In this document: positions 1 through 64,000 of the stretch, piece by piece
How the letters are laid out: each line of letters opens with the position of its first letter
How positions within the stretch are numbered: the stretch's first letter is position 1
Assembly: GCA_050250895.1 (NCBI GenBank)
Contig: JBFWNU010000001.1
Coordinates: forward strand, 2,532,891-2,596,890
Length of the DNA: 64,000 nt
Origin: Vulcanimicrobiota bacterium
Lineage (GTDB): Bacteria; Vulcanimicrobiota; Xenobia; Xenobiales; JADMJV01
Reading direction: 5' to 3'
Position numbers and translations under genes: made by a program
The notes under the pieces: model-generated
The model's database searches: none
The model's input: the letters and a program-made list of their open reading frames with translations, nothing else
Told to the model about the DNA's origin: nothing

Positions 1-1087
1 CCTGCGTAGCCGTGAGGCTCGGCCCGCCCGGTTCGACCGGGCGGCCCTGCGCGCCCGCAAGGCGCTCAAGGAGCTTTACGCTACTCTGCATGTGCGTCCC
101 GACCCTCGAGCTGACGCTATCCTGTTCAAAGCCGAGCCTCCGGCCGACAGCCTGGCCTTCCAGGTGAGGGCCCTGGCCAAGGCCGAGACGGGTGCCGAGC
201 AGGCCGACGTGATTCGCAAGTCTCGCATTCCTTACCCGGTGGCTATCGGTGCTCTCACCAAGCTGTCTCCCATCGTGGTGGCGGCTCTGGTCGAGAACAT
301 GAGCCCCACCGAGGTAATCAACAACATGAAATCGCTCCAGAGCCGGGGTGCCCTTGATGACGTCATGGTCAGGGCGCTGGTCGATAAGAAGCTCGAGGAG
401 GCCAAGAACGACGGGCGCGTCTCGGCGTTCAAGGCCAAAGTGGCCAATCAGGTCGCCAAGCTCGGTGCGGGTATTGCCCGGGCCCTCGAGGACATTACCG
501 ACCGACAGATCAAGCGCAAGGGACGCATCACCCGGCCCACGGCTCTCCTGGTCGACAAATCTGCGTCGATGGACGCCGCCCTCGAAGTGGGTAAGCGCAT
601 CGCCTCGCTGATCTCGGCAATCGCCGAGAGCGAGCTGGTGGTTTACGCCTTCGACAACGTGGCTCACCCTCTGGTTGCGAAAGGCAACACCGAGGCGGCC
701 TGGGCGCGTGTTTTCGATGGCCTCAGGGCAGACAATTGCACCAGTATCGGTGCCCCTGTGGCGGCCATGGAGAAGGCGGGCCAGAAGGTCGAGCAGATCA
801 TTCTGGTCACCGACGAGGGAGAGAACACCGTTCCCTACTTCGTTCCCGCCTACGAGCGTTACCGCCAGCGCTTGCAGACGGCGCCCAACGTGGTGATCGT
901 CAAAGTGCAGGCGAGCGACCACCTGGAGCGGCAGATTCGCCAGGCGAAGATTCCGCTGGAGACTTTTACCTTCAGCGGCGACTACTACGCCTTGCCGAAC
1001 CTGATTCCGCTTCTGACTCGCCCTTCGCGGCTGGAGCTCTTGATGGAGATCCTCGAGACGCCCCTGCCGCGCAGACCCGTGGCCTGA
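1..1087 (+). CDS. TROVE/Ro60-like helical domain + vWA protein, paralog 1 (5' truncated by window edge)
   Basis: Frame is open from position 2 (LRSREARPARFDRAALRARKALKELYATLHVRP) and aligns with the 1936-3345 protein. MIDAS motif DKSASM, plus later T and TD residues. The C-terminus [26 protein letters not shown] is shared with paralog 2. Confidence 0.8.
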   Translation, partial: LRSREARPARFDRAALRARKALKELYATLHVRPDPRADAILFKAEPPADSLAFQVRALAKAETGAEQADVIRKSRIPYPVAIGALTKLSPIVVAALVENMSPTEVINNMKSLQSRGALDDVMVRALVDKKLEEAKNDGRVSAFKAKVANQVAKLGAGIARALEDITDRQIKRKGRITRPTALLVDKSASMDAALEVGKRIASLISAIAESELVVYAFDNVAHPLVAKGNTEAAWARVFDGLRADNCTSIGAPVAAMEKAGQKVEQIILVTDEGENTVPYFVPAYERYRQRLQTAPNVVIVKVQASDHLERQIRQAKIPLETFTFSGDYYALPNLIPLLTRPSRLELLMEILETPLPRRPVA

Positions 1088-1158
1088 GCTGTCGTTCCGG
1101 CCGCGGTGACAGGGGCGGGAGAGCAATCTCCCGCCCCGTTCCCCGGCCGGGCGACGGT
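1088..1158 (+). other. Long GC-rich hairpin with GCAA (GNRA) tetraloop
   Basis: GGGGCGGGAGA(1112-1122)-GCAA-TCTCCCGCCCC(1127-1137), extended by CCGGCCG/CGGCCGG and GCTGTCG/CGACGGT. No U-tract follows. Confidence 0.6.
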
Positions 1159-1214
1159 AACAACGGTCTCTTTAGAGTGCCGGCACACGGCCTTGTTTTC
1201 GTCCCTGAGTCCTT

Positions 1215-1455
1215 GGACCGGTAGCTCAGCGGTTAGAGTGCTGCACTGTTGAGGGTGACGCAGACAGGGTCTCCCGTCGCCAGACGTGCCCTTCTTCCGC
1301 CATGCGGACCGTCGCTTCTTGGGAAGTAGAACTAGCTACTACCGCAAGAAGACGCCAATCCGCCTGTCGAAAGAATTGCTACGTCTGGCTCGGTCCGACC
1401 CCGTCAGCGGCCCCCTATGCAGAAGTCGTGGGTTCGAATCCCATCCGGTTCGCCA
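1215..1455 (+). ncRNA. tRNA-like RNA (GTT at the anticodon position, G73, encoded CCA) with a ~165-nt hairpin in the anticodon loop; candidate Y-RNA-like partner of the Ro60-like proteins
   Basis: Acceptor GGACCGG(1215-1221)/CCGGTTC(1445-1451)+G+CCA; D arm GCTC-AGCGGTTA-GAGT; anticodon stem CTGCA(1241-1245)/TGCAG(1418-1422); variable AAGTC; T arm GTGGG-TTCGAAT-CCCAT. Insert ~1251-1416 folds as nested helices. Confidence 0.85.
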
Positions 1456-1576
1456 AAGAAACACTGGAAAACAGATTGGAGGAGATAATCGGCCCGGGTC
1501 CGCGCCCGGGCCTGGTCCATTTCTCTAGAGTAGATCGGTGGCCGGCCTCGAAAGCCGGCACTCTAGGAGGTGAGAG

Positions 1577-5161
<3,585 letters not shown>

Positions 5162-5165
<4 letters not shown>

Positions 5166-5608
5166 AATCCACCTCCGTCGCGGAAGGTCGCAACGACACC
5201 GGGCAGGACCATTTCTGCTTCGACCACGGCTCTGGCGCTGGGGGAGTTCGCCGGTCCTACCAGGCCTACGCTGGTGACTCTGTACAATCCATCTTCGAGG
5301 TTGTCGTTGGCAACTCTTTCAAGGCTGACCTGATAGCTGCCTGTGGTGAGCTGTTCGGCGTAGGCGAAGGTGGTCTGCCCCTCGAGCCAGGGCGGAAAGT
5401 CATAGAGTTTGAGCATCTTCACACGAGCGTCCTCCAGGCCGGATTCGGCCAGGGTCAGGGCCTGAGCCGACTCGCGCAGATGGCGGGCGGCCTGATATTG
5501 CGAGCGTCTCGAGGCCAGGAAACCGAGGCCCACCAGCAACATGATCACTCCGATCAACAGCGCTCCGATGATCATCGAGCCTCGCTCTCGCTTCAAGGCG
5601 CCACCCAC
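5162..5608 (-). CDS. PilX/GspK-like minor pilin
   Basis: ERGSMIIGALL start without E5; ALTLAESGLE motif; lies in the pilin operon. Confidence 0.7.
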
Positions 5609-6090
5609 TGGAAAGCCACCTGGCGCAGCGTCGTGACCTTGGTCTTCTGGACCAGAGTCACGGTGATCTCGTGGCGCTGTCCGGCGCTCGCCACGCCGAA
5701 CCCGTTCAGACCCTCGCTGAGGACCTCAGAGCCCCCGGTTTGTCGCCACAAGCGCTGCCCGTCGAAGCGATACACGACCGTCACCTGGCGGGAAGGGTCG
5801 GCCGGGTCGAACCCCACCGGGATGGGCGCCGCTGGGATAGGAAGATTGGGTGCTGGCTTGACCAGCGTCACCGTGTTGGCGGCCGGAGTCACCTGGCTGC
5901 TCTCGCTGATCTCGCGGGCCACCCGGTCGAGGACATAGCGAGCGACTTCTAGTTCGCGATCTTTGGCCGCCGAATGGCGCATCAGCTCGGCATAGCCGTT
6001 GAACATCCGGGCCGTGGCGGCCAACACCAACGAGGCCAGAGCCAGAGCCAGCATCGTCTCTAGCAGCGTAAAACCTCGCATCCCTGTCAT
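5593..6090 (-). CDS. Prepilin-type N-terminal cleavage/methylation protein
   Basis: RGFTLLETMLAL. Confidence 0.85.
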   Translation of the reverse strand: MTGMRGFTLLETMLALALASLVLAATARMFNGYAELMRHSAAKDRELEVARYVLDRVAREISESSQVTPAANTVTLVKPAPNLPIPAAPIPVGFDPADPSRQVTVVYRFDGQRLWRQTGGSEVLSEGLNGFGVASAGQRHEITVTLVQKTKVTTLRQVAFQWVAP

Positions 6091-6108
6091 GCTAGCAGAC
6101 TCCTGCTC

Positions 6109-6852
6109 TCACGGCAATGTAATGGGCGGTGTAGTGGCTTCCACCGGTTGTCCGGCGTAGAGCGCACGAGCCGTGACCTGAACGGTGTTGCTTGCCGACA
6201 GTGGTAGGCCGGTGACGGGCAGAGCCACCAGGCGGGCCGCGCTACCCATTCGATCGTTGGGAGTAATGGTTGCGGTCGCCACCGTCCCCGGGTCGAGTTC
6301 CCAGCGAAACGAGACATCGTCGATGGGATTGCCTCCGGCGTCCAGCAGTTGGGCGGTCAGGTCGATTCCCGGCGCACTATAGCTGGGGACGGCCGGGGTG
6401 ATGACGAGGGTCGGCGTTGGACGGGTGGGTTCGGCCACCAGTCCCTCGACTTCCACGGCCTGGGCCGGGTCGACGCCGGGCCAGGTGACACGCACCCGGG
6501 CCAGCCAGGCCGAGTTGGTCAACAGTCGAGGGTCGCTCTTGGTGCTTTCGAGTTGAGTGCTGGGGGCATAGAGGGCCTGGGCCACCACGGTGGTGGTGGC
6601 CGTGAACGAACCCACCTGGTAAGTGGCGGCCGAGTAGGCCGTCAGGCCAGCCGCGAAGGTCGGATAGTCCAGCGCCGCTGTTCGGATATTGGCCATGACG
6701 TCGCGAGCCACGCCGGCCGCCTGGCTGCGTTGCTCGATGGTGTTGAAGTAGGCTAGAGAGCGGTGGAAGATGGCGGCCAGGATGACCATGGAGGCGATCA
6801 GGATCAGCATACCCGCGACCGTCTCCATCAAGCTCAAACCCCGCCGTTGCAC
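6109..6852 (-). CDS. Prepilin-type (PilV-like) protein
   Basis: RRGLSLMETVAGMLIL. Confidence 0.8.
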   Translation of the reverse strand: MQRRGLSLMETVAGMLILIASMVILAAIFHRSLAYFNTIEQRSQAAGVARDVMANIRTAALDYPTFAAGLTAYSAATYQVGSFTATTTVVAQALYAPSTQLESTKSDPRLLTNSAWLARVRVTWPGVDPAQAVEVEGLVAEPTRPTPTLVITPAVPSYSAPGIDLTAQLLDAGGNPIDDVSFRWELDPGTVATATITPNDRMGSAARLVALPVTGLPLSASNTVQVTARALYAGQPVEATTPPITLP

Positions 6853-6932
6853 CTCTCCATGTTCGCATGTCAGAGCAGACTCCCTGGCTTTCGTGGTCAG
6901 AATTTAACAGGGTCGGGCCAGACCGCTGGCAA

Positions 6933-8045
6933 TTAGCTCAGCTGAGTGAGTAAACTTTGCATCGGCATCAGCAGGCCGATCACGCAAAAGGCCACCAGCA
7001 CGGCCATGGCGCTCAGCACCAACGGCTCGAGGGCGGCGGTAAGCACGTCGATGCGGTGTTGGGCTTCTTGATGGTAGAGATCGGCCAGGAACGGTAGCAC
7101 CTGAGGCAGCCGGCCGGTCTCTTCGCCCACGGCGAAGAGGCTGGCCACTACGCCAGGAAAAACCTCAGGAAAGCCCTCTACCATCTGGTGCAGCGAGTTA
7201 CCTTGCTCGAGCTCGCTCACCAGATGTTTGCCAACCTCTTCGAGGATGGGATCGCCTGAGGCCGAGCAAGCCAGGCGCAGAGCGTTGCGCATCTCGAGCC
7301 CGACCATCAGCAAGGTGCCCAGCGTCGAGGTGAACCCGTGCAGGGCCAGGCTGATGTAGAGTGGGCCGATGAGCGGCAGTTGGCGATAAACCTGAGCCAA
7401 CCGCTTGCGTCCCTCCTCGGTGTCGCGAATCTTGTTAAAGAGCAGGGCCAGGTGCCCGAGCACTCCAATCAGCACCAACCAGGCCAGCGGGCGGGTAGCC
7501 AGATCCGAGGCCCAGAGCAAGGTGCGGGTCGTCCAGTGCAAGGGGGCGTCGAAAGCGGTGACCGCCTCGAGCAATCGCGGCAGCAGCAGGGTGCAGATCC
7601 CCATGGTGCCCACCAGCGCGAACACCAGCACCAGCAGGGGATAAGTCATGGCCGCCTTGACCTTTTGCACGAGTTCCCGACGTTGCTCGAGCCAGCGAGC
7701 CGCCTGATCGAGGGTTTCTACCAGCATGCCACTGTTTTCTCCCGATAGCACCAGGGCCAGAACCGGGCGTGGAAAGAGTTCGGGAAAGTCGCTCAGGGCT
7801 CGAGAAAAGGTTTGGCCCGAGCGGACCGAGTCGGCCACATCCAGAGCTACCTCGGCGAAGACTGGATCATCGGTCTGATAGCCCAGCACGTCCACTGCCT
7901 GCAACAGGGGCACTCCGTTGGCCAGCATGGTGGTGGTATTGCGAAGAAAGAGCACCGGAGAGAGTGCCTGGGTTCGGACCTTCTTGACGTGGGCAAGTCG
8001 CCGGCGAGCCATAACCGGATCTTCGCCCTCGGTGACCAGCTTCAT
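6933..8045 (-). CDS. Type II secretion/type IV pilus inner-membrane platform protein (GspF/PilC family)
   Basis: GVPLLQA, GENSGML, AMTYP, GEETGRL and LEP motifs; three TM segments. Confidence 0.9.
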   Translation of the reverse strand: MKLVTEGEDPVMARRRLAHVKKVRTQALSPVLFLRNTTTMLANGVPLLQAVDVLGYQTDDPVFAEVALDVADSVRSGQTFSRALSDFPELFPRPVLALVLSGENSGMLVETLDQAARWLEQRRELVQKVKAAMTYPLLVLVFALVGTMGICTLLLPRLLEAVTAFDAPLHWTTRTLLWASDLATRPLAWLVLIGVLGHLALLFNKIRDTEEGRKRLAQVYRQLPLIGPLYISLALHGFTSTLGTLLMVGLEMRNALRLACSASGDPILEEVGKHLVSELEQGNSLHQMVEGFPEVFPGVVASLFAVGEETGRLPQVLPFLADLYHQEAQHRIDVLTAALEPLVLSAMAVLVAFCVIGLLMPMQSLLTQLS

Positions 8046-8081
8046 CCTGGGAGATTTGGTTCGAGGGGCGAAGTCTGGGGG

Positions 8082-8603
8082 GTGCCGGTCTTCCGATTCA
8101 GGGTGTCTGAGGGAGCGCGGATTCGTCGTGGCAAGTTAGAAGCCGCCGACGAACCCCAGGCTCGCGCGCTGCTGGCCGAGCGCGGTCTGATCGTGCTCGA
8201 GTTGCGCTCGGATCAGGCCGCGGCGCCCCAGGACGGATTCGAATGGGACCGGCCGAAGCTGGCCTGGTTATGCAATGCTCTGATCGTGCTGGGTCTGGTG
8301 GGGCTGATGCTTTCCCGGGGTCGTCCGCAACCTGCGCCGACCCCGACGGTCTGGCAAGTGACCGTGCAAATAAAAGGCGAGGTTGGGCCCGAATTGGTGG
8401 GGCAGCCGGTGCAACTGCACTTTCCCGATATTCCTCTGACCGAGCACATCACCCCAACGGAGCGCACTTTCGAGGTGGAATACCGTTGGGAACTGAGCCG
8501 GTTGCCGGGCCGTGTCCAGGCGCTCTCCGAGCAGGGCGAGGCCCTCTCGCCCGAGGTCGTCTTAGAAGGAACCGAGGTCTTGCGGGCTCGCTTGACTCTC
8601 TAG
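8082..8603 (+). CDS. Membrane protein whose N-terminus resembles the PilC/GspF N-terminal domain
   Basis: GTG start gives MPVFRFRVSEGARIRRGKLEAADEPQARALLAERGLIVLEL, then one TM helix. Confidence 0.6.
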   Translation: MPVFRFRVSEGARIRRGKLEAADEPQARALLAERGLIVLELRSDQAAAPQDGFEWDRPKLAWLCNALIVLGLVGLMLSRGRPQPAPTPTVWQVTVQIKGEVGPELVGQPVQLHFPDIPLTEHITPTERTFEVEYRWELSRLPGRVQALSEQGEALSPEVVLEGTEVLRARLTL

Positions 8604-8606
8604 GCC

Positions 8607-9353
8607 CTAAAGATGCTTGATCAGCATCCAGATGGCCATGCCCGCCATCATGAGGTTCTCGGTGAGCGAGATGAAGCCCAGCGGCACGTTGCTGTTGCCG
8701 CCCACACAGGCGCACTTGAGTTCGCGTTTGTCGATGTAGACGGCTTTGACGACCGAGACGGCCCCGACGGTCCCGATGAAGAGCGCCAGCGGGGCTGCAG
8801 TGACTACGAGTTCTGGAACGGCCGTGATCATGGCCACGCCGGCCAGCGCCTCGATGAACGGATAGATATAGGCATAGGGTACCCATTTCATGGCCAGCAG
8901 GTCGTAAGTAATGAACTGGTTGGAAAAGGAATAGAGGTCTCTGAGTTTGAGGATGGCCAGGACGGCCATGCTGAAGGCCACGAACAGTTCGACAACGGGC
9001 AGCCATTGCAAAGCCTGACCCACCCGCCACACGGTGGCTAGCGCGAAGAGCAAGGTGACCGCGAAGACGGCGACCACCGGTTGGTAGGTCGTTTCGTCCT
9101 GGTCGGTCTGCTTTCGCTCCTTGCCGAAATAGGCGCGCAGGTCGTCATAACCACCGATACGCTCGCCATCGATGAACGTCTGGGGAGTAGTCTTTACTCC
9201 GTGTTTTTCTCGGAACGCATCCGCCTCTTGTTTGGTGTCGAAGGTGTGGTCGTCGACTTCAAAGCCTCGTCTTTGGAGCAGGTCCTTAGACTTGAGTCCG
9301 TAGGGGCAGATGTGGTCGTCGGTGACCATTCGGTATAGAGTGGCAGTCTTCAT
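8607..9353 (-). CDS. Glutaredoxin + MauE/DoxX-family membrane protein
   Basis: HICPYG, TTPQTFIDGERIGGYDDL, CACVGG and LTENLMM motifs. Confidence 0.9.
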   Translation of the reverse strand: MKTATLYRMVTDDHICPYGLKSKDLLQRRGFEVDDHTFDTKQEADAFREKHGVKTTPQTFIDGERIGGYDDLRAYFGKERKQTDQDETTYQPVVAVFAVTLLFALATVWRVGQALQWLPVVELFVAFSMAVLAILKLRDLYSFSNQFITYDLLAMKWVPYAYIYPFIEALAGVAMITAVPELVVTAAPLALFIGTVGAVSVVKAVYIDKRELKCACVGGNSNVPLGFISLTENLMMAGMAIWMLIKHL

Positions 9354-9475
9354 GGGGCCTCCTGGTAAAAGGGTAGGGGCCCGTCCGGCGGCATGGAAAC
9401 TCACGATCGTATAAGTCGGGGACATCCAGACGACCCTCTTCACGAGTGTTTCAGGCCGCCAAGGTTGAATGAGGA

Positions 9476-9766
9476 ATGCTAAGCTTTACGCCTGTAAACG
9501 GTGCACCCAGGCCCATCTCCACCTCTCGCCCCGCGGGGCCAGCATCCAAAGCGCCAGAGCTGCCCGGCGAGACCTTGGGAACGGCCTCACAAGTGTTGGA
9601 CCTGACTGGTGGCGACGCCGGGACCGGAGTGGGACTCAACGACCAGGGCGAGTTCGTCATCTCGGGCTGGCGCGGCACGGTGGCCGGTCAAATCGAGGAT
9701 AACGGCGAGGTTCACTTCGCCGCGGTGACCCACGGCCAACAGCGAGGTTTCGTCGCAACCAGATAG
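9476..9766 (+). CDS. Small hypothetical protein
   Basis: GAGGA directly upstream; fills an intergenic gap. Confidence 0.5.
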   Translation: MLSFTPVNGAPRPISTSRPAGPASKAPELPGETLGTASQVLDLTGGDAGTGVGLNDQGEFVISGWRGTVAGQIEDNGEVHFAAVTHGQQRGFVATR

Positions 9767-9826
9767 CTGAGACCAGCGTTGATCCCGGTCATTCCAGATT
9801 CGAGGGCCGGGACCTATGCTGGTGGC

Positions 9827-12307
9827 ATGAGCTCGCGATGCATCTGGTTGATTCTCCTTCTGACGGTGCCGCTCTGGGCCCAGACTCCGGCCGGCACCGC
9901 CGAGCATCCGCTGGCCCGCGACGAACGGGTGGCACGCAAGTATGCCTATAGCTCGTCAAACAAGAACGTGCAAGCCATGATGAAAGCCGACGGCTTTCGC
10001 GAAGTGGACAAGATCCATTACGGCGAGGATGAAGCGTTTTTGTTCAAGGACGAAAACACTGGCGAATACGTGATCGCCTTTCGTGGCACCGAACTGAGTT
10101 ATGCCGAATGGGAAGGCAACGCCACCGACCTGGCCGGCGGCACCTCGAGCGTGGGGGAGTACGCTTATCTGCAGATGAAGGAGCAACTGGGAGAATGGGT
10201 CCGGGACTATGGCCGGACCCGGAAGTTGCGGGTGGTTGGCCACAGCAAAGGGGGCGGGTTGGCGCTCCATTTCACCGCCGACTACTACGCTTCGGTCAGT
10301 CGCACCCTGGCTCTCAATGCTCCTGCTCAGAGCGAGGCCCTGGCCGATCAATACGCCCAGCGCATGGCTCGCACCGACCCGGACGACCAGCCGGAGGTGG
10401 TGGTGGCTGTTTCTGCCTATGACAAAGTTTCGGACAACGGGGACGACTATGTGGGAGCCGACCGACTGCGCGTAGTGGTGGGCACCGGCACCGATATGGG
10501 GTCGGAGACGAAGTGGGGTCACAGCGCCTGGTTGTTCGCCAACCCCGACACGCGCGACGAAAACGGGGCTTTGCTGCGCCGGTCCGACGACGGGCGCATC
10601 ATCACCGAGTTGCTCCCAGCGGACTGGAAGAGCTTTCGCCGTCGTGGCAAGGGTGACGAGGCCGACTTGCGAGTGAAGAGGGACGGAACCGACCCCACCC
10701 AGCCCGGGTGGGAGGTTCGGTTTGGACGTCCTCCGCTAGTAAAGTTGGAGGCCCCGGGTCTCATCAATCCGGACACTCCCTTCGAAGTGGTGGCTCGGGT
10801 CGAACTGGGCCTGCCCGATTATCGTTACGCCTGGACTCTTGATGGCAAGCCCCTCAAGGCCACGAGCAGCAGCCTCAAGGGCAGACTGGACACGGTGCCT
10901 CCCGGGGTTCATCGCTTTGGCGTCACGGTCACCGACCGGGTCGGCCATCAGGGCAGCGACGAATGCGACCTCGAGTTGTTGGGCAACGCTCTGACGGTCA
11001 GCCTCAAGGATGGCCAGGGCAGACCCCTCCAAGGCAACGTCACGACCCGGGTCGCCCAGCGTTCGACCACGGTCGAGGTGAATGGAACGAGGACTTTTGC
11101 AATTCCCATCGGTCCTTTCATCAAGGTCGAGGCTCGGTCCGACGGCCATCCGGTGGTGACCAAGGATGTCACCGTCTATGGCGGGATGGCCAGCGTCGAG
11201 TTCGTCTTCGGGGCCGATTTGCCGATTCAGCTATCGTCTTCGGCCCGAAGCGTGGTGCAGGGTGAGCGGGTGAAGGTCACCGCGCGTCTGGCCGAGGGCA
11301 AGCCCCCCTTCGAGACCCGCTGGAGGCTCGATGGCGTGGATTTACCTAAGGCCAATGGCCGTCTCGATGTTCAGGGCGTGCTCAAAGAGCCCGGCCAACA
11401 CCAGTTCGAGGTGGAGGTGCGCGACGCCGACCAGCGCAGCGGCCGAGCGGCGTTGACGGTGGAGGCCGCGGCCGCGGGGGTTCTCGAGGTGACCGTCACC
11501 GACCGGGCCACTGGGGCGCCGGTTGCCGGGGCAGTCGTGGTGGTCGGGGAGCAGAGTTTTCAGGCCGATGGCCAGGGCCGCCTGCGCTTGAGCTTGCCCC
11601 CCGACCAACCGGTTGGCCTGGTAGTCAAAGCCAACGGCTACAAGGACCGCACCGCTCGCGGCAGCGTGGCCGCCGGTCAGGTCAAGCCGTATCCCTGCCA
11701 ACTCGAGCGCGAAGCGGCCGCGGCCCAACCAGCCACCGGTTCGCGCGACCCAGCGGCTTATGGCTTGCCGGCCGGTTGCGTCTGGAGATACGGCTATCCT
11801 GGCGGGGCTGGCAGCGTCAGCGAGGAAACCTATCGCAAGCGCCTGGTGACGAACCCCGAACTCAAGATCGATGTCAAGATGTCGGTTCGCATGTTGGCCA
11901 AGAACGATTGGGAGCGCCATGGACCGTATTTGCGGCTGTTCGAAGACGGCTCGCTCTGGGCAGTCTCTTATTTCAACCACGACAAGCCGGCCCCCGGCAC
12001 CCCGGTGCTGGACTGGTGGCCCAACGGCAATCTGCGCAACGAGGGGCCGGACGGCTACGGACTGGTGGGGGGCAAGGTGGTGCGGCAGGGGGTGTGGCGA
12101 GAGTATCGCCGCGACGGAACCCTCGACGATGAATACCACTACACCTCAGACCCCAACTGGAAGTCCTCTCATGGTCCGGGGCCGCTGGTGAAGTGGGTCG
12201 ACTTCGATAGTCAGGGGCAAAAGTATGAAGAGACCTATTATGGCCCGGATGGCCGGGCCATCAAGATCTGGAACCGGGTGAACGGCTGGCGAGAACTCAA
12301 GCGTTAG
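9827..12307 (+). CDS. Secreted alpha/beta-hydrolase (lipase-3-like) with Ig/PKD-like domains and C-terminal MORN/YwqK-like repeats
   Basis: Signal peptide; VIAFRGTE and GHSKGG nucleophile motif; PKD-like PPFETRW segments; WWPNGNLR and GVWREYRRDG. Confidence 0.75.
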   Translation: MSSRCIWLILLLTVPLWAQTPAGTAEHPLARDERVARKYAYSSSNKNVQAMMKADGFREVDKIHYGEDEAFLFKDENTGEYVIAFRGTELSYAEWEGNATDLAGGTSSVGEYAYLQMKEQLGEWVRDYGRTRKLRVVGHSKGGGLALHFTADYYASVSRTLALNAPAQSEALADQYAQRMARTDPDDQPEVVVAVSAYDKVSDNGDDYVGADRLRVVVGTGTDMGSETKWGHSAWLFANPDTRDENGALLRRSDDGRIITELLPADWKSFRRRGKGDEADLRVKRDGTDPTQPGWEVRFGRPPLVKLEAPGLINPDTPFEVVARVELGLPDYRYAWTLDGKPLKATSSSLKGRLDTVPPGVHRFGVTVTDRVGHQGSDECDLELLGNALTVSLKDGQGRPLQGNVTTRVAQRSTTVEVNGTRTFAIPIGPFIKVEARSDGHPVVTKDVTVYGGMASVEFVFGADLPIQLSSSARSVVQGERVKVTARLAEGKPPFETRWRLDGVDLPKANGRLDVQGVLKEPGQHQFEVEVRDADQRSGRAALTVEAAAAGVLEVTVTDRATGAPVAGAVVVVGEQSFQADGQGRLRLSLPPDQPVGLVVKANGYKDRTARGSVAAGQVKPYPCQLEREAAAAQPATGSRDPAAYGLPAGCVWRYGYPGGAGSVSEETYRKRLVTNPELKIDVKMSVRMLAKNDWERHGPYLRLFEDGSLWAVSYFNHDKPAPGTPVLDWWPNGNLRNEGPDGYGLVGGKVVRQGVWREYRRDGTLDDEYHYTSDPNWKSSHGPGPLVKWVDFDSQGQKYEETYYGPDGRAIKIWNRVNGWRELKR

Positions 12308-12358
12308 GCCCGGGAACCCAAATAGCGGAAACGGCCAGGCCGGGTCGAAGTCGCGGGT

Positions 12359-13201
12359 ATGGATGTTCGCCGCCTCATCGACGATCTGGCCGACCAGGAG
12401 GAGCGCTTTCGCCAGCAGTTATTCGTGGCTCCGGCCATCGCCCGGGGCAAGGTGAGAGCCAGAGTGGCGGGTTTGGTACAAAGCTTCGTCACCCACCCGC
12501 GATCGTTCGAGGGCTGGGGTGTCTTTCAAGCCAACCAGAGCCATCAGGCCGTGCTCCAAGAAGAGGCCGGTCCGGCCCAACGCGAGGCCTACTTGCGCCT
12601 GCTCAAGCCGCTGCGGCTGAGGCTTGTCATGCACCTGTTCGGCTCGCTCTGGCTGGCCTATCCCAGCAACGAGTCCGATGCTCGCCAACGCTTCGGCCTG
12701 TGCCAGCCCCTGCCGGTGGCTCTGGTGAGCGAGGGGCAGGCCTTCGAAGCCATCATCGCCCGCCACGACGGAAGCGGCTTCTGGTTTGACCAGCTCGACC
12801 GTCGCGAGCACCCGCGCCACGCCGAGAATCTGCGGCAGGCGCTGGCTCAGGGGAGCCTTGGGGAAGAGCTGAACTGGACCGATTTGACCCCCGAGATGAC
12901 GACCGTCTACTCGATGGTGGCCGAACGCTTGCGCAGCCTCGGCCAGGGTCGGGATGAGGCCCGGCTCAAGCGGGCCCTGGCGACGGGGGGTGGAGAGCTG
13001 CTGGGCTTCACCGAGCGCGACGAACACTGGGTGGTGGAGTGGGTCGATGGTCGCGGCCAGCGACATACTTCGGCCATTTCTCGGGCCGACCTGACCGTGC
13101 TCTCGGCCGGCATCTGCCTGGCCGGCGAAGACCAGAAGTTCGACCTCGAGTCGCTGGTGGGGGTGGTCGAGGGCAGTGACGAGTGGGACGATTATGACTG
13201 A
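12359..13201 (+). CDS. Hypothetical protein translationally coupled to ThiF
   Basis: 280-aa ORF overlapping the ThiF start; conserved-looking C-terminus LTVLSAGICLAGEDQKFDLESLVGVV. Confidence 0.8.
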   Translation: MDVRRLIDDLADQEERFRQQLFVAPAIARGKVRARVAGLVQSFVTHPRSFEGWGVFQANQSHQAVLQEEAGPAQREAYLRLLKPLRLRLVMHLFGSLWLAYPSNESDARQRFGLCQPLPVALVSEGQAFEAIIARHDGSGFWFDQLDRREHPRHAENLRQALAQGSLGEELNWTDLTPEMTTVYSMVAERLRSLGQGRDEARLKRALATGGGELLGFTERDEHWVVEWVDGRGQRHTSAISRADLTVLSAGICLAGEDQKFDLESLVGVVEGSDEWDDYD

Positions 13202-13832
13202 CCGAACCTACCATGAACGCCTCTTTCGCGGCGGGCCCAACATGGAGCGCCTCAAAGGCTGCAAGATCACCATCTGTGGGGCCGGCGCGCTGGGGGCCAA
13301 TCTGGTCGAGAATCTGGCTCGAGCGGGCTTTGAGTCCTTGACCGTCATCGACCGGGATCGGGTAGAAGAGCGGAATCTGTCGACCCAGCCTTACTACCGG
13401 GCCGATGTGGGAGCCCACAAAGCGACCATTCTGGCCAACGCCGTCTATCGGGCCGTGGGGGTCTCGGTGGAAGGGGTGGCCAGCGAGTTGCTGGAGCGCA
13501 ACGTCAAGAAACTGCTCAAGGGAGCCGACCTGGTGGTCGATTGTTTTGACAACAGTCCGTCTCGCCAGCTGGTGACCGACCATTGCGCCAAGAGCGGCCA
13601 GGCCTGCCTGCATGCGGGCCTGGCCGCCGACTATGCCGAGGTGCTCTGGAACGAGGTGTATCGCGTCCCTTCGCCGGCTCAAGACGACCTCTGCGACTAT
13701 CCCCTGGCCCGCAATCTGGTGATGCTGACGGTGGCCGTGGCCAGCGAAGTGGTCGTCGGCTATGTCCTTGGTGGCAGCCGCCGCAACCTGACCATCACCC
13801 TGGCTGATCTAGCTGTGCGTGACTTCGTCTAA
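13194..13832 (+). CDS. ThiF/MoeB (E1-like) adenylyltransferase
   Basis: ICGAGALG, IDRDRVEERNLSTQ and DLVVDCFDN motifs. Confidence 0.9.
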   Translation: MTDRTYHERLFRGGPNMERLKGCKITICGAGALGANLVENLARAGFESLTVIDRDRVEERNLSTQPYYRADVGAHKATILANAVYRAVGVSVEGVASELLERNVKKLLKGADLVVDCFDNSPSRQLVTDHCAKSGQACLHAGLAADYAEVLWNEVYRVPSPAQDDLCDYPLARNLVMLTVAVASEVVVGYVLGGSRRNLTITLADLAVRDFV

Positions 13833-13862
13833 TCCATCGTGGACGGCCATGGTTAGCCTCTT

Positions 13863-14811
13863 CTAATGCCGCACCAGCCAGGCCGTGACCTCGGCACCGT
13901 TGTGGTAAAGCTGTTTTAGTCTGGGAATGCGATAGGCCGGGCGCAAGATGCGCAGAGCGTGGTCGGCCGCGGGTTCCTACTTTGAGGGTCATCACGGCCG
14001 AGGTGCCGGAGGCCAGGTGGGCAGCGCAAGCGACCATAAGGCGAGCCGACTCTTGCGGAGCCAGGATCATGTCGTTGGTGACGAAGTCGAAGCGGTCCTG
14101 GTTGTCAGCCAGAAACTGCTGGGCCGTCATGGGGCGATGGTCGAGTTCGAGGCTGGGATGCGGGGGTTGGGGATCGACCGCCGTTACCTGCAGGCCGAGA
14201 CCGAGGAGCACTCGACTCCACCCGCCCAGGGATGAGCCGAGGTCGAGGGCGCGGCCGCGAGGATGCAGCCCGAAGACCTCGAGGGCCTCCAACAGCTTGG
14301 GTTCGGCCTTGCTAAAACGTCCGGGGTCGGGGGGGAAGTAGGGGCAGCCTCCCGACCAGGGCGAGAGGTTGTAGGCAGGCGGGTCGACACCCACCAGTAA
14401 TTGGTCGCCCACCAGCAGGGCCGACACGATGGCTTGGGGGGCGTGCTGAGCGACGGGTCTTAGCCGGGCCAGGGACCGTTCGAGATAGATGGCCAGGTCG
14501 GGGCGCGGTCCTTCAAGGCTGCGGAACTGCAGCGCGAAATTGGCAAAACGGTGCAGACGGCCGGCCACCTTGCCGGGGTTGGGACGAGCGGCCGACATCT
14601 GATAGTCGAGGCGAAAGAGATGATGCAGGTAGATCGGCGGTCGCAAGGCCCAGTGCTCGCGCAACGGACGGTAGGGGCCGGACAGGTCGATGCGGGTCAG
14701 TCCGCGGGCTAGTGGGTTGGCACGAAACTCCACCCGACGGGCCACTTCGTGCATGGCCTGAGCCTGGAAATCGGGGGAGTGAGACAGGATGAGCGAGACT
14801 CCGGCATTCAT
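13863..14811 (-). pseudogene. RlmM/FtsJ-like SAM-dependent RNA methyltransferase with a frameshift near 13970
   Basis: SKAEPKLLEA, ALDLGSSLGGWS, VTAVD, TNDM and MTLK motifs. The family-type C-terminus (RLKQLYHNGAEVT) lies in a different frame and ends at TAG 13863. Confidence 0.7.
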
Positions 14812-14973
14812 TGGCGGAGCTGGCTCGCAACCTCCGTTTGCATGAGATGCGGCTTGATATCAAGGCCTCAAGCTGGGCGCTGGAGATGAGCCCAGAATAC
14901 CATTGCTCGCTGTCGAGGGCAAGCGGACTCTCCCCTCGCCGCCCGGCGGATGGCGCCCGGGTCCTGGGTGTAG

Positions 14974-14989
14974 TATAATTGCGATTATA
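14974..14989 (+). promoter_or_regulatory. -10 box embedded in a palindromic operator of vapBC
   Basis: TATAAT-TGCG-ATTATA immediately before the antitoxin ATG at 14990. Confidence 0.7.
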
Positions 14990-15217
14990 ATGGGACAGAT
15001 CACGATTTACCTAGATGATGAACTCGAGAAGAAGCTCCGCGCCGCCAGCGAGCGGGCCAAAACATCCCGGAGCCGCTGGATCGCTGACGTGATCCGCCAG
15101 CATCTCGACAACGAGTGGCCGGCCGAGGTGCGAGAGGCCGCTGGCAGCTGGGGGGACTTTCCTGAGTCCGACCGGCTTCGCTCCGGTATGAGCTACGAAA
15201 CTCGTGAGGAGTTCTGA
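14990..15217 (+). CDS. CopG/RHH-family antitoxin (VapB-like)
   Basis: MGQITIYLDDEL...SRSRWIADVI ribbon-helix-helix; directly upstream of the PIN toxin. Confidence 0.85.
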   Translation: MGQITIYLDDELEKKLRAASERAKTSRSRWIADVIRQHLDNEWPAEVREAAGSWGDFPESDRLRSGMSYETREEF

Positions 15218-15223
15218 CCGATC

Positions 15224-15619
15224 TTGCTCTATGTGCTCGACACCAACACGGCGATCTACTACTTCAAAGGCGTGGGGCGGGTCGCTTCGCATCTGCTGGC
15301 CCAGGCTCCGCGCCAGATTGGGCTGTCCGCCGTGGTCGAATACGAGCTACTGGTGGGGATCGAGAAGTCGACCTCCTCTGCCCGCAGACGCCTTCAACTC
15401 CAGGCCCTCAAGTCGGCCGTGACCTATCTTCCTTTCGCTGAAGAAGAGGCTCGCCAGGCAGCTCGGCTAAGGGCCCGGCTCGAAAAATCCGGCACTCCCA
15501 TCGGCCCCTACGACGTGTTGATCGCCGCCAGCGCGTTGGCCCGGGGGGCGACCCTGGTGACCCACAACCTCAAGGAGTTCTCAAGAGTCCCCAGCCTCCA
15601 AACCGTAGACTGGTTCTGA
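15224..15619 (+). CDS. vapC: PIN-domain VapC toxin
   Basis: YVLDTN, EL..G, IGPYDVLIAA and LVTHNLKEF motifs. Confidence 0.92.
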   Translation: MLYVLDTNTAIYYFKGVGRVASHLLAQAPRQIGLSAVVEYELLVGIEKSTSSARRRLQLQALKSAVTYLPFAEEEARQAARLRARLEKSGTPIGPYDVLIAASALARGATLVTHNLKEFSRVPSLQTVDWF

Positions 15620-15643
15620 CCACTCCAGGGCTACCCGGCCAAG

Positions 15644-16183
15644 GTGCCGAATGGCGGGGGCGCTATGGAAGTTCTCGAGCAAACCCGCCTGGCCGAAGTC
15701 GTCTTCGGCGGAGGTGACGACTTCTTCGACCTGCGTCGCTGCAGCGTCTTTCTGGCCGGACTCGACGGCATCTGCGTAGAGGATTGTCCCCTCAATGAAG
15801 CGGCCTGGATTGCCGCCCAGACGGCCGCTCGCCGCCCGGTCACCATCCGCTACCACGAAGAAGAGAGCGGCACTCGGCGCTTCCAGGGACTGGTCTTTCG
15901 CCACCACCAGCCCGAGACGATCGCCTATGATAACCGGGGTCCCGAGGATGATGCGGGCGACCCCGAGCTTTATTCCTATCGCCATTGCCTGGTCGAGGTG
16001 ACGGTGGGTCTCGAGCAGACCAGTTTGCATTTCCACCAGCCCGAGTTCACCTTCGAAGGGGTTCCCGCCGCGGTGGCCCGGGCCATCGGCGCCTACACTG
16101 CTCAGGGTCTCAAGTCGGTGGTGATCTTCCAGCGAGGGCGAATCCGCACCGTGCGACTGCGCATGAACCCCGACCGCGTCTAG
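15644..16183 (+). CDS. Hypothetical protein
   Basis: Co-directional ORF filling the gap; start uncertain. Confidence 0.5.
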   Translation: MPNGGGAMEVLEQTRLAEVVFGGGDDFFDLRRCSVFLAGLDGICVEDCPLNEAAWIAAQTAARRPVTIRYHEEESGTRRFQGLVFRHHQPETIAYDNRGPEDDAGDPELYSYRHCLVEVTVGLEQTSLHFHQPEFTFEGVPAAVARAIGAYTAQGLKSVVIFQRGRIRTVRLRMNPDRV

Positions 16184-16218
16184 AGGAGCTGGCCCCAAAG
16201 CGCGGAAAGTCAACCACT

Positions 16219-17868
16219 ATGTGGCGTTACGGCTGGTGTTTGGCTTTGCTCTTGTTGTTCGGGTGCCAGCCCCCCGAGCCTGACCACCCCGGCCCGACTC
16301 GAACGCCGTTGGTAATTTCGACTCCGAGTCCCACTCCCAGAGTCACTCCCCGTCCCGAGGCGACTCCAAGCCCGGCCGACAGCGGCGATTTCGTGTCTGC
16401 TATCGTGTGCCAGGACGAGGCGGGCGAGTCCACCAGCGAGTTTACCTCCGACGTCGACGAGATTTTCGTGCGCTTCGAGGTCGAAGAGGTTCCCGTCGAC
16501 ACGATGCTGCGCTCGCACTGGATCTATACCGGTCAAGACGCCGAGTTCGAGGCTTTCGACAACCAGCTGGCCGATGGCAGCGAGGGCTTCTTCAGTCTGG
16601 GGCGGCCCCCCGAAGGGTGGTTGATCGGGGACTATCGGGTGGCCCTGTTTGTGGGGCCCCGACGCCTGCGGCAACTGAGCTTTTCGATCCAGGCCCCGGC
16701 GGCCTCGGTGCCCGACACTCCCGAGCCGACCGAACTCACCGCCCTGGCGCGCCAACTGGTTCAGGGTAAGACCAGCGACCAGGAGAAAGCCCTGGCCCTA
16801 TACAGCTGGCTGGGCCAGAACATCGCTTACGACGTAGAGGGTTTTCTCAAAGGCGAGTATGGCGACTGCTCGGCCGAGGCGGTCTTTGCCCGGCGGGTCA
16901 CGGTTTGCTCGGGCTACGCCAATCTCTTCAAAGCCATGGCCGACGAGGTCGGGCTCGAGAGCGAGGTGGTCGACGGCTTCGCCAAAGGCTATGGCTATCA
17001 AGCCGGCAAGACCCCCGACCCCCAACCCAACCACGCCTGGAACGCGGTCAAAGTCGACGGCCGCTGGCAGTTGCTCGACGCCACCTGGGGTGCCGGCAAC
17101 ATCGAAGGGCGCAAGTTCAAGCGGGAGCCCAATCGCGATTGGTTTTTGGTCAAGCCCGAGCAATTCATCTACTCCCACTTTCCCAGCCAGCCAAAGTGGC
17201 AGCTTCTGACCGAATCGCTGGGACGGAGAGACTTCGAGCAACTGCCCCAGGTCAAAGCCGATTTTTTTAGCCTCGGTCTTAATCTCGAGAGTCACAATCA
17301 GGCGGTGATCGAAAGCGAGGGCGAACTGGTGGTGAAGGTCTCGAGCCAGGCCGACTGCCTGCTCTCGGCCGCCCTCGAACAAAATGGCTCACGGCTTGAA
17401 GGCGCTTATACCCTGGTGCGACGCCAGGGACGTAATCATACAGTCGAGGCGGTGTTTCCCAGGGCCGGCAGCTATACTTTGCTGGTGTTCGGTCGCCGCC
17501 CCGGAGACACCAGCGGGCAGGCGGTGGTCAGTTACGCCGTGAGGGCCAGCCGAGGGGCGCCCGAGCTACCCAGGACCTATTCATCCTTCGCCGAGCGCCA
17601 GGTCGAGTTGCTCGCTCCTCGCCGGGGTGAACTCCAGGCGGGCCACCCGGTAAGAATCCGCTTGAAGGCCCCGGGAGCGCGCGAACTCTTCGCCCAGACC
17701 GACAGCGGTCAGGTCAGGTTCGAGTCCAAAGGGGGGGAGTTTGTGGCCGACCTCTCGCCTACCGGAAATACGGTCACCGTCTTCGCCATCTATGGCGACG
17801 GGCATCGAGGGGAAGGTTTGCTCGAATACCGCCTGGCCTCAACCAGGAATCCGAGCCAACCTGACTAA
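16219..17868 (+). CDS. Lipoprotein with transglutaminase-like (CYK3/KY-type) domain
   Basis: Lipobox LLFGC; catalytic motifs VCSGYA, HAWNAV and LLDATWG. Confidence 0.85.
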   Translation: MWRYGWCLALLLLFGCQPPEPDHPGPTRTPLVISTPSPTPRVTPRPEATPSPADSGDFVSAIVCQDEAGESTSEFTSDVDEIFVRFEVEEVPVDTMLRSHWIYTGQDAEFEAFDNQLADGSEGFFSLGRPPEGWLIGDYRVALFVGPRRLRQLSFSIQAPAASVPDTPEPTELTALARQLVQGKTSDQEKALALYSWLGQNIAYDVEGFLKGEYGDCSAEAVFARRVTVCSGYANLFKAMADEVGLESEVVDGFAKGYGYQAGKTPDPQPNHAWNAVKVDGRWQLLDATWGAGNIEGRKFKREPNRDWFLVKPEQFIYSHFPSQPKWQLLTESLGRRDFEQLPQVKADFFSLGLNLESHNQAVIESEGELVVKVSSQADCLLSAALEQNGSRLEGAYTLVRRQGRNHTVEAVFPRAGSYTLLVFGRRPGDTSGQAVVSYAVRASRGAPELPRTYSSFAERQVELLAPRRGELQAGHPVRIRLKAPGARELFAQTDSGQVRFESKGGEFVADLSPTGNTVTVFAIYGDGHRGEGLLEYRLASTRNPSQPD

Positions 17869-17877
17869 GGCGCCCCC

Positions 17878-18345
17878 ATGCGATGGTTAGTATTGGCAAT
17901 GCTGTTGGTGGCACCCGCCTGGGCCGACCTGCCGGTCGAGCATCAGGGAAAGGTGCTGGTGACCTTCGATGTGCCGGGTCTCGAAGAGAGTGGTCGTCGC
18001 GACGGCAAGACCTCGAGAATCACCTACACTCGCGCGATCGAGGACGGGACCCTGCAGGTGACTGTCAGCGTGCGCCGCTGGCTCGGCGTCGATATCAACA
18101 AGCAATTCTTCAAAGATAGAGACGCTCGGCGCGAGAACCCCCACGCCCGACTGGTCCAGGATATCGAGGTGGAGGGAACCAAAAGGGCCCTGGCCTTTCG
18201 GACTTCAGAGCCCTTTGATGGTTACACTCTCGTGCTCTACACCGATGACTTCCGGTGTGAGTTCTTGATCACAGGTTCCAAGCAGGCTTCCGACGCGATC
18301 GAACCGACCTTCCAGCAACTGGTCAAGTCGGTCAAGATTCACTAG
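17878..18345 (+). CDS. Secreted hypothetical protein
   Basis: Signal peptide ending APAWA. Confidence 0.7.
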   Translation: MRWLVLAMLLVAPAWADLPVEHQGKVLVTFDVPGLEESGRRDGKTSRITYTRAIEDGTLQVTVSVRRWLGVDINKQFFKDRDARRENPHARLVQDIEVEGTKRALAFRTSEPFDGYTLVLYTDDFRCEFLITGSKQASDAIEPTFQQLVKSVKIH

Positions 18346-18674
18346 GCCGCGCCTAGCAGCTTGTCGAGGGCCTGAGACAACGGGCCCGGGGGGACGAAGC
18401 CGGTCTCGGCGGCCACGGGTTGACCATCCTGAAAGACCACCAGGGTCGGAAGGCCGCGGACGCCAAGCCGGCCAGCCCAGAGCTGGTCACTGTCGCTGTC
18501 GATTTTCACGAACTTGATGCGACCTTCGTATTTCTCGGCCAGGTCTTCGAGCACCGGTGCCAGGCGTTTGCACGGTCCGCACCAGTCAGCATAGAAGTCG
18601 ACCAGAACCGGGATGGAACTTCCCAGCACCTCGGCTTCGAACTGTGAATCCTCAATTTTGTTTACGCGATGCAT
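18342..18674 (-). CDS. trxA: Thioredoxin
   Basis: VDFYADWCGPCK active site. Confidence 0.95.
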   Translation of the reverse strand: MHRVNKIEDSQFEAEVLGSSIPVLVDFYADWCGPCKRLAPVLEDLAEKYEGRIKFVKIDSDSDQLWAGRLGVRGLPTLVVFQDGQPVAAETGFVPPGPLSQALDKLLGAA

Positions 18675-18767
18675 CGGGGCACCTCTTCCTTCGTTTTGCG
18701 TTCATGAGGTTAGATGCATGATCGGACGAAAAGGATTCATGTTTACCCAAAGAAGAATTTAACTTTG

Positions 18768-19313
18768 ATGCCCGAGCTACTGACGCGCGCCCGCCAGGGC
18801 GATGTCGCTGCTTTTGAAGAGCTGGTGGTAACTCACGCCCCGGCCGTCTTCGGCCTGATTCGGCGTTTCGTGCGCGACCCCCAAGCGGCCGAAGAGGTGC
18901 TTCAAGAGACCTTTATTAAGGCCTATCAAAAGCTCGACACCTTCCGGCAAGAGGCCGACTTCAAGACCTGGCTTTCGCGCATCGCCATCAACCAGGCCCT
19001 GATGCATCAGCGCGCAGAGCGGCCGCCGCTTGTGGATGGCGAGCTGGTTCCCAAGAAGCTGGCCGATTGGAGCGAAGATCCCCAAGAGCTCTACGCCGAG
19101 GTCGAGCTGCGCGACCTGCTGCATAACGCTTTGGAGAAGTTGCCGATCGGTCTGCAACAAGTCTTCTGGCTAAAAGAGGTCGAGGGGTTCAGCAATCCCG
19201 AGATCGCTCGCCTGTTGGGCCTTTCGCTGGCGGCCGTCAAGTCCAGGTTGTTGCGAGCGCGATTGGGCCTGCGAGAAGAACTGGCGGGCTACTTCGCGAA
19301 AGGAGAGAAGTGA
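18768..19313 (+). CDS. ECF RNA polymerase sigma factor
   Basis: GDVAAFEELV, EEVLQETFI, FKTWLSRIA and VKSRLLRAR; start could alternatively be 18714. Confidence 0.92.
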   Translation: MPELLTRARQGDVAAFEELVVTHAPAVFGLIRRFVRDPQAAEEVLQETFIKAYQKLDTFRQEADFKTWLSRIAINQALMHQRAERPPLVDGELVPKKLADWSEDPQELYAEVELRDLLHNALEKLPIGLQQVFWLKEVEGFSNPEIARLLGLSLAAVKSRLLRARLGLREELAGYFAKGEK

Positions 19314-19561
19314 TGAGTTGCTGTGGCCGTATCAAAGAGCTGCTGGCCGAATATCTCGATCAAGAGTTGCCCGACGACCTTTGTGCCGAACTCGAGACCC
19401 ATCTTTCTCATTGTCGGCCCTGTCAGGTGGTGGTCGATACCACCCGCACCACCATCGCTTTCTATCGCGAACTCGAGCCCATGCCGTTGCCCGAAGGGGT
19501 CGAACGGCGCCTGCTGTCATGCTTGCGCGGGGACATTAACAAGTCGTTCAAAGAGGATTAA
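19310..19561 (+). CDS. Zinc-binding anti-sigma factor (zf-HC2)
   Basis: HLSHCRPC (HxxxCxxC); overlaps the sigma stop codon; soluble. Confidence 0.9.
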   Translation: MMSCCGRIKELLAEYLDQELPDDLCAELETHLSHCRPCQVVVDTTRTTIAFYRELEPMPLPEGVERRLLSCLRGDINKSFKED

Positions 19562-19880
19562 CCCCCAGCGGCTAAGCTCGCCGGGTTATGCTCGCCAGAA
19601 ATACGACTGGCCAACCACGCTCGCTCCCACTCCAGGGGCCGGACTTCAGGGTATCGCCGTCACCCGTCGAGGGGACCGGATCGAGAGCGACGGTTATGGA
19701 TTGGCCGGTGACGTGACCATCCGCACTCCGTTCGACCTCGACCCGGTAGCCTGGGAGGCCCAACTCGGCCTCAAGGCTGAAGGTTGGAACATCTTGTCCA
19801 AGTGGTTTCAAGAAGGCCAGCCGAGCCTGGAAGACCTGGTGGTGGTCACCGAGACCGGCCAGCTTCGGCTGCTAGACACG

Positions 19881-20963
19881 CTATTGGTTTAAGTAGCCAA
19901 GGATGTTGTCGCGATAGAGCGAGTTGACCTGGCCAACTCTATGGACCAGACTGGCGAAGCCCGCTTGTTGGCGCAGGTTGGTGGCCTGATACTCGAAGAA
20001 CTGTTGCACCGGGAAGGTCTCCCACAGGTTCTCGCTGCCGGCGTAGAAGTCGGTCACGGCTCGGGCGGTAGTTTCGTCGACGTTCGAGCCGACAGCCAGG
20101 GCCAACACGGCCTGACGGCGATTGGCCACCTGGCTGTCGTGTTGCATCTTGTCCACCAGAAAGCCGCGAATGCGGGTGGCGGTTTCGACTCCGATGGCGC
20201 CGCTGTCCAGCGAGTTCATCACGCCTAGCAAAGCCAGAGTTTCGCGTTTGGGCAGGCGGGTGTAGTCGCTCATCAGCTGGCGGGCGGCCTGGTCGACTTG
20301 ACCGTTGATGCCCAGTTCGGCCAGGATGGCCCGCTGATCGGCGGCGCTCAGACGAGCCACCGAACGGTCGTCGAGGCCCCGGTAGTAGGCCACTTCCTGG
20401 CCGGCTCGGTCCCAGACCTTGAGCACTCCGGCCTGGTTGCCGACGGCCAGACGCTTGAGTTCGCGCGAGGCTTCAAACACCTGCGGTAACGAGCCTTCGG
20501 CCGAGGCCACCACGACCGCCTGGCGGTTGGCCTGCCACTCGACTCGGGCTCCTAGAGCCTGGGCCACGAAGCGAAGGGGAACGTAAGTGGCTCCGTTGAT
20601 CAGCTGGGCGGGCGATTCTAGCAGCACTGCTTGGCCGTCGACTCTGGCCTGGCTCTGATTGAGGGTCAGCTCGATGTTGCGGGCACCCTTGTGGGCCGAG
20701 ACCTGACCGTGCTGATAGCCGACCTGGGCGCCCAGGGCCGAGAAGATGGCCCGCAGGGGAACGAGGATGCGCCCGTTCTGGTTGACCGGGGCCGGCTCGG
20801 CCGCCAGCGGCCTTCCGTCGACTTCGATGGTAACGGCGCTAGCGGCCAGACTGCCGGCCAGCAAGAAAGCAAACACGTGAGTGAGAAATCGCAAGGTCCT
20901 ACCTCCTGTTTGGTGGGTTTCCGGGGTTGAGCATAGCCGAACCGCCACTGACCCACGGGACAA
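19881..20963 (-). CDS. Secreted copper-amine-oxidase N-terminal (stalk) domain protein
   Basis: GRILVPLRAIFSALGA and TYVPLRFVAQALGA; true start is probably ~20890. Confidence 0.85.
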   Translation of the reverse strand: MSRGSVAVRLCSTPETHQTGGRTLRFLTHVFAFLLAGSLAASAVTIEVDGRPLAAEPAPVNQNGRILVPLRAIFSALGAQVGYQHGQVSAHKGARNIELTLNQSQARVDGQAVLLESPAQLINGATYVPLRFVAQALGARVEWQANRQAVVVASAEGSLPQVFEASRELKRLAVGNQAGVLKVWDRAGQEVAYYRGLDDRSVARLSAADQRAILAELGINGQVDQAARQLMSDYTRLPKRETLALLGVMNSLDSGAIGVETATRIRGFLVDKMQHDSQVANRRQAVLALAVGSNVDETTARAVTDFYAGSENLWETFPVQQFFEYQATNLRQQAGFASLVHRVGQVNSLYRDNILGYLNQ

Positions 20964-21037
20964 TCTCTGACAGGGCTCCCATGAATGTCCTATAGGAGAA
21001 GCTCGGGCGAGGGTGAAGGAGATTAACGGGGCAAAAG

Positions 21038-21487
21038 ATGGATCTCAAGGAATACAAAGTCATACTGGCTGAAACAGCGCAAGAAGAAGACATCCGCCGG
21101 GCACTCAAGCTGGCGCTGCGAGAATTGCCAGCGGAGCGAGGGTGTCTCCTCTTGAACCTCGACCAAACCGAGGTCTTTCTATACGTCGGCGACGAAAGTC
21201 TGCGGGACAAGTATCCCTTCAGCCGTGAGGTGGTCTGCCACGTCCTGCAAGACGGCTTAGGATTGGTCGACTTTAGCGCCCGCGGTGGGGGCGAGCTGCC
21301 CGAGAGCGTCTCGATCAAGGCCCTGGGTCTGCGCTCGGCCCTGTGCGTGCCCATCCTGCATCTGGGCTCGACGGCCGGCTTTCTCTACTTCGACACGCGG
21401 GCCAAGATGGACGCCTTCGAGCCCGAGCATGTCGACTTTGCCCGCGATCTCGCTCAGGAGATCTACGAGCGCGTCATGAAGCGCTGA
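21038..21487 (+). CDS. Stand-alone GAF domain protein
   Basis: LRSALCVPI...GFLYFD...F. Confidence 0.8.
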   Translation: MDLKEYKVILAETAQEEDIRRALKLALRELPAERGCLLLNLDQTEVFLYVGDESLRDKYPFSREVVCHVLQDGLGLVDFSARGGGELPESVSIKALGLRSALCVPILHLGSTAGFLYFDTRAKMDAFEPEHVDFARDLAQEIYERVMKR

Positions 21488-21806
21488 TCGCCAGGCTGGC
21501 GCCACTCTCTTGAGCGATCTCGTGGACTTCCAGTTTGACGGGCCCGGTGAAGGCCTCGGCCCCTAGTTTTCGGTTGCCAGCATGCTGGGCTTTGAAGTTG
21601 TCCGACTCGGTCCAGGCCCGAAACGAGGCTTCATCTCGCCAGAAGGTCATCACCACGTAGGGATCTCCTTCTTTGGTGGGCCGCAGCAGTCGATAGGCCA
21701 CGAAGCCGGGCATGCTGTCCACCGCACCGAGGCGTTCGGCGAACCGCTGCTCGAAAGCTTCGGCGAAGTCAGGGTGAACGGGAATTCGGTTGGCTACAGT
21801 AATCAT
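21474..21806 (-). CDS. Antibiotic biosynthesis monooxygenase / IsdG-like heme-degrading protein
   Basis: ITVANRI, FEQRF, MPGF and W...F.AW..S..F...H. Confidence 0.85.
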   Translation of the reverse strand: MITVANRIPVHPDFAEAFEQRFAERLGAVDSMPGFVAYRLLRPTKEGDPYVVMTFWRDEASFRAWTESDNFKAQHAGNRKLGAEAFTGPVKLEVHEIAQESGASLAISAS

Positions 21807-21869
21807 GGCGGGCTGTTTCTAGCCTTCCCCGGTTCGGGCCTCCCTGGTATTTTTCAACTAGTCCAGCCA

Positions 21870-22197
21870 GCCTTGGGAGCGTAGTAACTCTATTAGCGGC
21901 TCGCCACCGTTGCCCAGCGAGCAACAGTTCGGCGTCCTCCCAGGCTTCTTGTCCCAGCCCCAATCGGAATACCCTCGAGTTGGATGTCCTGGACGATGCG
22001 TCTTTCGTGGTCGACCAGACTCTGATACTGGGACTCGTCCATGATCAGCGGAGAGATGTCGAGCACGTAACGGGTCTCAAGGCAGAGATCGGTGGCCGCG
22101 TCGATGATTTCGTAGCGGGTGGGCCTATCGGCTCGGTCGATGAGCACAAGAGGCGGCGTCGATACTCCCGAGCCAGTTGCCACTCCAATTCGTTCAC
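21870..22197 (-). pseudogene. Degraded MNT (nucleotidyltransferase)-HEPN toxin-antitoxin remnant
   Basis: MNELEWQLAREYRRRL shifts frame into LVLIDRAD...DISPLIM...IQLEGIPI, with the catalytic GS/DxD segment missing. A HEPN-like EAWEDAELLL...ANR/YYA fragment follows, broken by a frameshift. Confidence 0.55.
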
Positions 22198-22236
22198 TTT
22201 GGAGGTTCTCTGGGTGGCTTGGGCCTGGCCCTGTCA

Positions 22237-22884
22237 CTAGCGGCGTAGCCCTCGCAGCCGTTCGGCCAGGTTGTGCTGCAGAGCTTCGAGGTTGTCGTCG
22301 GTCAGGCCCAGGAATTTGCCCCCGCACAGAAACTTGCCCTGGAGTTCTTCAACCCTTAGCAGGATCAGCTCGAGACCGCTCAGTTCAGCGGACTCGTCGA
22401 GGTTGAGTTCGACCAGCTCACCGGGCAGAAACTCGTCGGAGGCGACGAAACAGGCGCCTCCCAGGCTCACGTCGACCACCGTACAGGGCAACCAGTCTCC
22501 GTCGCGACAAAGTAGCGCCCGCACCTGGCTGGGCACGCGCACCAGTTGGCGATGGTCGAGCATCTCGGTCTCGCCCGGGGGGATCGCCTCGGCCAGCCAG
22601 CTGCGCCAGAAGTCACGACTGCTGCCTTTGAAGGTCAGGCCGCAGAGCAGGCCTTCTTGTTCGGCCCAGGCCACTTCGTAGGGCAGTGGAATGACCGCTT
22701 CGTCGGGACGGTGGAAACGGTTGGGGGTCAAGGCGACGCGGCCTCCGCTCAAGGGGGATTCCAGCTGAACGCAAGCTCCGCCCAAACCGAAATCGACCAT
22801 TCGCCCATAGACGAAGCCATCGGCAGTCACCACAATGATGGGCAATTGAGTGGGGAGGCGGCGGAAGACGCGTCTGTTTTCCAC
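22237..22884 (-). CDS. Double PilZ-domain protein
   Basis: RRVFRR...DFGLGG and RQLVR...DVSLGG c-di-GMP motifs. Confidence 0.85.
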   Translation of the reverse strand: MENRRVFRRLPTQLPIIVVTADGFVYGRMVDFGLGGACVQLESPLSGGRVALTPNRFHRPDEAVIPLPYEVAWAEQEGLLCGLTFKGSSRDFWRSWLAEAIPPGETEMLDHRQLVRVPSQVRALLCRDGDWLPCTVVDVSLGGACFVASDEFLPGELVELNLDESAELSGLELILLRVEELQGKFLCGGKFLGLTDDNLEALQHNLAERLRGLRR

Positions 22885-22930
22885 CTGCCAGCATTCGGGA
22901 AAGGTCTACCGACCCCCTTTGCAGCAAGGT

Positions 22931-25393
22931 TTAGGGACGGATCAGCACCCTGGTTTTCTTACCCTTTTTGACGGTCGAGCCATAGGCTACGACCATCTTT
23001 CCCCCGCCCTCGAGAGCCACCAGTACGCCGTCGTCCTGGAGTGACACCACCTGGCCACGCAAGCCGCCGGGTAGTTTGAGCTTGTGACCGGGCTCGGCCA
23101 GTAGGAGGTTTTTGGGAGGTCGCGGCGGCTCGAGTTGCTTGAGAAAGGGCGATGCCTCGCCCTGATTGGCCAGGATGAGTAGCTGGGAGCGGGCCCGGGT
23201 GATGGCCACATGAAAGACCCGGCGTTCCTCTTCTTTGTCTTCGGCCAGTCGATGGGGCATCAGCCCATTGTTGGCGGCGTAGAGGAGCACCGCCGGCCAC
23301 TCCAGTCCTTTGACCCGGTGGATGCTCGAGAGCCGGATGCGGCCCCGCTGCTCGCGCGAGGCCGTCAAGCTCGCTCGCAGCCACTCTTCGAAGCTGGCCG
23401 GATGGGGATGCAAAGAGGCTAACTGCACCAGCGACTGCAGATCGTCGTTGTGACTGCCGGCCCAGCCCGAGTCGCGATCGAGGCTGTCCATGTCGTAGGC
23501 AAGACCCACTTCCAGGCGCACATATTCGAGAGCCGGGCCCACCCCGCCTCGATGCAGCAAGCGGTGCACTTGCTTGAGATCGCGACGATAGTCTTGAAAG
23601 CCCTCCCGCTCCCAATCGAGCCAACCAGCGGCCAACTGCTGCACCTCGGACAGCGACCAATCGGCCCTGGCCTCGAGCGGCTCGAGGGCCACCCGCCGGA
23701 GCTTGCGACTGGGGCGGCGCAGACTCTCGAGCAGGGTGGTGGTGGGAAGGCGACCTTTGAGCGCGTAGGCGGCCCGGAGATAAGCCAACGCGGTGCGGAT
23801 GCCGGTGCGCTCGAGTACCCCCACATCGAGGGGCGCGGTGGTGGCCAGGCCCGCTTCGAACAGGGCCAGTTGCAAAGGCAGCAGGGTGGCGTTGACCCTG
23901 GTCAAGAGAGCGAGGTCTTCGGGTGGGCGGCTGGCGAGCTGGCCCTGGACCCAGCGCACGGCCCGCAGAGCCATCTCGGCCGGGGGAGCCAGTTCGATGT
24001 GAAACTCGCCGGCGGCCTGTTCGGGCGGGCTGAGGATGGTCTTTTTGACCCGCTGACGATTGCGGCTCAACAGGTGCGAAGCAGCGGTGGTGATCGCGGG
24101 CGGGCAGCGATAGTTGACCTCGAGGGCGTAGCCGCTGGCCCCGGGGAAATAGGCCTCGAAGTTGACCAGAAATTTCGGGCTGGCCCCGGCGTAGCCGTAA
24201 ATGACCTGATCGTCATCCCCGACTCCGAACACCTGATAGGCCGGAGCACTGAGCAGGCGAACCAGCAGCAACTGGGCCGGAGTCAGGTCCTGGAATTCGT
24301 CGACCAGCAGGTGTCGGCAGGCTTTGCGCGCCCAGTCGCGAGCCTCGGGCGAAGCCAGCAAATACTCGATGGCGCCATAGATCTGTTCGTCGTGGTCGAT
24401 AGCCCCTTGCTGGCGCAGTCGCTCGCGATAACGCTCGAACGCTCTGGCGAAGCCGGGGATATCGGTGCGCGACGCCTCCACCTGGGCGGGTTGGCGCAAG
24501 CCCATTCTGACCAGGCTCAAGGCCTCGAGATAGGGGCCCAGCGGATCGCGCGAGTATTCGCGGGGCGGTTCCACCAGCCGCGAAAGGAGGCCGCGAATGT
24601 GACGGGCCTCCAGCAGTTGGGCTCCGCCCCGGTGGCGGCAGATGGCGTAGCCCAGAGCGTGAAGGGTCGCCACGCGAGGCTCGAAGTCGCGAGTGCGGTG
24701 GCGCAGCTCCTGGGCGGCCCTTCGGTTGTAGGCGACGGCCGTGACCAGCTCGGATTCGACCCCGCGGTCCACCAGCAGATGGCGTAGACGAGCGGTCAGG
24801 ACTCTGGTCTTGCCCGAGCCGGCCGGCGCGATGATGCGGGCCGGGCCGGCTTTATGCTCGACGGCCGCCAGTTGATCCGGAGCCAGTTCCTGGGGGCGTC
24901 GAGGGCGGGGCTGGACCGTCAGGCGCCCCAGAGCCAGGCTTTCGCGATGAACGCTCGGCAGCGAGAGGGGTTGGCGGGGTCCACCGTCGAGCCACAGGTC
25001 CAGACCCTGGACGCGACAATCGGCCTGCTCCGAAGGGTGAGCTCCCAATCGGGCCGCGGCGCGACTCAGGCGCCAGACGGGTGCTGGGCCCAGCAGGTCG
25101 TAGTTGTTGGCCCACACCAGAAAGAACAGGCGTTCGCTGACAAACTCGAAGTCAGGCTCCAACTCGTAGGGCTCGACCAGTCGTTTGGGGCGCTCGAGCA
25201 ACGCCGCCTCGGCCAGCTCGAGTTCGACCACCAGCCGGCGCCGCTCCAACCAATGGGCACTCAGTGCAGAGAGCACCGACGGCGGGGGATCGGCTGTGAC
25301 TCGCAGGCGGGGATGGGCCTCCCAGCCGGGCGGCACGGCTCCGCCGGGCCGGACCACGATCCCCCGACCCAATTCGTCGGGTCCGGGAAACAC
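22931..25393 (-). CDS. UvrD/Rep/PcrA-family ATP-dependent DNA helicase with N-terminal extension
   Basis: APAGSGKT, LLVDEFQD, VGDDDQ, NYRC, HRVKGLEW and EERRVFHVAITRA. Confidence 0.93.
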   Translation of the reverse strand: MFPGPDELGRGIVVRPGGAVPPGWEAHPRLRVTADPPPSVLSALSAHWLERRRLVVELELAEAALLERPKRLVEPYELEPDFEFVSERLFFLVWANNYDLLGPAPVWRLSRAAARLGAHPSEQADCRVQGLDLWLDGGPRQPLSLPSVHRESLALGRLTVQPRPRRPQELAPDQLAAVEHKAGPARIIAPAGSGKTRVLTARLRHLLVDRGVESELVTAVAYNRRAAQELRHRTRDFEPRVATLHALGYAICRHRGGAQLLEARHIRGLLSRLVEPPREYSRDPLGPYLEALSLVRMGLRQPAQVEASRTDIPGFARAFERYRERLRQQGAIDHDEQIYGAIEYLLASPEARDWARKACRHLLVDEFQDLTPAQLLLVRLLSAPAYQVFGVGDDDQVIYGYAGASPKFLVNFEAYFPGASGYALEVNYRCPPAITTAASHLLSRNRQRVKKTILSPPEQAAGEFHIELAPPAEMALRAVRWVQGQLASRPPEDLALLTRVNATLLPLQLALFEAGLATTAPLDVGVLERTGIRTALAYLRAAYALKGRLPTTTLLESLRRPSRKLRRVALEPLEARADWSLSEVQQLAAGWLDWEREGFQDYRRDLKQVHRLLHRGGVGPALEYVRLEVGLAYDMDSLDRDSGWAGSHNDDLQSLVQLASLHPHPASFEEWLRASLTASREQRGRIRLSSIHRVKGLEWPAVLLYAANNGLMPHRLAEDKEEERRVFHVAITRARSQLLILANQGEASPFLKQLEPPRPPKNLLLAEPGHKLKLPGGLRGQVVSLQDDGVLVALEGGGKMVVAYGSTVKKGKKTRVLIRP

Positions 25394-26640
25394 TAGATCA
25401 ACTCGACTCGGACCTTGTTGATGATGTAGTCCAGAGCGTCTTCCACCACGCTGGTTTGGGGATGACGAATCAGCACGAAGCCCTCGCCTTCATAAGTGGT
25501 GCCGGCCGCCTGGCCGGGCTGAGGAATACTGACATCGGTGACCATATCGCCGAGGTCGAGTAGCACCTCGTCGATACCGTGTACATCCTTGACCCTGCCT
25601 CCGCCCAGGCCTCGCAAGAAGGCGGTGCCACAGGCATACTGGCGTTCGGCGGGGAGGGTCAGTTCGCCATAGATCATCAGCTTTGACCAGATGACGAAAA
25701 TGTCGATGTCATTGGCCCGGTTCATCATGGTCACGATCTGGGCTCCGGGCGGGCGGGCAGCCACTTCGCCGATGGCCAGGCTGCCATCAGCCCGGCGAAA
25801 CCACTCGAGGTGGGTGAGGCCGGTCTCCATCCCCAGGGCGTCGAGAGCGGCTCGGCCGGCGGCTCGAATGTCGTCATAGACCGGGGCATCGATCTCGCGG
25901 GGAAGAACGATCTTCCATTGGATCCACGGGTTAGAGACCACGTTGAGAGGAGTGGGATGATAGTGGGTCAGCGAGTGCCAACGGTGCTCTCCTCCCAGCG
26001 AGAGCGTCTCGAACGAATGCTCTTCGCCCACCACGAACTCTTCGATCTGCAAGGGGCGTTCGGCGCTGGGGCCGCTGGCCCGCAGAATTTCGCGAAAGTC
26101 ATCTCCGCCGTCCACGCGAAAAGTGGCCTGGGCGGCCGCCCCGTCGACGGGCTTGACACACACCGGAAAGCCAACCTCTTCGATGAACTCCCAGGCTTCT
26201 TCAGCCGAAGTCGCCGAACGATGGCGGGCGCAGGGCACACCGGCTTCGCGAAAGCGGCTCTTCATCCGCCCTTTGTCGCGAAAGTCGCGAATGACCTCCG
26301 TCGACATGCCTTCGACGCCCAGGCGGGCCCGAACTTCGGCCACTGGCACCTGGATCTGCTCGTTGACGGCCAGGATGCGGTGGACGCGGCCGAAGCGTGA
26401 AGCCAGCCGTTCGGCCGCCCAGGTGAGGTGGTCGGCCGACAGCGAGTCGGCGACCTGTTGGTAGGCTACCCGATGGCGCAGCCAGTGGGGAAGGGCGTCA
26501 GGGGGGTCCTGGCTGATGACGGCCAGAGTCACGTCAGGCAGATTCACGGCCGCCTCGACGAACTGCCCAACGCTCGCTTTATAGAAGGGTGAGGCAAAGA
26601 TTACCAGCATCCCCGGCCATTCGGCGGGGAGCGGAAACAT
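25393..26640 (-). CDS. ATP-grasp domain ligase
   Basis: RDKGRMK, FPVCVKP, IEEFV.GEE, HLEWF and EVAARPPG. Confidence 0.88.
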   Translation of the reverse strand: MFPLPAEWPGMLVIFASPFYKASVGQFVEAAVNLPDVTLAVISQDPPDALPHWLRHRVAYQQVADSLSADHLTWAAERLASRFGRVHRILAVNEQIQVPVAEVRARLGVEGMSTEVIRDFRDKGRMKSRFREAGVPCARHRSATSAEEAWEFIEEVGFPVCVKPVDGAAAQATFRVDGGDDFREILRASGPSAERPLQIEEFVVGEEHSFETLSLGGEHRWHSLTHYHPTPLNVVSNPWIQWKIVLPREIDAPVYDDIRAAGRAALDALGMETGLTHLEWFRRADGSLAIGEVAARPPGAQIVTMMNRANDIDIFVIWSKLMIYGELTLPAERQYACGTAFLRGLGGGRVKDVHGIDEVLLDLGDMVTDVSIPQPGQAAGTTYEGEGFVLIRHPQTSVVEDALDYIINKVRVELI

Positions 26641-26643
26641 CCC

Positions 26644-27546
26644 TCACCGCCAGTTAGACAAAGGAAACCTCTTGTGATAGGCCTGGTCGTTGAAGCTCTG
26701 GCCGGCGGCGGTCATGATCTTGCGGGTCATCTCTTCGTGGCAAACCGGACAGTAGCTGCCTTCTTGCGAGGACCGCATGACGCATCGATAACTGGGCCGC
26801 CACACGTCGACGCTGCGATAGTAGCCGCCCTGATAGGCGCTCACCAGAGGAAAAGCACCCGGCAGTTCGAGGAAGTGCCCCCACTTGGCCGTCTTGGCGA
26901 TGGTCTTCTGGTCGGTGGGGTCGATGAACTCCGACGTGGTCAGGTTGGCTGGCGCCAGATCGCGACCGCTGGGAATGGGCCGGCGGTCATTGAGGTGCTG
27001 GCTCGAATCGTATTCGTCGCCCAGGTCGCCCACCGAGTGGCCCATCTCGTGGGCCACGGCGTCGTGTCCATTGGTGGTCAGAACCACTAGATTGCCCTGG
27101 CCGTGGGCCCGCCCGGTCAAGGTCGTGAGCAAAATGATGACATCGGCCTTGGGAGCGTTCGCGGCCGCTTTGCGCACCTCGGCCTGACCTTTGATGCTGA
27201 CGTGGTTGCCTGAGGACTCCTCGGAGCCGAAGGCGAAGAGCGTGCTTCGCCCGGCCGCACTACCCGACCCCGTCCCGCGCAGGGACTCGACATAGACCAG
27301 ATGGACCGAAAAGCAGTTGCGCAGTTCTTTGAACGGCGAGACCGACCAGAGGCGATTGAGGGCTCGAGTAGCGTCTTGCTCGAAGACACCCTCGTCCTTC
27401 TTGAGATAGCCGTCGCCGAGCACCACCAGATGGATGGCTCCCCCTTTCTGGACCGTCTTGGTGCGCAGGCCATCGTACTTGAACTGGGGCTCGGCCCAGG
27501 CGCTCGAGCCAAAGAGCAGCAGTAAGAACAGCGTTAGGATTCGCAC
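26644..27546 (-). CDS. Secreted M64 (IgA peptidase-like) metallopeptidase
   Basis: VLGDGY, AHEMGH..GDLGDEY and C.MR...CPVC. Confidence 0.88.
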   Translation of the reverse strand: MRILTLFLLLLFGSSAWAEPQFKYDGLRTKTVQKGGAIHLVVLGDGYLKKDEGVFEQDATRALNRLWSVSPFKELRNCFSVHLVYVESLRGTGSGSAAGRSTLFAFGSEESSGNHVSIKGQAEVRKAAANAPKADVIILLTTLTGRAHGQGNLVVLTTNGHDAVAHEMGHSVGDLGDEYDSSQHLNDRRPIPSGRDLAPANLTTSEFIDPTDQKTIAKTAKWGHFLELPGAFPLVSAYQGGYYRSVDVWRPSYRCVMRSSQEGSYCPVCHEEMTRKIMTAAGQSFNDQAYHKRFPLSNWR

Positions 27547-27627
27547 GAACTTTCTTCTCCAATCGTGGTAGGCCTCTCTTCTAGGCGGGTTGCGTTTCCC
27601 TGCCCGGTGTGTAAGAATCGGGCGGTC

Positions 27628-28713
27628 ATGACCCTGGAAGTTTTGCAGCGCGAGCTGCTCAAAGTCGGAGGCGTGAGCTTTACCGCGCTGGGATTGATGA
27701 CCGCGGCGGTCAGCTTCATCCTGGTTTTTGTCTTCGCCATTCTGGTCAACCGCCTGCTGGCCCGTGGACTGTCGAAGGTTGCCATCGTGGAAGAGAGCGA
27801 GCGCTACGCCATTTCGCGCATCGCCTACTATCTCATCATCATCTTTGGGGCGCTCGCCTGCCTTGAAGGCCTGGGAATCGCCATCGGTCGACCGTTTCTC
27901 ACGCTCGGCGGAACGAGCATTTCGCTGTTTAGCCTGTCGACCTTTGCCGCGCTGACCGCCCTGGTGCTGGTGGGCTCACAGATCGCCGGCCGGGCCGTGG
28001 CCAACCAGCTGCTCAACCGGTCTCACTTCGACGAAGGCCTGCGCTACGCCATCGGGCGAATTACCTACTACGTCTTACTGGTCACTGGCATGATGGCCGC
28101 CCTGCAGACCATCGGGGTTCAACTGGGTAGCCTCACCGTCTTGATCGGCGCCCTGGGCGTCGGTATCGGCTTCGGCCTGCAAAACATCGTCAATAACTTC
28201 GTCAGCGGTCTGATCTTGTTGATCGAGCGCCCCATCAAGGTGGGCGACTGGGTGGACCTTTCGGGCACCTCGGGCCGGGTCACCAACATCGGGGCCCGCA
28301 GCACCACCGTGGTGACTCCCGACAACATCACCATCATCTTGCCCAACGGCGATTGTCTGGCTAATCAGATCATCAACTGGAGCTTCGGCGACACCCGCAT
28401 TCGCTTCCGTATTCCCGTCGGGGTTGCCTATGGTAGCGATATGGACAAAGTCCAGAAGGCGCTGCTCGAGGCCGGCGCCAAGCACCCCAGTGTGCTCGAG
28501 GACCCGGCTCCCAAGGTGCTCTTCGACGCCTTTGGCGACTCGTCACTCAACCTCGAACTGGCCGTCTGGATCAAGGCAGGCAGCATCGGAGCCCAGCAAT
28601 TGCGAAGCGATCTCAACTTCGCCATCGACAGAAACTTTCGGGCCGCCGACATCGAGATTCCCTTCCCCCAGCGCGATCTCCATTTCCGCAACCTGCTCAA
28701 CCTGTCGAACTAA
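27628..28713 (+). CDS. MscS-family mechanosensitive channel
   Basis: GALGVGIGFGLQNIVNNFVSG, ERPIKVGD, VGVAYGSD and IEIPFPQRD; internally duplicated TM unit. Confidence 0.93.
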   Translation: MTLEVLQRELLKVGGVSFTALGLMTAAVSFILVFVFAILVNRLLARGLSKVAIVEESERYAISRIAYYLIIIFGALACLEGLGIAIGRPFLTLGGTSISLFSLSTFAALTALVLVGSQIAGRAVANQLLNRSHFDEGLRYAIGRITYYVLLVTGMMAALQTIGVQLGSLTVLIGALGVGIGFGLQNIVNNFVSGLILLIERPIKVGDWVDLSGTSGRVTNIGARSTTVVTPDNITIILPNGDCLANQIINWSFGDTRIRFRIPVGVAYGSDMDKVQKALLEAGAKHPSVLEDPAPKVLFDAFGDSSLNLELAVWIKAGSIGAQQLRSDLNFAIDRNFRAADIEIPFPQRDLHFRNLLNLSN

Positions 28714-28714
28714 G

Positions 28715-29644
28715 TTACTTGGTTTGCCAGCGGTCTTTGGGTTCCATCAACCGGCGGGGAGCCTCGCTCTTGAGCCATGCCTTGGCGGCCGGATCGCCTT
28801 TGAGATAAGCGTCCCAGAAGGCGGTCGAGAGCGCCAGGATGACGCGATGGTGGTTGGGATTACGCCCTTCACCGGGCAAAGACCGATCCGAGAAGGCGCT
28901 GTGTTCGGCGCCCTCGAGCACCAGCTCGTACTTGTCGCCGGCAGGCAGAGCCGGATAGACGCCCAGCCGGGATTCGAGGTCGGCCCCGCCGATGCGCCCG
29001 ATGTCTTTGGTGCCGGTCATCAGCATCCAGGGCAGCTTGACCGTGGCAAAGGCTTGTTTGGGGTTGCCTCTTCGGGGCGTGGACGGACTCATGGCCAGAG
29101 CGGCGTCGATGCGCGGGTCGCCGAAGGTTCGTCCCATAAAGTTCTGGCCGCCCTGGGCCTGGGTGGTCTGGGCCCCGAAGGAATGTCCGCTCATGCCCAC
29201 GCGGGTGAGGTCGGCTCGCTCTTTGAGCGGACCGCGGGCCAGGCCGTCGAGGACGGCCGGAATGTCCTTGACCCGGGCCACATAGTTCTCGAGAGTGGCT
29301 CCGGTTTGGAGGGCGGCCATCCGCTGTCCGACCGGTTCATCGCGCCACAGCGATTCGTCCGAACCGGGATGTTGCACGAAGATGGCCAGATAACCGCGGC
29401 GGGCCCAGTGCTCGCCCAGATACTTGTCGGCGGCCCGAGAGCCGCCCAGGCCGTGGCTGAACAAGACGACGGGCGCAAGCCCGGCGCCGGGCGGGAGATA
29501 GGCCCGGATGGGCAGGTCCCGGTCCCGGCTGGCGTCGGTGATGGTCAGATCGAGGGTTTTCACCGGGGCGGGCGTGGCCTCGAGGGGGTCATAGGCAAAG
29601 GCGGGCGTCAGCGCCAGCAGGCAAAGTAGAAGAACTCTCATCAC
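28715..29644 (-). CDS. Secreted alpha/beta hydrolase (dienelactone hydrolase-like)
   Basis: FSHGLGGS, GHSFG, GTKD and EH.AFSD. Confidence 0.88.
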   Translation of the reverse strand: MMRVLLLCLLALTPAFAYDPLEATPAPVKTLDLTITDASRDRDLPIRAYLPPGAGLAPVVLFSHGLGGSRAADKYLGEHWARRGYLAIFVQHPGSDESLWRDEPVGQRMAALQTGATLENYVARVKDIPAVLDGLARGPLKERADLTRVGMSGHSFGAQTTQAQGGQNFMGRTFGDPRIDAALAMSPSTPRRGNPKQAFATVKLPWMLMTGTKDIGRIGGADLESRLGVYPALPAGDKYELVLEGAEHSAFSDRSLPGEGRNPNHHRVILALSTAFWDAYLKGDPAAKAWLKSEAPRRLMEPKDRWQTK

Positions 29645-29672
29645 CGGTTGGGACCGGCGAGCCGGCCAGATG

Positions 29673-30011
29673 TTACACCAGGCGACTGCCGTTGGGCACG
29701 GGCCGCTCAGGAACGGCCAGCACCACCGCCCCGTCGGGCTGGTGAAAGCCGGTGACCAGGCACTCGCTCATCATCGGCCCGATCTGCTTGGGCGCGAAAT
29801 TGACTACCGCCACCACCTGTCGGCCCACCAGTTCTTCGGGTTGATAGAGGTCGGTGATCTGGGCGCTCGATTTTTTCTCGCCCAGGTCGGGACCAAAGTC
29901 CACCCGCAGCCGATAGGCAGGCTTTCGGGCCTCGGCAAAGACCTCGCAGGCGACCACCGTTCCTACCCGCAACTCGACCTTCAAGAAATCGTCCCAACTG
30001 ATGAAATCCAT
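29673..30011 (-). CDS. csaA: CsaA / tRNA-binding OB-fold protein
   Basis: [29 protein letters not shown] and SECLVTG. Confidence 0.92.
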
Positions 30012-30065
30012 GGGGGTCTCCTACCCCTTTCAGCCGGTTTTCAGTCGGTTCGTCTAGAGTCGAAG

Positions 30066-32480
30066 GTGGTGAATCAGCCTAACTCCATTGCGGCGGGAAC
30101 GTTGCGCTATCAGGCTCGTCTCGGTCTCGAGGCTGCCGATAAGCGCTATTGGCGCTTCTGGAAGGCCAACGAGCTGCGGACCGAAGCGGTCGAGCAGGTC
30201 GTCGACCGCCTGGAGAGTTGCGCCCAGGCGAACCAGGATGACGACGCTTTGCGGGTGCTGGCCTGGGCTCGCCAGAGCGGCAGCCTGCCGGCCTATCGCA
30301 AGACCCTCTCGGCTCTGGCGACCGGAGCCGCGGCCGGGGTCGAGCAGCAGGCCGGACTGGCGCTGGCCCTGGCCGCAGGAGACGAAGAAAGGGCCGGGGA
30401 CTATCTCCGTTCACTGGGCCAGCAGCAAGAGTTACCGCGGGCCAGCCAGCACCTGGAACTCTTGCATCGACCGCCGGTCGATGATCGAGAGCTGGCCCAA
30501 CGCTGGCTCGGCTACAACGGCGACCCGCTGCTTGGCCTGAGCCACCTGCAGAGACCTTGCGAGCTGCCGGATGCCTTGAGTGGTGGGGCCGCGGCCCAGC
30601 TGGCCGGCGACCTGATGACCGGGGTGGCCCAGGGCCGTCAGGAGACGCCGCTCGAGCAATCGGTACGCTGGGTTCGCAATCTCGACCTTCCCAGGGGTGA
30701 TGCCATCAAGGTGGCCCGGGATGCGCTTTCCCACACCGGCGCCTGGAAAGACTGGCACCAGAATCTAGAGGCCCGACTCGGTCCGCTTTTCGACCGGCTA
30801 CGCCTGGCTCGTGAAGTGATCGGGTCGGCCGCGCTGGGGCTGGTGCCAGACAGGGATGAGAAGGCGCGGGTGGCGGCCCGGCTGATGCGTCTGGCCGACG
30901 AGCCCGATGTCAGAGTCCTGGGGCAAGCGATGCTGGATCCGGCCGACGGCTGGACTCGCTTCACGGCTTCGGCCACGGCCACGGTGGCCAACGGCAGGAT
31001 ACTGGCCGACGCCATTGGCGCCGGACTAGACCTGTCTGAGCCGAGCGAGCGAATTCGGGCTACAGGGCTTTCTCTAGCCCGGTCGGTCGACTCGCTGGAA
31101 GAGCGAACCCACCTGGCTGCGGGCACTCTCGACGTGCTCAAGGGGCTGGCCGAAGAACAGGTGGCCGGCACGCTCGACCGCTTTCAGCAGCAGATCCTGG
31201 CCATCCAAGACCCGGCCTGGCGAGCGGACCTGCTGTGCGAACTGGCCTCGAGCCGAGTCGAGCCGGGCCCTTTGGGGGCGCTGCGTCTGGCCAGCGGGCT
31301 TTTCTATCAGGGGGCCGGGGTGGTGGCTACCCACGACCGGGAGAGTCTGGTCAAAGCGGGTCTCGAGCGCGCGCTCGAGCTTGACGGCGGACACATTCTG
31401 GCGCCCGCCCTGCGGGAGGCGCTGGCCCATGAACGGCCCTCGCAAAGGCTGGCCCCGATCCTGGCCCTGACCGAGTCGTCGGTATACCAGGTCAGCCAGG
31501 GGGCCGAACAAGGTGACCTCAAGGTCGAGGACGCCTGGGTCGATATCAACGGGATCGAGGTGGCCATCGCCGACAGCGAGCCCAGCCAGGCCGCTCCTGC
31601 GGCCGGCCAGATGCCGGTGCGCACGTCACGCCAGGTTGCCTTCGAGATTCCGCCTCTGGCCGCGGGCTCTCGCACCCGGCTAGACCACAGCAGCCTCAGT
31701 CAACAGCGCCTGGAGGCTGCCCTGGCCAGGGCCTCCCAGCTCGACGCCAACTATAGCAGCAAGACTTCAGCCGTCTTCACAGCGGCCGCCCTGACCAACC
31801 CTGAGCGCATCGATGAGGCCGCCGCCCTGGGAGAACGACTGGACGCCAATTACAGCACCAAAAGCCGCTCCGTTTTCACCCTGGCCGCGGCCGTGAATCC
31901 GGACTTCGCCGATCAGGCCGGCAGTCTGGGGGAAGAGTTCGACGGCGACTACAGCACCAAGACTCGCGCCTACTTCACTCTGGCAGCGGCCCTGGCGGGT
32001 AGCCCCGACAAGGCCCGCCAGGCGGCCAACCTGGCCGAAGAGTTTGACGGTGACTATAGCACCAAAACCCGTTGCCTGTTGGCGGTGGCCGCCGCGATCG
32101 CCGGCAGTCGCGAGGCTTTCTTGCAGGCCTGGCAGGCGGCCGGGACAGCCGACGCGGGCAACAGTCACAAGACCCGCTCGGTTTTCGCGGTGGCGGCCGC
32201 CATCGCCGGCTCCGACAGCGGTCGGATCTTTGAACTCGCTCAGGAGCTCGATGGCAACAACTCGACGCGCACGCGGGCCATGGCCGCCGTGGCGGCGGCT
32301 ATCGCGGGCACTCCCGAGCGAGCCCGCCAGGCCCACGAACTCTCTTCCACCTGGGGCGAAAGCAGCTGGGGCCGGGCCCGGGCTCTGCAGATGATGGCCT
32401 GTGCCGGGGCTCTCAACCCGGCCCGCGCCGGCTATGCCATGCCCATCCAGTGGGACTTCCTCTGGCCTCCTGACGATTGA
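30066..32480 (+). CDS. Large helical hypothetical protein with C-terminal tandem repeats
   Basis: Likely GTG start just after csaA; six ~32-35-aa units carrying D(A/G)xxS(T/S/H)(K/R)(T/S). Confidence 0.7.
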   Translation: MVNQPNSIAAGTLRYQARLGLEAADKRYWRFWKANELRTEAVEQVVDRLESCAQANQDDDALRVLAWARQSGSLPAYRKTLSALATGAAAGVEQQAGLALALAAGDEERAGDYLRSLGQQQELPRASQHLELLHRPPVDDRELAQRWLGYNGDPLLGLSHLQRPCELPDALSGGAAAQLAGDLMTGVAQGRQETPLEQSVRWVRNLDLPRGDAIKVARDALSHTGAWKDWHQNLEARLGPLFDRLRLAREVIGSAALGLVPDRDEKARVAARLMRLADEPDVRVLGQAMLDPADGWTRFTASATATVANGRILADAIGAGLDLSEPSERIRATGLSLARSVDSLEERTHLAAGTLDVLKGLAEEQVAGTLDRFQQQILAIQDPAWRADLLCELASSRVEPGPLGALRLASGLFYQGAGVVATHDRESLVKAGLERALELDGGHILAPALREALAHERPSQRLAPILALTESSVYQVSQGAEQGDLKVEDAWVDINGIEVAIADSEPSQAAPAAGQMPVRTSRQVAFEIPPLAAGSRTRLDHSSLSQQRLEAALARASQLDANYSSKTSAVFTAAALTNPERIDEAAALGERLDANYSTKSRSVFTLAAAVNPDFADQAGSLGEEFDGDYSTKTRAYFTLAAALAGSPDKARQAANLAEEFDGDYSTKTRCLLAVAAAIAGSREAFLQAWQAAGTADAGNSHKTRSVFAVAAAIAGSDSGRIFELAQELDGNNSTRTRAMAAVAAAIAGTPERARQAHELSSTWGESSWGRARALQMMACAGALNPARAGYAMPIQWDFLWPPDD

Positions 32481-32627
32481 AACGGTGGGTTCCAACGGGG
32501 CACGCCCAGGGATCAAAGACGTACCACCGGCAAGGTGGGATGCCACGGGTTCGCCGGCTCAAAGCGGTCCGGACTGTCGGGCGCGCCGATCTCTACCGGG
32601 TGGCGGGGAAATCTAGCCCCACGGCCC

Positions 32628-35459
32628 TTAGTCGAGGAGCTGACTCAGGCGCGTGAGGGCTTCTTTTTCGGAGGTCTTGTTGGCCACCAACTCCAGCAAC
32701 TGCGGCTGGATTTTCTCGGCCCCCGGCAAGGCGAACCCATCCAGCCAGACCCTGGCCTGACGCGAATTGAGCTTACCCTCTTTCATGGCCTGCTCGAGGG
32801 CCTTCAGGTCTTGCACCAACTCGACCTGAGGCTGGCGCTCGAGGCGGGCGTCGATGGCCTTCAGGGTGGCGCTGCGTAAGTTGTTCTGGTTGAGAAAACC
32901 GTCTTTGACAAAGACTTCTTGATAGAGCTTGATGCGTTCGTCGAGCTCGCTGTGTCCCCGGGCTACCCAGTTCACCGCGCCACGCGCCTCCGAGCGAATC
33001 ACGCCTCGGCCCGGCAGGTCCGCCAGAAAGCTCCGGAGCGAAGGGCTGCCGAGCGCGAACTGATGGTAGAGGCGGAAGCTCTCCTGCAGGTCATAACGGC
33101 GACCGTAGCCGGCCTCTTCGTGGGCCTTCAACAGGCTCTGCATGCGACGGTCGGCTTCACTCGCATCGACGCCGGCGGCCCGTTCCTGACGGTAGGCTTC
33201 GAACACGTGGGCCCGCAGCCCATCCTGGTTGAATTTTGGGTTGCCCAAAATGAGCTGGCGATAGTCTTGCAGATTGTCGACGCTCAGTTGCGCGGTCGCT
33301 TCGATCGCCTCTTGACGCCGCACTCCGGCCTCGCGCAGCTCGGACAGAAAGTCTCTCACCGGCTGCAGCTCTTCACCGCCGCCCAGATACCGCTGGTAGG
33401 CCTGTAAAGCCGCGCGAAGATCGTAGGCGTTCTTCCATTGGCCCGGCTGGGCTAGCCGATCGAGCCGGGCGAGCGTGGTCTCGAGATCGTTGCCGGCCCG
33501 GACCTCTGTCCAGGCGCACTCGAGCAACTCAGCCCGAACGTAGTCGTGGTGGTAGAGTTCTTGGGGATTGGCGAACAGCTGCCGGGCGGCCGTTACCTTC
33601 TGGTCGAGGGTCAGGCTGGCTACCGGCTCGAGGCACAGACTCATCACTCTGGTCCGAACGGTCGGGCCCACTCCTTCGCGAATCATCTGGTCGAACAGGT
33701 CGCGGGCCGGCTCGAGCGCCTCACTACCCGCCAGATAGCGAGTAAAGCTCGCGAAGGCTTCACTCACATCGCTGCGGTAGCAGGTCGAGCGCGATCCAAA
33801 GGCCTGGGCCAGCCGGTCGATTCGGGACCGGGCCGTGGCCTCGTCACTGCCCGCCCCGCGCTGGGCCAGATAGGCGTCGAAGACCCGGCTGCGGACGCCC
33901 GCCTGGTTGAGGAGCTTGTGCTCGAGCAGGACCGTCTGGTAGAAATCCCACTGCTGCGAGTCGACCTCATGGACCTGTTCCAGGGCGGTGGAGAACTCGG
34001 CGCCACCGATACCCTTCTTCAGCAAATACGCGCCTCGCTGGCGAGCGGTGGCGGCCGCGGGTCCGGCGGCGAAATGGCTGTAGCTTTCGAGCACCGAGGC
34101 GATCTCGCTGCGATAACTGAGCCCGGCCTGGTTGACCTGAACCGCCAGCTCGGCCAGGCGCCCGTAAGCCTCTCGCGGGGTTGACCCGGCCTCGACTTCG
34201 GCTCGGAAGGCTTCGAAGGTGGTGGTCTGTTGATAGCTCTCGTGGAAGGGTGCGTACTTTTTCTGGCCCAGCTCTCGGAAGGCTTCCACTCGCTCGGGTA
34301 ACGATAGCGATCCGCAGGGCGCCAGCACCTGCTCGGCGGCCCGACGGGCCAGGTCACCACTCTTGTGCTGACCCAGGCTATCGCAGAACAGGTCGGGCAC
34401 GCAATCAGGCTGACCGGCTACCACCTGGCTGTAAGCCTGGCCAGCCGAGCGAATCTGGCTGGTGTAGCCCAGACGCTCGAGCGGCTGGCGCAGCTCTAGC
34501 AGTTGGGCGCAGGCCACTACCGGTGAGGCTCCCTTGAGCAGGGCCTGGTCGAAGGCCTGGCCCAGCTCGTCGGCCTGCTTGCCCTGGGCCACCAAATCGC
34601 GCAGCGAGCCGGCATGACTGGTCAGGCCCTGGGCCGATTGAGCCAGCTTGAGCAACCATTCTTCCTCGAGCGGGCCGAGCACTTTGAGGTAGCGATCCGA
34701 AAGCCCGCTGGCGGCCAGGCTGGCGCGGGCTTGCACGACGCTGGGCGAGCCGTCCAGCAGTTGCAGTTCATGCAGGCGGGCGGCCTGGTCCCCGGCCGCT
34801 TCCAGCCGGGCTTGCGCTTGAGCCGGAGGTGCTCCCTGGGCCAACAGGTTCTGGGCGATTCGCGTGGCGCGACTGGGAGGCGCCTTGGCCAGCAGGGCCT
34901 CGGCCTGGGGCAGGTTGGCCGACTGCCAATGGTCACCGTCCATCACCAGCCAGGCAGAGGCCGGCTCGAGATAAGCTTGATAGAGCGAGAGTTGTCGGCC
35001 CTGCTGGTCGAGGGCCAGGCGGGCCTGGGCCACGCGCTCGACCCCCTCGGGCGCCGGCCGGTGGCTCAGCCCGAATTCGAGCCGTTCGAAGGCAGCCAGT
35101 TCGTCGAGACTGCGTAACGGCAGGGGCTGGCCCCAGCTTTGCACGCGCAGGCTCTCATCGCCCTTTTCCAGGCGGGCAGCCGCCTCTTCGGCCGAGAGTT
35201 TGCGGTGGGCGCTCGTCCAGGGGAAGTGCCAGCTTTTCTTGACCAGAAAATCGCACGGCAGAGCGGCTAGTTCCTGGGCTAATCCAGCCCCTGCCGCACC
35301 CAGGGGAAAGCCGTCAAGGGCCCGCTCGGGCGCCACTGCGGGGCTGCTCGCTCGGGGGCTTAGCTCGACCTGATCCCCGCCTGGCTCGGCCGGGCTCGAC
35401 GAAGCCCGGGCCACCACCCGACCTGGTCTATGCAGGGGCAGACTGCCACCAATAATCAC
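32628..35459 (-). CDS. Large helical-repeat hypothetical protein
   Basis: 943-aa ORF; recurring LNQAGVRSRVFDAY / FNQDGLRAHVFEAY / LNQNNLRSATLKAI units. Confidence 0.75.
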   Translation of the reverse strand: MIIGGSLPLHRPGRVVARASSSPAEPGGDQVELSPRASSPAVAPERALDGFPLGAAGAGLAQELAALPCDFLVKKSWHFPWTSAHRKLSAEEAAARLEKGDESLRVQSWGQPLPLRSLDELAAFERLEFGLSHRPAPEGVERVAQARLALDQQGRQLSLYQAYLEPASAWLVMDGDHWQSANLPQAEALLAKAPPSRATRIAQNLLAQGAPPAQAQARLEAAGDQAARLHELQLLDGSPSVVQARASLAASGLSDRYLKVLGPLEEEWLLKLAQSAQGLTSHAGSLRDLVAQGKQADELGQAFDQALLKGASPVVACAQLLELRQPLERLGYTSQIRSAGQAYSQVVAGQPDCVPDLFCDSLGQHKSGDLARRAAEQVLAPCGSLSLPERVEAFRELGQKKYAPFHESYQQTTTFEAFRAEVEAGSTPREAYGRLAELAVQVNQAGLSYRSEIASVLESYSHFAAGPAAATARQRGAYLLKKGIGGAEFSTALEQVHEVDSQQWDFYQTVLLEHKLLNQAGVRSRVFDAYLAQRGAGSDEATARSRIDRLAQAFGSRSTCYRSDVSEAFASFTRYLAGSEALEPARDLFDQMIREGVGPTVRTRVMSLCLEPVASLTLDQKVTAARQLFANPQELYHHDYVRAELLECAWTEVRAGNDLETTLARLDRLAQPGQWKNAYDLRAALQAYQRYLGGGEELQPVRDFLSELREAGVRRQEAIEATAQLSVDNLQDYRQLILGNPKFNQDGLRAHVFEAYRQERAAGVDASEADRRMQSLLKAHEEAGYGRRYDLQESFRLYHQFALGSPSLRSFLADLPGRGVIRSEARGAVNWVARGHSELDERIKLYQEVFVKDGFLNQNNLRSATLKAIDARLERQPQVELVQDLKALEQAMKEGKLNSRQARVWLDGFALPGAEKIQPQLLELVANKTSEKEALTRLSQLLD

Positions 35460-35493
35460 CCTCCCATTCTAGGGCCGGGAACTGAAAACGGAC

Positions 35494-36927
35494 CTAAAAG
35501 CAGGGCAGGCGAAGTTCGACCACCACGCCGTCGCGGTCCTCGCGATTGCGGATGTGGCACTCGCCGCCCACCTCGAGCACCATGGAAGAGACCACCGACA
35601 GCCCCAGACCCATGCCCGGCACCTGGCCGGTGAAGTGGCGTTCGCCCTGGTAATAGGGCTGAAAGGCCTGGCGCAGTTGCTCGGGCGAGAGGGTCACCCC
35701 GTCGTCGCGCACGGCGATGTCGACGGTAGAGTTCTTGCGCTGGGCCGTCAGCTCGATCGCGGGCGATTTTTCGGGATGGAACTTCTTGCTGTTTTGCATC
35801 AGTTCGAGCAGGGTCAGCTCGAGGGCTCGATCCGACAGATTGATGGCTCCCTTGAGAGGGGTCTCCAGGCAGCAACGTACGGGCTTGAGCTCAAGCTGGG
35901 CCGCCAGTTCTTGAGCCACCGACTCGAGGCGAACCAGCTCGAAACCTTCGCCGTCGGGCACGGCCGTGGGCGCCTGCAGATACGCCAGCACGTCGTCGAG
36001 TTCGCCTTTGAGCTCGTTGACCCCGTCCAGGGACATCTTGGCGAACTCGGCGATCTTGTCGGGGGTGAGCTTGTCGCCTCGATCGACGATGAAGGAGAGT
36101 CCCCAGATCATCTTGGTCAGAGGAGTGCGCAGTTTGTGGGCGATGAGGGCGTTGAAGCTCCAGACGCTGCGTTGGGAAGTCATCTGGGCGGTGACGTCGC
36201 GCAGTTGCAGCAGGCGCTCGGTGCGGCCGCGCACCGAGTGGACCATGTTCTTGACCTCGATGAAGGCGGCTCCGGCCATGCTCGACTCGGGGCGCACCAG
36301 CTGAAACACCTTCTCGGGCTTGAGGTTGGGCCAATCCGCCAGGGCGTCGTCGGGTGAGGGCGAGAACTGGCGCTGCAGATGGGGCAGCAGCTGGTGGCCT
36401 TCACTACCGGTGGGGAGCGAGAGGATGGTCCTGGATTTGGCGTTGGAGTAAAGGATGACTCCCTGGTCGTTGACCAGCACATAGCCTTCTTCGGCGTTAT
36501 CTACGACCCAGCTAAAACGGGCCCGCTCGTCGCGAATGCGGGCGTAGCGGTTGAGACGCGTGACGCTGGCAATTTGAGCCCGAAACTCGCTGGGCTTGAA
36601 GGGCTTCGAGATAAAGTCGTCGGCCCCGGCCAAGAGCCCGGCCACCCGCGATTCTTCGTCTTCGAGGGCCGTCACCATGATGACCGGCACCTCGGCCAGC
36701 ACTTCGTTCTCGCGCAGTTCACGACAGACCTGATTGCCGTCCTTGCCGGGCATGACCACGTCGAGCAAGATGAGATCAGGGGTCAACTCGAGGGCCTTGG
36801 CCAGCGCCTCGTCGCCGTCGCCCGCAAACTCGAGCCGGTACGGCTCGTTCTTGAGCAGGCTCTTCATCAAGAGACGTTCAGCCCGGTCGTCGTCGACGAT
36901 GAGGATCAACGGTTGCTCGAAAGTCAC
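35494..36927 (-). CDS. Receiver-PAS-histidine kinase
   Basis: ILIVDD, DVVMP and KP receiver; AHKLRTPL H-box; DDGV and GMGLGL. Confidence 0.92.
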   Translation of the reverse strand: MTFEQPLILIVDDDRAERLLMKSLLKNEPYRLEFAGDGDEALAKALELTPDLILLDVVMPGKDGNQVCRELRENEVLAEVPVIMVTALEDEESRVAGLLAGADDFISKPFKPSEFRAQIASVTRLNRYARIRDERARFSWVVDNAEEGYVLVNDQGVILYSNAKSRTILSLPTGSEGHQLLPHLQRQFSPSPDDALADWPNLKPEKVFQLVRPESSMAGAAFIEVKNMVHSVRGRTERLLQLRDVTAQMTSQRSVWSFNALIAHKLRTPLTKMIWGLSFIVDRGDKLTPDKIAEFAKMSLDGVNELKGELDDVLAYLQAPTAVPDGEGFELVRLESVAQELAAQLELKPVRCCLETPLKGAINLSDRALELTLLELMQNSKKFHPEKSPAIELTAQRKNSTVDIAVRDDGVTLSPEQLRQAFQPYYQGERHFTGQVPGMGLGLSVVSSMVLEVGGECHIRNREDRDGVVVELRLPCF

Positions 36928-36996
36928 GCTTTACTGTCCTTTGCGTCGGTTCACTGCAGAAGGATTTGCGTTGGTCGGTTCGAGAAACGGACCACA

Positions 36997-38190
36997 ATGT
37001 CCAACGTCCCCTTCCTCCGGCAACTTCGCCTGCGAAATTTCTTGTCCTATCAGGACGAGCAGATTGAGTGTCGCGGTCTCAATGTCCTGATTGGAGCCAA
37101 CGGGTCAGGAAAGTCTAATTTACTGGAATGCCTGCGAATTCTGCAAGCCACGCCGGATGATTTGGCTGCCGTGATTCGGGAAGGTGGGGGAGTGGATGAC
37201 TGGATATCCCGCGCTCCGGGCGGACCGGGTGCGGCTTCAATCGAGGCGATTCTATCAGCCGACCACACCAGGGAAGAGTTTCGCCAGCGCTACCAGTTGG
37301 ACTTCACATCGGTGAGGGGGCGCCTGGAACTGACGGATGAGACCCTGGAGAACGAGCAGGCCTTACCAGGGCACGAGAGACCCTACTTTTTCTATCGTTA
37401 CCAGGGGGGAGACCCCGTGCTGAATGTCCGGGTGGCGAACGCCGAAGTGGTGCCACGCCGTTTGAAGCGCCAAAGCCTCAAGCCGGACCAGTCGATCTTT
37501 GCCCAACGGCGGGACCCCGAGCAGTATCCAGAAGTCAGCCGAATAGCGGAGCTATTCGCCGAGTTTCGCATTTATCGGGAACTAGGCATCGGACCGAGTG
37601 CCGGCTATCGCTATCCTCAAAAACTAGATCTTCCGAGCGACCAGCTGGAGGAGGATGGCTCGAACCTGGTGCTGGTGCTGGGCACTCTCCAGCATTTCGA
37701 TGCCTTCCGACGCATTGAACACGAGTTGAGCCGTTTCTATGAGGGCGCGGAACGTCTTCTGATAACCCCCGAGGCCGGCACTCTCGCTCTTTATCTGAAG
37801 GAAGCACATCTTTCCAGGCCCACGCCCGCGACCAGGCTGTCGGACGGAACCCTGAGGTTCTTATGCCTGCTCACCGTTCTTTGTCATCCCGACCCGCCCC
37901 CGGTGGTCGCGATTGAAGAGCCTGAACTCGGGCTTCATCCAGACGCGGTGCTCCAGATTGCAGATCTCATCGTCGAGGCGAGTCAGAGAACGCAGTTGTT
38001 CATTACGACTCACTCCGAGGCGTTCGTGTCGGCCCTCTCAGAACAGGTGGACGATGTGGTGGTCTGTGAGAAAATCAACGGATTGACTCGCCTCCGGAGG
38101 CTAGAGTCAGAGGCGCTTCGGCTCTGGCTGGAGCGCTACTCGCTTGGTGAGCTTTGGCGGAAGGGAGAACTGGGTGGCAACCCGGTTTAA
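36997..38190 (+). CDS. AAA_21/ABC-type ATPase (AbiEii/AriA-like class)
   Basis: LRNFLSY, GANGSGKS, LSDGT, IEEPELGLHP and ITTHS. Confidence 0.9.
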   Translation: MSNVPFLRQLRLRNFLSYQDEQIECRGLNVLIGANGSGKSNLLECLRILQATPDDLAAVIREGGGVDDWISRAPGGPGAASIEAILSADHTREEFRQRYQLDFTSVRGRLELTDETLENEQALPGHERPYFFYRYQGGDPVLNVRVANAEVVPRRLKRQSLKPDQSIFAQRRDPEQYPEVSRIAELFAEFRIYRELGIGPSAGYRYPQKLDLPSDQLEEDGSNLVLVLGTLQHFDAFRRIEHELSRFYEGAERLLITPEAGTLALYLKEAHLSRPTPATRLSDGTLRFLCLLTVLCHPDPPPVVAIEEPELGLHPDAVLQIADLIVEASQRTQLFITTHSEAFVSALSEQVDDVVVCEKINGLTRLRRLESEALRLWLERYSLGELWRKGELGGNPV

Positions 38191-38806
38191 GGAGATTCGT
38201 CTCTACATCGAAGGCGCTAAGCGGGGAGACTTGAGAGCCCGATTACGCGTCGCGTTTGGTGAATTCCTCAAGCCTCTGAGGTCGAAGGCTCCGCGACGAG
38301 GCCTCCGCTGGAGTGTCGTGATGTCGGGCGGAACCCACGATACGCTAGAAGACTTCGACGTGGCAATGAAGAGCCATCCGCACGCGCTGGTTCTGGTGCT
38401 GGTTGACGCTGAGAAACCCATGGAATATACCGGTGACCGACTCGACGCTGCGGCTAAGCAGCTCATTTCGACTCAGAAAGGCGATTTTTCGTCGGAGCCG
38501 GACGAGAAGCAGATCCATCTTATGGTGCAGCTGATGGAGGCCTGGTTTTTTGCGGACCTGGCCGCCGTGAAGGATTGCTTTCCCGATTTAGTCGAGAGGC
38601 ATTTGAACGTCCCCAACAACGTCGAGACAGTCCCCAAGCAGGATGTGCTTCGCAAACTCAAGGATACCTCCAGAGGGCGGTATAGTAAGTCTGTCCACTC
38701 GCATGTGATTCTCGCCAAGCTCGATCCAGCGCTGGTCTGTAGCCGCGCGCCGTTTTGCCAACGTCTGTTTTCTATCATTGAGCAGGCGATTGATTCCCAG
38801 GGCTAG
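38174..38806 (+). CDS. DUF4276-like TOPRIM-fold partner of the ATPase
   Basis: LYIEG, VLVDAE, MEAWFFAD and YSK..H motifs; overlaps the ATPase 3' end. Confidence 0.8.
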   Translation: MATRFKEIRLYIEGAKRGDLRARLRVAFGEFLKPLRSKAPRRGLRWSVVMSGGTHDTLEDFDVAMKSHPHALVLVLVDAEKPMEYTGDRLDAAAKQLISTQKGDFSSEPDEKQIHLMVQLMEAWFFADLAAVKDCFPDLVERHLNVPNNVETVPKQDVLRKLKDTSRGRYSKSVHSHVILAKLDPALVCSRAPFCQRLFSIIEQAIDSQG

Positions 38807-38851
38807 GCCTGCGACAGCGGTCGTACGTTCGACAGGAGCCTCGCGCCGGGA

Positions 38852-39796
38852 TTGGAATGGAGGCTGGTGCCGACCATCTATGCCGGAGAATGGGCGCCCG
38901 AATACGGGGGGCCGCATCTGACCGAAGCCGACGGCCCTGAAGGCCAGGCCGAGGTGTGGGAGCATTCGCTGGTGACCTCGGTCGATTGCCCACCGCTGGC
39001 TCGGCCGCTGGCTTTTGTCGACGGTATCCGTCGGGTCGAAGCCCAGCTGTTCTACGCCGAGGGCAACGAGGAGCCGGCTCCCGGAGTGGCCGGGGCGCTG
39101 GCGGTGGGGGCGGTCGTGCCCAGTCCGGCCGGACCCCTCGAGGTGGTCGAGGTCGAGGTGCGCCGCCTGGCCATTTTCGGCTCCGGCAAGACGGCCAGCT
39201 TGCCCGCCCAGCCGGGCGGCTGGAGCTGGCAGACCGTCACCCTCGAAGACGGCAGCCTGGACGCGCCCATGCAAGAGTTGCAGCGCCTGATGCGCGAACG
39301 CGAGTGGGCTCTGGCCGAGCGGCTGGCTGCTGCCGGGCAACTGGTCCTTCTGGACGGGCCTTTGCACAGCACTCGTGACCATAAGGCCTCGATTGTGGGC
39401 TACGTCAAAACCCACCATCGGCGTCTGCTCGAGCCGGCTGCCCACGCCAAGGTGGCTCTGCTCGAGCACGGGCAGCGCACCAGCCTGTTCACGGTCAGCG
39501 AGCGACACTCGTGCTATTTCCGACTGGCTGGGCGCACGCCTCGACATCATCCCTGGTTTGGCATCGTGCGCCTCGAAGTGAGTGCGGCCGCCGGCCGCCA
39601 AGCCACCGTCGAGACCATCAACGCGGTCTGTGGCACGCTGCCGCGCTATGCCGGGGTCAGTCACGTCGACCCTCGGGCCCCCCAGAATTTGCAGCCGGTC
39701 GGAGCCCTAGAGCGCGAGTTGCGCCGCCGCTGCGGCGATACGGCTTTAGGCACACGGGCTACCCGCGAGGCGGTGGCTCAGTTAGCGGGAGGATAG
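38852..39796 (+). CDS. nurA: NurA-like nuclease
   Basis: FVDGIRR, LLDGPL, GYVKTH and DPRAPQNL.P...LE motifs; directly upstream of a HerA-like gene. Confidence 0.75.
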   Translation: MEWRLVPTIYAGEWAPEYGGPHLTEADGPEGQAEVWEHSLVTSVDCPPLARPLAFVDGIRRVEAQLFYAEGNEEPAPGVAGALAVGAVVPSPAGPLEVVEVEVRRLAIFGSGKTASLPAQPGGWSWQTVTLEDGSLDAPMQELQRLMREREWALAERLAAAGQLVLLDGPLHSTRDHKASIVGYVKTHHRRLLEPAAHAKVALLEHGQRTSLFTVSERHSCYFRLAGRTPRHHPWFGIVRLEVSAAAGRQATVETINAVCGTLPRYAGVSHVDPRAPQNLQPVGALERELRRRCGDTALGTRATREAVAQLAGG

Positions 39797-41590
39797 ATGG
39801 ATAACGAGAATCGGGTCGGATTGGTCGACGGGGTGGTGGAAGGCAGCACCAGCAAGTTTCGAGTCATCCTCGACGAAGACCGCTATCTGCAGCTCGACGA
39901 GCTGGTCAACACCTCACAGGTGCTGCCCACCGGCGAGCTGCATACCACTTATGGCATCGTCACCGAGGTCTATGGACGCATCGAGGGGGCTAGCTTCCCC
40001 TCCGACACGGTGCGCATCGCTCGCGATCAGACCATGCCCGGCTCGGCCGTGCGCACCGCCGATGTGAAGGTGCTCCGCACCGTGCCCGAGATCTGGGTGC
40101 CACCTGCTCCCGGAGCCACCGTCGAGCGAGCCCGCGATGCCCATCGCAAGAACGCGCTCTATCTCGACCAGATGGCCCGACCCATCCCGGTGGCTCTCGA
40201 CAACACGGGCGAGCCGGTCTTTCTCGACTTTGATTTCCTTGACGGCACCCGCGGCGGCCACGTTTCGATTTCGGGCGTGTCAGGGGTCGCCACCAAGACC
40301 TCGTTCGCGCTGCATCTGCTCTATCTGCTGCTCGAGACCAACACCGGTCGAGAAGCTCTGGGCATTCACGCGGCCGGCACCCGAGCCCTGATCTTCAACG
40401 TCAAAGGCGAGGATCTGCTTCATTTCGACAAGCCGTCTTCAGCCTATGAGAAGCGCTGCCAGAAGGATCCGGACCTGCCCCACCAGTGGCGCAAGCTCGA
40501 GGTGGACAGTCCCGGACCATTCCATTCGGTTCGCTTTCTGGCCCCGCTGTCGCGCCACGCGCAGGGAACTCCCTGCACCGACGTCGAGTCGCGCCCGGCG
40601 GACCAGCTCACACCCTATGGCTGGACTGTCTACGAATTCATTCGCCAAGGCCTGTTGCGCTTTTGCTTTTCGGATGTGGATGACTCGCGCAACCAGCTCT
40701 CGTTCGTCGAGCAGCGAGTGCGGGTCCAATTGGCCCGTTGGGCCTTCCCTCTCGAGGGCAAGCCAGGAGCGGTGGTGATGATCCCGCCGACCCAGGGGGT
40801 CGGCTACAACATCGACCAGCTGGCCCAGAAAAAGCGCGAGCCTCGGCCCGCCCTCGAGGGCGATGTGGTCGAAGACTTCCGCGGGCTGGTCGATTTTCTC
40901 GAGCGCCAGCTCGAAGAAGGCGAAAGCCGGGAGTGGACGGGCGGCACGCAAGCCGGCACCGTCAACGCTTTTCTCAGGCGGTTGCACGCGATGGTGCCGC
41001 GTTTCGGGCATCTGATTACCCATCGGGTCAAGAGCTTCACTCTGGAAGGCTCTGAGGCGCCCACCGAAAACCTCATCGTGGTCGACATCAACAGCCTGCA
41101 CGAAGACGGCCAACGCTTCGTAGTGGGCGCTCTGCTCAGCTCGATCTTCTCGGCCAAGGAGCGGGGCAAGCGGTTTCCCCTCCACTTCGTGGTGCTCGAC
41201 GAACTCAACAAATACGCGCCTCGCCACGGCAGCAGTCCGCTCAAAGAGGTGCTGGTCGATATCGCCGCTCGCGGTCGTTCGCTGGGTGTGATCCTCGTCG
41301 GCGCCCAGCAGTCGGCCTCGGATGTGGAAGGGGCTATCACTCGCAATGCCGCTATCCGCGTGGTGGGGCGGCTGGACGGAGCCGAGTCCACGGCCGACAT
41401 CTACCGTTTTCTCACCCCCGAGGTGCGCGAGCGGGCCACTCGGCTGTTGCCGGGAGCGATGATTCTGGATCAACCGCTCATCCCGGCGCCCATTCCCTTT
41501 CGCTTTCCCTTTCCCAACTATGCGACTCGGGCCGACGAGGTCCCTCAGCTCGACGAAGTCGAGATGGAACAGGCCTTTCTTTTCCGCTAG
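39797..41590 (+). CDS. herA: HerA-like ATPase/translocase
   Basis: HAS-barrel-like N-terminus; variant Walker A SGVSGVATKTS; VLDELNKYAP; RGRSLGVILVGAQQ. Confidence 0.85.
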   Translation: MDNENRVGLVDGVVEGSTSKFRVILDEDRYLQLDELVNTSQVLPTGELHTTYGIVTEVYGRIEGASFPSDTVRIARDQTMPGSAVRTADVKVLRTVPEIWVPPAPGATVERARDAHRKNALYLDQMARPIPVALDNTGEPVFLDFDFLDGTRGGHVSISGVSGVATKTSFALHLLYLLLETNTGREALGIHAAGTRALIFNVKGEDLLHFDKPSSAYEKRCQKDPDLPHQWRKLEVDSPGPFHSVRFLAPLSRHAQGTPCTDVESRPADQLTPYGWTVYEFIRQGLLRFCFSDVDDSRNQLSFVEQRVRVQLARWAFPLEGKPGAVVMIPPTQGVGYNIDQLAQKKREPRPALEGDVVEDFRGLVDFLERQLEEGESREWTGGTQAGTVNAFLRRLHAMVPRFGHLITHRVKSFTLEGSEAPTENLIVVDINSLHEDGQRFVVGALLSSIFSAKERGKRFPLHFVVLDELNKYAPRHGSSPLKEVLVDIAARGRSLGVILVGAQQSASDVEGAITRNAAIRVVGRLDGAESTADIYRFLTPEVRERATRLLPGAMILDQPLIPAPIPFRFPFPNYATRADEVPQLDEVEMEQAFLFR

Positions 41591-41601
41591 TCTAACCCGA
41601 A

Positions 41602-41871
41602 ATGGTCTTTGAAGTAAGCCGCATCCGACATGAGAGCGATCTGCCGATCTTTGCTGGTAGGGTGACCGAGGGCCGTCTCGTGGTCGGTTTCTTACTCGAG
41701 GCACGCCGTCAAGGCGAGGCCGTCTGCCGGTCTCGCGTGACCGGAGTGTGCGTGGGTGGACGCTGGCTCGACCAGGCCTCGCCGGGTGACGAAGTCGAGA
41801 TTCTGCTGCGGGGAGAACCGGCTCGTCAGGTGAAGGTGGGGGACGTTCTCCATCATCTGCCCGAGAATTAG
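41602..41871 (+). CDS. Small protein resembling EF-Tu domain II beta-barrel
   Basis: GRVTEGRLVVG...VTGV...LDQASPGDEVEILLRG. Confidence 0.55.
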   Translation: MVFEVSRIRHESDLPIFAGRVTEGRLVVGFLLEARRQGEAVCRSRVTGVCVGGRWLDQASPGDEVEILLRGEPARQVKVGDVLHHLPEN

Positions 41872-41885
41872 TCTGTAAACAGTTG

Positions 41886-41939
41886 TTGACTTTTGCGAGA
41901 GGGCGAGGTATCCTTGCTGAATACTGAGTGAGTGTTCAG
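41886..41939 (+). promoter_or_regulatory. Sigma70 promoter and TetR operator of the efflux operon
   Basis: TTGACT(41886)-17 bp-TATCCT(41909); inverted repeat CTGAATACT(41917-41925)/AGTGTTCAG(41931-41939). Confidence 0.7.
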
Positions 41940-41944
41940 TCAAT

Positions 41945-42538
41945 TTGGTGGAGCCGGGCAAGAAAAAGTCAGAACGAACTCGCGAGGCGATTCTAGAATC
42001 GGCTCGCCGCGCTTTTCTAAGACAAAGTTACGACCAGGTGGGGGTGCGCGAGATCGCCGCCGAGGCGGGTGTCAACGCGGCCCTGGTCAACCGCTACTTC
42101 GGCTCCAAGCAAGGCCTGTTCGCCGAGGTGCTGGACTCGGGTACCGACTATGACGAACTCTATCAGGCTGCGCCTCACGAGCTCGGCCAGCAGCTAGCCC
42201 GTTTCTTGATCGAGGGCGAGTTGACCACTCGCAGCGGCAAACGCCTGCCCTACGATCCCGATCGATTGATGCTTTACGTTCGCTCCATCGGTTGCCCCGA
42301 GGCCACCGCCATCCTGCGCGAGCGGCTGGCCCGCAAGATCACGGGGCCCATGCTGGATTGTCTGCCCGAGCCGGGTCGGCAAGAGAAGGCGGCCTTGATC
42401 ACTTCTCACCTTTTCGGCTTTTTACTCATCCACCGCGTGGTCGGTGCCGCCTGTGTGGTGGCCGCCGACAAAGACATTCTTCTCGACCAGCTGGCCACCA
42501 GTCTACAGGCCATCATCGATTCTGGGAGCAAGCCATGA
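41945..42538 (+). CDS. TetR-family regulator
   Basis: TREAILESA...VREIAAEAGVNAALVNRYFGSK. Confidence 0.92.
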   Translation: MVEPGKKKSERTREAILESARRAFLRQSYDQVGVREIAAEAGVNAALVNRYFGSKQGLFAEVLDSGTDYDELYQAAPHELGQQLARFLIEGELTTRSGKRLPYDPDRLMLYVRSIGCPEATAILRERLARKITGPMLDCLPEPGRQEKAALITSHLFGFLLIHRVVGAACVVAADKDILLDQLATSLQAIIDSGSKP

Positions 42539-43845
42539 AAAAGACTTACCTTCTCCTCATCCTTTTGCTGCTCGGCGGCTGCGCCAAAGAACAGGCCAAG
42601 CAAGCTCCGGCGGCGCCGCCTCCACCCGAGGTGACGGTCGAGGCGGCCCGGCGCGAGTCGGTGTCGGTCTATGACGACTACACGGCCGAACTCAAAGCCA
42701 ACGAGGTGGCCGAGGTGCGAGCCCGGGTCGAAGGCACCTTGCTCGACTACAGCTTTCGCGAAGGCAGCCTGGTCCAGCAGGGGCAGGTCCTCTTCGCTCT
42801 TGACCCGGGACCCTACCAGGCCGCCCTGTCGGCAGCCAGCGCTCAAGTCTCGCAGGCCGAAGGCCGGCTGGCCCAGGCAGAGGGCACTCTGGCCCAGGCC
42901 CGGGCCGAACTCGAACGGGCCCGCTCTTTGGTCAACCTGCAGCAGGTCACAGCCGAGCTGGCTCGCTCCAAATCCGCCTGGGACGCTGCCCAACGCGAGG
43001 TCGACCGCTATCAAGCCCTGGTCGACCAGGGGGCCGTGCCCAAACAGCGCTACGATCAGGCCGTCGACTCTCGCGATCTGGCCCGAGCCGACTATGAAGC
43101 CGTGCGGGCACGCCTGCAGAACACCAAGGTCGGTGATCAGGCCGATGTGGGGGTGGCCAAAGCCAACGTCGAGTCGGCTCAGGCCGGCGTCGTCTCGGCC
43201 CAGGCGGCCATCAAGTCGGCCCGCGCCGAGGTCGAGAAGGCCCAGCTCAATCTTTCCTATACCACCATTCGCGCTCCCTTCACCGGGGTCATCGGCACCC
43301 TGGGGGTCGACCCCGGCAGCCTGGTGCTGCCGGGCCAAACCCGGCTGGCCACGCTGTCGAATAGCGATCCCATCTATGCCGACTTCGCCATCAGCGAAGC
43401 CGAGTATCTTCGTCTGAGTCGCAGTCAAGGTTTTGACGGCAGCCCCTTCCGGCTCCAACTGGCCGATGGTAGCAAGTATGACGAACCCGGTCGCTTCGTG
43501 CTGGTGGACCGCTCGCTCAATCAGGGTACAGGCACCATCACCGTCCGAGCCAAGTTCGGCAATCCCGACCTGTTATTGCGCCCCGGCGGTTTCGGGCGAG
43601 TCACCATGCTCAAGGAGAAGGTGGCTGCCGCCGTGGTCATCCCCCAAAAGGCCTTGACCAACATCCAATCGCTGGACGCGGTCTTTGTGGTCAAGTCTGA
43701 CAATACCGTGGAACAGCGCCAGATCGAGCTGGGGGCCAGACTAGAGGGCGGCATCGTGGTGAAGAAGGGCCTCGAGCCGGGCGAGCGGGTGGTGGTCGAC
43801 GGGCTTCAGAAAGTGCGGCCAGGAATGGCCGTTCAGGTGCTCTGA
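42535..43845 (+). CDS. RND efflux membrane fusion (periplasmic adaptor) lipoprotein
   Basis: Lipobox LGGC; EVRARVEG, LSYTTIRAPF.G and LRPG.F; ATGA overlap with tetR. Confidence 0.93.
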   Translation: MKKTYLLLILLLLGGCAKEQAKQAPAAPPPPEVTVEAARRESVSVYDDYTAELKANEVAEVRARVEGTLLDYSFREGSLVQQGQVLFALDPGPYQAALSAASAQVSQAEGRLAQAEGTLAQARAELERARSLVNLQQVTAELARSKSAWDAAQREVDRYQALVDQGAVPKQRYDQAVDSRDLARADYEAVRARLQNTKVGDQADVGVAKANVESAQAGVVSAQAAIKSARAEVEKAQLNLSYTTIRAPFTGVIGTLGVDPGSLVLPGQTRLATLSNSDPIYADFAISEAEYLRLSRSQGFDGSPFRLQLADGSKYDEPGRFVLVDRSLNQGTGTITVRAKFGNPDLLLRPGGFGRVTMLKEKVAAAVVIPQKALTNIQSLDAVFVVKSDNTVEQRQIELGARLEGGIVVKKGLEPGERVVVDGLQKVRPGMAVQVL

Positions 43846-46800
43846 TGTCGGCCAAGACCTTTATCCATCGTCCTGTTCTTTCCATCGTCATCGCCATCTT
43901 GATCACCATGGTCGGGGCCCTGGCCGTGCCCAACATGGCCGTGCAGCGCTTTCCCGACCTGGTTCCGCCCACCGTACTGGTGAGCGCCAACTATCCCGGC
44001 GCCAGCGCCGTTACCGTCGAGCAGACCGTGGCCAGCCAGATCGAGCAAGAGGTCAACGGTGCCGAGCACATGCTCTACATGACCAGCAAGTCCTCGAGCG
44101 ACGGCAACTATCAACTCACCTGCAGTTTCGAGGTGGGCACCGATGTGGACCTGGCCGCCGTCGATGTGCAGAACCGCGTCAACCGGGCCACTTCGACCCT
44201 GCCCGAAGAGGTGACGCGCAACGGCATCACGGTGGCCAAACAGTCGACCCAGTTTCTGATGGTGGCCACCCTCTATTCGCCCAACGGCACCTATGACAAG
44301 CTCTTCTTGAGCAACTATGCCTCCATCAATCTGCTCGACCCTCTCAGCCGCGTGCCCGGCGTGGGAGGGGTCGAGGTGCGTTTCGGCGGCGCCGACTACG
44401 CCATGCGCATGTGGGTCAAACCCGACGTGCTGGCCCGCCTGGGGGTCACTGCTGGCGACATCACCGGAGCCCTGCGCGAACAGAACGTGCAGGCCTCGGC
44501 CGGCAGTATCGGTCAGCCCCCTCAAGCGTCCGGGCTCGACTTTCAATACCCGGTCACGGTCGAGGGCCAGCTCAACACCGTCGATCAGTTCGCCAACGTG
44601 GTGGTCAAGGTCGATGACGACGGCAACATCGTGCGCATTCGCGATGTGGCGCGCACCGAGCTAGGGGCCGAGACCTATGACAGCTTCGGTCGCCGCAACG
44701 GTCAAGAAGCCATCCCCATGATCGTCTTCCAGCGACCCGGAGCGAACGCCCTCGAGGTGGCCACCAAAGCGCGGGCCGAACTCGAGCGGCTCAAGCAGAA
44801 CTTTCCCGACGACGTCGCAGTCGACGTGACCTATGACGCCACTCAGGTCGTCGAAGCCTCGATCCACGAGGTGCTCAAAACCCTCACCGAGGCTTTCATT
44901 CTGGTGGTGGTAGTGGTCTTCACTTTTTTGGGCAACTTCCGGGCCACCCTCATTCCGATTCTGGCGGTGCCGGTCTCGCTGGTGGGCACCTTCGCCATCC
45001 TGTTCGCTTTCGGATTCTCCATCAACACGCTGACCTTGCTGGCCATGGTGCTGGCCATCGGGATCGTGGTCGACGACGCCATCGTGGTGGTCGAGGCGGT
45101 CGAGCACCACATCGAGGAAGGCATGACTCCGCTGGCCGCTACCGAGCAAGCCATGAGCGAAGTGGCCGGACCGGTGGTGGCCATTGCCCTGGTCCTGTGC
45201 TCGGTGTTCGTCCCGGTGGCCTTCCTGGGTGGTCTGGCCGGTCAACTCTATCGCCAGTTCGCCATCACCATGTCGGCGGCAGTCTTGCTGTCGGCGGTGG
45301 TTGCGCTCACCCTCACCCCGGCCCTGTGCCAGATGATCCTGCGCCCGCGCCAGAAGATGTGGGGCCCCTTCGGCTGGTACATCAGCCTATTCGAAGGCTT
45401 CTTCAAACGGGTCGTGGGGGGCTATCGCAGCGTGGTGGCCGTGGCCGTGCGCCGCCTGGTTCTGGTGAGCGGACTGATGGCCCTCGTGTTCTTCGGCGTG
45501 TGGGGCCTCAACCGCGCCCTGCCCACCGGCCTGGTGCCCTCCGAGGACAACGGTTATCTGCTGATCAGCATCAGCCTCCCGCCGGGCAGTGCGCTCGAGC
45601 GCACCGACGCCATCGCGGCTCGGGTCGAGAAGATCGTCATGGACACGCCCGGAGTACGCTCCATGGTGATGATGGGCGGAACCAGCATCCTCACCGGCAG
45701 CCGCGGCCCCAACTATGCCTCCAGCTTCATCATCTTCGACCCCTGGGACGAGCGCTCCGAACACGAATCGGCCGAAGCCATCCTGGGTCACCTCTCGGCC
45801 GAGTTCTCGAAGATTCAAGAGGCTAACGTCATGGCCATCAATCCGCCGCCGATTCCGGGCCTGGGTCGGTCGGGCGGCTTTGTCTTCGAATTGCAAGACC
45901 GCGGGGGCGGCACGCCGGACGAACTCGAGGCCGCCACCCAGGCCTTCCTGGCGGCGGCCCGCCAGGACCCTCGCCTGGTCGGCTTGTTCACACCGTTCTC
46001 GACGGCCGTCCCCGAGATCGCTCTCGATGTCGACCGGGCCAAGGTCAAGGTGTTGGGGGTCAAGCTCGACGAGGTGTTCTCGACGCTGCAGGTCAACCTG
46101 GGCGGTGCCTTTGTCAACCTGTTCAACAAGTTCGGTCGCACCTGGCGGGTCTACGTCCAATCCGAGGCCGAATACCGCCGCACGCCGGAAGACATCGGCA
46201 ACCTCTATGTGCGCGGACGAAACGACGAGATGATTCCTCTGAGCACGCTGACCCACGCTCGTATGACCACCGCTCCCGACCTGCTGCAGCGCTACAACCT
46301 CTATCGCACCGCCGAGATTTACGGCTCGGCCCGGCCGGGCCTGAGTTCGGCCGAGGGTCTGGCGGCCATGGAGGAGTTGGCCCAACAGCACCTCCCCGCT
46401 GGCTATGGCTTCGAGTGGACAGGAACGGCCTATCAAGAGAAGATCTCTAGCGGCCAGCAAACCCAGATTCTGGCTCTGGCCCTGGTCTTCGTCTTCCTCT
46501 TTCTGGCTGCTCTTTACGAGAGCTGGGCCGTGCCGCTGTCGATTCTTATCGGCCTGCCGCTGGGCATTCTGGGGGCCTATCTCGGCTTGCTGAGCATGGG
46601 CTACACCAACAACGTGTATGCTCAAATCGGCATCATTACGCTGATGGGGTTGGCCGCCAAGAACGCTATCCTTATCGTCGAGTTCGCTAAGAACCAGTAC
46701 GAAAAGGGGGGCAAGAGCCTGACCGAGGCAGCCCTGGAGGGAGCCCGCCTGCGCTTTCGCCCCATTCTGATGACCTCGTTCGCCTTCATCCTGGGCGTGG

Positions 46801-46985
46801 TTCCGCTGGCTCTGGCCGATGGGGCCGGGGCGGCCGCCCAGAGCGCGCTGGGCGTGGCGGTGGTGGCCGGGATGACCTTCGCCACCCTCACCGGTGTGCT
46901 GGTCATTCCCGCCCTCTACGTGCTGGTGCAAGGCTTGGCCGAGAGGTTCTCGGGTGGGCCCTACAGCAAGCCTTCCTCGGTTTAG
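43845..46985 (+). CDS. HAE1-family RND efflux permease (AcrB-like)
   Basis: 1046 aa; GIVVDDAIVVVE, KNAILIVEFA and RFRPILMTS. Confidence 0.96.
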   Translation: MSAKTFIHRPVLSIVIAILITMVGALAVPNMAVQRFPDLVPPTVLVSANYPGASAVTVEQTVASQIEQEVNGAEHMLYMTSKSSSDGNYQLTCSFEVGTDVDLAAVDVQNRVNRATSTLPEEVTRNGITVAKQSTQFLMVATLYSPNGTYDKLFLSNYASINLLDPLSRVPGVGGVEVRFGGADYAMRMWVKPDVLARLGVTAGDITGALREQNVQASAGSIGQPPQASGLDFQYPVTVEGQLNTVDQFANVVVKVDDDGNIVRIRDVARTELGAETYDSFGRRNGQEAIPMIVFQRPGANALEVATKARAELERLKQNFPDDVAVDVTYDATQVVEASIHEVLKTLTEAFILVVVVVFTFLGNFRATLIPILAVPVSLVGTFAILFAFGFSINTLTLLAMVLAIGIVVDDAIVVVEAVEHHIEEGMTPLAATEQAMSEVAGPVVAIALVLCSVFVPVAFLGGLAGQLYRQFAITMSAAVLLSAVVALTLTPALCQMILRPRQKMWGPFGWYISLFEGFFKRVVGGYRSVVAVAVRRLVLVSGLMALVFFGVWGLNRALPTGLVPSEDNGYLLISISLPPGSALERTDAIAARVEKIVMDTPGVRSMVMMGGTSILTGSRGPNYASSFIIFDPWDERSEHESAEAILGHLSAEFSKIQEANVMAINPPPIPGLGRSGGFVFELQDRGGGTPDELEAATQAFLAAARQDPRLVGLFTPFSTAVPEIALDVDRAKVKVLGVKLDEVFSTLQVNLGGAFVNLFNKFGRTWRVYVQSEAEYRRTPEDIGNLYVRGRNDEMIPLSTLTHARMTTAPDLLQRYNLYRTAEIYGSARPGLSSAEGLAAMEELAQQHLPAGYGFEWTGTAYQEKISSGQQTQILALALVFVFLFLAALYESWAVPLSILIGLPLGILGAYLGLLSMGYTNNVYAQIGIITLMGLAAKNAILIVEFAKNQYEKGGKSLTEAALEGARLRFRPILMTSFAFILGVVPLALADGAGAAAQSALGVAVVAGMTFATLTGVLVIPALYVLVQGLAERFSGGPYSKPSSV

Positions 46986-47533
46986 AGGACGGCGAACGAG
47001 TCGGTGATCTTCTCGAGCACCGGCAGCCCGTCGTCCCAGCGCTCGGGCAGGCAAACCTGTAGCACCACCAGTAGCACCTTGGGATGGTCGGGGAACTCGA
47101 TGGCCGTGAAGCGATAGTGGTTGAGAGCTCCATCGCGCTCACCCGAGTAACTGGTGGACACCAATCGGGCTTTGTCGAGTTCCTTGAATTTGGGCGGGCG
47201 GATTTCCTTGAAGTTCTCGCGCTTGGAGGCCATGTCTTTGACCTGGTCATCGAGGGCTGACTCGATGGTGGTCTCTGGCCCGAGGCTTTCTCGGTCGTAC
47301 AAGAACACCCCGGTATTCATGGCCTGGTCGTTGGCCAGAAACTGCAGATCGAAGGGGTGCTTGGACGGGTTGGCGTTCCAATCGCCGGGCAGCTCTACCT
47401 CGACCTTCTCGTCGAGGCCTTCGAGGCTGACGATCTGCTTCTGGGTGGTCGGCGCCGGGGGCTGGGCAATCCCCGAGCAAGCGGCCAGGGCGAACAGTAG
47501 CAAAAGAGCTGGAACGAGTCGGTAGGTCTGCAT
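46982..47533 (-). CDS. Lipoprotein, hypothetical
   Basis: Lipobox LAAC. Confidence 0.75.
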   Translation of the reverse strand: MQTYRLVPALLLLFALAACSGIAQPPAPTTQKQIVSLEGLDEKVEVELPGDWNANPSKHPFDLQFLANDQAMNTGVFLYDRESLGPETTIESALDDQVKDMASKRENFKEIRPPKFKELDKARLVSTSYSGERDGALNHYRFTAIEFPDHPKVLLVVLQVCLPERWDDGLPVLEKITDSFAVL

Positions 47534-47659
47534 CTTTGGGTTTTCGCAGGCGCGCCCTCGCGGGCCTCCCTGGCCCTGGGTGCGGGGGGTAAATGAAAAT
47601 CAATCAAGGCTAGGCGAGTGCCTCTTGTGTCCGGCGAGATGTCGACTTAGACTGTTTGA

Positions 47660-48505
47660 GTGCGGGATGGTCTGGTCAAATTGCTCAAGGACGCTCGGGG
47701 CAAGCTGCTCGAGCTGGCTGCGGTCGAGGCAGCCCTGGTCTTGCTGCGTGACGATCCGGCCGGGCCGATGCTGGTGCGCGCCGTGCGCGGGGTCGAGGCC
47801 GCCGACCTCGAGAAGGACACCTGCAGCAACCTGTTGCTGGCCGAAGCCGAGGGACATGGACGCTCCGTGATCGTGCTCGACTCGCGTCAGGAGATCCGCT
47901 TCCATAACCGCCTGGTCGACTTTCGTTCGGCCCTGTGCGTGCCCATTACCATTCAGGGTCGAACCAGCGGTTTGCTCTTGGTGCTCAACCGCCAGCAGCC
48001 ACGAGCCTTCGAGGCCGACCATCGACGCCAGGTCGAGGAGTTGGCGGCACAGTTGGCCCACGACCTGGTGGCCCAGGGTTGGGGCGAGGCCGAGCCCGAC
48101 AGCTCCAAGGCGGTCGCACCCAAACCGGTGGCGGTAGCCTCGGGGCGTCCTCGCCTGCTGCTCTTCTTGATGGTCTGGCTGGTGATGTCTGGAGCGACGC
48201 TGGTAGGGCGTCGAGCGGTTTCGGCACCAGCGGCCGAGCCGGTCGTGGTGGTGGAAGGCGAGCTGCGAGCGCAGGGCCACCCGGCCAGCTTTCGCCAGTT
48301 GCGTCAGGCCCAGTTAGAAGTGGGTGGCCAGGCCCTTGGAGGCGGCCAGCTCGAGCTGCTAGGGCAGGGGCGCTTTCGGCTGCGCTGGGCCACCGCCGCC
48401 GACTCGGTGGAACTGCAAGTGAAGGTGCCCGACGTGGGCCAGGCCCGGGCCCGGGCTTCGGTCACCCAGGGCGCCGCCCAGCTCGGCCAACTGCAGTTGC
48501 GCTAA
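47660..48505 (+). CDS. GAF-domain membrane protein
   Basis: RSALCVPI...GLLLV; one TM segment. Confidence 0.7.
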   Translation: MRDGLVKLLKDARGKLLELAAVEAALVLLRDDPAGPMLVRAVRGVEAADLEKDTCSNLLLAEAEGHGRSVIVLDSRQEIRFHNRLVDFRSALCVPITIQGRTSGLLLVLNRQQPRAFEADHRRQVEELAAQLAHDLVAQGWGEAEPDSSKAVAPKPVAVASGRPRLLLFLMVWLVMSGATLVGRRAVSAPAAEPVVVVEGELRAQGHPASFRQLRQAQLEVGGQALGGGQLELLGQGRFRLRWATAADSVELQVKVPDVGQARARASVTQGAAQLGQLQLR

Positions 48506-48870
48506 GGATCCTCTACCAGGGCGTCCTCGAGGATCTCCTCGTAGGCCTCCTGAACGGCTCGAACTTCCTGCTCGATGAGCCTGGCCCGGTCGACCAGAGC
48601 GCGCAGCTGGTCGGCGGGCAGTCCCTCTTCAAAGCCGATCGAGGCCGCCTCGAGCACCTCGGTCATGGCCTCGAGGGCCGAGCGCAAGGTCTGCCAGGCC
48701 TCGAGTTCGCGGGGGTCGTCGGGGCCGGGTCTGAGCTGCTCGACCCCTTCGCGCCAGATGGCCAGACTATCGTCGAGACGGCCCAGGCGTTCGGTCAGCT
48801 CGACCGGTCCCGCCTGGCCGGCCAGATAATCCTCGACCACGCGCGCTAACTGGTCGGCCGGGCCTAGCAT
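48502..48870 (-). CDS. Small helical hypothetical protein
   Basis: ATG at 48870 is coupled to the upstream stop. Resembles the N-terminal part of 51685-52521 (VEDYL.G vs VEDWL.G). Confidence 0.55.
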   Translation of the reverse strand: MLGPADQLARVVEDYLAGQAGPVELTERLGRLDDSLAIWREGVEQLRPGPDDPRELEAWQTLRSALEAMTEVLEAASIGFEEGLPADQLRALVDRARLIEQEVRAVQEAYEEILEDALVEDP

Positions 48871-51149
48871 TTGAGCAGGGCCTTCTGATGCGCGCGCAAG
48901 AGGTCGATAGACGGCTCGACGCCCAGTTCCTTGTGAAGCAGCTTCTTGCAGGCCTCGAACTGGCGGATGGCCTCTTCCGGAAAGTTCAAGTCGACGTTGG
49001 CCTCGACTACGTAAAGGTAGGCCTCCTGGCTGCAGGGGTCGAGTTCGAGGGCTCGCTGGGCATAGTCGAGGGCTTCGAGCGGCTGGCCCGACTGGTGGCC
49101 GTGGCGGGCCAGAGTGATGAGGGCATGCAAGAGCAACCTCTCGACGCGACTGCGCCGGTTGAGGGCCCAGTCCTCGTAATAGCCGTCGAGGTAGGGGCCT
49201 CGATAAAGCTCGGCCATGCGACGATAGGCCCGCAAGGCCGACTCGGGAGTGCCCTCGCGTTCGTAGCGGGTGGCCAGAGTCGAGGCCTTGTCCAGCTCGT
49301 CGAGATCGTGCCAGAAGGGCAGGTCCGGGTTGAATTGCAGGCCGGCCCGGGTGCGCACCAGATAGTTGAGCTCCTCCTTCCAACCGGTCGGACGCAAGTT
49401 GGCTCGCAAGTGAGAAAGGGTGGCCGACAGGTTGCGGCGGCCCCTTTCGAGGTCGTCGGGCCAGAAGGTCTCGAGCAGGATCTCTTCGGCCACCGGGCGG
49501 CCCGAGTGCGAGGCCAGAAAGGCCAGGAAATAGCGGACCTTGTTGCTCTTCCACTGGGTGTTTTCGATGCGCTCGTCGCCGCGAAAGACCTCGAGGGAGC
49601 CCAGCGAATAGACGCGCAGATAGGGCGGGGTGGCCGGTCCGCTCTGCTCGAGACTCTGGCGGGCAGCCTGACGGACCTCTTCGTCGGAATCAAGCGACAG
49701 GTGGCGCAGGGCCTCTTCAGGCCAGTGTCCACCCCAGGGGTTGAGCAGGCGGGCGGCCAGGCGCCGGCCGCGGGTCGAAATCTCGCCGGCCATGATCAAA
49801 CCGTGCAACTCGCGGGGAAACTCTCGCACCAGCAGCTTCAGGTTGTCGTCGTCGGCGGCGGCGTCGGCTTTGAGGTCGAGCAGAAGCGGCAGCAGCCAGC
49901 CCACCGAAGCCTCCAGCTGGCGCAGCTGAGCGGGCGTCACCAGCAGGCTGACGGCTCGGGCCATGGTCTCGGCCGGGACCTCATCGCCCAGCTGGGCTAG
50001 ATTGAGTTGGGCCCGGGCCTGCAGACTGTCGAGTCCGAGGTTGGCCGCCAACTGGCCGGCCCGACGAGCCAGCTCGACGGCCTCGGAGCGCTGGGCTCGA
50101 CCCAGAATCAGGCTGGCGTCGAGAGCGATCTCGCTCTCGGTCTGCGGTCCCAGCGCGGCCGAGCGCTCGACCGCCTGATGGGCTAGCTCGGCCGCCCGGT
50201 CGGGTTGGCGCCGGCTTAGTTCGAGGCGGGCTAGACCCAGTAAGCCTTCCACTGCCAGGCGTGGGCTCTCGCCCTCCGCCAGCTCTTGAAAGCTGTGGGC
50301 GGCGCTATCGAGTTCACCCGCTTGTTCCAGGGTGCGAGCCAGAGAGAACAGGCTTGGTCCCGTCTTGGGGGGCCGGCTGGCCGGCACCGCATCGTCGTCG
50401 TCAGCCCGCTCCAGAGCCTGAGCCACGGCCGGGCTGGCCCCTTCCCTGGCGTCGTTTAGCACCACCCAGGCGAGTTCCAACTCCGGGTCGCCCGGAGGCT
50501 CGCTCTGGCTCAGGCCTCGCACCCAATGGAGGATGGTGGGCGGCAGGCCTTCGAGCAAGAAAGGTGGCGTCTCGAGCCCGGCTTTCTGAACGGCGGCGAT
50601 CAGATAGGCCAGTCGCAATTGGTCCGAGGCCGCCGAGCCCAGCTTTTGAGCGGCGCGGCCCACCAGACGCCCCGACTCGGGCAAACTCGAGCCCTGGGTA
50701 ACCACCGTCTGGGCCAGCGACTCGATAGCCCAGGCGGCGGTGCGCTGAAGGGCCCGCTCGCGTTGCTGCACCTCGAGGGCATGCTGGCGCTTTTTGGCTT
50801 GCTTTTCGACGGCCTCGAGAAAGACCTTGATTTGAAAGGGCTTCTTGAGATAGTCGCCCACTCCCAGGCGAATGGCTCGGATGGAATCTTCTTCGGTGGA
50901 GTAACCGGTGATGACCAGGCTGCCAATGCCGGGGCGATGGCCCTGCACCCCTTCCACCGCGGCCAGACCGTCCATTCCTTCCATGCGCACATCGGCGATC
51001 ATGATGTCGAAGGGATCGGCCCGGGCTGCTTCGACAGCCGCCGCCCCCGACCCCACCGCGGTCACGGCGTAGCCGTTGAGACCCAGAGCTTCGGCCAGCA
51101 ATCCCCGCATCGTGTCATCGTCTTCAAGCAGCAGAATCCGAATCACCAT
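48864..51149 (-). CDS. Response regulator with TPR and SARP/BTAD output
   Basis: Receiver LLEDD/DVRM/KP; LRVYSLG winged helix; LYRGPYL, LELDP and ELGVEPS BTAD motifs. Confidence 0.9.
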   Translation of the reverse strand: MVIRILLLEDDDTMRGLLAEALGLNGYAVTAVGSGAAAVEAARADPFDIMIADVRMEGMDGLAAVEGVQGHRPGIGSLVITGYSTEEDSIRAIRLGVGDYLKKPFQIKVFLEAVEKQAKKRQHALEVQQRERALQRTAAWAIESLAQTVVTQGSSLPESGRLVGRAAQKLGSAASDQLRLAYLIAAVQKAGLETPPFLLEGLPPTILHWVRGLSQSEPPGDPELELAWVVLNDAREGASPAVAQALERADDDDAVPASRPPKTGPSLFSLARTLEQAGELDSAAHSFQELAEGESPRLAVEGLLGLARLELSRRQPDRAAELAHQAVERSAALGPQTESEIALDASLILGRAQRSEAVELARRAGQLAANLGLDSLQARAQLNLAQLGDEVPAETMARAVSLLVTPAQLRQLEASVGWLLPLLLDLKADAAADDDNLKLLVREFPRELHGLIMAGEISTRGRRLAARLLNPWGGHWPEEALRHLSLDSDEEVRQAARQSLEQSGPATPPYLRVYSLGSLEVFRGDERIENTQWKSNKVRYFLAFLASHSGRPVAEEILLETFWPDDLERGRRNLSATLSHLRANLRPTGWKEELNYLVRTRAGLQFNPDLPFWHDLDELDKASTLATRYEREGTPESALRAYRRMAELYRGPYLDGYYEDWALNRRSRVERLLLHALITLARHGHQSGQPLEALDYAQRALELDPCSQEAYLYVVEANVDLNFPEEAIRQFEACKKLLHKELGVEPSIDLLRAHQKALLKC

Positions 51150-51308
51150 TCGCGTTTTGACTTGGACGGCATGGCTTCCTGTTCAATGTTTACATTTGAT
51201 TTACAACTGGCCGGAGCGACACAACAGACTCACAGCCCGAGCCTCGTAGGATGAACTCAAGACGACCGGCACAACGGTCGGCCCCAAAACGGAAGGAGAA
51301 CAGAGGCA

Positions 51309-51626
51309 ATGGATGTTAAAGGAGTAGGTTTTGCGTTCGAGGCGAGCATGGGCATCGGTCAGGGTCAGGGACTCAAAGGGTTGGACGGTCCCAATCGCGC
51401 TCCCGAGGGTCACGGCCCCTGCAAGAGCCACCACGGTAAGGGCAATCAGAAGGGGGGCGGCGCCGACAAGATTCTCAAAGCCGTAGCCAAGTTGCTGCAG
51501 GCCGTGGCCGGAGGGGCCGGCGGCGAGGGTGGCGGCAAAGGCTGCGGTTGCAGCGGCGGGCAACTCGGTGGAGCCCCGGGACTGGCCGGTGGAGGCATCG
51601 GGCGGGCCAACCCGTTCCTGGGTTAA
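51309..51626 (+). CDS. Small Gly-rich hypothetical protein
   Basis: SD upstream; followed by an intrinsic terminator. Confidence 0.6.
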   Translation: MDVKGVGFAFEASMGIGQGQGLKGLDGPNRAPEGHGPCKSHHGKGNQKGGGADKILKAVAKLLQAVAGGAGGEGGGKGCGCSGGQLGGAPGLAGGGIGRANPFLG

Positions 51627-51634
51627 GCACAGTT

Positions 51635-51665
51635 GGGGCGGGAGAGACTCTCTCCCGCCCTTTTT
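51635..51665 (+). terminator. Intrinsic terminator
   Basis: GGGCGGGAGAG-ACT-CTCTCCCGCCC followed by TTTTT. Confidence 0.85.
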
Positions 51666-51684
51666 GAGCGGTTAGGAGGGACCG

Positions 51685-52521
51685 ATGGCGACCATGATTC
51701 AGGCCCTTTATGCGGCCTATGGCGGCGAGGAGCACGACGTTCCCCAGGGCAGCTTGCCGCGTTTGTTGGCGCTGGTTGAAGACTGGCTCGAGGGCAAAGG
51801 CGAACGGGAGGAGTTGCTGGGTGCGCTGCAGACTCAACAGGCCGAGCTCGTGCGAGCGGCCCGCCAGACGGTCGTTCAGCCACACCTCGACCCGGGTCTG
51901 GCCGAACTCTTGGGTTTTCAGAAGGAAGTCTTTGAAGAATTGGCCTCCAGCGTCGAGGACTTGCGCTCGGCCGTGGTCTGTCTGGACCCGGCTCTGATCG
52001 AGAGCCAGGCCGCCCGCTTAGAAGACGGGGTGGCCGCCCTGCGAGAGGTGACTGACGAGCTTCACCAGTGGCAAAACACGGGCCAGGTTCGTTGTCTTCG
52101 TTGCGGTCGCGAGGGTTTGGTGTGTCCCCACTGCGGTCTGATGGGATTGGTGGCTGATCTCGAGTGGGAAGGCCGCGAGCATGAGACCGGCCAGCTGGGT
52201 CGGGTAGGAGGCCACCTCTATCGTACGTTTCAGGCGGTGTTAGAAGGAAAGTCTTGCCTCACCAGGTTGCTGCATCAGTTGCAGAGCCTGGAGCCCGAGC
52301 TGGCTCAGGTCGCCCAGCTGGCCACCGAGTGGTGCGGGCAAGAGGCTCTGGCCGACGAGATTCTGGCCGATTTGGTGGCAGTGGAGGACGGCCTGGCGCG
52401 GATGGCGGCCTGCGCCCAGACTCGTCGCTTGACGGATCTGGCGATCGGTTGGGAACTGTTCTTTCGGGCCTGGCGAGACCTGCAGGCGCGCTTGTATCCG
52501 AGCCTGGCCCTGGCCAGTTAG
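51685..52521 (+). CDS. Helical protein with central zinc ribbon
   Basis: AGGAGG SD; CLRC...CPHC. Confidence 0.75.
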   Translation: MATMIQALYAAYGGEEHDVPQGSLPRLLALVEDWLEGKGEREELLGALQTQQAELVRAARQTVVQPHLDPGLAELLGFQKEVFEELASSVEDLRSAVVCLDPALIESQAARLEDGVAALREVTDELHQWQNTGQVRCLRCGREGLVCPHCGLMGLVADLEWEGREHETGQLGRVGGHLYRTFQAVLEGKSCLTRLLHQLQSLEPELAQVAQLATEWCGQEALADEILADLVAVEDGLARMAACAQTRRLTDLAIGWELFFRAWRDLQARLYPSLALAS

Positions 52522-53555
52522 AAGTTGCTCAACAGCTGAGCGGTGGGCAACACCGCCGCCAGGAAGAGAAAGGCCGTCAGACTACCCAGGACCGTCATCA
52601 TCAGGGGCTCGATCAGAGCTGTGGCCGTGGCCAGAGCCAGGTCGAGCTCCATTTCGTAAAGGGCGCAGGTGGTTCGGCTCATGGCCGCCAGGGTGGCTGT
52701 CTCTTCGCCGGCTTTGAGTAGCCCGGCCGGAATGCCGCCCAGCAGTTCGCATTCGACGATGGCCTCGCCCAGCCGCTCCCCGCCTTCGACCCGTTTGCGG
52801 GTGGCCATCAGTTGGGCGGCCACCACCCGATTACCGGACGCCCGCGCGGCCAGTTCTAGCGAGCTGAGCACATCGACTCCGGCCGACAGGCAACAGCCCA
52901 GCACGTAGAAGACTCTCACGGCCACGGTCTTGCGGGTGACGATAGACAGGCCCGGGGTCGAGAGCAAAAAGCGATCCCAGACCAGGCGCACGGCCGGACT
53001 GACCAGCCACTCTTGCAGGTAGGGGCCACAGCTCAACAGGAAGACCGGAATGGCCACCAGTTGGACCAGAAACAGTGGATGGCGTAGGATTTCTCCGACC
53101 CAGACCAGCAGACGCGTGGCCAGGGGCAACTGCAGGCGCAGCGACACGAACAGCTCGTTGAGGGCCGGCATGACGAAGGTCACGAAGGTCAGGGTGGTGA
53201 GCAAGAACGAGGCTACCAGGATGGCCGGATACACCATGGCCGAGGACAGCTTGCGGGCCAGCTCGGCCTGGCGTTCTTCGAGCTGGGCCAGGCGTTCGAT
53301 CATGCCCACCAGGGTGCCCGAGCGTTCACCGATCTCGAGCAGGGCGGTATAGGTGTCGGGAAAGACCTGGGGGAGCTCGCGCATGGCCCGCGACAGAGGC
53401 TGGCCCTGGCGCACGCGCAACGCAAGCAGGTCGCTGGCCTCGGTGAGTTTGGGACTCGACTGGCCGGCCAGGCTCAGCGCGTCTAACAGCGGAACACCGG
53501 TCCGCAGCATAAACGACAGCTGGCCACTAAAGACCGCCAGACCCCTCCGATCCAT
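52518..53555 (-). CDS. Second GspF/PilC-family protein
   Basis: GVPLLDAL, GERSGTL, AMVYP, AGEET and IEP. Confidence 0.9.
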   Translation of the reverse strand: MDRRGLAVFSGQLSFMLRTGVPLLDALSLAGQSSPKLTEASDLLALRVRQGQPLSRAMRELPQVFPDTYTALLEIGERSGTLVGMIERLAQLEERQAELARKLSSAMVYPAILVASFLLTTLTFVTFVMPALNELFVSLRLQLPLATRLLVWVGEILRHPLFLVQLVAIPVFLLSCGPYLQEWLVSPAVRLVWDRFLLSTPGLSIVTRKTVAVRVFYVLGCCLSAGVDVLSSLELAARASGNRVVAAQLMATRKRVEGGERLGEAIVECELLGGIPAGLLKAGEETATLAAMSRTTCALYEMELDLALATATALIEPLMMTVLGSLTAFLFLAAVLPTAQLLSNF

Positions 53556-53631
53556 CTTGTATGGTTACCGATTCGAGGGGGCTCCCCCTGCCGGTCGAGG
53601 AGTAGCCGACCAGTCGCGAGAAGGAGCCGTC

Positions 53632-56043
53632 TTGCAGACCTCGACCTCGTCACGATTGTTGCCGCTGGCCCTTTTGGCCTGTGCTGGTGGGTTGCTGGGC
53701 CTGGCCAGCGCCAACCCCCAGCCGGAACCGGCCTTGCTGGCTTTGTTGGCCGTGGGATGCCTGGCTCTGGAGGCGGCCGCTGCCAGCCTCGGCAATCTCG
53801 GTTTCGTGAGCGGGGCGGGAGCCTGCTATCTGGCCGCCGCTTTGAGCCCCCAGGTGGGGTATGGCTGGGCTTTGCTGCTCAGTCTGGGCGCTCTGGGTTT
53901 GCGCACCCTGCTGCGCGGGCAGGGACAGGGTAGCTGGCGGGTGATGGAGGGGCTGGTCGATTTGGTGCCGGTGACCCTGGCCTGTCTGGTTGGTTTGGGG
54001 CTGGGTTGGCTCTGGGCCAGTCCTCCAGCCTGGGCCGTGGCCCTGATTGTGCTCGAGGTCTATCTGCCCGCTGCCCTGGGTTTGCCCGGCTTGCTGGCCG
54101 CCGGACTGCCGCTAGAAGAGCGACCTTATTGGGCTCGCTGCCGGCGGGCGGTCACCCCGTTGGTGGTGGCCTCCGCCTTTCTAGGAGTGGCCGGGGCCAA
54201 GCTTTCCGGTCTGGGGCCCTGGCAGGTGCTCTGGATTGCTCCCGTGGCCGTCGCCCTGGCCACCCAGGTGGCCCGCAGCCTCGACGAGGTCGAACTGGCC
54301 GACCGCCAGACCCTGGCCGCCGAACTCGAATCGGTTCGTCGGGGCAAGGCCCGTGAGCAGGCTCAGGGCGACCGTTTGCGGCGCGAACTGCAGTCGAAGG
54401 TCGACGAGTATCTGGTGGTCGAGGAGTTATCGCTGGAACTGGCCGGCAGCCACACTGTCGACGAGTGCCTGGCGGTAGTGCTCGAGAAGCTGGCTCACAC
54501 GGTGGACTGCCAGAGCCTGGCTATCTTCGTTCCCGAGGACGAGCAGCTCGTGCCTTTGCGCTTTCGCAGCCCTTTTCAGACCCAATTGGCCGAGGCGCGC
54601 CTGCTGCGCAGCCGCGAGCCGCTGGTGGAGCAGTGCCAGCAAAGCGGTCGCCTCGAGACGCTGGGCCTGCCTGAACCAGCCGAGCGCCTCTTTCCTGGCG
54701 AGACGGTAGCGGTGGCCTTGCCCATCGAGGGTTTCGGCGTACTCTATGCCGGTCGTCGAGGCGATCCTTTCGGCTCCGAGCAACTCCGGCTGCTGGTCAT
54801 CGCCGCCACCCAGACCTCGGTGGCCGTTCGCTCGGCCTCGCGCCTGGAGTCTCAGCAACAGGCCTTGGATCTGCTCGAGCAGGCCAATGCCCGACTGGAG
54901 GAATGGAGCGGCGGATTGGCCCGTCTCATCGAGGGCACCCGGCTGGCGGCGGTGGCGCTAGACCCGGACGCTTTGCTTGAACTGTTGCCCCAAGAAATCG
55001 CCAAGCTCGCCCCTCACCACAGTCTGGTGGTGCTCACCCGCGACCGACGAGGGGCCGAGTACGAGCATCTCAGCGAGTTGATCCAGGCCGTAGGCGAGGG
55101 GGGTCGGCCGCTGCGCTTCGACGATCTCGAAGGGGCTCGTTTCGCCCCCATCAGCCAGGGGGAACGCAGCCTGTTGGCCATCCCTTTTGACGAAAGCGGG
55201 ATGTGGTTGCTGGGCCATCGCCAGGTGGGGGCCTTCGGTCAGGATCAGCAAGACCTGCTGGTGCTGCTGTCCTACCAGGCCGGAGCGGCCCTGCAGACGG
55301 CCCGTGCCCACAAGGAAACCACCGAGGCTTATCGGCTCTTGCAAGAGTCCAAGGCCCAGCTGTTTCAGTCGTCCAAGATGGCCGCCGTGGGCCAGCTGGC
55401 GGCCGGCGTGGCGCACGAACTCAACACCCCCCTGGGTAGCACCATCCTGGCCATCGAGGCGGCCGAGATGTTCATGGAGATGAGCCCGGATTCGGCCCGC
55501 GACAAGCTCTCCATTGCCTTGCGCGAAGCGCTGCGAGCCAAGGAGATCATCCACAAGATGCTTTACTATTCTCGCGATGCTCGTTACGGAAGACGCAGCG
55601 TCGACCTGGGCAAGGTCATCGCCGACACCCTCGGGCTCAACCAGCATCAGTTTTCCCTTGACGGCATCGAACTCGCCTCCGAACTGCAAGACGTGCCCAC
55701 CATCCATTGCAACGAAAACGAGATCCAGCAGGTCTTGCTCAACTTGCTGCTCAACGCTCGCGACGCTGTGGTCGGGCGCCCCGGAGCCCGGGTGGTGCTG
55801 GCCACCCGCCAGCAGGGCGACCGGGCTATCCTCGAGGTGCGTGACAACGGTCCCGGCATTGGCGAAGAGGAGGCCGAGCGTATCTTCGAGCCGTTTTTCA
55901 CCACCAAGCCGGTGGGCCGAGGCACCGGCCTGGGCCTGTCGGTGAGTCGTCAGATTGTCGAGAGTCACCAGGGCGAGCTGGTGTTGGCCGAAACCTCGCC
56001 GACGGGCAGCACCTTTCGAGTCAGTCTGCCCCTCAACGATTAA
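53632..56043 (+). CDS. Membrane GAF-GAF sensor histidine kinase
   Basis: AAGGAG + TTG start; TM region; [24 protein letters not shown] and FFTTK..G.GTGLGL. Confidence 0.92.
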
Positions 56044-56109
56044 CATCCGAGGGCCGCTCCACAACACCTTCACAACGGCTCTACTCTAGGCTAAGGGTGG
56101 AGGTATCGT

Positions 56110-57027
56110 ATGCGACCCATCAGCCATTTTCTTCACCGAGCCCACCGATCTCATCGTCATTCCAGCCGGCTCTCTCACCTGTTGGGCGGCTTTCGCGGCC
56201 TGCTGAGCCGCTGGCGCGGCCAGCAGCAGCCCACCCATCCTCTGTCGGCGGGCCAGCCTCGCTTTGGTCAATCCCGCCAGCCCCAGACCCGGCAGCCCCT
56301 GAACGATTTTCTGGGCGGCCAGACCGAGCCCTCACGGCCCAGTGGGCAGACCCGCGAGCAGGCCTTTCGCCAAAACATCGTCAAGGCGGCCGAACAGGCC
56401 GGGGACGGTTGGGCTTTCACACCCAGTCCCACCCCCCAGTTGCGCGATGACCGCGGCCGCTTGGTGGAGGGCAATGACTATTGGGAGTTGGCTCGCCAGG
56501 ACGACCATCAGGTGCTCAAGCTGCGCCAGGGCGCCGACGCCAGTCAGGCCGTCGACGATCTCTTCGAAAACAAGCAGCGTTACGCCCTCGACTGCGCCAC
56601 GGCCATCCGGGCGCTCGGTCTCAAAGCCGAGCTCGACACGGTCGGTCGAGACGACTTTTCGAACGCTCATCAAGACCTGAGCCTGTACGGCCATTATGAC
56701 AGCTTTGACCACAGCTTCGACAGCGGCGCCTGGGACATCACCGCCGGGCCCAGGATAGACTACGGGGCAGGCCCCGAGTTTGGTCGCTTCGACTCGAGCA
56801 ACGACCAGCTGGTGGCCGGCGATCTTCGTTACTTCGAGCACCCTGGCGATACCACCACGGCCAACCAGGGATGGAACGCCCTCTACCTTGGCCAGGACGA
56901 AAACGGTCAGGACCGTTTCTGGCGCACCGCCGGGGGAGCCTTCACCGGCGGCCTCGAGGGTCATTATCTTTCCAATCTGCGAGGGGTGCCCGATGGCGAT
57001 CAGTTGGCGGCCGTCGACCGGACCTGA
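56110..57027 (+). CDS. Tgl-like (spore-coat transglutaminase family) protein, divergent
   Basis: YALDCATA, GDLRYFEHP and QGWNALYLG parallel the Tgl motifs YAFECATA, GD..YF.NP and GEN...LG. Confidence 0.65.
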   Translation: MRPISHFLHRAHRSHRHSSRLSHLLGGFRGLLSRWRGQQQPTHPLSAGQPRFGQSRQPQTRQPLNDFLGGQTEPSRPSGQTREQAFRQNIVKAAEQAGDGWAFTPSPTPQLRDDRGRLVEGNDYWELARQDDHQVLKLRQGADASQAVDDLFENKQRYALDCATAIRALGLKAELDTVGRDDFSNAHQDLSLYGHYDSFDHSFDSGAWDITAGPRIDYGAGPEFGRFDSSNDQLVAGDLRYFEHPGDTTTANQGWNALYLGQDENGQDRFWRTAGGAFTGGLEGHYLSNLRGVPDGDQLAAVDRT

Positions 57028-57039
57028 TATACTTTCCGA

Positions 57040-57423
57040 ATGAGGTGTCGGGGGTATAACCTGCTGGAGTTGGTGGTGGCTATCTCCATCATGGGCACGC
57101 TCATCGCCTTCATTGCACCGGTTTGGCCAGCCTCCAAGCGCACGGTGCTGCTCTCGGGTGACGCGGCCGCCGCCTGGCAGGTGGCCTCGAGCGAACTCGA
57201 AGCCACCCTGGCTCAGGGCTACGACGCCATGGCCGACCGTGACGGCGACGCCACCCGCTCGATGGTGGCGGCCGGGATCGAACGTTCCATCACCTATCTC
57301 TACGAGGTGCGCATCACCGACCTGCCGCCCGACATGCGGCGAGCCCACGTGACCGTCGTCTGGAACGACGGTCGCGACAATCACGAGGTCCAAGTTGAGA
57401 CAACCCTCACCGACCCCAACTAG
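57040..57423 (+). CDS. Prepilin-type protein
   Basis: RGYNLLELVVAI. Confidence 0.82.
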   Translation: MRCRGYNLLELVVAISIMGTLIAFIAPVWPASKRTVLLSGDAAAAWQVASSELEATLAQGYDAMADRDGDATRSMVAAGIERSITYLYEVRITDLPPDMRRAHVTVVWNDGRDNHEVQVETTLTDPN

Positions 57424-57997
57424 AGGCACCACCCTGGTCGAGGTGATGATCGCTTCGGCCTTGTTGCTATTGGTGATGGTCGGGCTGACCACCGTGTTCG
57501 TGGGGGCCTATCGCTATCAGCGGGCCACCACCTATCTCACCGAGGTGCAGAGCCAGAGCCTGTTGGCCACCTCTGCCGTTACCCGAGAACTGGCCGAAAG
57601 CAGCGCCGGCAGCGTCCGCATCGATTCGGCTCCGATGGGCATCGTGTTCGGTTCTCCGCGCGGGGTCGACGGCGCCCTGCTGCGCGATGCCGAAGGCAAC
57701 CCGCTGTGGCGCAAGCTAATCTGTTTTTACCTCGATACCATGAACGGCATCCCGGTGCTGGTGCGCAAGGAAGAGCTGCTGGCCAGCCCCGATACCAATC
57801 CGCCGGTGGTGCTACCCACCCAGGGCACGGCCTACTTCCAGGGTCTAGATGTTCCCCGCGAAGTGGTGGCCCGGCATGTCACCGGGTTCACCGTCTCAGG
57901 CACCAACCCCGTGGCTCTCGAGTTTGAGGTCAGTCGCTCGGACGGCCCTCGCCTCTTTGCCATCACCAATCAAATGCGGGTGCTGTTGCGAAATTGA
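57395..57997 (+). CDS. Prepilin-type protein
   Basis: RGTTLVEVMIA. Confidence 0.82.
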   Translation: MRQPSPTPTRGTTLVEVMIASALLLLVMVGLTTVFVGAYRYQRATTYLTEVQSQSLLATSAVTRELAESSAGSVRIDSAPMGIVFGSPRGVDGALLRDAEGNPLWRKLICFYLDTMNGIPVLVRKEELLASPDTNPPVVLPTQGTAYFQGLDVPREVVARHVTGFTVSGTNPVALEFEVSRSDGPRLFAITNQMRVLLRN

Positions 57998-59211
57998 GCA
58001 GACGACGACAGATACAAGGCATCGGCCTGGCCATGGTCTTGATGGTGGGGCTGGTGTTGGCCATCCTGGCCGGCAGCACCCACGCCCAGGCCCTTTTCGG
58101 CTTGCGCCAGACCAATCGCTACGGAGCCAACCTCGAGGCGCGCTACGCCGCCCAGGCCGGCTTTCAAGTCGCCCTGAGCGAACTCAAACGCGACGAGAAT
58201 TTCGCCGGTCCGGTGGATGGCTCGGCCAGCTACGACCCTCGCCTGACCTATCACGTCGAGGTGCTCAACAATGCCACCGGAGTCAATCCCCTTCCGGCTC
58301 CCGACGGGAGTTTCGTGCCCCCGGGAGCGGTCGCCCTGACGGCCACGGCCGGACGCTCTCCCCAGCTGATCGTGATGAGCGCCCTGGTGACTCGGGAGGG
58401 CAGTGCCCCTCCCTTCCAGGCGGTTTTCGCCTCGAGCGGCATCGATATGTCCATGTCTAGCACCATTCGTCCCTGGGGCTCGGTGGCCGCTCCCATCCAG
58501 ATCGGCACCAACGTGGTCGGGGGCGGCGACATCGAACTGTCCATGAACTCCGAGATTCAGGGCGACGTCTTGTTGGGGCCGGGCGGCGACCCGGCCACCG
58601 CCGTCGATCTGGCCATGGGCTCGAGCATCAGCGGCAGCATCACCGCCGCAACCACGGCCACGGTGCTGGCCCCTCAGGCCCCGCCGCCGGTGACGCCTCC
58701 GCTTGCCTCGGTCGATGTCTCCATGGCCGACAAGCTCGCCATCCCGCCGGGAGCCTACAGCAGCATCGACGTTTCGACCGGCTCGCAACTGACGCTCAGC
58801 AGCGGCGTCTATTATGTCGACCACGACTTCGAACTTTCGTTGGGTACCTCGCTAAAGTGCGACATCACGGCCGGTCCGGTCGAACTGTATATCGGCGGCG
58901 ATTTCGACGCGGCCAGCAACTCGCAGATCAATGTGGCCGGCCCGCCCGACAATCTGCGGGTCTATCTGCTGGGCTCGAGCCCCGAGGTCGAGTTGAGTTC
59001 GAACTCGACCGCCCATATGGTTGTGTATGGGCCCGGCGCATCCCTTGATATGTCCACCAACTCGACGCTCATCGGGGCTTTCGTCGGTGACCGCATCGAG
59101 ATGAGCATGAATTCCAGGCTACTCTTTGATACCAGCCTGGCCGGCTCGACCCCGGCTACGCCCGGAAACGGGCGCTGGATCCTCTCCAGCCAAAAGGTTC
59201 TCTCGCAATAG
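57994..59211 (+). CDS. PilX-like protein with C-terminal beta-helix-like region
   Basis: QGIGLAMVL, ARYAAQAG, and repeated (D/E)(M/L)S.NS strands. Confidence 0.75.
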   Translation: MSRRRQIQGIGLAMVLMVGLVLAILAGSTHAQALFGLRQTNRYGANLEARYAAQAGFQVALSELKRDENFAGPVDGSASYDPRLTYHVEVLNNATGVNPLPAPDGSFVPPGAVALTATAGRSPQLIVMSALVTREGSAPPFQAVFASSGIDMSMSSTIRPWGSVAAPIQIGTNVVGGGDIELSMNSEIQGDVLLGPGGDPATAVDLAMGSSISGSITAATTATVLAPQAPPPVTPPLASVDVSMADKLAIPPGAYSSIDVSTGSQLTLSSGVYYVDHDFELSLGTSLKCDITAGPVELYIGGDFDAASNSQINVAGPPDNLRVYLLGSSPEVELSSNSTAHMVVYGPGASLDMSTNSTLIGAFVGDRIEMSMNSRLLFDTSLAGSTPATPGNGRWILSSQKVLSQ

Positions 59212-59293
59212 TGTTAACATGGCCGGGCGGGACCACAACAGGTCCACAGCCCTGACCTCCTACAATCGGATCAAAGCTATCCAGGAGGTCAGA

Positions 59294-60664
59294 ATGCAGA
59301 TTCCCACCAACGCCAACCACAACTCGATCCAGTTTCGCATGGTCGCTTTTAGCTTCCAGTCCAACCCTACGCCTGCCGTCGGTTCCAGCGACGGCTGGGG
59401 CAAAGGCTGGTCAGGGCGGACCGGTCGCGCCCTGGGCGGCCTCGAACTGGCTCGTCAGTTCTTGCAGGGCGGCCAGACTCGCCCCGACCTCTCGGGCCTC
59501 AGACAAGCCCTCGAGCAGCTGGGTCGCGGGCTAGCCGATTTCGCTGGCTCGTGTCACTGCTCGCACTCGGCTGCTCGGCCCAACCAGGCTCCGCCGGCCA
59601 ACGACGCGCCAACGCCGAACCAGGCGCCGAAAGCCAACCAGGCTCCCGCGGCCAACCACGCGCCAGCGCCGAACCAGGCGCCGCCGGCCAACTGCGCCCC
59701 CGCAGCCAATCAGGCTCCGGCAGCCAATCAGGCTCCCGCGGCCAACGACGCGCCCACGCCGAACCAGGCGCCGAAAGCCAACCAGGCTGCCGCGGCCAAC
59801 CACGCGCCAGCGCCGAACCAGGCGCCGAAAGCCAACCAGGCTCCCGCGGCCAACCACGCGCCAGCGCCGAACCAGGCGCCGAAAGCCGACCAGGCCCCGG
59901 CCGCCAACTACGCCCCGGTGGCCAACGAGGCGCCCAAGCCCAAGGCCGTCCCCTATCAAGAGCCCGAGCAGACGGGCAAGACCTGGGATGTCTGGTTTGA
60001 CCACCGCGACGGACAAGAGACCGACCGCCGTTCCCCCATCGTGCTTGACCTCAACGGCAACGGCAAAGCCGATATCACCGGCCAGAACGTGCTGGGCGAC
60101 GGCAAGATCACGGGACCGACCACGAAGTTCGATATCGATCCCACCCGCAACTCATATGAATACAAGAGCAACAGCGAAGCCCGCCGCAAGCTGAAAGACC
60201 GGGCCAAGGGCGAGGGCGGACGCTGGGAAGGCGACAAATACTACGGCCGCTCTGACAAGGTGCAGGGCGAGCTCAAATCGGACGGCCTCTATCACTACGG
60301 CAAAGTGGAAGAGCGCGAAGAGACCGAGTGGCTGGCCAAAAATGGCGGCGACGGCTTCTTGACCTGGGACGTCGACGGCAATGGCAAGATCGAGAGCAGC
60401 AAAGAACTCTTCGGCGAGTTCGATGTCGACGGAACCAAGAAATACTCTCACGGCTATCAGAAGCTGGCCGAGCATTTTGACGCCGACCATAACGGAGTGG
60501 TGGCCGGAGACGAACTGGCGGGCCTGACGGTATGGAAAGACGGCAATGCCGATGGTGTTACGCAAGAGGGTGAGCTTCTTGGCCTGCAAGAACTGGGCAT
60601 CACCTCGTTTGACGTGTCCAACATCAACCAGGCCGATATGAGCTCATCCTACACCTATCGCTAG
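59294..60664 (+). CDS. Protein with Pro/Ala/Asn tandem repeat and C-terminal EF-hand-like Ca-binding domain
   Basis: AGGAGG SD; PIVLDLNGNG, DVDGNG.I.SSKELFG, DADHNG and W.D.N.DG...GEL. Confidence 0.8.
   Translation: MQIPTNANHNSIQFRMVAFSFQSNPTPAVGSSDGWGKGWSGRTGRALGGLELARQFLQGGQTRPDLSGLRQALEQLGRGLADFAGSCHCSHSAARPNQAPPANDAPTPNQAPKANQAPAANHAPAPNQAPPANCAPAANQAPAANQAPAANDAPTPNQAPKANQAAAANHAPAPNQAPKANQAPAANHAPAPNQAPKADQAPAANYAPVANEAPKPKAVPYQEPEQTGKTWDVWFDHRDGQETDRRSPIVLDLNGNGKADITGQNVLGDGKITGPTTKFDIDPTRNSYEYKSNSEARRKLKDRAKGEGGRWEGDKYYGRSDKVQGELKSDGLYHYGKVEEREETEWLAKNGGDGFLTWDVDGNGKIESSKELFGEFDVDGTKKYSHGYQKLAEHFDADHNGVVAGDELAGLTVWKDGNADGVTQEGELLGLQELGITSFDVSNINQADMSSSYTYR
59578..59935 (+). repeat. 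Coding tandem repeat: 18-bp units (xN[QHD]AP[AKT]) in 54-bp higher-order blocks
   Basis: gccaaccaggctcccgcg-gccaaccacgcgccagcg-ccgaaccaggcgccgaaa repeated with variants, about 20 units. Confidence 0.9.
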
Positions 60665-60685
60665 ACACAGGTGAGGGACTCAGAT

Positions 60686-60717
60686 GGACCGGGAGGACCC
60701 CGGTCCTCTTTTTTTTT
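60686..60717 (+). terminator. Intrinsic terminator
   Basis: GGACCGGG-AGGAC-CCCGGTCC followed by TC and a T9 run. Confidence 0.9.
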
Positions 60718-60733
60718 GCCGCGTCGAGAAGGC

Positions 60734-60760
60734 AAAAAAAAGGACCCCGCCATGGGGTCC
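60734..60760 (-). terminator. Intrinsic terminator (minus strand)
   Basis: GGACCCC-ATGGC-GGGGTCC followed by T8 on the minus strand. Confidence 0.88.
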
Positions 60761-60789
60761 AGGCACGCGCTGGGTCGACGGCGCGGCCG

Positions 60790-60924
60790 TCAGGCCGCTG
60801 TGGCCGGAGCCAGTTGGTATTGCCGAGGCTGAGAATCTTCGCGAGCCGTAACCAGATTGGTCTGGTTGGGGGTCTCGTTGGAAAAGGTCACACTGACTTG
60901 CATCAAGATGGTGGGACTGTGCAT
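60790..60924 (-). CDS. Unannotated 44-aa small protein MHSPTILMQVSVTFSNETPNQTNLVTAREDSQPRQYQLAPATAA
   Basis: AGGAGG 8 nt upstream of ATG; own terminator 30 nt after the stop codon. Confidence 0.6.
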   Translation of the reverse strand: MHSPTILMQVSVTFSNETPNQTNLVTAREDSQPRQYQLAPATAA

Positions 60925-61027
60925 CACGACTTCCTCCTAAGTTTTCTTGCTTGCCCTGACTATAGAGGAGTGGTGCTGTCGAACTGTTGTGGGTGCCGAG
61001 ACGGTTGTAAACAGTGTGGGCCGTGAA

Positions 61028-61252
61028 ATGAAAGACCCGCGATTGCTCGCGGGTCTCTGAGGTCCGTATGGTCATCTATGAGAGCGGGCCAGGTCCACGC
61101 CAATTTCCCCGGCCCGCGAGACACGAGGCTGATGTGCAGGAGGGTCAGTTTCTCGTGTCCGCTGTATGTGCCCTTAGAATACCGGGCCGAGGTTGGCCAC
61201 ATGTTGGAAGCGCAGACCGGGTGCGACAAAACGGTTGCCGGCAGGTAAAATC
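61028..61252. repeat. 225-bp structured non-coding element, copy 1 (candidate sRNA gene)
   Basis: About 7 mismatches versus 62883-63107; three hairpins. Confidence 0.9.
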
Positions 61253-61277
61253 GGGAGAAGAACTGGAATTGATCAAG

Positions 61278-62238
61278 ATGGAGGACGTCCTCTTCGAAGC
61301 GGTCGCCGGTATCACGTCTCTCTTGCCGCAGGTGGACAGCGCGGTTCTTTTCGGGGACCGCCAGACTCGCCTGGTTTTGTCAGACAAGGCCGAGGCTTTC
61401 GAAGGGAAGCGCCTGGATACGCGCTGGCTAGAAAGCCTGCGTGAGCCGGTGGTGTTGGACGAGCCTGTGGTCGAGAGCGAGCCGTCGGCCTTGCTGCTGC
61501 CCCTGGTCCACCGCGACATCCCCCTGGCGGTGCTCTACCTGGGCGCCTCGACGCCCCAGGCCTTTAGCGCTGCCCATCGGGTGGTGGCCAGCCTGCTGAC
61601 ACCAACTCTGGTCTTGATTCTGAGCGAACAGTGGGCTCAATATTCCGACGCCCTGACGGGGCTCTACAGTCATAGCCTCTTCCAGCAGAAACTGTCCGAC
61701 GAGTTGGAGTGGTGTCCACACCCATCTGCGCGAGAGCTGTTTCGGCCTCTTCGAGATTGACCATTTCCGACGCCTCAATGATGCTTTCGGTCACCTGCGC
61801 GGCGATGAGATCTTGCTCGAGATGGCCCGATTACTGCGGAGCCAGACGGGCCCCAATGACCTGGTGGCTCGCTGGAAAGGCGACTGCTTCGCGGTTTGCT
61901 TTCGCGAGCAGGGTCTCGAGCGAGCCCTCGAGGTCTGCGAGAAGATTCGTGACCAGGTGGCCAGAGACTTTGGCGGGCGAAGACTGACCTTGTCGATTGG
62001 GCTAGGCTTGGGCCCACCCTTCGGGTCGAGACCGGCCCTGGTGGCTGCCGTCGAGGATGCCCTACGCCGGTCCAAGCAAGGTGGCGGAGACCGGCTTACA
62101 ATAGCTGACGGAAGAGACGGCGCGGGGCGTGGGGCCCGGTTGCCCCGTGGTCCGAAGGGCCCGACCCCGGCTTCAGAACGCAGGCGACTCGAGGATGAAG
62201 GCGAGGGAGGCGGGGCACCTAGCCCATCTCGGCGGTGA
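61278..62238 (+). pseudogene. GAF + degenerate GGDEF protein, frameshifted near 61717
   Basis: DALTGLY in one frame and FEIDHFRRLNDAFGH..GDEIL..ARWKGDCF in the next; removing one base in tgtccacaccc joins them. Confidence 0.75.
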
Positions 62239-62842
62239 AGAGGTAGCGCTTGCCGCGCAGTTCGAGCTGGTCGCCGAGCGCAAGGGCCACCGGCGAGTCT
62301 TTTTCGACCGGGCAGTACCACACGTTCTCGCTGATCAAGCGTACGACCTTGGCCTCGGCAAACTCGCCTCGGGAAATGACTTCGTAGTGTTGGCGCTCGC
62401 TGTTCCAGGCGACTTCGACCAGAGGGCTGATGGCCCGCGGCTTGGTGCGATTGAGGTAAAAGTTGTCCTGGTCGGGGCTGGTGAGTAAGTGGCGGGCCTT
62501 GCGTTCGCCGGTGGGTAGCCGCACCTCGCGCCGGACCAGTCGCATCACCGTTTGTCCCACGGCGATAAGGCACTCGCTGGTGAGGGGAATCTCGCCGCTC
62601 ACTTCTATCTGGTTCACCCGGGTGGGGTTGGTCTCGGAGATGTGGCGCAGCTTGAAGAAGCTTCGGTCGGGCATCCAGTCGAGGTCGAAGTGGTGGCGCG
62701 AGACAGTCGGGTCTTCGAGTAGCAGCCAACCGTAAAGACGAGCCCCCGGCATGGCCCGGCCCACACACAGCAGTCCGGGCTTGAGTTCGATGCTCTGGCG
62801 CGGAGCGGGACTCTCGATGAAATCCAGGGCCCAACCGGTCAT
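62219..62842 (-). CDS. FHA-domain protein
   Basis: VGR...DPTVSRHH...TNPTRVN; a second degenerate FHA-like half. Confidence 0.85.
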   Translation of the reverse strand: MTGWALDFIESPAPRQSIELKPGLLCVGRAMPGARLYGWLLLEDPTVSRHHFDLDWMPDRSFFKLRHISETNPTRVNQIEVSGEIPLTSECLIAVGQTVMRLVRREVRLPTGERKARHLLTSPDQDNFYLNRTKPRAISPLVEVAWNSERQHYEVISRGEFAEAKVVRLISENVWYCPVEKDSPVALALGDQLELRGKRYLFTAEMG

Positions 62843-62882
62843 GCGGCATGATTCCTGGTCTTGCGTCCCGTAGCCTTTAAAG

Positions 62883-63107
62883 ATGAAAGACCCGCGATTG
62901 CTCGCGGGTCTCTGAGGTCCGTATGGTCATCTATGAGAGCGGGCCAGGTCCACGCCAATTTCCCCGGCCCGCGAGACACGAGGCTGATGTGCAGGAGGGT
63001 CAGTTTCTCGTGTCCGCTGTATGTGCCCTCAGAATACCCCGGTGCGGTTGGCCACATGTTGGAAGCGCAGACCGGGTGCGACAAAACGGTTGCCGCCAGG
63101 TAAAATC
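62883..63107. repeat. 225-bp structured non-coding element, copy 2
   Basis: Direct repeat of 61028-61252 at offset 1855. Confidence 0.9.
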
Positions 63108-64000
63108 AGTCCAGCGGGAGCAACAAGAGCCGGACGGGGGCATAGCTGTTGGTGGTCAGGCGGTGCTGATAGCGAAACGGGCCGGCGCCGCGATGGAGAA
63201 CCCGGCCCTGGAACGCGTAAAGACCGTCGGCCCAGCCGCCGGTGGGAACCAGGACCACCATACTCTCCCCGCTCAGCTGGAGTTCGACCTCGGTCAGGGC
63301 GCCATAGTTTCCGACCAGGGTATCGTCACCGTTGCTCAGCCAGTTTCGGTCCAGGGTGAGCAAGCGGGGTCCGTCGGCGGGTGAATAGGTGGCTCGCAGT
63401 CGCCGGTCCGGGGCCAGAAACAGGCCTCGAGACTGACCTCCCGTGCGTTCAGCCAGGGGACCGTCTAACTGGCTGTCGTCGGGTTTGGTCAGGCACAGGC
63501 GATAGTCGAGGGGTCCACTCGAGGCCAGCTCGAGCATGAGTCGGCCGTTGCTAAGACCCATTGGAAGGCGGGTGATGAACTGGTGACCCGGGGCCAGTTC
63601 TAGCTGGTCGGGCCAGACCGGGTCCCAGGCCTGGGTCATCCCAGGTTCGCTCGCCTCGGCCCGGGGTCGGCATTCGAGGCGGATGGGAGAGTCGCTAAAG
63701 TTGGTTAGAATGGCAGCCAGCTCGAGGTGGCGGCCCGTGGTATTGAAGTGAGAAGCGTAGAGACGTCCGCGCCCGGCCGGGAGTGTTTGCTCGAAGAGGA
63801 CCAGGCGGTCAGATTCCAGGCGCCGGATGTTCTCGGGATTGTTGCTGTAAGCCAGCCATTTCGGTTGGTCCAAAGGCTCGAGCCTGGCCTCGAGCTCGGG
63901 GATGGTGCTCGAATGGAGGTGGCCCGACTGCCCCACCAGTGAAGCCACCTTCCGAGCCGATAAGGGGCCGCCGAAAGGCAGGCCGGCCAGGGCCGCCAGG
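63106..64000 (-). CDS. Hypothetical protein (5' truncated by window edge)
   Basis: Frame stays open to the window end; YSNNPE and GNYG motifs. Confidence 0.7.
   Translation of the reverse strand, partial: LAALAGLPFGGPLSARKVASLVGQSGHLHSSTIPELEARLEPLDQPKWLAYSNNPENIRRLESDRLVLFEQTLPAGRGRLYASHFNTTGRHLELAAILTNFSDSPIRLECRPRAEASEPGMTQAWDPVWPDQLELAPGHQFITRLPMGLSNGRLMLELASSGPLDYRLCLTKPDDSQLDGPLAERTGGQSRGLFLAPDRRLRATYSPADGPRLLTLDRNWLSNGDDTLVGNYGALTEVELQLSGESMVVLVPTGGWADGLYAFQGRVLHRGAGPFRYQHRLTTNSYAPVRLLLLPLD

What the first reader, a model, noticed from the sequence alone, without database searches (positions are those of the whole stretch)
1291..1398. Y-RNA-type Ro-binding motif inside the rod, on the strand predicted by the permutation model
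Seen: GTCGAAAG at 1366-1373 lies opposite CTTCTTCCGCCA (1291-1302) in a bulged helix. GGCTCGGTCCGA (1387-1398) also resembles the vertebrate Y RNA 5' sequence GGCUGGUCCGA. Known: bacterial Y RNAs carry GNCGAAN(0-1)G on the 5' strand of the Ro-binding stem, which in YrlA is the strand leading into the T arm. Inference: here the motif sits on the strand leading into the T arm, as expected if this RNA and YrlA are circular permutants. Two motif-like sites could serve the two paralogous proteins. Short motifs can occur by chance.
Basis: partly seen in the sequence, partly recalled or inferred. Interest (0 to 1): 0.7.

Follow-up and report, generated by a model that had tools for sequence, protein, structure and literature searches.

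The report
tRNA-shaped RNA with rod, beside Ro60-like genes
Between two copies of a Ro60-like gene lies a real, conserved gene for a tRNA-shaped RNA whose anticodon loop is replaced by a long hairpin, but the two short "Ro-binding" motifs spotted in that hairpin cannot be told from chance matches with the data at hand.

Summary

They sit in a 168-nt rod that replaces the anticodon loop of a tRNA-shaped gene, 1215-1455, which encodes its own GCCA end. The gene lies between two 59%-identical proteins that I confirmed as divergent Ro60. Both motifs are on the rod strand that runs into the T arm. That strand corresponds to the 5' strand of YrlA.

Support for a binding role is weak:
- GNCGAAN0-1G turns up in 15% of shuffled rods; GGUCCGA in 2.4%.
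- I found no orthologue of the rod.
- RNAs beside 83 homologous protein genes show no strand bias for the motif: 41 sense, 53 antisense. They carry other, strongly conserved boxes that the rod lacks.

Strain variants show compensatory changes in the anticodon-like stem and no listed change in the rod. The RNA is therefore functional, but the motifs are not singled out.

Verdict: a real RNA and a new variant of the Y-RNA / tRNA-mimic kind. GUCGAAAG is probably chance. GGUCCGA remains an open lead.

The parts
2..1087 (+). Ro60-like paralogue 1. The window holds its C-terminal 361 aa; the gene starts 335 nt before the window, at G000:C1:2532556.
   Evidence: ORF. 59% identical to paralogue 2 over 359 aa. 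Full length located. VWA_2 match is weak.
1111..1137 (+). G+C-rich hairpin just after the stop codon of paralogue 1.
   Evidence: Sequence. Aligned as a perfect hairpin in the sub-threshold BjrC68 match. No T tail; the simple terminator scan found nothing.
1215..1455 (+). tRNA-shaped RNA gene. Acceptor stem 1215-1221 / 1445-1451; D arm 1224-1239; anticodon-like stem 1241-1245 / 1418-1422; T arm 1428-1444; encoded G-CCA 1452-1455.
   Evidence: Rfam tRNA 44.5 bits (gathering score 29) with a 168-nt insert. ARAGORN with introns allowed reports tRNA-Asn(gtt) i(38,165). Fold z -5.95. Compensatory changes at pairs 1242-1421 and 1243-1420 in strain variants.
1246..1251 (+). Six unpaired bases, CUGUUG, where the 5' side of an anticodon loop would be; they display GUU.
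   Evidence: Follows from the covariation-supported stem 1241-1245 / 1418-1422 together with the rod base AGGG 1252-1255 / CCCU 1413-1416.
1252..1416 (+). Rod: a 165-nt imperfect hairpin with its tip at 1330-1335. It has four pyrimidine-rich internal loops: 1256-8/1410-2, 1272-3/1394-6, 1290-1/1376-7 and 1309-10/1357-8.
   Evidence: Helix list. Single copy in the 9.5-Mb genome. No listed difference in the strain-variant contigs.
1291..1302 (+). Rod 5' strand facing the first motif.
1366..1373 (+). GUCGAAAG, a match to the YrlA motif GNCGAAN0-1G.
   Evidence: Chance level: 15% of rod shuffles. No sense-strand enrichment beside homologous genes.
1387..1398 (+). GGCUCGGUCCGA, holding GGUCCGA (1392-1398) across a 2x3 internal loop.
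   Evidence: Present in 2.4% of rod shuffles. GGUCCGA is named as the Xenopus Ro60 contact in Chen 2014.
1523..1569 (+). Hairpin whose 3' arm covers the GGAGG (1566-1570) of the small ORF. Its arm 1554-1565 is also the exact complement of leader 1173-1184.
   Evidence: Read directly from the sequence. Not tested further.
1577..1936 (+). Small ORF of 119 aa with a signal-peptide-like start. Its TAG stop overlaps the GTG start of paralogue 2.
   Evidence: No Pfam or NCBIfam match.
1936..3345 (+). Ro60-like paralogue 2, 469 aa: a helical-repeat ring followed by a vWA domain.

Best explanation
Window 1215-1455 encodes a functional non-coding RNA. It has a complete tRNA shell: acceptor stem, D arm, 5-bp anticodon-like stem, variable loop, T arm and an encoded GCCA end. 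Its anticodon loop is interrupted by a 165-nt bulged rod.

The gene sits in a locus built around divergent Ro60 proteins and tRNA-like Y RNAs. The most likely role is that of a Y-RNA-like partner. The rod, standing where the Ro-binding stem of YrlA stands (an extension of the anticodon stem), would hold one of the Ro60-like rings. The tRNA-shaped head, matured like a tRNA, would engage a tRNA-binding factor.

Shown here: the gene, its fold, purifying selection with compensatory changes, the Ro60 nature of the neighbours, and the strand geometry.

Inferred only: that the rod binds the protein, and where. Of the two motifs, GUCGAAAG is best read as a chance match. GGUCCGA, at a 2x3 internal loop nearer the tRNA core, is an untested candidate.
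For: RNA gene and fold
- Rfam tRNA scores 44.5 bits over model positions 1-71, with the insert in the anticodon loop.
- ARAGORN finds it only when introns are allowed.
- The fold has z -5.95.

Selection
- DNA contigs of a strain variant were laid on the region. X1 record 1 covers 800-1522 with 25 substitutions and 2 insertions. X2 record 19 covers 1076-1432 with 8 substitutions and 2 insertions.
- Inside the RNA the listed differences are only 1241 C>U, 1242 U>C, 1243 G>A, 1420 C>U and 1421 A>G.
- These turn U-A into C-G, G-C into A-U, and C-G into U-G in the stem 1241-1245 / 1418-1422.
- No difference is listed in the rod. The flanks 800-1214 carry 15 listed substitutions and 2 insertions.

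Libraries
- RNA-library contigs cover 1229-1435 (X11, one whole 207-nt contig, 1 difference) and 1121-1299 (X12).

Neighbours
- They are Ro60-like.

Family habit
- Model R1 gave 180 tRNA-like matches in 99 loci holding homologues. 174 are on the + strand. 5 of the 6 on the - strand lie in loci where the gene itself is on the - strand.
- Permuted YrlA-order units lie upstream of paralogue 1 in this genome and in the same-genus genome.

Geometry
-.

Not an ordinary tRNA
- The rod is single-copy.
- The genome has its own ordinary tRNA-Asn(GUU) elsewhere.
Against: - No orthologue of the rod RNA was found. blastn in 60 relatives gave only pieces of 35 nt or less, mostly the T arm. nhmmer on 43 loci gave nothing below E 0.1. 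ARAGORN with introns found no other tRNA-shaped gene with a rod in its anticodon loop in L031-L136; its other intron calls are of different build or join neighbouring units.
- The same-genus genome carries both paralogues but no such RNA on that contig.
- The rod lacks the two boxes that mark the RNAs of this protein family. The best matches of the 5'-box matrix are 3.3 bits at 1285 (rank 162 of 127,980 positions in the window) and -1.8 bits at 1389 (rank 834). There is no ACUUGYG in the RNA.
- Binding was not tested by any means.
- Five substitutions of X1 record 1, and one each of X2 record 19 and X11 record 11, are not listed. Those of X1 could lie in the rod.
- Contigs from RNA libraries do not prove transcription.
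- The simple scan found no promoter or terminator in 1000-2000.
Confidence: 0.55

Rival explanations
1. GUCGAAAG (and perhaps GGUCCGA) is the Ro-binding site, carried on the strand equivalent to the 5' strand of YrlA. The two sites would serve the two paralogues.
For: - The motif matches GNCGAAN0-1G exactly.
- It lies on the T-arm-ward strand.
- GGUCCGA is the Xenopus Ro60 contact sequence and occurs in only 2.4% of rod shuffles. Both motifs together on the 3' half occur in 0.065% of shuffles.
- Both are kept in the strain variants.
- Phage phiLo Ro60, the closest solved bacterial-type relative by sequence, binds RNAs picked by a CGAA motif (PMC12135203, passages).
Against: - The first motif is expected in 15% of shuffled rods.
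- The probabilities are post hoc.
- The variants keep the entire rod, so they say nothing about the motifs in particular.
- In 83 upstream regions of homologous genes (104,279 nt) the motif is no commoner on the sense strand (41) than on the antisense strand (53). GGTCCGA is present in 1 of the 83.
- This protein clade's RNAs conserve other boxes.
- In the vertebrate helix one C is bulged (recalled); here UCC faces UC.
- The rod has four similar pyrimidine-rich loops, so resemblance at any one of them is weak evidence.
Confidence: 0.15
2. An intron-bearing tRNA-Asn-like gene. Bases 1252-1416 would be removed to leave the 7-nt loop CUGUUGA and a decoding, chargeable tRNA.
For: - ARAGORN places the insert exactly between positions 37 and 38. 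This leaves C32 U33 GUU G37 A38.
- The discriminator is G, as in the genome's own tRNA-Asn.
- The CCA end is encoded.
Against: - Rfam reports no group I or group II intron, at gathering score or at E up to 10.
- The junction is a 6x1 loop, not two 3-nt bulges around a 4-bp helix.
- Bacteria are not known to have the splicing endonuclease (stated in Wang 2018, passage).
- The genome already has a tRNA-Asn(GUU).
- Position 37 would be G.
- The rod is under selection as sequence.
- An RNA-library contig runs unbroken from 1229 to 1435, and no joint is listed that skips the rod.
Confidence: 0.07
3. A tRNA mimic that acts without the Ro60-like proteins. It could be a decoy or inhibitor for a tRNA-binding enzyme or an anticodon nuclease. 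Or it could be a cis element controlling the small ORF and paralogue 2 downstream.
For: - Leader 1173-1184 is the exact complement of 1554-1565. That segment is also the arm of the hairpin covering the ribosome-binding site of the small ORF.
- An RNA-library contig starts at 1121, upstream of the tRNA 5' end.
- Homologous loci carry arrays of 20 or more tRNA genes.
- Earlier notes of this scan describe anticodon-less tRNA look-alikes with rods in phages that have no Ro60 nearby (unchecked).
Against: - The RNA is placed between two Ro60-like genes on the same strand.
- The family habitually carries tRNA-like RNAs just upstream of the gene.
- No nuclease or defence gene was identified next to it. 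Only the four ORFs in 1-5165 were scanned.
Confidence: 0.18

Closest known systems
YrlA, the bacterial Y RNA of Salmonella and many other bacteria (Chen et al. 2014, PMC4201824; Wang et al. 2018, bioRxiv 10.1101/312249)
   Same: - Encoded beside, and on the strand of, a Ro60 homologue.
- Has a tRNA-like module with canonical D and T arms.
- A long bulged helix extends from the anticodon-stem position.
- A GNCGAAN0-1G match lies on the strand that leads into the T arm.
   Different: - YrlA is circularly permuted: its ends are in the long stem, its acceptor stem is closed by a loop, and it has no free CCA.
- Here the order is that of a normal tRNA, the acceptor stem is open with an encoded GCCA, and the long helix is closed at its tip.
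- No Rfam YrlA or Y_RNA match.
- The motif lies 42 nt, not about 10-15 nt, before the YUAY-like CUAU (1415-1418).
Mycobacterium smegmatis YrlA (Chen et al. 2014)
   Same: A Y RNA whose acceptor-like stem is a real RNase P substrate and which ends in CCA after processing (passages).
   Different: There the CCA end arises by cutting a permuted precursor. Here the gene is laid out so that ordinary tRNA end-processing would give one continuous molecule.
Boxed tRNA-like units beside the same Ro60-like family
   Same: Same protein family as neighbour, same strand, tRNA-like D and T arms.
   Different: - Those units are closed by their own 5'/3' stem, which carries the boxes CGCGCCCYRAC...RAAGCY-UACAYAC and GCUUU...RACUUGCGCG.
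- The window's RNA has neither box and no closing stem of that kind.
Metazoan Y RNAs and D. radiodurans Yrn1
   Same: GGUCCGA, the Xenopus Ro60 contact sequence, is present. A longer likeness to the vertebrate 5' end GGCUGGUCCGA rests on recall.
   Different: - In Y RNAs the sequence sits at the 5' end, in a helix formed with the 3' end, with one bulged C (recalled).
- Here it is internal, on the 3' strand of a closed rod, across a 2x3 loop.
Anticodon-less tRNA look-alikes with rods in phages
   Same: A tRNA shell with the anticodon loop replaced by a closed rod.
   Different: Those are in phages with no known partner. This one is chromosomal and lies between two Ro60-like genes. I did not examine those sequences.

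Membership tests
YrlA-type bacterial Y RNA | Encoded within about 4 kb of a Ro60 orthologue, on the same strand | tested here: met
   128 nt after paralogue 1 and 481 nt before paralogue 2, all on the + strand. Ro60 nature shown.
YrlA-type bacterial Y RNA | 5' and 3' ends pair to form the stem that holds the Ro60 site | tested here: not met
   The ends pair as a 7-bp tRNA acceptor stem, and the long helix is a closed hairpin.
YrlA-type bacterial Y RNA | GNCGAAN0-1G near the 5' end, conserved among orthologues | tested here: inconclusive
   - One match at 1366-1373, on the equivalent strand.
- At chance level.
- No orthologue in which to test conservation.
- Not enriched beside homologous genes.
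YrlA-type bacterial Y RNA | tRNA-like module in the order T, closed acceptor hairpin, D; no free CCA | tested here: not met
   The order is acceptor, D, anticodon-like stem, T, acceptor, with GCCA encoded.
YrlA-type bacterial Y RNA | Match to the Rfam covariance model (accession RF02553, taken from scan notes) | tested here: not met
   No match at gathering score in the window or at E up to 10 in 1100-1600. A model of a permuted RNA could not align this order in any case.
Metazoan-type Y RNA | Conserved bulged helix with GGUCCGA on the 5' strand, formed by the RNA's two ends; Rfam Y_RNA model | tested here: not met
   The heptamer is present but internal, on a closed rod, across a 2x3 loop. 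No Rfam Y_RNA match.
tRNA | Cloverleaf with conserved D and T loop bases and a 7-bp acceptor stem | tested here: met
   Rfam tRNA 44.5 bits against a gathering score of 29. Stem 1241-1245 / 1418-1422 is supported by two compensatory changes.
tRNA | 7-nt anticodon loop able to read a codon | tested here: not met
   168 nt lie between the two strands of the anticodon stem. Plain ARAGORN finds no tRNA.
Boxed tRNA-like RNAs of this Ro60-like clade | 5' box CGCGCCCYRAC and 3' box RACUUGCGCG forming the unit's own closing stem | tested here: not met
   The matrix built from 60 units gives at most 3.3 bits in the RNA, against 14.7 bits for a unit upstream in the same genome. There is no ACUUGYG in 1215-1455 (read).
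Bacterial tRNA with a self-splicing intron | Group I intron core within the anticodon loop | tested here: not met
   No intron family in Rfam at gathering score or at E up to 10. The insert folds as one rod.

The most novel reading that the evidence does not exclude
This is a Y RNA in unpermuted tRNA order. It would be one continuous molecule that is matured like a tRNA (RNase P, CCA end). It shows a GUU triplet in a bulge and has a G discriminator like tRNA-Asn, so it may even be charged. Meanwhile its rod would carry a metazoan-type GGUCCGA site, and perhaps a second CGAA-type site, that docks one or both Ro60-like rings. That would link Ro60 directly to a CCA-ended, possibly aminoacylated tRNA mimic.
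Probability: 0.12. Interest if true: 0.75.

Novelty: new variant of a known kind. Interest (0 to 1): 0.4.

Why it matters
All described YrlA-type Y RNAs look like circularly permuted tRNAs without a free CCA end. Wang et al. 2018 raised the possibility that some might be processed into more tRNA-like forms.

A gene that already has the tRNA order, an encoded CCA end, and a rod in the place of the Ro-binding stem would be the missing counterpart. It would also give a simple test object: one RNA, two paralogous Ro60-like proteins, and two candidate sites.

The motif claim itself is what needs the bench. On present evidence it adds little beyond the location of the gene.

Tried and rejected
Search for orthologues of the rod
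- blastn in 60 relatives plus the own genome: matches in 27 of 61 genomes, but every match outside G000 is 35 nt or shorter, mostly query 203-241, the T arm.
- nhmmer on 43 loci: nothing below E 0.1.
- Phage records: one 31-nt match to a tRNA-His.
- ARAGORN with introns on L031-L136: its other 'intron' calls (L035, L041, L059, L071, L118/L119, L127) are of different build or join neighbouring units. They are not rods in an anticodon loop.
- The metagenome scan with the protein gave no relative above 64% identity.

My own tRNA model
- R1 cannot span long inserts. It scored the window's RNA only in part (22.2 bits), so it cannot show that such RNAs are absent.

MITE or repeat
- Rejected: the sequence is single-copy in the genome.

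Derived from the genome's tRNA-Asn
- Rejected: the shell is no closer to it than to other tRNAs.

Family boxes hidden in the rod
- The position matrix gave no significant match.
- I then considered that boxes pair across the spacer between units, which would give the window's topology. The outer 4 nt pair within a unit (3.03 of 4, n=77), not across the spacer (1.98, n=41; random 2.04). Idea rejected.

Scan for single rods upstream of 83 homologues
- Rods lie between units in L063 and L066, and there is a G+C-rich structure upstream of the same-genus paralogue 2. None is embedded in a tRNA shell.

Other Ro60-like loci of this genome
- The two further loci (L104, L105) have no boxes or tRNA-like RNA upstream.

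Rfam 'evalue' runs
- They did not return the split tRNA match that the gathering run found, so they are blind to insert-bearing forms.

Promoter and terminator scan
- Nothing found.

Read laying
- The RNA-library contigs leave 1458-1927 uncovered in X11 and X12. I draw no conclusion from that.

Not attempted
- Complex prediction takes no RNA chains, so it was not used.
- Supplements of Chen 2014 (the lists and alignments of 254 species) could not be seen. They may already include RNAs of this clade.

Full report
WHAT IS THERE

The finding's letters are exact. GTCGAAAG is at 1366-1373, CTTCTTCCGCCA at 1291-1302 and GGCTCGGTCCGA at 1387-1398.

They lie inside a gene that Rfam's tRNA model matches over its whole length: 1215-1452, 44.5 bits against a gathering score of 29. 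The match has 168 nt inserted in the anticodon loop. Plain ARAGORN finds nothing. With introns allowed it reports tRNA-Asn(gtt) with a 165-nt insert after position 37.

The shell is canonical:
- a 7-bp acceptor stem, 1215-1221 / 1445-1451
- D arm, T arm and variable loop AAGUC
- G plus CCA encoded at 1452-1455

The RNA folds at -112.6 kcal/mol, z -5.95, and 0 of 200 shuffles fold as well. The insert is one long imperfect hairpin. GGUCCGA spans a 2x3 internal loop, UCC 1394-1396 against UC 1272-1273.

THE NEIGHBOURS

The ORFs at 2-1087 and 1936-3345 are 59% identical. Pfam sees only a weak vWA domain and NCBIfam sees nothing.

A profile of 31 family members hits human Ro60 (5.7e-09), Thermus phage phiLo Ro60 (6.5e-07), Xenopus Ro (1.9e-04) and D. 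radiodurans Rsr (0.0048). An AlphaFold model of paralogue 2 has mean pLDDT 85.8. Its 12 best Foldseek matches in the PDB are all Ro60 over the full length, best E 1.9e-13, TM 0.71. The two proteins are therefore short, divergent Ro60 homologues. The genome holds four such genes.

IS THE RNA REAL?

Contigs from public runs were laid on 800-2200. A strain variant appears in two DNA runs.
- X1 record 1 covers 800-1522 with 25 substitutions and 2 insertions.
- X2 record 19 covers 1076-1432 with 8 substitutions and 2 insertions.

Inside the RNA the listed differences are 1241 C>U, 1242 U>C, 1243 G>A, 1420 C>U and 1421 A>G. In the stem 1241-1245 / 1418-1422 these change U-A to C-G and G-C to A-U (two compensatory pairs) and C-G to U-G. 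This supports the cloverleaf stem over the slightly different MFE pairing.

No difference is listed in the rod, while 800-1214 carries 15 listed substitutions and 2 insertions. There is a caveat. Five substitutions of X1 record 1 and one of X2 record 19 are not listed by the tool. So for X2 at most one change can lie in the rod, and for X1 up to five could.

Two RNA-library contigs cover the gene: X11, a whole 207-nt contig over 1229-1435 with 1 difference, and X12 over 1121-1299. This is presence in RNA libraries, not proof of transcription.

The rod is single-copy in the genome. The genome has an ordinary tRNA-Asn(GUU) elsewhere. The shell is not a copy of it.

THE GEOMETRY ARGUMENT

Chen et al. 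2014 (section 6 read; passages) place GNCGAAN0-1G near the 5' end of YrlA. It is followed by a conserved YUAY, the V region, the T arm, the acceptor-like hairpin and the D arm. Wang et al. 2018 (passages) state that the Ro60 module extends from the anticodon-stem position and that YrlA lacks a free CCA.

In the window's RNA the rod extends from the same position, and its 3' strand is the one that runs into the T arm. Both motifs are on that strand.

The same genome also carries units in true YrlA order just upstream of paralogue 1, outside the window. One of them resembles the acceptor region of a permuted tmRNA, with ACCA in the loop (sub-threshold, 26.8 bits). The same-genus genome has the same units.

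CHANCE

GNCGAANG occurs 84 times and GNCGAAG 129 times in the window on both strands. The genome-wide density of GNCGAAN0-1G is 1.17e-3 per position.

In 20,000 dinucleotide shuffles:
- GNCGAAN0-1G appears in 15.4% of rods and in 7.9% of 3' halves.
- GGTCCGA appears in 2.4% of rods and in 0.9% of 3' halves. It occurs 9 times in the window.
- Both together on the 3' half appear in 0.065% of shuffles.

These numbers are nominal. The motifs were chosen after reading the sequence, and several Ro-related words could have been accepted.

CONSERVATION

I could not find an orthologue of the rod.
- blastn in 60 relatives returns only tRNA-sized pieces.
- nhmmer on 43 loci gives nothing.
- Phage records give one tRNA-His piece.
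- ARAGORN with introns on all fetched loci finds no other tRNA-shaped gene with a rod in its anticodon loop; its other intron calls are of different build or join neighbouring units.
- The closest protein relatives are 70% identical (same genus) and at most 65% elsewhere.

The strain variants keep both motifs, but they keep the whole rod, so they do not single the motifs out.

WHAT THE PROTEIN FAMILY'S OTHER RNAs SHOW

Homologous genes were fetched from cyanobacteria, Acidobacteriota, Eremiobacterota-type genomes, a planctomycete and metagenomes. They are nearly always preceded, on the same strand, by tRNA-like elements, and in some loci by arrays of 20 or more tRNA genes.

In 83 non-redundant upstream regions (104,279 nt), one search gives:
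- GNCGAAN0-1G: 41 sense, 53 antisense
- GGTCCGA: present in 1 of the 83 regions
- AGCTTACA: 63 sense, 2 antisense
- TACATAC: 77 sense, 5 antisense

Aligning 60 distinct units gives a 5' box, CGCGCCCYRAC-N4-5-RAAGCY-UACAYAC. 110 sites give a 3' box, GCUUU..RACUUGCGCG; its core ACTTG[CT]G occurs 109 times sense and 7 antisense. The 4 nt outside CGCGC / GCGCG pair within a unit (3.03 of 4, n=77) but not across the spacer (1.98, n=41; random 2.04). Each unit is thus closed by its own 5'/3' stem with a conserved internal loop, as in a Y RNA.

None of these loci hit Rfam's YrlA or Y_RNA models at gathering score (25 loci).

The window's RNA has neither box. The 5'-box matrix scores at most 3.3 bits (position 1285, rank 162 of 127,980 window positions) and -1.8 bits at 1389. 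A unit upstream in the same genome scores 14.7 bits.

So this Ro60 clade appears to recognise something other than GNCGAAN0-1G, and the rod carries neither that clade's boxes nor a demonstrably conserved YrlA motif. A five-letter overlap does exist: CCGAC occurs in 14 of 60 family boxes and at 1395-1399. The 2x3 pyrimidine loop at GGUCCGA also recalls the family's CCY / UU loop. But the rod has four such loops, so this is a lead, not evidence.

READING

The RNA is real and under selection. It is best placed as a new layout of the tRNA-mimicking Y-RNA kind: normal tRNA order, open CCA end, closed rod where YrlA has its Ro-binding stem. That it binds the Ro60-like proteins is inferred from position and from family habit only.

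GUCGAAAG is most likely a chance match. GGUCCGA is unusual enough to test.

Rivals:
- A spliced tRNA-Asn-like gene. This is unlikely: there is no intron family, no bulge-helix-bulge, the genome has a second tRNA-Asn, and an unbroken RNA-library contig runs through the rod.
- A tRNA decoy or a cis-regulator of the downstream small ORF. The leader 1173-1184 is the exact complement of 1554-1565, which is part of a hairpin covering the ribosome-binding site.

The scan has noted anticodon-less tRNA look-alikes with rods in phages before (unchecked notes), but not this sequence.

Noticed in passing
L107 3700-4260 (G000:C1, just upstream of the window) and L106 2830-3160 (same-genus genome): Three tandem tRNA-like units lie upstream of paralogue 1. 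Two are framed by conserved boxes and closed by their own stem (for example a 9-bp stem in the first unit). One has T arm, acceptor strand, ACCA and the complementary strand, like a permuted tmRNA precursor (Rfam tmRNA_permuted 26.8 bits, below threshold).
   Followed up: partly
L031-L136, up to 1.3 kb upstream of each homologous gene: There is a strongly conserved pair of boxes: 5' CGCGCCCYRAC..RAAGCY-UACAYAC and 3' GCUUU..RACUUGCGCG. They frame tRNA-like modules that come both in normal and in permuted order. Rfam's YrlA or Y_RNA models did not match at gathering score in the 25 loci scanned.
   Followed up: partly
L059, L062, L064, L067, L068, L071, L118/L119: Arrays of about 10 to 26 tRNA genes lie directly upstream of the boxed units and the Ro60-like gene, on the same strand.
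   Followed up: no
L043 5953-6035: An 83-nt match to the GTPase-associated region of 23S rRNA (model positions 1077-1160, 55.1 bits, E 1e-13) stands alone about 540 nt downstream of the Ro60-like gene of a cyanobacterium. It may be an rRNA-fragment mimic.
   Followed up: no
window 1173-1184 and 1523-1569: The leader segment is the exact complement of 1554-1565. That segment is also the 3' arm of a hairpin covering the GGAGG of the small ORF (ATG 1577). The two pairings exclude each other and could form a switch.
   Followed up: no
window 1577-1936: A 119-aa ORF with a signal-peptide-like start and no family match. Its stop overlaps the GTG start of paralogue 2 (TAGTG), so the two are probably translationally coupled.
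   Followed up: no
L107 3375-3572 and L106 2551-2753: A conserved ORF of about 65 aa precedes the tRNA-like units in both genomes of the genus. In several other loci a different conserved gene follows the Ro60-like gene (L079, L081, L093 downstream regions).
   Followed up: no
L063 3576-3745 and L066 about 400-570: Very stable rods of about 110-130 nt, built of short GTGAC-type repeats, sit between one unit's 3' box and the next unit's 5' box.
   Followed up: partly
window 59626-59885: GCCGAAAG recurs at 59626, 59770, 59824 and 59878, the last three 54 nt apart. This suggests a tandem repeat.
   Followed up: no
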